The notes beneath the pieces were generated by a model that worked only from the letters and a program-made list of their open reading frames with translations, was not told the origin of the DNA and did not search any database. DNA of 27,516 nt from a virus (taxonomy: Duplodnaviria; Caudoviricetes). The position numbers and the translations under genes are program-made. Below, piece after piece: positions 1-27,516 of the stretch; the first letter of the stretch is position 1, and every line of letters starts with the position of its first letter. The stretch spans positions 1 to 27,516 of IMG/VR virus record IMGVR_UViG_3300034147_000008; one strand, written 5' to 3'.

Positions 1-29
1 TCCTATTATAAGCCCTGTAGAATATGCGA
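1..29 (-). promoter_or_regulatory. Repeated phage promoter-like motif, copy 4 (TCGCA-N5-TACA-N4-TTATAATAGGA)
   Basis: Reverse complement reads TCGCATATTCTACAGGGCTTATAATAGGA, with the same spacing as the copies at 209-237, 415-443 and 836-864. It contains a TATAAT -10 box. Confidence 0.75.
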
Positions 30-208
30 AAAGCTTTTTAGGAACTTCCCCCCGGGAATTTTTTACCCTAAAAACAGGCATTTTAACGGAGAGGCCCTTG
101 TAGTGCGTTCTGAGACGTTTACCCCCCTTTTCTGGGGTGAATATATCATTTACACCCTTTTCGTCGCTTAGACGGCAATCTAGAGGGGTGTTTTTACAAA
201 AGCGGTGA

Positions 209-237
209 AAATTTTATAAGGTTTGTAGGTTTTGCGA
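209..237 (-). promoter_or_regulatory. Repeated promoter-like motif, degenerate copy 3
   Basis: Reverse complement TCGCAAAACCTACAAACCTTATAAAATT keeps TCGCA-N5-TACA-N4-TTATAA but has TATAAA in place of TATAAT. It directly follows a terminator. Confidence 0.6.
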
Positions 238-238
238 C

Positions 239-266
239 AAAACCAAAGGGCGTGTTAGGCCCTTTG
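239..266 (-). terminator. Intrinsic terminator
   Basis: Minus strand CAAAGGGC-CTAACAC-GCCCTTTG (8-bp perfect stem) followed by GTTTT, just after the stop of ORF 273-395. Confidence 0.7.
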
Positions 267-272
267 ACTTTA

Positions 273-395
273 TTACTTGTTTTCCAGTTCTTCACGTGCT
301 TCGTCTTCATTTGCACGCTCCAGTGCGGCCTTCTCATCCTGTTCCAGATGGAAGATCGCTGGGGTCATGCTCATGAAAGTGTCGAATGACATCAT
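273..395 (-). CDS. Small acidic hypothetical protein, 40 aa (MMSFDTFMSMTPAIFHLEQDEKAALERANEDEAREELENK)
   Basis: Not in the ORF track; translated by hand. AAAGGAG RBS at 401-407, promoter motif upstream, double TAA stop and a terminator downstream. Confidence 0.7.
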   Translation of the reverse strand: MMSFDTFMSMTPAIFHLEQDEKAALERANEDEAREELENK

Positions 396-414
396 GATTA
401 CTCCTTTGTAGTAG

Positions 415-443
415 TCCTATTATAACCGGTGTAAATCGTGCGA
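415..443 (-). promoter_or_regulatory. Repeated promoter-like motif, copy 2
   Basis: Reverse complement TCGCACGATTTACACCGGTTATAATAGGA, immediately upstream of the RBS of ORF 273-395. Confidence 0.78.
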
Positions 444-444
444 G

Positions 445-494
445 AAGAAAACAGAAAGCCTGCACAGGAATGTTTCTCCTATGCAGACTCTCTG
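445..494 (-). terminator. Intrinsic terminator (18-bp stem with G-U pairs)
   Basis: Minus strand CAGAGAGTCTGCATAGGA-GAAACAT-TCCTGTGCAGGCTTTCTG then TTTTCTT. All non-Watson-Crick positions are G-U on the minus strand. Confidence 0.75.
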
Positions 495-527
495 CTCTTC
501 GTCACATCAGGGGGATGATGTGCACGG

Positions 528-815
528 CTATTTTGCCTTCAAGATGAAGCTCATCGCCTTCGACGTCATGACATGCTTCTGCTCGTATGCGACAATGACC
601 AGTATCCCGGCTAAGTTCCCCACGACGATGGCCATCGTGTTCGGGTCGACCTTGCTCTTCTGCTTTTCAGCTTTCAGCTTGGTCAACCTTTCCAGATGTT
701 CCACCAGCGTGATGAATTCGCCATCAACTGTGTCATACGTCTGCATCGACGCTAGAACTTTGTTAATCGGTTCGTCGTAGATGGTCGGTTCATCTTTTCG
801 GAATATACCGAACAT
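528..815 (-). CDS. Conserved phage membrane protein (one C-terminal TM helix)
   Basis: 95 aa ORF with a GAAGGGA RBS. Hydrophobic stretch MAIVVGNLAGILVIVAY followed by E...TSKA, resembling a small membrane protein family of this phage group. Has its own promoter motif and terminator. Confidence 0.75.
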   Translation of the reverse strand: MFGIFRKDEPTIYDEPINKVLASMQTYDTVDGEFITLVEHLERLTKLKAEKQKSKVDPNTMAIVVGNLAGILVIVAYEQKHVMTSKAMSFILKAK

Positions 816-835
816 TGATTTCCCTTCGTAGTGTT

Positions 836-864
836 TCTCATTATAAGCAATGTTATTGCTGCGA
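836..864 (-). promoter_or_regulatory. Repeated promoter-like motif, copy 1
   Basis: Reverse complement TCGCAGCAATAACATTGCTTATAATGAGA. It abuts the holin stop codon and precedes ORF 528-815. Confidence 0.78.
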
Positions 865-1260
865 CTACGATTGGTTCTTGTTCACCTTGAAGGTAATGCG
901 TTCCTGGTTGGCCAAGTCTTCTGGATTCTCGTTTAGAACGAGTCGATAACCAGCTGCCCCTCCACCATCTTCGTTGACGACGAATTCGCCAACTGTTCCA
1001 GCATCAGACTGAACGTATCGACCAGAGCTGATGTTCAGAGACACGCCAAGGAAGGTGGTGATCAGCGCAACTGTGCCGACAACCTTTTCAGGCGAAGACC
1101 AGTCGTACAATTGAGCCATACCCAAATATAACGCTGAGAATGCGGGCAAGATGACTTGCACGAATCGCTTGATCCAGTCGTACACCACTGGGGTGATGAC
1201 CGTTGTCTCTGTAGTTGTGTTTGCTGCGGTGGTCTTTTCGACCTTCTGTGTAAGTGACAT
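865..1260 (-). CDS. Holin (Dp-1 holin-like)
   Basis: Two TM segments in YDWIKRFVQVILPAFSALYLGMAQLY...EKVVGTVALITTFLGVSLNISS match the Dp-1-type holin pattern. AGGAG RBS; follows the tail genes. Confidence 0.8.
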   Translation of the reverse strand: MSLTQKVEKTTAANTTTETTVITPVVYDWIKRFVQVILPAFSALYLGMAQLYDWSSPEKVVGTVALITTFLGVSLNISSGRYVQSDAGTVGEFVVNEDGGGAAGYRLVLNENPEDLANQERITFKVNKNQS

Positions 1261-1269
1261 TTATACTCC

Positions 1270-2382
1270 TTAAGCCTCGAGAATCTCGAGTGTTGGGTGG
1301 GCGCTCTCTCCAATTTCGTCCACGATTTCTACGTGTTCAACGACACGTGTTGTAGTGAGAGGCCCGTAGCTACTATCAACGGAGACTAGGTCCCCCATGT
1401 TATAATCCCTTCGGAATTCGTACGTAGGCGTTGATGAAACGTCAATGCGTGATAACGCAAGACGTTTCTGAGCACTCAATGCCTGATTTCCTCTAATTGT
1501 CATTTGGGCTCGTATGGCAGTTAACGTTCCACCTGTAGGGATCGTTTCCAGATGTCCGTCCAAGTCTCCACCATCAACTAGCATTACTCTACGACTTAAC
1601 CCAGTCTCTGCTCCATGAACCATCGTTTCGACAAACTTTCCTGTCACCAAGGCGGATGTCTTCATTCTCTTCATTGACCACAAGTAGTCAGCAGAGTCAA
1701 TGTCACCGTTCTTGGTGGAGAATATGATGTTCTTACGTTTGTCGTCTCCATCATGAATCAGAAATATGGTTTCTGTGTTTGAGCCAGGGAGACTGCTAAA
1801 GTTGTTCCTTCTAAGAACACGACAGCCGAGATCGTCGATCTCGAGAATCTCTAGCAGATGCTTTAACACCGTTCCACGAGCCAACGTACGTTCTTCACTT
1901 TCACCTGTTCCTGAAACAGAGTGATCTGCACTGACTAATGGCACAGCATCGCCTGACATGATTACTGTTCCGGTCTCAAGATGCTCGTTTAGTAATTCAG
2001 CAGCTTGAATCCACGTGAAGTTTGCTCCTAGAACATACGCCGATACGGCCAAGCTTGCAGGAGGAGAGGCCCAGTTCCAGTTCTGGCCAACAATCCTCTG
2101 CTCAGCTATACACTGAAAACTCCTTCCAGTAATTGTTAATGTTGGATCTAAATCTGTGTCTTCTTTGATCTGATGGTTCTCAACCATCATCACGTCCAGA
2201 GTCTTTGTATGAGATATGAGAGTTCCCTCTGGAAGGAAATCTCTTAGACCTGAACTGAGCTTAGCAACGATTTCGAAATCACCAGGTTCACGGTAACGTT
2301 CTGTCCAGGCAACGGAATCGTAGCCATTGATCGCCTCTCCACCAAGGAACGTACTGGCTGAATTGTACTTGAACAGCTCCAT
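1270..2382 (-). CDS. Minor tail / baseplate hub protein (siphovirus ReqiPepy6 Gp37-like)
   Basis: N-terminal SVAWTERYREPGDFEI and C-terminal YEFRRDYNMGDLVSV...RVVEHVE motifs; lies downstream of Dit. Alternative GTG start at 2388. Confidence 0.8.
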   Translation of the reverse strand: MELFKYNSASTFLGGEAINGYDSVAWTERYREPGDFEIVAKLSSGLRDFLPEGTLISHTKTLDVMMVENHQIKEDTDLDPTLTITGRSFQCIAEQRIVGQNWNWASPPASLAVSAYVLGANFTWIQAAELLNEHLETGTVIMSGDAVPLVSADHSVSGTGESEERTLARGTVLKHLLEILEIDDLGCRVLRRNNFSSLPGSNTETIFLIHDGDDKRKNIIFSTKNGDIDSADYLWSMKRMKTSALVTGKFVETMVHGAETGLSRRVMLVDGGDLDGHLETIPTGGTLTAIRAQMTIRGNQALSAQKRLALSRIDVSSTPTYEFRRDYNMGDLVSVDSSYGPLTTTRVVEHVEIVDEIGESAHPTLEILEA

Positions 2383-2384
2383 TA

Positions 2385-3230
2385 TCACACACCCCAGTAC
2401 GCTGCATGGAACTCAATATTGTCCCAATCGAACGATGCGATGTCGCTGAAGTGGAATTGACTACCGCCTGGGAATATAGTCGGCCATACAGACGTCGGTT
2501 CAATCCTGTCAAGCAAGTGAGTCGTAACTCCTGATCGAATCATATAGAGATAGCGATCATTGAACTCGCTGGAAAAATATAGAGCGTCTCCGGACAAGAA
2601 ACTTGTCGCTGGAATGATCTTGAAATCCCATTCTGGATCTGCAGCCTTGTCTTGAATCGTGAAGTCGGCAAGTGTGCCTGTGATGCTCACCTTCATACTG
2701 AACCCATGAGGCGCAGTAGAAATATCATCGGCGATGATGATCGGGTTGGCATCAGGAATGTCTGATGGGCCAAGTATTACTGGAGTGATTCCTCTGAACA
2801 CAGGGTCGTTACACTGAATCGTGATCTGAAGCTCTGGTTCATTCGAGAAATATGCAGCTTCGAACTTGGTGATGTGGCCTGAGATTCTTGCAACTGTGGA
2901 TCCACCTGAATGGAAATCCAGATCCAACAACCCAGACCTCGTAGCAGAGATTGCTCTATAGACGTTGTCTCGAATATCAGAGTTGGTCTCGCCAAGCCTG
3001 TAGTTCGGGTTCATCACGATTCTCAGTACAAGTTCTCTTTGCCGAAGCTTGAAGTCGTAGAACCGTTTGGTTCCATCCTTGCTGAACCCATAGAACTTCG
3101 GAATGATCTCATCTGCGTCAAGTCCGGCAATATTACGAATTATGTATTGTGATTTTGCCGTCGTTGAACGTAGATCAAATCGAATAGCCTCTACTTCTTC
3201 TGAAAGAATGCTAACGCTTGTTACTCTCAT
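2385..3230 (-). CDS. Distal tail protein (Dit-like minor tail protein)
   Basis: 281 aa directly after the tape measure (ATGA overlap). Contains I-x-GL-D, RELVLRI, QITIQCNDPVFRG and a C-terminal YWGV typical of Dit. Confidence 0.75.
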   Translation of the reverse strand: MRVTSVSILSEEVEAIRFDLRSTTAKSQYIIRNIAGLDADEIIPKFYGFSKDGTKRFYDFKLRQRELVLRIVMNPNYRLGETNSDIRDNVYRAISATRSGLLDLDFHSGGSTVARISGHITKFEAAYFSNEPELQITIQCNDPVFRGITPVILGPSDIPDANPIIIADDISTAPHGFSMKVSITGTLADFTIQDKAADPEWDFKIIPATSFLSGDALYFSSEFNDRYLYMIRSGVTTHLLDRIEPTSVWPTIFPGGSQFHFSDIASFDWDNIEFHAAYWGV

Positions 3231-6200
3231 GGAATCTTAAGCTCCTCTTTCGCTAGCATGATCTGATTACGAGTTTGTCTATAGATATCACCAGTAGACA
3301 GCTGCTTCGGTGCGTAGATGTTCTGTTCGAACTTAACGTCTCCTTGGCCTGTAATGTCTGCAGTTGTTTCTTCTGCTCCTGGTCTCAATCGTCTAGAGAT
3401 GTCAGCTGCTTGCAAATATGACGCAGTGGAAGGAATCATTGAAGCTAGAGCCTTTGCTCCAGCTTGAATCTGTGTAAGGTCCAAGACTGGCGTGATCGTT
3501 GGATGGAATTCATCCATGTCTTCAAGTTGGCTAGCCATACCAGCAACTACTTCGGACATTCTTTCAGTAAGATTATTCTTCATTGCGTTTGCTGGATCAA
3601 CATTATTCAACCAAGTCTCAACATTTTCCCATTCTCGGTCAAGTCCAATTTGGAGACCTTCCATGATCCATTCGCCATATTGTGTAAATACCTTAGACGG
3701 AGAGCCAATTCCTAATACAGATTTAAATATGTTCTTAGCTGCGTTACCAATACTGCCCAAAGTACCTTTAACACTGTCCCATTTATTTGTTATTCCATCA
3801 GAAAGGCTTTGAATAATATTTCCGCCAATGTCTGTTAGCAGACCTCTAAGACTACCAATAGCAGTACGAATCGCTTGTCCTCTATCACCAACCCAGCCTG
3901 AAACATGATGCCATGCTCCTGTCATACCATCTCTTAAACTACTTATAGCATTTGCACCGATGTCTGTTAGCAACTCTCTAAGTCCACCAATAGCTGTCCT
4001 GATAAGCTGAGGAATACTTTGGAACCAACCCACTGCAGCGTCCCAAGCATCTGTCGCACCGTTCTTCAGTCCATTAATGACGTTACCACCAATATCGGTA
4101 AGAAGCTCTCTAAGTCCACCAATAGCTGTCCTGATAAGCTGTGGAATACTTTGGAACCAGCCTACGACAACGTCCCAAGCTGCTTTCGCACCGTTCTTCA
4201 GTCCATTAATAACGTTCTCACCGATGTCTGACAACAGATCGAGAAGTCGACCAATGGCTGTTCTGATCAACTGAGGAATGCTCTTAAACCAGTTCACAAC
4301 AATGTCCCAAGCAGCTGTCGCACCGTTCTTCAGTCCATTAATGACGTTCTCACCGATGTCTGATAACAGATCGAGAAGTCGACCAATAGCCGTCCTGATA
4401 AGCTGAGGAAGATCTTGGAACCAACTTACCGCCGCATTCCATGCTGCAATAGCCCCATCCTTCAGACCAGTGATTATGTTGCCGCCAATATCTAGGAACA
4501 AGGAAGCAATGTCGCCAATACCACCAAGAATCATTCCAGGAAGACCTTTGAACCAGTCTATAACTGCGGGAATCGCAGCAGAAAGTCCTGAGAGAAGTCC
4601 TGAAATCATTCCTGCGGCAATTGGAAGTGCTTTTTCACCTAGTTCACCAGATTTAGCAGCTACTCCACCGATGACAGCACCGAAGAAGTTAAACAATGCG
4701 TCGATGATCTCAGGAATCTTTTCAGCTAAAGCATCCAAGAACCTGATGATTATGTCAGCAGCAAGAGTTACTATTTCTCCGATGTTGTCCCTGATACCAG
4801 TGAGCAACGCAATGATGATCTCAAAACCAGTCTGAACTAGATCTGGGAAATATCCACGGATAACTCTTAGAAGCTCACCGATCAGTGTCCCAATAGCATC
4901 TGCTGCTTTTGGAATAAGCTCGACAAGCCCGTCAAGGATCTTACCTAAAATTTGTACCAGCTTCTCAACGATGTCTGGCATCCCGGTCAACAGAGTGTCG
5001 AGGAACTCGATAATCGCATCTCCGACATCCCTAAACAAAGCAGGAAGAGCTTCTCCGAACGCTGCAATAGCGTCCATAAGTGCTTCGATACCTTTTGGCC
5101 CAACTTTAACTAGGGTTTCAATACCCTTTGCCACAGATATAACACCGACACCGAACAAGGCAAACCCTGCTCCTAAGAGTGTCAATGCCAAGCCGATACC
5201 AAGCAGCGGCACTACCGCAGGAGTTAGAAGATACGCAACACCAGCAAGGACGGCCAAGGCAACAGCGATACCGCCAACGCCCTTGATGATCGAGCCCCAA
5301 GACATGGCTGCCATGGTTGTCAGAACACCAACAAGCATTGTCAATCCGAACGCCATGGCGATAAGGCCTGCTGCTCCGAGGATCCCACCACTTGCAAAAG
5401 TTGTAAACAACCCTATAACAAGAAGTGCTCCACCGAGGGCAACCAAGCCTTTGACAATCGAACCCCAGCTTAAAGCTCCTAGAATTGCTATTACTCCAGC
5501 TATAGAGGTCAACCCTATGCTTACAGCAATGAGCCCGACGCCTACTAAAGGAAGAAATGGAGACATGAAATATGTCGCCGCAGCTATTAGACCTAAAGCG
5601 CCGCCGATGACGGTTAGTCCCTTGCCAATTTCTTCCCAGCCAAGAGATGCCATGATTTTCATTGCCCCAGCAATGATACCTAACGCAATTCCTACAGCAA
5701 TAAGCCCAGGTCCTATAAGAAGGATGCTTGGCCCAATGAATTTCACGCCAAGGGCGATAGCAACAAGTGCTCCAGCAACTCCGACAAGACCTTGTACAAT
5801 CTCATCCCAGTCCATCATGGAAAACAGTTTGACTGCTGCGGCCATAATTACTAGAGCTCCGGCCATAAAGAGCATGCCGACACCAGCGCCGATAATGCTC
5901 CCCTTGGCGAAGTTTAACAGCAAGGTTGCTCCGACAAGAAGTCCTAGTGCTCCGGCAACTCCAGTAAGACCTCTTGCCAATTCGTCCCATTCCATCATTG
6001 ACAGAAGTTTGATAGCTCCAACCAACAATAGAACAGCCCCAGCCATGATCACCATTCCAGAGGCGATCAATGCGAAAGTTCCTGCCCCTACTAGGTTGAT
6101 AGACATCTTGTTGAGAATTGCAAACGCCCCAATCAACAACCCGAAAGCAGTTGTCAACGATGTCATTGCGTCTGTAATTTTCTCAGCAGGGATAGTCGAT

Positions 6201-8305
6201 AGAACAAACAAGGATGCCGCAAGGATGCCAACGGCAATGGCAATGTTCAAGAGAGCATGCGCCTTGAGATCCGTTTGCATCGCTCTGAGAGTTCCAGTGA
6301 GCTCTCCGAATGCGCCAGAGATGTTCTTAAATATACCGTCGCCGAAACCTGAGAACAGACCCCCGGAGAAGATCTTGTACAAGATTGCAGCGATACCACC
6401 AAGCAAGGCAGTATCGATGACAGCTAGAACAGAATCGAAATCTGGAGCACTGATGATGGCTGCAAGATTTGACCCAAGATTTCCGAAGAAGTCAGCGAGC
6501 GAATCCCAAACACCGGAGAGAATATCGTCAATTCCGCCTAATGCACTCTTGAGTCCTGCCCAAATACCTCCAGCTGCTCCACCAACTCCTGATCCAGCAC
6601 CTGATAGAGAATCTCCAAGCGAACCGAACAAGCTACCAATAGATCCGAAAATATCTGATAGACCTTCTGGCAGCTTGATGCTGTCGAACAAATCAAGGAG
6701 TTTGGTTTTAAGATCTTTGATGAACTTAATTGGCTTCTGAAGTGAAGAAGCCAAATTATCGAAGAACGTTGAAATTCCTCCACCATCGACAAGAGTCTCT
6801 CTTAGTCTTGTAAAGAAGTCGCTGATGTCAGCTAGTCCTTCTAAGAATCCCCCGGAGCCTAATCCGGTGAAACTCACGATAAGATCCTTGATAAACCCTA
6901 CGCCTTCTTTCAGAACGTTCCACCCAATGCTTAACACTGAGAAGAAACCTGTAAATATACGCTTTAGGTTTTCAACTGTCTGTTCACTAGGACGCATTGC
7001 GGCCATCAAGTCAGCGAACTGCTTAGTGATTCTGTACAAATCTCCAGCATTTAATTGCCCGAAAACGTCTCTGAACGCTTCCTTGATAGGCGCCAAGATT
7101 TCGCCGAGAGCTATGAAACCGTCTTTTATGCCTTGAATGAGCTTGTCCCTACCACTCATGTCTTTCCACAGCTGAAGCATGCTGTTACGAGCTTCCGCAT
7201 TTTTCCCGATCATCCCACTGATTGCGTCACTGATACCAGTGAATAGTTCGGTTGCTTCTTTGAAATCACCAAATATGATTTCAAACGACCTGGCCCAACC
7301 AGATTGCAGAGCTTCCTTCGACGTGTTGATAAGTTGGGTAAGCGTCCTAACCTTGGTAGCTGAGTCAACGCCCAACTGGCCAAGACGATACATTTCTGCA
7401 GCTTGCGCCTCAGTGTAACCAAGCGCCGTAAGCTGCGCTTCGGTCATGTCACCAGTGAAGCCAGAAAGAGTTGTCGTCAAGACGTCGGCTGTAAGCCAGC
7501 CTTCTTCAAGAGACCCACGGAACGAGTTCCCAGCAGCCGTCCACTCCTCGAACGTCATGTCCATAGGAGTATCGGCGATGGTCCCCATCATCTTACCGGT
7601 CTCGAACAGGGCCTTCTGGAAAACTTCTCCACCCATTCCGGCGTTGACGACGGAGTTCCAGTCCATCAACTTGACTGAGCCGTTGGCGACAGCCTGAGAC
7701 AGCTGATACATCGCCATGGATGCTTGCTCGGAGTTCGAGCCAGATATAGCAGCCACGTTGGCGATACCCTTGATCGCCATGACCGAAGTGTCCAGATCCA
7801 CGCCGGCAGCAGAGAAGGTGCCGATGTTCTTCGTCATCTGACCGAAGTTATAGATCGTTTTGTCAGAATATTCGTTAAGCTGGTTTAGAGCATCATTGAC
7901 TTGCCCCAGAGTGGTGCCATCTGCAGAAGTGTTAGCCAGAACGGTCTGAATCGAGCCGATCTTGAGCTCGTATTCAGAGAAACCATCTAGCTCAGGCTGG
8001 AAGAATAGAGCCTTTGCGATTTGGGCTCCTGCAGTTAGTGCATGAGAGACGATGTTGGAAAGAACCGTGACAGCAATAGTGGACATTGCAAGGAATTTCG
8101 CACTGACACCGTCAATGGCTGCGTGTATTCCGCCGAGATGGAAATTTTGCGAAGCTGCAGATATGTTGCTAAGACCGTTTACAGATCCTGCGTGAGCAAG
8201 CGTTGAATTAAGTTTCTCAATACTGGCAATGGTGCCGGCCAGCTTGGTCTCGAACGCAGCGTTATCAAACTGCATCCTAACAATGCGTTCTTCAATGCTA
8301 GCCAC
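3227..8305 (-). CDS. Tape measure protein
   Basis: 1692 aa, Ala/Gly/Leu-rich. Has an N-terminal tape-measure domain (SIQTVLANT...YSDKTIYNFGQMT), a long hydrophobic core, W/F-periodic repeats and a GIGSPSKVF motif. Confidence 0.95.
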   Translation of the reverse strand: MASIEERIVRMQFDNAAFETKLAGTIASIEKLNSTLAHAGSVNGLSNISAASQNFHLGGIHAAIDGVSAKFLAMSTIAVTVLSNIVSHALTAGAQIAKALFFQPELDGFSEYELKIGSIQTVLANTSADGTTLGQVNDALNQLNEYSDKTIYNFGQMTKNIGTFSAAGVDLDTSVMAIKGIANVAAISGSNSEQASMAMYQLSQAVANGSVKLMDWNSVVNAGMGGEVFQKALFETGKMMGTIADTPMDMTFEEWTAAGNSFRGSLEEGWLTADVLTTTLSGFTGDMTEAQLTALGYTEAQAAEMYRLGQLGVDSATKVRTLTQLINTSKEALQSGWARSFEIIFGDFKEATELFTGISDAISGMIGKNAEARNSMLQLWKDMSGRDKLIQGIKDGFIALGEILAPIKEAFRDVFGQLNAGDLYRITKQFADLMAAMRPSEQTVENLKRIFTGFFSVLSIGWNVLKEGVGFIKDLIVSFTGLGSGGFLEGLADISDFFTRLRETLVDGGGISTFFDNLASSLQKPIKFIKDLKTKLLDLFDSIKLPEGLSDIFGSIGSLFGSLGDSLSGAGSGVGGAAGGIWAGLKSALGGIDDILSGVWDSLADFFGNLGSNLAAIISAPDFDSVLAVIDTALLGGIAAILYKIFSGGLFSGFGDGIFKNISGAFGELTGTLRAMQTDLKAHALLNIAIAVGILAASLFVLSTIPAEKITDAMTSLTTAFGLLIGAFAILNKMSINLVGAGTFALIASGMVIMAGAVLLLVGAIKLLSMMEWDELARGLTGVAGALGLLVGATLLLNFAKGSIIGAGVGMLFMAGALVIMAAAVKLFSMMDWDEIVQGLVGVAGALVAIALGVKFIGPSILLIGPGLIAVGIALGIIAGAMKIMASLGWEEIGKGLTVIGGALGLIAAATYFMSPFLPLVGVGLIAVSIGLTSIAGVIAILGALSWGSIVKGLVALGGALLVIGLFTTFASGGILGAAGLIAMAFGLTMLVGVLTTMAAMSWGSIIKGVGGIAVALAVLAGVAYLLTPAVVPLLGIGLALTLLGAGFALFGVGVISVAKGIETLVKVGPKGIEALMDAIAAFGEALPALFRDVGDAIIEFLDTLLTGMPDIVEKLVQILGKILDGLVELIPKAADAIGTLIGELLRVIRGYFPDLVQTGFEIIIALLTGIRDNIGEIVTLAADIIIRFLDALAEKIPEIIDALFNFFGAVIGGVAAKSGELGEKALPIAAGMISGLLSGLSAAIPAVIDWFKGLPGMILGGIGDIASLFLDIGGNIITGLKDGAIAAWNAAVSWFQDLPQLIRTAIGRLLDLLSDIGENVINGLKNGATAAWDIVVNWFKSIPQLIRTAIGRLLDLLSDIGENVINGLKNGAKAAWDVVVGWFQSIPQLIRTAIGGLRELLTDIGGNVINGLKNGATDAWDAAVGWFQSIPQLIRTAIGGLRELLTDIGANAISSLRDGMTGAWHHVSGWVGDRGQAIRTAIGSLRGLLTDIGGNIIQSLSDGITNKWDSVKGTLGSIGNAAKNIFKSVLGIGSPSKVFTQYGEWIMEGLQIGLDREWENVETWLNNVDPANAMKNNLTERMSEVVAGMASQLEDMDEFHPTITPVLDLTQIQAGAKALASMIPSTASYLQAADISRRLRPGAEETTADITGQGDVKFEQNIYAPKQLSTGDIYRQTRNQIMLAKEELKIP
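3775..4560 (-). repeat. 132-bp (44-aa) tandem repeat, about 6 copies, within the tape measure gene
   Basis: Unit DIGENVINGLKNGATAAWDIVVNWFKSIPQLIRTAIGRLLDLLS. Six DIG motifs at an exact 132-nt period (4492 to 3832 = 5 x 132). Confidence 0.9.
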
Positions 8306-8675
8306 TTGTCACCTTCTTCCATACATCTTCTGCGATTTGATCGAATACTGGTCTCATTGCTGGGTTGATGAAGTCACGTCCAGGAACGTAACCACCGGTC
8401 CCTGTTCCGTGCCCATATTGAATATAAAGCACTACTGGTAGGCCACCTTCTCTGTTCGAGTTGGACCAGAAAATGGTTGCGCCACCACTTCCCTGTTCAA
8501 CTGTGTAGTTCCAAGAACTTGCCGCCTTCCCAGTGTCAACAGGAGTAGCGCCGGACAAAGCATCTTTTCCTCTTTCTCCGCCCCTTTTCAAGTCTGAGAA
8601 AAGCTTGTCTGACGTGATGTTGTGTAAGAAACTTTCAGTTGCTTTGGTTGAGCCTGATACGATAACTTTTATCAT
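8298..8675 (-). CDS. Tail completion / neck protein (HK97 gp10-like)
   Basis: ATPVDTGKAASSW, YIQYGHGT and GRDFINPAMRP motifs typical of the HK97 gp10 family. Confidence 0.75.
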   Translation of the reverse strand: MIKVIVSGSTKATESFLHNITSDKLFSDLKRGGERGKDALSGATPVDTGKAASSWNYTVEQGSGGATIFWSNSNREGGLPVVLYIQYGHGTGTGGYVPGRDFINPAMRPVFDQIAEDVWKKVTSG

Positions 8676-8683
8676 CAGACACC

Positions 8684-9631
8684 TCAGCCCGCATAGATGA
8701 AGAAGTTAACCCTGAGAGCTTGCTGTTCGATACTTATAGGCGTCGATGTGCCAGGACCATTACCAGTGTTGCCTCCACTGGATGATCCTGTGTTTCCGCT
8801 TCCCGCTGATGCAGTGTTTACTGCAGAAGCTCCGCCAGAGGTACCAGAGAAGGTTGGTACGTTTACTGAGTGGTAGTGATTAGCACTAACACCCTCTGTC
8901 CAACCCTGAACATAGTGTTGATGCGCAACATCCGTAGACTCTACGTTCTGCGGAAAGGTAACGTTCAACGGTGCATAGTTAGGTGAACCAGACTGTAGAC
9001 CAAATCCTGATGGACCACCCTGATAAACAAATGGAACGCTAGATCCGTGGTTGTGCGCACCTGCGGACAAAGTAGCCATGCTTATCCAGTGAGAGTGATC
9101 ATTGGAAATATATCCACTGTTTATCGAGCCATGGTCATGATTGATCGAGTGAGTGTGGCTTGTCTGAGCATGGACGTGAGCAGCTACTGTGTGAGTGTGT
9201 GCAGTCTCTGTATGCACGTGCGGAGGCAAGTTAGCGGCGAGAATAGTTGCAGTGGTGGCACCAGTAGAAGCACCAAGTGTTCCACCACCCTCAAGAACTC
9301 GGTTCGACATGGCCGGAAGGTTTAACGTTGTCCCAGATTTCCAAGCAGCCGGAACAACTGCCCATAGATCAGGATATAACGAATCTGCATTCACATGGTT
9401 CGTGCCCATGATGAGCCAGCCGTCAAGAGCTGTGCGAATGCTTGCTTTGATGTCGCCAATATCTGCAGCTGGCCCGATAAAGCCTTGTGGGCCACGAACA
9501 TTGCCTGCAACTATCTCTGTGTCATCTCGAGTGACAAGAACTAGATCATCGCCGTCAATATGCCCGTCAACGATAGTTGAATTCTCAATGTCAAGCATTC
9601 TTGCGGCGGTAAAACCGGTTACGGTAGCCAT
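8684..9631 (-). CDS. Minor tail / tail fibre protein with collar domain and His-x-His tip
   Basis: Collar-like IGDIK...GWLI...YPDLWAV...LNLP, followed by ANLPPHVH and nine HxH motifs; C-terminal LRVNFFIYAG as in T4 gp12-like fibres. Confidence 0.75.
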   Translation of the reverse strand: MATVTGFTAARMLDIENSTIVDGHIDGDDLVLVTRDDTEIVAGNVRGPQGFIGPAADIGDIKASIRTALDGWLIMGTNHVNADSLYPDLWAVVPAAWKSGTTLNLPAMSNRVLEGGGTLGASTGATTATILAANLPPHVHTETAHTHTVAAHVHAQTSHTHSINHDHGSINSGYISNDHSHWISMATLSAGAHNHGSSVPFVYQGGPSGFGLQSGSPNYAPLNVTFPQNVESTDVAHQHYVQGWTEGVSANHYHSVNVPTFSGTSGGASAVNTASAGSGNTGSSSGGNTGNGPGTSTPISIEQQALRVNFFIYAG

Positions 9632-10437
9632 ATGTCCTCCTCGTTCTTGTTGGAGCTGCTAATTTCGTATGTATCAGCATCAAGATATACAGCAGTATCT
9701 GATGTGATCTCGAACGTTGTGGAATCGAGCATTGTGATGTAGCCCTCGAACTGACTTGATGCCGTCCAGGTTCCATCACCGTTATCTTTGATAACCAAAC
9801 GATTCCATTTACGAATAAATGCGCTCAAACCTTCTAACGAAGGAAGTCTTGCGTCGTTTGTTTCATCTCCGTAGAGAACTTCTTCAATGTCTGCCAACAA
9901 CAAAGGGTCTAATTTGCGTGTGTCAATTATCACATAAGACGTTGGTTTAAACTTTCCAATGTATTCGGGAACAGTCGTCAATTCCCATTCAAACTCAAGA
10001 GGGGATGAATCATCAGAAAGAGTTCTGTGTTCTCTTTCAGATGGAACAGCTGTAATGTTCCATATAATGTGAATCTTGTAGCCTTCGTCTATGTCTGTGT
10101 CGCTACTAACCCTTGTGCGATAACATAGATGAAATGTGCTGGTTGGCTGGCCAGTGATTAAAAGACCCGTTTGGTCTTCTAAAGTTCCTTCAAAGCGAAG
10201 AAACTCCTCCGGGTATGTAATCGCTCGTAGAACTGCTGAGAAATCTCCTCCAAACACAATGTCGTTGATCTTGATCCCATCAAAGTACGTTGGTTCAACA
10301 TCAACTTCGACCGCTTGTTCAACGGATGTCAACCCATTCCAAGCAACCCCAATTCCGTTAGGGAAGTATAGAACGCCCCGATCTAATCCTGTTTCATAGA
10401 TTCGATCACCAACATTGTCCCAGGTTAGAGTCGTCAT
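9619..10437 (-). CDS. Major tail protein paralogue (second tail-tube-like protein) with C-terminal extension
   Basis: Aligns by eye with 11019-11672 (LTWD..GDR.YETG.D.GVLY, GVAWNGLT.V, TYP.EF, YRTR, GYKIH, F.WE) and carries about 60 extra C-terminal residues. Confidence 0.85.
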   Translation of the reverse strand: MTTLTWDNVGDRIYETGLDRGVLYFPNGIGVAWNGLTSVEQAVEVDVEPTYFDGIKINDIVFGGDFSAVLRAITYPEEFLRFEGTLEDQTGLLITGQPTSTFHLCYRTRVSSDTDIDEGYKIHIIWNITAVPSEREHRTLSDDSSPLEFEWELTTVPEYIGKFKPTSYVIIDTRKLDPLLLADIEEVLYGDETNDARLPSLEGLSAFIRKWNRLVIKDNGDGTWTASSQFEGYITMLDSTTFEITSDTAVYLDADTYEISSSNKNEEDIWLP

Positions 10438-10448
10438 TGGGCCTCCTC

Positions 10449-10997
10449 TCAGCCACTAGTTCCGTATTGTTGCCTTCTTTGAGCATTCAGCTCTCGATTT
10501 CGTTGAGCCATTTCGCTCTTTGACATCTTCCTTGGCTTCGAATTCTTCATGTTACAGATTCGGATCAATGAGAAGAGCCTATTCAGATGCCAACGTTCAG
10601 TTTCGAACGGTATGCTAAATGAGACCATCCAAAAGTAGATTAGTTCAGAGGTAATTATTTCTGGCCTATGACGACCTTTCATCTCCGGCATAACCCCAAA
10701 CGTAGTCGCCGATTGTTTGGATTCAATGTAACCATTAATGGCGTCTAGATTCTCTCTAGACAATCGTCTAGAGATGTCTGACGGAAAAGTTTGATTGAGA
10801 ATCATTGCGTGCACATACCATAGAATCTCATCCGAACTCTTGTTCTCTTTTGCCAAGAACGGTTTCTCAAATTTTGCCTCCCATTTTGACACGGAGACGA
10901 GAGAATGCTCCAGCTGCAATGTAATTGGTTCAACAGACATAAACTCTGATGTCTCTTCGTTGAACACTTCATCACCAGATACAAATAGTGTAAGCAT
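10449..10997 (-). CDS. Conserved tail-region protein, probable tail assembly chaperone
   Basis: 182 aa between the tail tube and tape measure genes. LQLEHSLVSVSKWE, ITSELIYFWM, WHLNRL and basic C-terminus RNRELNAQRR. Function is inferred from position. Confidence 0.6.
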   Translation of the reverse strand: MLTLFVSGDEVFNEETSEFMSVEPITLQLEHSLVSVSKWEAKFEKPFLAKENKSSDEILWYVHAMILNQTFPSDISRRLSRENLDAINGYIESKQSATTFGVMPEMKGRHRPEIITSELIYFWMVSFSIPFETERWHLNRLFSLIRICNMKNSKPRKMSKSEMAQRNRELNAQRRQQYGTSG

Positions 10998-11018
10998 TCT
11001 CTAATCTCCTAAGTCAAA

Positions 11019-11672
11019 TCAGGCTTCGAACGCCGCAATCACCGCATCTGGTGTTGGGAGCGACGGAACCACAGCCGTATCACCGTAGATGATCAACTCG
11101 AAGGCCGTAAGGTCCGCTGGGGCAACGGTCCTCGAGTCGATGACGATGAGAGAGGTTGGCTGATGACCGGTCACCGGTGCTGGGTTGGTTGCAACCTCCC
11201 AGCTGAAGGTGATGGCCTCTGGGCTATCGTTGATGGTGTTGTATGCCTTCTCCGACGGGCTGGCCTGGCATCCGTACACCAGGTGAATCTTGTAGCCGTG
11301 GGAATCGCCGTCAAGGTCGTTGCCGATACGAGTCCGGTACGACAGGCCGAAGGTCCTTCGGGGCTGTTGACCGAGCACGACGCCAGGCTCCGGCGTAGCA
11401 AGACCATCGAACTGAGCGAACTCATCCGGATAGGTGAACGCCTCGATCGTGCAGGCGAACTCCTCAGCCGAGAAAAGGTTCAGGTACTTGATGTTGTCGG
11501 CATACTGAGCGGAAGGCTCCGCCCCAGAAGGCGTTTCCGAAACGGCCGTGAGACCGTTCCAAGCGACGCCGCTGGCGTAAACCCCGGAAACATCCGGAAT
11601 GTAAAGGACGCCGTGATCGACACCGGTTTCGTAGAACCGATCTCCAATTGCGTCCCAGGTGAGTGCTACCAT
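11019..11672 (-). CDS. Major tail (tube) protein
   Basis: YETGVDHGVLY, GVAWNGLTAVSETPSGAE, YADNIKY, A.PSEKAY.TINDSPEAITFSWE. Strong AGGAGG RBS and GC3-rich codons. Confidence 0.9.
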   Translation of the reverse strand: MVALTWDAIGDRFYETGVDHGVLYIPDVSGVYASGVAWNGLTAVSETPSGAEPSAQYADNIKYLNLFSAEEFACTIEAFTYPDEFAQFDGLATPEPGVVLGQQPRRTFGLSYRTRIGNDLDGDSHGYKIHLVYGCQASPSEKAYNTINDSPEAITFSWEVATNPAPVTGHQPTSLIVIDSRTVAPADLTAFELIIYGDTAVVPSLPTPDAVIAAFEA

Positions 11673-11683
11673 TGTACTTCCTC

Positions 11684-11989
11684 CTAGAAGAAGAGTCTAA
11701 AAACGTCGTGGTTGAGGTTGTCAGCCGTGAAGAATCGGTCATAGCTGCATTTCGGCAACTCAGAAACCTTTCTTGGAATGTCACTGTCAGGATCCCGGTC
11801 AATGACCGTCACTTGATAGCGAGTTTCGATAGAATACGGCTTGTCGTCTGCAAATTCGGTCCGAACTGTGTCTCTGCTATAAACAATGCACGGATAACTC
11901 ATTTGCTTGGAAGGTGGTGGCTGGAAATACACATTATCTGAGCCAAGTAAATCGACCAAGAGGGCTTGAAGCTCAAGGCGTTGGGCCAT
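11684..11989 (-). CDS. Tail terminator / head-tail joining protein
   Basis: NVYFQPP...YPCIVY...RYQVTVIDRDPDS...DNLNHDVF; immediately upstream of the major tail gene. Start placed at MAQRL (GGAG RBS). Confidence 0.7.
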   Translation of the reverse strand: MAQRLELQALLVDLLGSDNVYFQPPPSKQMSYPCIVYSRDTVRTEFADDKPYSIETRYQVTVIDRDPDSDIPRKVSELPKCSYDRFFTADNLNHDVFRLFF

Positions 11990-12302
11990 TGTAAACACTC
12001 CCTAGCCTCAGCAGCAGGCGAGGACTCTGAACTTCGACGCTAGTCACAGTCCAAAGAGTCCCCGCCCACTGAATATACTTGATCAGAAAGAAGTGTTCGA
12101 TGGCGTATTGATCCGCAACTATGCGGATGGAGTTTCCAACTGAAATGTCGGGGTTGAGCTTCTCTCCTTCTTCCAGGTTTCGAGCGTTTCTGATCACATC
12201 TCCGAAATATGGGATCTCGGTGATCTGATCTACCCAAACACCAGAATCTGGAGGAGACTCTACGGTTTCTCCGTATCCAATAACTCCATAAAATCTTGCC
12301 AT
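11973..12302 (-). CDS. Head closure / head-to-tail stopper-like protein
   Basis: 109 aa after the capsid gene. MARFYGVIGY...W.V.SVEVQ.PRLLL.LG.VYNG, beta-rich; AAGGAG RBS. Confidence 0.65.
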   Translation of the reverse strand: MARFYGVIGYGETVESPPDSGVWVDQITEIPYFGDVIRNARNLEEGEKLNPDISVGNSIRIVADQYAIEHFFLIKYIQWAGTLWTVTSVEVQSPRLLLRLGSVYNGPTP

Positions 12303-12316
12303 CTCTACTCCTTAGT

Positions 12317-14329
12317 TCAGCCCCGGTTCCGGAAGGTCCAGGTCGTGTTGGCGTTGCTAGCGAAGTACTTGCCAGACGCCGGCGTGGCGACGATGGTGAT
12401 GGTCTCATCAACATCGAGCGCCGTCTGTGCACCAGCGGTAAGCGTGTTACCATCGCCGTCCTTGTAGACGACGCCAGTAGTAGCAACGACTGTCGGAACT
12501 CCGGTGTCCTCATTGTAGGTCGGAGCATTCGGAACAACGACAGTGTCTGAACCAGAGGCAGCTCTCTTCACGACGATCGCACTCTTGAGCTTGGCAAGAG
12601 CTCCCGAGACACGAGTTTCGATCAGGTACTTGTACTGGTTGTAGTCGATGTCGAAGTCATCGAACATCGAAACGTTTCCGCCCTTGTCGGCACCGACAAC
12701 GTAGTCGTTCAGATTCACGAGAACCGCAACGATGTCCGTCTCTTCCTCCATGACCTCAACCGGAACGATCGAAGCGACTCGAAGCTCTGCAGCAATCTCG
12801 TCGAGCGAACGATACAGCCTACGGTTCATCCCGTCAGTGAGCAGCATGAACTGCGCAATGTACGTCTCCGTCGTGAAGAGCGTCGGCAAGCCAGAACCCT
12901 TGAACGAACTACGGTTAAGGATGAGGGCGTCGATGATCTCACGAACCGTTGAGCTCGCATCATCGAGGTTGACAGTGACCGTCGTGGTGTACAGAGAGTG
13001 ATCGCTTGCGATGGGACGGATGTTGCCCTCTTGGATCTTGTCCTCAGAAGAGATGTCACGGCCGTCACCGATGAGAATCGCACGAGCGAGTTCCTCTTCG
13101 AGCATGAGCCTCATCTCGGCCTTGAGCCAGGCCACCACATCGAAGTCGGTGATGTCGAGCATGTCGTCACGATCGAGCTTCTGCTTCTTGTAGATGGTCT
13201 GAGGGGTGGTGACTCGCTTGGAGACACTGAAGAACTCTTCCTTCTTCAGGTCGCCAGTCACGTAACCCTTTGCACGGGCCTCTTCCATCGTGAGGTTTGC
13301 GGCGAGAGTCTTGACTCGGCTGAATGGGCTCTTACGAGTCCCACTGAGCACAGTCGACACCCACTCAGTGCGGCGCTTGTCCCATTCCGGCGTATCGGCC
13401 AGGGCCCGAGCTTCCGGGAACAGGATGTCAATGTCATCAATGCCGTGAGAAATGGCATAATTCTCAACCGCTTCCTTGAGGGAGCCGTTCTTCGTTGCAT
13501 CAGCGACGATACCGGCGACGTCGGCATGAGAAAGGACAACGCCTTTACCGTCCATCAGTGAACCAGGCTTCTCGTCCTTCTTCTCGAAAACGTTGTGGGT
13601 CATGGTTGTTTCCTTGTCTTCCTTGTCTTCCTTGTCGGCATCGCCGAGGTTGTCTTGTTGGAACTCGCTCTTTGCGGACTCGAGGGCCACGCCGAGCATG
13701 TAGTGAACGACTTGCTTCTGCTCATCGCTCATGGACTCGTAGACGTCTTCAACGGTCTTACCGCTTTCATCGTCTTCTTTTTCGTCTGCGTCGGCGTGAG
13801 TGACTTCAGTCTTTACTTCACTCTTCTCGCCTTCATCCTTCTTCTCATCATCGGCATGCTTGAGATCTTCATGCTCCAACTCGAGGCCGGTGTAGATGAT
13901 CGCTTCGTCATCAATGACATCTTCTCCACCATCGGAATGGCGAATAGTGACGTTCTCGATGAGAGCACCTGGGTTGGCTCCGGCCAAGACAAGACTAACT
14001 TCACGAATTGCTCCGTGGAGAACCTTCCCTGCCCGCTCAACCAGTTGATTTGCCCAAATGGACATCTGGTTGATATCGCCATGCTCGAGGAGACCATGTG
14101 CGTGCGACGCCTTGTCCGACTTGTTGAAGAAGCCGTATGCGTAGACGCCATCGTCTCTGTTTTCGAGGACAGCATGCCCGAGAACGTTCTCGGGGTCATT
14201 GTGCCCATGTTGCCAGACGAGGGGGACCTTCGTCTGATCTTGATGTCGGAACGCACCGGACATGATCGTCCGGCCATCGGTGCACTTGAGCCCCGACTTT
14301 GTTGCGTATCCGCTGAAATCAGCTTCCAT
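12317..14329 (-). CDS. Fused prohead protease - scaffold - major capsid protein with C-terminal Ig-like extension
   Basis: N-terminal HK97-type protease motifs (FSGYAT, PLVWQHGH, MSIWAN, IREVSLVLAGANPGA), an acidic linker, an HK97-fold capsid region (EELARAILIGDGR, FDDFDIDYNQYKYLIETRVSGAL) and a Thr/Val-rich C-terminal domain. Confidence 0.92.
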   Translation of the reverse strand: MEADFSGYATKSGLKCTDGRTIMSGAFRHQDQTKVPLVWQHGHNDPENVLGHAVLENRDDGVYAYGFFNKSDKASHAHGLLEHGDINQMSIWANQLVERAGKVLHGAIREVSLVLAGANPGALIENVTIRHSDGGEDVIDDEAIIYTGLELEHEDLKHADDEKKDEGEKSEVKTEVTHADADEKEDDESGKTVEDVYESMSDEQKQVVHYMLGVALESAKSEFQQDNLGDADKEDKEDKETTMTHNVFEKKDEKPGSLMDGKGVVLSHADVAGIVADATKNGSLKEAVENYAISHGIDDIDILFPEARALADTPEWDKRRTEWVSTVLSGTRKSPFSRVKTLAANLTMEEARAKGYVTGDLKKEEFFSVSKRVTTPQTIYKKQKLDRDDMLDITDFDVVAWLKAEMRLMLEEELARAILIGDGRDISSEDKIQEGNIRPIASDHSLYTTTVTVNLDDASSTVREIIDALILNRSSFKGSGLPTLFTTETYIAQFMLLTDGMNRRLYRSLDEIAAELRVASIVPVEVMEEETDIVAVLVNLNDYVVGADKGGNVSMFDDFDIDYNQYKYLIETRVSGALAKLKSAIVVKRAASGSDTVVVPNAPTYNEDTGVPTVVATTGVVYKDGDGNTLTAGAQTALDVDETITIVATPASGKYFASNANTTWTFRNRG

Positions 14330-14351
14330 TTTGACTGTTCCTTTCCAAAGA

Positions 14352-15572
14352 CTAAGTCCCTGAATCTTCTTCTGGTTGTGGCTCTTCTTCTGGTTGTGGC
14401 ATGTTGCTGTTGATTAGTTTGTCCGCCTTGGGATCCTTCGACGGTGCAAGACCCATAAATCCTCTAATCTCGTTCGCCGAGAGGATCTCATTCCGACTAA
14501 ACTTGTCGGCAATGTTCGCTAGGTCATTCACAGGGACAAGCTTGAACGGATTCTGGAAGTACTTGATCCTCTGAGTATCTGGGCTGCCCATTCTTTGAAT
14601 GAACGCCCTCTGCATAGCCTCAATGATGGCAACGATTAAAGGTTCAATGGTTCGGTTGAAGTAGTTCAACATGGCCTTTTCATCGGCCGTACCATTCATT
14701 ACATCCTCGGTCAAGCCCAACTGCCCATACAGCATGTTGGTTAGATACTCGACTTGCTTTAGGAGGTTGTTCTCGGCAGGGCGGTTCAACTGAGTAATCT
14801 TCTCAGTGCCATCGGTGTAAGCAATACCGTATTGGCTGCCCTTCAATTGAAGCTCAATGTCTTGCCGACGCTGTTCTGCTTGCAGCCTACGAGCTTCAGA
14901 CTTGATCACATAAGGTAGTTGGATGATAAGGTCCAACTTACCAGAACCTGACTGTTCATCGACAGTGTCAAGAAGGTTTAACTTCCTAATCAGTCGTTGA
15001 AGAGTCGAGTTAGGCTCGTTCATCACAGAATACAACGGATTCTCAACGAGAGCCACGTAGCGCTTCTCTAATGTTATCTGCTCTCTAATGCCACGCTCAA
15101 TGTTGTACAGATTTACAGTGACGTGTCTTGGGTACCACATTGTGACATCACCAACACGAAGTGTCAGAATGTCAAATGTCTCATCCGTAGTTGGATCGCT
15201 CAACGTATCAACAGGAACGATCGCTGCTGAGCCCTTGTCAAACAAGGTCATAGCGATGTCCTGCCTAAAAGCACGAGGACCTTGGTCTATGTTTGGTTCC
15301 AACGTCAAACAATGGTTTAGTTGACTGTCAAGATCCTTCGAATACCGTCCTTCTTCATCCAATTGGATGTGACGGATGTCAATCGCCGCAACGTCAATGC
15401 TAAGTCTCGTAAATATAGACGAGATGATAGATCGTTCGTTGGTATAACGAAGTCTTGACCTATCCGGGCGGATACTTGTGCTGGGCCCTACATTAAAGGT
15501 GGTATACGGAGTGGTCGCTTCGCTGTAACGAAACGCATTCCACATGCTTTTAAATCGGTCTACTAAACCCAT
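14352..15572 (-). CDS. Portal protein
   Basis: 406 aa between terminase and protease. LTLEPNIDQ, GKLDLIIQLPY, EILSANEIRGFMGL (HK97-type portal C-terminal motif). Confidence 0.9.
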   Translation of the reverse strand: MGLVDRFKSMWNAFRYSEATTPYTTFNVGPSTSIRPDRSRLRYTNERSIISSIFTRLSIDVAAIDIRHIQLDEEGRYSKDLDSQLNHCLTLEPNIDQGPRAFRQDIAMTLFDKGSAAIVPVDTLSDPTTDETFDILTLRVGDVTMWYPRHVTVNLYNIERGIREQITLEKRYVALVENPLYSVMNEPNSTLQRLIRKLNLLDTVDEQSGSGKLDLIIQLPYVIKSEARRLQAEQRRQDIELQLKGSQYGIAYTDGTEKITQLNRPAENNLLKQVEYLTNMLYGQLGLTEDVMNGTADEKAMLNYFNRTIEPLIVAIIEAMQRAFIQRMGSPDTQRIKYFQNPFKLVPVNDLANIADKFSRNEILSANEIRGFMGLAPSKDPKADKLINSNMPQPEEEPQPEEDSGT

Positions 15573-15583
15573 AAATCACCTCC

Positions 15584-15898
15584 TTACTTCCCTTGTTGGG
15601 CAAGATTTTTAACCAATACTTCAAACGTGTGTCCATCGTTTGCAGATATAGTCCAGTTTTTTCCTGCTGCTGCAAAAGGTCTTATTGGTGAAGACGATAT
15701 AGAATTTGAGCCTCTACTAGTAAGAATTCCTGCAGCCAAAGCTGCCCCAGCAACAGTTACTGCTGTACCACGTGGATGTCGTTTGACAAATCTACCAGTT
15801 GCTCTTGCCCCACTTCCAGCTTTCCGTACACCCCACTTCATACCCCTGACACCAAAGTGCTCAAGGACATCATCTGGTGTTTCAAATTCAAACGTCAT
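15584..15898 (-). CDS. HGVxGMKWGVR-motif (DUF7211-like) basic protein
   Basis: VLEHFGVRGMKWGVRK followed by a basic segment and hydrophobic helix (TAVTVAGAALAAGIL). ATGA-coupled to terminase. Confidence 0.75.
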   Translation of the reverse strand: MTFEFETPDDVLEHFGVRGMKWGVRKAGSGARATGRFVKRHPRGTAVTVAGAALAAGILTSRGSNSISSSPIRPFAAAGKNWTISANDGHTFEVLVKNLAQQGK

Positions 15899-17637
15899 TC
15901 AAACGCCTCCTTGTTCGCTTTGTATGCAACGTAGGCGTCCATGAGGGCCGACACATTGTCGATCTTCTCTTCTGCCCGCTTCTTGAGAAGCTTTCGGTTT
16001 CCATTCGTGTCTTCCAGAGTAACTGCGTTACCCATGGCAAAGGACATCAAATCCTGGTCGAAGATCAACTTACGTTCTTCAGCAAAGATCTTCAATTCCC
16101 CCAATGGAACTGACTCTGTTCGTGCGCCTTGAATGACCTTCTCTATTCCGAAAGGTCCATTCTCAGCTTCCCATCTAGTGACGAACTCTTTGGCGTTGTA
16201 TGGGTCGAACCCGAAACATCGAACATCATACTCACTTTGAGTGATGAACTGATCGAGGTCATCGTAAACCTCCATCATGTCTAAGACTGTTCCTTCTAAC
16301 ACATGGAGGCTCCCCTCTCGAATGAAGTCTTCATACTTGGCTCTCATAGCTCCTGGAAGCTTCATCAACGTCAAAGAAGTAATGTAACTTCGTGTCTTAA
16401 CACCGAACGATTGGTTTGCGAATGGGAATAGAAGAGTAAACGCACAGAAGTCATCACCTTGGGAAAGGTCCGCTCCAAGGGCGCAAGGCATACCCCAGAA
16501 CTCACGTGTTGCGTGCGGGAGCGTATCTTCATAAGTGAAGAAGTACGTATAACCTTCCATTGGGATGCCAAACCGCTTAGCCAAGATGTCATTACGGCTA
16601 GCAGGAGCCTTTTCGGCTCTTTCGACGTCCAAATGGTATGTGTCGTACGTTACGGTCTTTCCTAGGTTTGGATTTGCCTTTAACCATGTCGATGGATCCG
16701 CTACCTCCTCAATGTCATCGAGTTTGTAGTGCCAAATCGAAATGTGTGGCGCTTGATACTCTCCACGAAGTATACTAGCGAGTTCCATTTTGATGGTATC
16801 ACCAGAACCATTCCTCACCGTTCCTTCAGAGCTGATAGCAACAATCAAATAGTCGTCTAGCTTAGAAGCTCCCTGTTCCACAGCACCGACAACGTCCTCT
16901 CTTAGATCACCAGACAACCATTCATCGATAGTCGAACAAGCTGGTCGAAGACCTTGAAGTTTATTAATGGCCATTGGCCTAATCTCCATCAAGGACCCTG
17001 TTAGAAAGTTCTCTATGCCCTTCTTGGTTGAGGCAAGTTTGGCTCTTTGAGCCCTAGATCCGGTGGTGTTCTGCAACGACCCTTCGGTTAAGAACTTAAA
17101 GAGAGGACCTCTTGATCTCGTGATAGCAGTGCGGAGGGGGGACATTACCTCATCCGCCTGCTTCATTGTTGGGGCGGTCGTGATCTGATGTGTCGTCTGG
17201 GTTATCACATTAAGGTAATAGCCTTGGATGCAGGCAGCGTACATGGATTTGGCTGCGCCACGAGCGACAATCAGATACTGCTTAACGATGAGACGTTTCT
17301 TGATGGTCTTGGTAATGAACGAGCCACCGCCGTGACCATCTGGTTGATACACCGCTCTATCAACGAAGTAGAACCACCCAAAGATCTGCTCAGACCAAAG
17401 TTTGAACGTGTCTAGAAGATGAAGATCTCCACCATCAGTCAACGTTAACTCGAACTCACAGTACTTGATGAATCCATCTACAGCCATGTCATCAAAGTAG
17501 TAATTAGGATTAGCAATCAACTCATCGATACGATTCATCTCCATGGAGATTTCTCTGTTTACTGGAATCTCACCTCTGAGAACAACATCACGAAATTCTG
17601 CATAGTACTTGGGGGTCGCAGTATTCGATAAAGCCAT
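15895..17637 (-). CDS. terL: Terminase large subunit
   Basis: Walker A-like VARGAAKS, Walker B IDEW, coupling motif ISSEG, WLKANPNLG, and RNase H-like nuclease residues GADLSQGDD, FGFDPYNA, KIDNVSA. Confidence 0.93.
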   Translation of the reverse strand: MALSNTATPKYYAEFRDVVLRGEIPVNREISMEMNRIDELIANPNYYFDDMAVDGFIKYCEFELTLTDGGDLHLLDTFKLWSEQIFGWFYFVDRAVYQPDGHGGGSFITKTIKKRLIVKQYLIVARGAAKSMYAACIQGYYLNVITQTTHQITTAPTMKQADEVMSPLRTAITRSRGPLFKFLTEGSLQNTTGSRAQRAKLASTKKGIENFLTGSLMEIRPMAINKLQGLRPACSTIDEWLSGDLREDVVGAVEQGASKLDDYLIVAISSEGTVRNGSGDTIKMELASILRGEYQAPHISIWHYKLDDIEEVADPSTWLKANPNLGKTVTYDTYHLDVERAEKAPASRNDILAKRFGIPMEGYTYFFTYEDTLPHATREFWGMPCALGADLSQGDDFCAFTLLFPFANQSFGVKTRSYITSLTLMKLPGAMRAKYEDFIREGSLHVLEGTVLDMMEVYDDLDQFITQSEYDVRCFGFDPYNAKEFVTRWEAENGPFGIEKVIQGARTESVPLGELKIFAEERKLIFDQDLMSFAMGNAVTLEDTNGNRKLLKKRAEEKIDNVSALMDAYVAYKANKEAFE

Positions 17638-17655
17638 TAGCGACCTCCTTTCCTA

Positions 17656-18276
17656 CTAACCTAATTTCTTAAGTCTACGAACAGCAGCCTCTCTGGCTGT
17701 ACGCCTTGCGATTGCAGAAGCAACTCTTTTGTTTGCAGTTGTTTGAATCTGAGAACGAGCAACATTTAGAGCAATCCCTCCAGCGAAAGCTGCCCCTGTT
17801 GCTACAATACTTTTATTTCTTCCACTAGAACTAAGTCTAGAATGTTGTTGTTCAAGATTCATTCTACTGACGACAGCTTGAAGCTCTTTATCAGACATGT
17901 CTTTTACTGACTTACCTGAACTTTTCCCAGCTGCTCTTGCAAGTTGCCGTCTTGACCGACGAACACCCCACTTCATTCCTCTAACACCGTGGTGCTGTAA
18001 GAAATTCTGCCAGGCAGTTGTATGCTCAAGCCATCCTTCAGGAAGAAGGTCGGTAAGGCCAAGCTGCTTGGCTCTCTTGATAATCCAGGCCTTTGCTGCT
18101 GCCTTGTTTGAAGCTCTTCCAAAAGCTTGAATAGCGTTTTTGAGATCCGCTTCATTACGAATTGGAAACCCACCACTCGGCATGGCCTGACCTTTTTCAG
18201 CCAGTTTTTCTCTTTCAGCTGTCTTGAACACCTTGTGCTCTAAGAAAGTCTTGCCAATTTCTGCGCTTTTGTTCAT
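17656..18276 (-). CDS. Basic protein with DUF6582-like domain plus HHGVRGMKWGVR (DUF7211-like) motif
   Basis: Start moved to MNKSAE (AAAGGAG RBS). AMPSGGFPIRNEADLKNAIQAFGRA...IIKRAKQLGLTDLLPEGW, then LQHHGVRGMKWGVRR and MSDKELQAVVSRMNLEQQ. Confidence 0.75.
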   Translation of the reverse strand: MNKSAEIGKTFLEHKVFKTAEREKLAEKGQAMPSGGFPIRNEADLKNAIQAFGRASNKAAAKAWIIKRAKQLGLTDLLPEGWLEHTTAWQNFLQHHGVRGMKWGVRRSRRQLARAAGKSSGKSVKDMSDKELQAVVSRMNLEQQHSRLSSSGRNKSIVATGAAFAGGIALNVARSQIQTTANKRVASAIARRTAREAAVRRLKKLG

Positions 18277-18293
18277 GGTGTCTCCTTTCTTGA

Positions 18294-19028
18294 TCATGCA
18301 GGGATCAATGCTAAAGTGATCCAAGCATTGACTGTGATCGCTGCATTCTGATCGACAGTTGTGTTTCCTGTTGCGCCAGCAGATACTTTGCCCCCGTCAA
18401 CAATACCTATGCCTGAGCCGTTACCAGTAGCTGTTCCACCGTCAGCCCGTTCGGTAATCGACGCCAAATTGGCATTCGCCCAGTTTGTGTATCTGGCGGC
18501 AGCATTGTCCCAATCATCAGTGAGAAACGTGTAGATTAGACGGTTTGGGCCTGTTGTTGTCACACCACCGATAGTGAAAGTCGTTGGGCCTGTATTATCG
18601 GTACCTGAGTTTGAATCGTCTATAGGAGATCCTGAGGCAATACAACCTCTAGACCACACAGCAGCCGCGATTAAATGGTTGCCACTAGCGCATCCGACGG
18701 TCGGATTACCTTGTGACCCGTTATGCCGAGACCACCATAAAGTAATACGAACAGCCCCACCACCTCCAGCAGTTCCTATACCAATAGGAGAATCAGTAGG
18801 AAGTTCGGTATATGTTCCACCGTTGGCATTAGTAATTGTTGCTGCCTGGTTCGCTGTGAAAGCAGCAACCAGAACAATATCGCCAGCAGCGACAGCGCCC
18901 CCAGCTGCTGGCACATCGATTGGAATTACGGCAGATGTCGTACCAATGGCAGCCGATGATCCAACATAGTTGGGAAGAACGCTGGCTGTCTCTTCGACAA
19001 AGGCCGAAGCGATGATGCCAACGGTCAT
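18294..19028 (-). CDS. Putative fibre tip / adhesin (Gly/Ala/Thr-rich beta protein)
   Basis: Start at MTVGIIAS (ATGA overlap with the upstream gene). AAGDIVLVAAF and C-terminal AWITLALIPA; composition typical of virion receptor-binding proteins. Confidence 0.6.
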   Translation of the reverse strand: MTVGIIASAFVEETASVLPNYVGSSAAIGTTSAVIPIDVPAAGGAVAAGDIVLVAAFTANQAATITNANGGTYTELPTDSPIGIGTAGGGGAVRITLWWSRHNGSQGNPTVGCASGNHLIAAAVWSRGCIASGSPIDDSNSGTDNTGPTTFTIGGVTTTGPNRLIYTFLTDDWDNAAARYTNWANANLASITERADGGTATGNGSGIGIVDGGKVSAGATGNTTVDQNAAITVNAWITLALIPA

Positions 19029-19429
19029 GGTGTCTCCAAATCTCCGACGAGCACCCAAGTGTCCGTCGCCAACTTTATTAGTGTCGCTGCTGAGTATTGA
19101 GCTCTGAACAGCTTCGACGGGGCGGCGTTAACAGTGACACCACCAGTCTGTGTTACGGTAACTTGTCCAGCTCCGATCTGAACGAGGTCAATGTGTGTTC
19201 CTACTGGAAAAGCAACTGACGAGTTGATTGGAACGGTCAGCGTGATAGCTGAGGCGTTGCTGAGAGTGACAAGTTTGGAATCGTCGGTGAGGACAAACGT
19301 GTATGACGTACCTGTTTGGGCATTGATCGTCTGCGCTTTGTCGACCTTCAGAGCAATCGCTGCCACCAAAGCCTTATAGTCCGTCCCAATTGCTGTAATT
19401 AAATCTGATAAGCGGGACTGCAGGCTCAT
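19025..19429 (-). CDS. Fibre adaptor protein (MSLQ.RLSDLI N-helix + NAQTGTSYT...WVLVGDL beta domain)
   Basis: The beta domain INAQTGTSYTFVLTD...AFPVGT...GAGQVT...RAQYSAATLIK...WVLVGDL is a recurrent phage fibre C-terminal module. ATGA-coupled on both sides. Confidence 0.7.
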   Translation of the reverse strand: MSLQSRLSDLITAIGTDYKALVAAIALKVDKAQTINAQTGTSYTFVLTDDSKLVTLSNASAITLTVPINSSVAFPVGTHIDLVQIGAGQVTVTQTGGVTVNAAPSKLFRAQYSAATLIKLATDTWVLVGDLETP

Positions 19430-20097
19430 GCCTTAGCCGTGGTGTACAGGGAAACTAGGTTGGTCTCAGGATCACCGAGTTCCGTCGTAGAATATACAGC
19501 AAGCGTAGCTCTCTGAGCCGCAGCATCAGCGTCATCAACCAACGCACGACCAGCCGACGTAAACGTGCCCAACGCCCACGTGCCAGCACCAGTCGAATAT
19601 GGAACCTTGTCTGCTGCAGAAGTCAACGCCGCAATAGCAGTCAAGTCAGTGTCGAGCGGTTGCTTTCCAGCAAGAGCTGTTGTAACTGTGCCGGCGAAAT
19701 CTGCATCATCACCAAGCGCTGCAGACAATTCGTTCAAAGTGTCCAAAGCGCCAGGAGCAGAATCAAGGATCTCTGCCACAATAGCTGTGCGTTCTTGACG
19801 AACTCCAGCAGCCGTGACAGCTCTTGTAGAATCAGTTCCTGTAGCGACCTCTGCAAGCGTTGCAAGCTCGAGGATACCTTTTACCGTCTCACTGGCGTCT
19901 ACGGCTGTCCAGCCGCCTCCTGCGGCGCTCTCAGCGACTTCTAGGACCTCGTTGATGGCGTCCACGAGGTTCGTCTTGTCTGTTGTATCGAGACCCGTAA
20001 GGTCTCCGCCTGCTGAACCGGTGATCCAGGTTCGGAATTGTTTGTAGTCAGTGCCAATCGCTGTGATTAGATCACTGAGTCGTACTTGTAAAGACAT
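19426..20097 (-). CDS. Fibre shaft protein
   Basis: Classic tail-fibre motifs: DKTNLVDAINEV, ASETVKGILELATLAEVATGTD, APGALDTLNELSAALGDDADFA...KQPLDTDLTAIAAL, GRALVDDADAAAQRATL. Confidence 0.8.
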   Translation of the reverse strand: MSLQVRLSDLITAIGTDYKQFRTWITGSAGGDLTGLDTTDKTNLVDAINEVLEVAESAAGGGWTAVDASETVKGILELATLAEVATGTDSTRAVTAAGVRQERTAIVAEILDSAPGALDTLNELSAALGDDADFAGTVTTALAGKQPLDTDLTAIAALTSAADKVPYSTGAGTWALGTFTSAGRALVDDADAAAQRATLAVYSTTELGDPETNLVSLYTTAKA

Positions 20098-20100
20098 GGG

Positions 20101-20379
20101 TTATACCTTCGCATTCTCATAGAGCAGAGTTAAGGACGGGCCGTCATCATAGACGGGATGAGGAGTTACAGATTCGACATGGGCTTCAAGTTCCATCTCA
20201 CCAGAGCCCTCACCGGCAAGATATGGAAGATCGTTCCACCGATCAGCACCGTTACCAATCTTAACCTTTCCAGTGTTTAGCTCGAAACCTGGTTCTCCAT
20301 CCGCAAGCAGTGGATTTGTGTCAATCCACTCTGTCGAAGAGCCTCTTCGAAACTTGAACGTAAATTCCATTCCTGCCAT
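20101..20379 (-). CDS. Mtd_N-domain (major tropism determinant N-terminal / hyaluronidase N-like) small fibre protein
   Basis: FRRGSSTEWIDTNPLLADGEPGFELNTGKVKIGNGADRWNDLPY is the Mtd_N signature. Start moved to MAGMEF, just after the upstream stop. Confidence 0.8.
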   Translation of the reverse strand: MAGMEFTFKFRRGSSTEWIDTNPLLADGEPGFELNTGKVKIGNGADRWNDLPYLAGEGSGEMELEAHVESVTPHPVYDDGPSLTLLYENAKV

Positions 20380-20380
20380 G

Positions 20381-20785
20381 TCACGGATCACCCCCGTCGA
20401 GAACCGAAAGTAGAGGCAACTCCTCTGCAGGAACACCTTGCTCTGTCAACAGAACTTCTCTGAAAGCGTTCAATCTCCATTCGTGCTCCAAGATTTGCTG
20501 ATTCATGGCCTCGATCAAATATGACGTTGACGGTGGATCAAACATCATACGAACCTTCAAGAACACATACGTCTTGACCATGTTCAGTTGATTCTCAGGA
20601 GCAAGAAAGTCGTCCCAAGTAGGCTCACTGTCGGTGATGTAAAACCCGTCTTCTGGACCCACACCAAGCTGACTCAAAGTTGAGAATGCTGAATTAAGGT
20701 GGGTGATGATGTCTAGATCAAACGGGGTGTAGTCGGAAGACAGCCCCAGGATCTTCTTTGTGCTATCCAAAATGCTGTCAGCCAT
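20381..20785 (-). CDS. Head-tail connector (neck/adaptor)-like protein with C-terminal LDGGDP extension
   Basis: SILDSTKKILG...FDLDIITHLNSAFSTLSQLGVGP...YVFLKVRMMFDPP...EWRLN, a helical pattern resembling gp6/gp15-type adaptors; GGAGG RBS. Confidence 0.7.
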   Translation of the reverse strand: MADSILDSTKKILGLSSDYTPFDLDIITHLNSAFSTLSQLGVGPEDGFYITDSEPTWDDFLAPENQLNMVKTYVFLKVRMMFDPPSTSYLIEAMNQQILEHEWRLNAFREVLLTEQGVPAEELPLLSVLDGGDP

Positions 20786-20810
20786 GATTCACCTCCGTGT
20801 AGTTGTTGGG

Positions 20811-21194
20811 TTAGCTGGTGAGCTGAGCGTGGCGAAGTCTACGGACTTCTCTGCGAACGGCTTCGACGTCGTACCCTGCTCTCTTGAGTCGGTCGTCTCT
20901 GTCACTTCCAGAGCCCCACCGTCGGCTCTTCCGAAGGATCTGCTCAGCAACCTTGGTGACAGAATCATCGATCACTACGGCAGGTTGTGTCGATGGGATT
21001 GGCTCACTGTCAGGAGCTCTGTCGTCGACACGAGTAGCAGAAGGAGCAGCAGTCTTCTTTGGAACCGACTTTCGTGCAGTCGTCCCACCAGTATGTGTAC
21101 CAGCTTTGCTAGGCGCCGTCTTCTTGGTAGTGCTCTTCGTCTTCAACGGTTTGGTCGATCCTCCGCCTGATTTGTTTCCTTTTACTACTTGCAT
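20811..21194 (-). CDS. Lys/Thr-rich disordered protein with C-terminal CW_7 (Cpl-7) cell-wall-binding repeat
   Basis: Start at MQVVKG (AAAGGAG RBS). KVAEQILRKSRRWGSGSDRDDRLKRAGYDVEAVRREV matches the CW_7 consensus (VA.EVI.G.WGNG..R..RL..AGYD...VQ..V). Confidence 0.75.
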   Translation of the reverse strand: MQVVKGNKSGGGSTKPLKTKSTTKKTAPSKAGTHTGGTTARKSVPKKTAAPSATRVDDRAPDSEPIPSTQPAVVIDDSVTKVAEQILRKSRRWGSGSDRDDRLKRAGYDVEAVRREVRRLRHAQLTS

Positions 21195-21211
21195 GTGTTT
21201 CTCCTTTGTGA

Positions 21212-21619
21212 TCACCAAAGTTTGGTGTCGCCAGCTTGACGGGCAACGACGATCTTTGGAAGTAAAGATGCATCGCTGTAGTGAATTGCGTTGTGGGTGT
21301 TATGTGTGGTGGTTATCAGGTATTCTGGGTCAAATATCCACGATTCTCCATGGATAATGTCATCAGCAACCATCGGGTTCATATGATGAACAAGAAGCTC
21401 GCCATTGATTTCGTAACCAGATATGCCCAGGTCACACCCATCGTCTCGTGTAATAACTAGGTCTCTAGAGCGTTTCCACTCAGGAGACCTATAGAATTGC
21501 TGGTTAATATAGCGATCAAACCCGAAAGTTGACCGCCCTACATCACCGTGCAATCTTAAATACTCGAAACGATCTTCAAAGGTGTGTAACCTACTTAGCC
21601 CACGATATGTCTTCATCAT
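21212..21619 (-). CDS. HNH endonuclease (packaging-associated type)
   Basis: FYRSPEWKRSRDLVITRDDGCDLG...VHHMNP...LITTTHNTHNAIH. Start placed at MMKTY (21619 or 21616). Confidence 0.85.
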   Translation of the reverse strand: MMKTYRGLSRLHTFEDRFEYLRLHGDVGRSTFGFDRYINQQFYRSPEWKRSRDLVITRDDGCDLGISGYEINGELLVHHMNPMVADDIIHGESWIFDPEYLITTTHNTHNAIHYSDASLLPKIVVARQAGDTKLW

Positions 21620-21950
21620 AGTACTCGTCATACTCATCGTAAGTTTCGGTTGTGTCTTGGCCTGTATAAGCCCGCATTGCGTCCAAAGCTGAAGCGTAAA
21701 GTTCCTCAACCTTCTTGGCTGAAGCCAACATCTCAACTTTGGACGTCAACAATTCGTTTTCACGACGCAGGCGTTCTTGTTCAAGTTTCTCTCTCGTGGA
21801 ACCCAACTTCAAATAGTGAGTTATCACCTGTGAGGATGCAGTTCCTTCGACGAGTTGTTTCTCGGCGAGGTCAATCGCTAAAGAGACGAGTTGGCTTTCA
21901 CGATTCTCTTCGGTTCTTGCTGGACGACGTTCTCGTCTGTCAGAACCCAT
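21591..21950 (-). CDS. Conserved helical protein, possible terminase small subunit
   Basis: RRPARTEENRESQLVSLAIDLAEKQLVEGTASSQVITHYLKLGS plus a coiled coil; AAAGGAGG RBS; next to the HNH gene. The TerS function is inferred only. Confidence 0.5.
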   Translation of the reverse strand: MGSDRRERRPARTEENRESQLVSLAIDLAEKQLVEGTASSQVITHYLKLGSTREKLEQERLRRENELLTSKVEMLASAKKVEELYASALDAMRAYTGQDTTETYDEYDEYYDEDISWAK

Positions 21951-21969
21951 TTGACCTCCTTACTTTAAC

Positions 21970-22743
21970 TTAAACGTACTTCTTGAGTACTTCCCAGGTC
22001 TTTGGGCCGACGACGCCATCTTGTTCCAAACCATTCCAACCTTGCATAGCCTTGACTCGATCAGCAGTTTGACGGCCGTAGTAACTGTCAACTGAGATAG
22101 CCAGACCTTGTCCTCTAAGAACATACTGAACCCATTGAACATCAGAACCTTGCATCGTTGGAGAAGTGATCTTCAAGGTTCGAGAACCAAGAGGAATTTC
22201 ACCAGGGGTCGGCGTAGGAGTTGGTGTAGGTGTGGGTACAGGAGTTGGGGCTGGCGGAGGAGCACCACCCTTGACAACGAAGTTGCCGTTTGGATGCGGG
22301 CGATTGTTGTTCACCCACGTCTGCCAACCGTCTATCTCAATAGGCTGCAGATGCCATGGCTCTCCATCAACGTTGGCATGAACGCCATAATCTTTGATGT
22401 CCGCATGTCCAGAACCCTGTTTTGGAACTTCAGCCCAACGAGGAGATCTGTGGACATTGGTTCCATTACGAGCAACCAAGTCGACAGCAGCAAAGTAAAC
22501 CAAACCACTGACAAACTTCTGTTGTTCGTGAAAGGATTTACCAGCTGGTGCAAAGGTTGGACCGACTGGCTGAATGAACCGAACAGAGCTACCAATACCG
22601 ATAAGACCGCCCTTCGAGGCGATCCAAGGGAACAGACGTTCAGCGTATTCTGGCTCCATGAGATCAATACGAGCAAGTTGCTTCAATCGTTCCATTGGGA
22701 CAAGAAGCGTCTTATACCCCCATGGATATAGACCATCACTCAT
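21970..22743 (-). CDS. Endolysin: M15-type Zn peptidase + Pro/Thr linker + PG_binding_1 domain
   Basis: S-x-H...A-x-D (KSFHE...AAVDL) and EPWH zinc motifs, a PAPTPVPTPTPTPTPG linker, and G.DV.WVQ...DSYYG..T...VK..Q...GL..DGVVGPKTW. Start moved to MSDGLY. Confidence 0.85.
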   Translation of the reverse strand: MSDGLYPWGYKTLLVPMERLKQLARIDLMEPEYAERLFPWIASKGGLIGIGSSVRFIQPVGPTFAPAGKSFHEQQKFVSGLVYFAAVDLVARNGTNVHRSPRWAEVPKQGSGHADIKDYGVHANVDGEPWHLQPIEIDGWQTWVNNNRPHPNGNFVVKGGAPPPAPTPVPTPTPTPTPTPGEIPLGSRTLKITSPTMQGSDVQWVQYVLRGQGLAISVDSYYGRQTADRVKAMQGWNGLEQDGVVGPKTWEVLKKYV

Positions 22744-22870
22744 CAGGGTCCCCCTCGTACTGCTCTTGAAGAGCTTTGAACGCCTCTTCGTTGACGCTCG
22801 TGCCAGGAAGTGGCGTGTCAACTGCTTGATCTGGATGATCGAGCTCTGGTGTCTTCTTTTTACTAGTCAT
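22736..22870 (-). CDS. Small acidic hypothetical protein, 44 aa (MTSKKKTPELDHPDQAVDTPLPGTSVNEEAFKALQEQYEGDPDE)
   Basis: Not in the ORF track; translated by hand. AAAGGAG RBS; fills the gap exactly and overlaps the endolysin start by 8 nt (ATGAGTGA). Confidence 0.65.
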   Translation of the reverse strand: MTSKKKTPELDHPDQAVDTPLPGTSVNEEAFKALQEQYEGDPDE

Positions 22871-22885
22871 GATTGACTCCTTTGT

Positions 22886-25288
22886 TTAGATTTCTTCTAG
22901 TCCCCAAGTTTGGTAACTACGAACCAAGTTATCGACATCTCCACCAACACCGACGTATCCGCCAGCGAGTAGTGTGCCAATCGATGCGTTGTTGCACCGC
23001 CAAACAGGAACGCCATCGAGATAAATGATGGCTTGAGTACCATTTTGGTAAAGACCGACTCTGTGAATACCCGCTGTAATCCATCCTGCCGGATTGTAAT
23101 TGACTCTGTGGGTAGCACCAAAGTTTCCGGACGCCGTATTCGAAGGACCCCATTGGATGCCAGTGACAAACTGGCCAATTGTAGGCCACTGAATATGACA
23201 CTTTAAGCCTCCGTTACCAGAAGCATCGCAGTTTGTAATCAAAGTCCAGTTTGAAGTGCCAGCTGTGCCGTCAACCTCGTTACGATCGACTTCAACTTCG
23301 AAATATACAGGCCCAGCGCTACGAGCGCCAGGACGCATGATGATTCTTCCGTATGAGTTGTTGGTATACGCCAATACACCTGAAGTAACGCCCTTTGTGA
23401 CAGCGAATCCTGTCAAGTCGGCATCAACCCAAGCATTATGTGTAGGCTCTTCGTAATCCCACATAGCAACAGAAGCTGGGACACTAACACTCCAACCAAG
23501 AGTGACGTCTAGAGTCGTTTTATCTGCTTCACCAGCTGGAGAACACGGATATGATGATTCAAACAGACCACCAACATGACCAAGATCAACTAAGTTTGCA
23601 AGAACACGATCAACCACATGAGGAAACATTGGGTTACTACCCATTCTGACAGAGTTTGCGTCCTCAGAAATAAGGTCAGTCACCTCAACGTCCTGCATGT
23701 TCGTGCCATACACCCAATATTGCTCAAGAACTGGCATCTGTGAACCAGGAATATGAAGATTAACGTCCTGGTCACGAACACAATAGTGCCACAACTCTGG
23801 TAAATCGACGTCTGAATGGAACTCCACACCAGGAACTTGACCCACAGCACAACGAAGATCCTTGATCGTCGAAGCAATTGGAGTAAGATCTAGGTTTGTA
23901 ATCCGGTTACCTTCAAGACACAGACGGTTGATTGATGTCCCCTCAAAGAGCACGTCCTCAATATCAGCGCCGAAGCACTCGATAGCAATAAGAGATGTAA
24001 GATCGGTAAAGTTGAGTGTGCCAGTCAAAGGTGTATCTGCTGCCAGAAAGTACTTAAGACCGCCAAGACCAGACATGTTACTGATGCCAATAACAGGCTG
24101 TGGCGCATAGTTATACGTACTAGACGGTGTTTCTGGTCCGTTGTCTTGGGTGTTGTTGAAACCAAGGTTGATTACTTCGATCTGAGACATTGCCAACTCT
24201 TCGTCCGCATCAAAGACTTTAAGTGTGACCAATTTGTCCGCAGGTGGTGTAATGGTTGGAGTTAGCCCTGTAGCAATGACAGCTTCTGCCGAGTCGAACC
24301 ACATTGCTGATGCAGTTGACCCGGTGACAAGATAAATCTTCGGTGCGAAAGATGTTGCGGTTGGTGCAAGAGTGAATGTAATTTCCAAACCGGCATCTGG
24401 ATCTTCTGGATCAGGCGGTTCTTCTGGCTCTGTCGCACCACTACCAACCCAAACCAAACCGTTCGACCATCTTGGATACCCCAAACTAGTATCGAAGTAG
24501 TAAAACCCTTGAGTGGTTGTTGCTGGGTCTGGAGCCATGACAGTTGGAAATGACCCAAGAAACGATCCGAATGAGCTACCTAGACCAAGACCAGCCAACA
24601 CAGCTTGAAGATTTGCTGGTGAGATGAGCTCATCTTCAGCAACTCCAGCAATTGCTGTGGCATCGTCAGCTATCGCTTCCAGAAAGTCAGAAGACCCAGT
24701 AGCGCCCGCAGGACCCGCTGGCCCTGGTGGGCCTGCTGTACCGCTCGCAATCAGTTTCTCCTGAACTCTTAGAGGAGTCATGAGTTTGGTGTTCGAGACA
24801 CCAGCCAAAGCCTCTGCATTACTAGCAACAGCAGCCAAGAAGTCAGAAGTACCTACTGGTCCTTGAGCACCGGCTGGTCCTTCTGGACCTGCTGCTCCGG
24901 CTGGGCCCGCTGGACCTGCTGCACCAGCTGGACCGGCTGCGCCTGCTGGACCAGGATCTCCTACTGGACCTGCTGCACCTGGAGGACCTGCTGCGCCAGT
25001 TGCTCCTGCTGGGCCAGTTGCTCCTGCTGCTCCGGCTGGGCCCGCTGGGCCAGGCTCTCCAGATAGGTCTAGATCATCGATGTAAGCATGAAGACCTTCT
25101 GGACTGACCAATTTGTCGTCTGCTGTGCCTGCGATGGTCTCAGCATCTGTGGCAATGGCTTCCACAAAATCCGACGTACCAATCGGACCTGCTGGTCCTT
25201 GTGGCCCGGCATTGATGATGGCCACACTGTTCGACGCTGGATTGACGACGATTCGTTGAGTTCTTGAAATAACGGTGGCTTCACTCAT
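22886..25288 (-). CDS. Collagen-repeat fibre protein with LRR-like solenoid and C-terminal ConA/LamG-like domain
   Basis: Three G-X-Y tracts (4, 24 and 6 triplets). LRR-like segments (LTSLIAIECFG, INRLCLEGNRITNLDL, LPELWHYCV, MPVLEQYWVYG) and C-terminal HRVGLYQNGTQAIIYLDGV...GGYVGVG. Confidence 0.8.
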   Translation of the reverse strand: MSEATVISRTQRIVVNPASNSVAIINAGPQGPAGPIGTSDFVEAIATDAETIAGTADDKLVSPEGLHAYIDDLDLSGEPGPAGPAGAAGATGPAGATGAAGPPGAAGPVGDPGPAGAAGPAGAAGPAGPAGAAGPEGPAGAQGPVGTSDFLAAVASNAEALAGVSNTKLMTPLRVQEKLIASGTAGPPGPAGPAGATGSSDFLEAIADDATAIAGVAEDELISPANLQAVLAGLGLGSSFGSFLGSFPTVMAPDPATTTQGFYYFDTSLGYPRWSNGLVWVGSGATEPEEPPDPEDPDAGLEITFTLAPTATSFAPKIYLVTGSTASAMWFDSAEAVIATGLTPTITPPADKLVTLKVFDADEELAMSQIEVINLGFNNTQDNGPETPSSTYNYAPQPVIGISNMSGLGGLKYFLAADTPLTGTLNFTDLTSLIAIECFGADIEDVLFEGTSINRLCLEGNRITNLDLTPIASTIKDLRCAVGQVPGVEFHSDVDLPELWHYCVRDQDVNLHIPGSQMPVLEQYWVYGTNMQDVEVTDLISEDANSVRMGSNPMFPHVVDRVLANLVDLGHVGGLFESSYPCSPAGEADKTTLDVTLGWSVSVPASVAMWDYEEPTHNAWVDADLTGFAVTKGVTSGVLAYTNNSYGRIIMRPGARSAGPVYFEVEVDRNEVDGTAGTSNWTLITNCDASGNGGLKCHIQWPTIGQFVTGIQWGPSNTASGNFGATHRVNYNPAGWITAGIHRVGLYQNGTQAIIYLDGVPVWRCNNASIGTLLAGGYVGVGGDVDNLVRSYQTWGLEEI
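24845..25060 (-). repeat. Collagen-like (Gly-X-Y)24 coding repeat
   Basis: GEP GPA GPA GAA GAT ... GAQ GPV GTS, uninterrupted, with 9-nt periodic DNA. Confidence 0.9.
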
Positions 25289-25605
25289 ACCGTGACACTC
25301 CCTTGGAACGTGACCTCTAGCGGACGGTCGAACACGGGAATTGGCTCTCCTGCGGACACTCGTTTGAGATCCATGTAGCCACTGCTTGCCTCAATATCGC
25401 CAGTGATGGTATTGTCAATAGTCAACACAAGCTCACCATCAGTGCCATCTGTCGCAAACTCAACATCCCACGTCATGATCAATGCCGAACTCTGGTCTGG
25501 TCCTGAGCGAATCTCGCTGGTGATCGTGTCATCAGAGACATCAATTCCAAGACCAATTGTGATAACGTTGGTCCTCCCCTTGTGGACAACGATTTCGCTA
25601 CTCAT
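25285..25605 (-). CDS. Small beta-sandwich virion protein (BppU-N/LtfC-like fibre anchor)
   Basis: 106 aa, beta-rich (TITSEIR...DGELVLTID...GYMDLKRV). ATGA-type overlap with the collagen fibre gene. Family is inferred. Confidence 0.55.
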   Translation of the reverse strand: MSSEIVVHKGRTNVITIGLGIDVSDDTITSEIRSGPDQSSALIMTWDVEFATDGTDGELVLTIDNTITGDIEASSGYMDLKRVSAGEPIPVFDRPLEVTFQGSVTV

Positions 25606-25614
25606 TTTGGCTCC

Positions 25615-25848
25615 TTACTTCGTTGCTCGGCTCGTCTTTGGCGGCCAAAGGGCTGCTAGAACTTCGGTGTAATACTCTTCGATAGACGTGTTTGTTGGTG
25701 GTAATACTGCAACGGCGAAGCCTTTGTCAGTGTGAATGACCAAAAAATGCCCATGTTCACCAACTTCTACCCGAAGACAGACGACGCTATTAGCATCAAT
25801 TCTTACTGGGTATGGGCCAGGAATGTCTACAAACTTTGGAACGGTCAT
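25615..25848 (-). CDS. Hypothetical protein, 77 aa
   Basis: AGGAG RBS; tightly packed in the operon; no recognised motif. Confidence 0.6.
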   Translation of the reverse strand: MTVPKFVDIPGPYPVRIDANSVVCLRVEVGEHGHFLVIHTDKGFAVAVLPPTNTSIEEYYTEVLAALWPPKTSRATK

Positions 25849-25865
25849 CTAATTCTCCTATAACG

Positions 25866-26309
25866 TTATGGCTTAAGCCAGAAATTGAGTTCTTCTTCCC
25901 CCCATTGGAGCAAGACTCGATCGAATGCTATTGCTGGTGGGATCTCCATCCCAAGTTTGAATGACCCTCTTGGGCCGATCGTAACGTGTGGGTTGTACGG
26001 CCAGTCAGACTGATTCCACGACACAACGCTCTGTCTCATACGCATAAGTTGTGGCGTAGCCCTGACTTTGATTACCTCAACCTCTTCCCCTTCTACACCA
26101 AAGACATCCAATCCATCTGTGTACAGTTGAATCGTAGAATGCTCCATGGCGATAGAGGCCGTGCTCTTGGCCAAGGAGTTGAAGTCTGTTGGTCTCAACT
26201 CCCCCTTCTTGCCGGCATAGACAAGAGTAAGATGCGGAAGAGAGAGCGTAGACCAGTCGCTTGTGATTGGTCGAAGGGCGACCATGACCCCTTGTGTATG
26301 TTCGTCCAT
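25866..26309 (-). CDS. 2H phosphoesterase (2'-5' RNA ligase / Acb1-like family)
   Basis: Two HxT motifs (PHLTLVY, PHVTIG) about 83 aa apart in a 147-aa protein; AAGGAGAGG RBS. Confidence 0.85.
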   Translation of the reverse strand: MDEHTQGVMVALRPITSDWSTLSLPHLTLVYAGKKGELRPTDFNSLAKSTASIAMEHSTIQLYTDGLDVFGVEGEEVEVIKVRATPQLMRMRQSVVSWNQSDWPYNPHVTIGPRGSFKLGMEIPPAIAFDRVLLQWGEEELNFWLKP

Positions 26310-26359
26310 TACCTCTCCTTCCTGTTCGGTCTATTAGATTAGTATTACGACCTACATCA

Positions 26360-26575
26360 TCAGGCGTCTGGGATGATCCCGCTACTCCTCAGAGCCACGA
26401 GAATGGCAGCAATGGCTGTGCGAAGCGCAACCACTTCCGCTTGGACGTACGATGCACCCGGCGAAGCCGGAGTCGCAATCGCAGTGTTCTCTGCATCGAC
26501 GCCATCGAGGCGTTCGTCAACGACGCCCTCGTGAGCATCCTGATGCAGAACGTTGTCGCTGTCTGATTGACTCAT
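26360..26575 (-). CDS. Head fibre / capsid decoration-like protein
   Basis: C-terminal AEVVALRTAIAAILVALRSSGII resembles the phage head-fibre trimerisation helix. GC3-rich codons like the capsid gene; AAAGGA RBS. Confidence 0.6.
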   Translation of the reverse strand: MSQSDSDNVLHQDAHEGVVDERLDGVDAENTAIATPASPGASYVQAEVVALRTAIAAILVALRSSGIIPDA

Positions 26576-26608
26576 GTCATTCCTTTGTTTGTTGTGTTTT
26601 GCTACTCA

Positions 26609-27433
26609 TTATGACCATCTGGTATAGAAATCGAACTCTAACATTGCATCCCAGATCTCGAACAGTTTGTCAGAGTAGATTCCATCGATAGGCCCATCCC
26701 AGACGCCCCATCGTTGAAGATCTCTCTGAACTGACTTAACTCCTCCAGTGTACGGTGGATCGCCTCTGGTGCGTGCACCGAAGTAGTTGTCTAGTCCTCC
26801 TGGGTAACGTCCGTCCTCTTTGAGAATCCGCTGAAGCTGATTGACTCGACCTTCTTTGTAGGAGTCGCCATACTTCAACACTGGAAGCGGCAGTCTGGTA
26901 ACGTAGAGCAGAGGTGGCTCTGGCAACTGACCAACGTTCATTCTTTCTTGCTTCATTCTCCAATAAGGAGAATTGACTGGGTCAAGGATTCCTTCCTTCG
27001 GCCCTACCACAGCGATCATCTCTGCCAGCCCAATAGTTGCTGCAGTCCTTGGCGCACCGGGATACCCATAAGCCCATGGGCGGAACGGGTTCGTTGAATT
27101 AGCTCTGGCATACTCCAAAGATTTGGATGATGCGTACAATGGATCAAGCCATTGGAACGGATCAAGAGTACTGTACCTAGGGTCGGTGTCACTGGTCTTG
27201 CGCTTGGAGGGCCAAGGACCATTGACGTCGTTCATCATCTCCCAGCCCCAGTCGATTCCGCCTTGCGGATTCAGGGACGCTGGTCTATAGTTACCAGTAT
27301 CAAGACGTGACTCGACATTGTTAAGAGCAAGTCTCTCATAAATCTGGTCTCCTGGTTGGGAGATCCAGCCTAGATAGGCTAAGATGTAAGCACCTTCCTT
27401 CGGAAGCAAAAGAATTCTACCTTGAATAGGCAT
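26609..27433 (-). CDS. Lysozyme-like / lytic transglycosylase domain + peptidoglycan-binding domain protein
   Basis: Catalytic-like VES, G.DWGWEMMND (variant of GLxQIN), LDP...A and FRPW; C-terminal LKYGD...VNQLQRIL...GGLDNYFG.RT...DGPIDGIY. AAAGGAG RBS. Confidence 0.7.
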   Translation of the reverse strand: MPIQGRILLLPKEGAYILAYLGWISQPGDQIYERLALNNVESRLDTGNYRPASLNPQGGIDWGWEMMNDVNGPWPSKRKTSDTDPRYSTLDPFQWLDPLYASSKSLEYARANSTNPFRPWAYGYPGAPRTAATIGLAEMIAVVGPKEGILDPVNSPYWRMKQERMNVGQLPEPPLLYVTRLPLPVLKYGDSYKEGRVNQLQRILKEDGRYPGGLDNYFGARTRGDPPYTGGVKSVQRDLQRWGVWDGPIDGIYSDKLFEIWDAMLEFDFYTRWS

Positions 27434-27516
27434 GACGGTTGCTCCTTTCTTTAGGGTCTTTAGGGGTCTTAAAGCAGAAAAGTTGTGCCAAAAGTCCCCC
27501 CGGAGCTTTTTCCAGG

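Follow-up and report, generated by a model that had tools for sequence, protein, structure and literature searches.

In the accessible part of its description, the neck fibre of cyanophage A-1(L) is given as gp82-gp81(x14)-gp80 (PMC10966104), with trimers joined head to tail, anchored on a neck protein and ending in a distinct tip. Its anchor, middle and tip genes are adjacent and lie away from the tail module, polymerisation of the middle subunit was measured, and the joint was modelled with N-terminal beta-hairpins. The long tail fibre of T4 is made of several products in gene order, gp34-gp35-gp36-gp37, and is anchored on the baseplate, as described in the available portions of PMC12143355. 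The hubs of crAss001 bear multi-protein fibres according to the sections at hand of PMC10172136. Bxb1 gp4 (PDB 9D93), named a tail collar fibre, is encoded in a gene cluster upstream of the terminase.

We examined a block of five genes, A to E, in a window of 27,516 nucleotides, which is the whole stretch of viral DNA analysed and a 27.5-kb fragment that is 46% complete. The terminase of the window is 80–84% identical to those of Streptomyces phages and, as judged from its sequence, the source phage is a siphophage akin to 1706, ReqiPepy6 and Streptomyces RosaAsantewaa. The five genes are all on the minus strand (Table 1, in window ORF coordinates). The block sits upstream of the terminase, as does the Bxb1 cluster, and away from the tail genes, as the A-1(L) genes do. 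The genes are tightly coupled, as the first-pass annotation of this DNA had reported: A and B are separated by 1 nt and B and C by 3 nt, while C and D, and D and E, each overlap by 4 nt. The same annotation had noted that the protein ends pair in gene order, and each motif was located where it had been placed. This pairing of the ends of neighbouring genes is confirmed to be real and far beyond chance.

We propose, with a probability of about 0.72, that the five products follow one another, in the order of their genes, along a single segmented fibre of trimers, which is likely attached to the head-tail adaptor ring. In this assembly, A would form the adaptor ring, whose DGG tails would grip a trimer of B by its Mtd_N cap. 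At its C-terminal end, the B trimer would close its three plug helices around the three helices with which the C chains begin, and the C trimer would hold the N-terminal helices of D in the same way through its own plug helices. The terminal beta-domain of D would probably seat the N-terminal strand of E, and the E tip would keep the particle near the host surface or matrix. Anchoring on the neck, presence in the virion and polymerisation of C are the parts of this proposal that we infer. In its proposed working the block resembles T4 and A-1(L), whose fibres are likewise segmented, and by sequence it belongs to neither. As in A-1(L), the genes for anchor, middle segment and tip are adjacent, and the trimers are proposed to be joined head to tail from a neck anchor to a distinct tip. 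Unlike in A-1(L), the joint uses helices and the stacking of the middle subunit is only proposed; the neck anchor proposed here differs from the baseplate anchor of the T4 fibre. Single-sequence BLASTP comparison with gp80-82 of A-1(L), taken as three KU234533 genes picked by their order and by the 241 aa of gp82, gave no likeness (best E 2.1), remote homology at the profile or fold level being possible.

Table 1. Features of the five-gene block, with positions in the window.
Feature	Position	Strand	Basis
A: head-tail adaptor-like, DGG-tagged C-terminal extension	20381..20785	-	PF24829, model pLDDT 90, structural matches
DGG tag of A (VLDGGD-P), predicted partner of the Mtd_N of B	20381..20401	-	Co-occurrence among relatives of A
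B: converter, Mtd_N cap and Y-type plug	20101..20379	-	PF18454 (E 1e-12); plug profile
C: shaft; socket helix, tail-fibre repeats, Y-type plug	19426..20097	-	PHROG tail-fibre matches, repeats
C tail, residues 178-223, plug side of the modelled joint	19429..19566	-	Interface residues 202-223
D head, residues 1-33, socket helix	19331..19429	-	Interface residues 1-19 and 22
D: socket helix and C-terminal beta-sandwich	19025..19429	-	Model pLDDT 97.6, fold matches
E: probable tip, beta-rich, no named family	18294..19028	-	Atlas look-alikes, four relatives

The proposal rests foremost on the helical joint. C (223 aa) begins with MSLQVRLSDLITAIGTDYK and ends with LVSLYTTAKA, and D (134 aa) begins with MSLQSRLSDLITAIGTDYK and ends with WVLVGDLETP. 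We define the plug as a C-terminal Y-x-x-A-K and the socket as an N-terminal helix MSLxxRL…IGxD, and each half was searched for alone with patterns composed after the first data were seen. The plug-only pattern gave 105 matches, 104 with a socket gene within 60 nt. With these junctions classed by eye, a socket gene directly followed the plug in 103 of 104 viral loci besides the window's own, and all were of the D17 type; D17 was invariant in 88 rows. With the socket-only pattern, 111 viral loci yielded 116 matches, and almost all real genes matched had a plug-ending gene upstream. In new metagenome and genome scans for the socket alone, with a dialect-neutral socket pattern and a loose definition of the upstream plug, 115 of 124 family-like sockets had a plug upstream; the first 22 residues of 28 of the 124 sockets were identical to those of earlier ones. 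Among low-scoring matches to the socket pattern, an upstream plug was present in just 2 of 48. These reciprocal scans bear out the earlier statement that genes ending in LxxLYxxAK precede MSLxxRL genes. No description of the joint was found by topic in mostly open-access main texts on fibres, necks and adaptors, and sequence searches of the PDB with profiles of the plug, the socket, the D domain and A gave no match at E under 0.01.

The joint occurs in two dialects. In the first, the Y-x-x-A-K plug goes with a socket carrying A13 and D17; in the second, an F-x-x-G/A-L plug goes with R13 and E17. When the F plug was searched for alone and its junctions were classed by eye, an R13/E17 socket came next at 79 of 85 distinct junctions, the other 6 being without a typical socket. 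Among viral and phage loci, 296 distinct junctions fit both a plug and a socket pattern, a count that leaves out junctions failing either one: 187 were Y-D, 109 were F-RE and none was mixed. In the new scans, plug and socket were of the same dialect at 112 of 115 junctions and mixed at 3, and 3 further junctions had an F plug and an E17 socket without R13. The two ends of C follow the same rule, since head and tail matched in dialect in all 90 proteins having both ends, as well as in 117 of 117 close relatives of C with both ends, one of which had switched at both. On a tree of the middle of C, built on 141 columns from 78 rows, the distribution of the F dialect takes 5 changes, of which at least 3 are forced, and a single clade for it was rejected (AU p 1.5e-4); recombination of the middle of C could imitate such repeated switches. 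In the sequences compared, plug and socket residues are thus shown to co-vary across phages.

A complex of three C tails (residues 178–223) and three D heads (residues 1–33) was modelled with custom alignments alongside 3 controls. The ipSAE of the cognate pair was 0.92 in three runs and that of the best control was 0.32, in line with the preference for cognate over non-cognate partners that had been expected for this pair. Among solved complexes 116 of 157 reach the score mark, as do 2 of 215 mismatched pairs, and these counts are a rough guide for a 3+3 job of this kind. The runs had at least 98% of contacts in common, and the pLDDT of the partners was at least 94. In the model, Y218 of C contacts residues 10, 11, 13, 14 and 15 of D; since Y218 touches A13, the pair that co-varies between the dialects, Y/F with A13/R13, is in predicted contact. 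K222 and D17 both lie within the modelled interface, yet outside the 25 listed pairs. Contact between C and D is therefore predicted with high confidence and the model supports binding. The plug-to-helix joint proposed by the first-pass annotation is upheld by the reciprocal scans, by the co-variation of its residues and by the high-scoring model.

A, a protein of 134 aa ending in VLDGGDP, matches Pfam PF24829 (Phage_connect_2) with 128 bits against a cut-off of 24.3. Its family, with 237 phage records (Arthrobacter, Gordonia, Streptomyces, Lactococcus and others), carries the annotation of 1706 gp06 as a structural protein. The top 31 structural rows (VIA) for the model of A are all phage portal, neck or tail entries with Z of 5.5–8.8, among them HK97 gp6 (Z 6.5) and P22 gp4 (Z 5.8). 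These matches are middling one by one, with a best Z of 8.8 and mostly helical, and Foldseek returned no match with E under 0.49. The model supports the view that A folds like a head-tail adaptor of the HK97 gp6 or P22 gp4 type, and its earlier description as connector-like agrees with both the PF24829 match and the ranking of helical adaptor folds. B, which has 92 aa from its ATG and ends in LTLLYENAKV, matches PF18454 (Mtd_N) with 48 bits (cut-off 26.3). It had been described as almost only an Mtd_N domain; the domain is present and spans only residues 9–45, the rest being linker and plug. B begins with the same Mtd_N cap, above the curated cut-off, as Mtd of Bordetella phage BPP-1. The C-terminal receptor-binding part of Mtd is missing from B, which has the plug at its end and would convert a DGG/Mtd_N joint to a helical joint.

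The DGG tail and the Mtd_N domain go together as neighbours. DGG-tailed relatives of A stood directly before an Mtd_N-like gene in 19 of 19 cases, 18 of which came from loci chosen on other motifs, the A-selected set having given 1 of 31. Of the A relatives without the tail, 34 of 35 had no Mtd_N neighbour. Tail and neighbour were thus concordant in 53 of 54 distinct relatives, the exception (locus L218) having an Mtd_N gene and an A relative without the tail. Starting from genes with an N-terminal Mtd_N, the preceding gene had a DGG-like end in 74 of 109 cases, compared with 34 of 1029 background gene ends, which leaves 35 of 109 Mtd_N genes without such an end upstream. These counts agree with the pairing of DGG with Mtd_N put forward earlier. 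At the level of genes the pairing is observed, and we infer from it that the DGG tails of A may hold the Mtd_N cap. The DGG ending is unique to A among the 20 window genes listed; since the window is only 46% complete, some other DGG-bearing anchor could lie beyond its ends. In Microbacterium phage Musetta, the same chain lies behind a DGG-ending gene located after the capsid gene and before the annotated stopper, a position from which this gene is presumably an adaptor.

A different site of attachment has to be weighed against these observations. An Mtd_N converter was scored in 16 of 99 C-type loci, and many of the others lie behind a small beta-sandwich gene of the phrog_1084 or Pfam LtfC type. 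With such anchors elsewhere, the B-C-D cassette is portable, and a neck site is not required there. The 83 loci without a scored converter, the incompleteness of the genome and the annotation of the C of phiM7 as capsid-related would all be compatible with a B-C-D-E chain that is real but hung on the tail collar, the tail tube or the capsid, the DGG tail being incidental or having another partner. For the block studied here we regard such an arrangement as unlikely, since in the A family the DGG tail and the Mtd_N neighbour are present or absent as a pair and the second gene in an adaptor position, that of Musetta, shows the DGG/Mtd_N pairing too. The adaptor ring is thus kept as the likely anchor of the proposed fibre.

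The shaft protein C has 1578 relatives. Its internal repeats also occur in the collar fibre gp4 of Bxb1 (E 1e-6) and in T4 gp12 (E 8e-5), the repeat of the latter being found in a gp34-type subunit as well; gp4 of Bxb1 lacks both plug and socket. We found no locus that passes from B to a tip with no C-type segment between them, nor any that carries two C genes, which speaks against the idea that C might be skipped. Of 9 apparent B-to-tip loci, 7 were C-type plugs misclassed by the pattern, and the other two (L259 and L273) encode the socket and the plug of C in separate genes. Two of the 3 loci that seemed to hold a second C gene had B plugs, and the third was a false pattern match. Separate socket types for B and for C were also considered and rejected, the sockets of C and D being alike at interface positions. 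Both helical joints of the block are of one dialect and so are not mutually orthogonal. Of the three orthogonal pairs envisaged by the first-pass annotation, the helical and the DGG/Mtd_N pairings are supported, the orthogonality of the two helical joints is not, and the pairing of a beta-domain with GIIAS is weak. Single-use joints would allow mixed loci, and the absence of mixed loci fits stacking of C on C; shared ancestry or recombination fits it likewise. We tentatively suggest, at less than even odds, that C self-polymerises into a stack with a single B cap at the neck and a single D-E tip at its other end, that the dialects act as mutually exclusive locks, and that a 20-residue socket suffices for display.

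The beta-domain of D has the fold of T4 gp9, TSP4 XD1 and the Pa223 knob (Z 9.3–14.7), with Z of 14.7 to residues 196–294 of the Pa223 capsid spike and of 9.8 to residues 78–182 of TSP4. In the accessible part of PMC8825819, XD1 is a spacer in TSP4 and gp9, and docking of CBA120 TSP4 is via XD2/XD3, whereas D has the XD1/gp9-type fold. The Pa223 fold is a terminal knob whose partner is not described in the available portion of bioRxiv 10.1101/2025.06.11.659172. In 121 of 123 matches, no more than 3 residues separate the D-type domain from the stop. Of 87 genes following it, 44 have a loose G-x-x-small-small start, compared with 53 of 1025 in the background, and 13 have a GIIAS-like start, both patterns having been set after the data were seen; a joint between the beta-domain of D and GIIAS is plausible. 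E (244 aa) begins with MTVGIIAS and had no match in Pfam or PHROG. It has four relatives, Atlas look-alikes of 0.97 in viral clusters and TM of 0.7–0.8 to domains of viral and bacterial proteins. An identification with Bxb1 gp5 was rejected for lack of similarity (E 4.9). The prediction of swappable tips fared well, as 139 distinct socket genes of 49–849 aa were found downstream of C. From this diversity and from the pectate-lyase-like tip of Musetta, E is likely an exchangeable adhesin tip.

Chaperone genes often sit after phage fibre genes, and some of the downstream socket genes encode only 49–80 aa. Both features could be accommodated if the helix pair were a split folding or trimerisation unit and the product of the next gene were an assembly chaperone that leaves the virion. 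We consider this quite improbable, as many socket carriers are enzymes or fibres of considerable length (849 aa at most; the one in Musetta is pectate-lyase-like), C is both fibre and socket carrier, and several short socket genes end in a further joint tag, either DGG or Phage_tail_C.

The location of the cluster before the terminase and apart from the tail genes would also suit a fibre outside the virion, either free or on the infected cell. We give this very little weight, since the A family is annotated as a virion protein, C has tail-fibre repeats and the A-1(L) neck-fibre genes are also apart from the structural genes in the accessible part of PMC10966104. Virion proteomics or microscopy of any carrier was not found in the literature covered (main texts, mostly open access), and the phiM12 homologue is unmentioned in the accessible part of PMC4621102. 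Finally, the C and D sockets are closer within a locus than between loci (11.8 versus 10.0 of 19), but the notion that the repeated starts are DNA homology patches for recombination of tip genes, or recent duplications, with no protein pairing, is barely credible, since the C and D heads are identical at 18 of 19 residues and at only 35 of 57 bases, 13 of the 18 common residues using different codons, which rules out a recent duplication and indicates that the likeness is held at the protein level, and since it leaves the plug co-variation and the modelled contact unexplained.

The segmented trimeric fibre joined in gene order is therefore our preferred reading, and the family to which it would apply is a wide one. 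It is present in phages of Microbacterium, Gordonia, Pseudomonas and Sinorhizobium and on contigs of Pseudomonadota, Bacteroidota, Chloroflexota and Myxococcota genomes, is without a Pfam model and is mostly labelled hypothetical. For its members, the pairing would provide a readable rule of assembly, by which the last 15 and the first 20 residues of neighbouring genes predict binding partners, and which covers how small unannotated phage genes become appendages. Carriers have been cultured on laboratory hosts that are harmless, so direct testing is feasible, and the two natural dialects offer a built-in swap-and-rescue control as well as candidate orthogonal trimer connectors. If C stacks, whiskers of variable length would be made out of a 223-residue gene. 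If the locks are exclusive, they would stop fibre mixing between co-infecting phages, and display on the virion would be open to any protein gaining the 20-residue socket helix.

Joint types other than that between the plug (a C-terminal motif) and the socket (the N-terminal helix of the next gene's product) were also suggested by several of the loci with motif matches. Short adaptors of 78–109 aa, such as those at loci L001 and L003, carry the socket at the N-terminus and a different motif at the C-terminus, and this pairing of ends suggests that they convert one joint type to another. In Pumpernickel gp219, the C-terminal motif is Pfam Phage_tail_C, as at the end of Bxb1 gp4. At loci L259 and L273, the socket and plug of the shaft lie on two separate genes; the new ends created by this split resemble each other between the two loci and are candidates for an additional joint type. 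Two successive plug-socket joints were observed in the variant chain of L207 and L275, which is located downstream of a holin-like gene and has a shortened socket.

Features at the loci with motif matches and in the window
Feature	Locus	Coordinates	Strand
Short adaptor	L001	5673-6002	
Short adaptor	L003	5533-5769	
Split shaft	L259	1398-3051	minus
Split shaft	L273	1474-3051	minus
Variant chain	L207	2599-3675	
Variant chain	L275		
Major tail protein, phrog_2645 match, second gene	window	10437-9619	minus
Major tail protein, phrog_2645 match, first gene	window	11672-11019	minus
Prohead protease + major capsid domains, 670 aa	window	14329-12317	minus
DUF7211 protein, second	window	15898-15584	minus
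DUF7211 protein, first	window	18279-17656	minus
Collagen-repeat protein, 800 aa, strand-rich start	window	25288-22886	minus
phrog_1084 gene (family match), 106 aa	window	25605-25285	minus
2'-5' RNA ligase-like phosphoesterase	window	26309-25866	minus
Gene weakly matching head fibre phrog_6994 (E 2.5e-5), 71 aa	window	26575-26360	minus

In the window, two genes match the major tail protein family, and a single gene combines the prohead protease and major capsid domains. The terminase is bracketed by DUF7211 proteins, one on either side; relatives contain many DUF7211 copies. The phosphoesterase gene sits amid structural genes, and similar genes were found downstream of the fibre cluster in Tanis and at loci L008-L010.

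The window also contains a phrog_1084 gene with the collagen-repeat gene immediately downstream. In phages SM1 and phiM7, the phrog_1084 family is represented by the gene ahead of the plug/socket cassette, the recurring set of helical joint genes. We propose that the phrog_1084 and collagen-repeat pair probably constitutes a second fibre with its own separate anchor.
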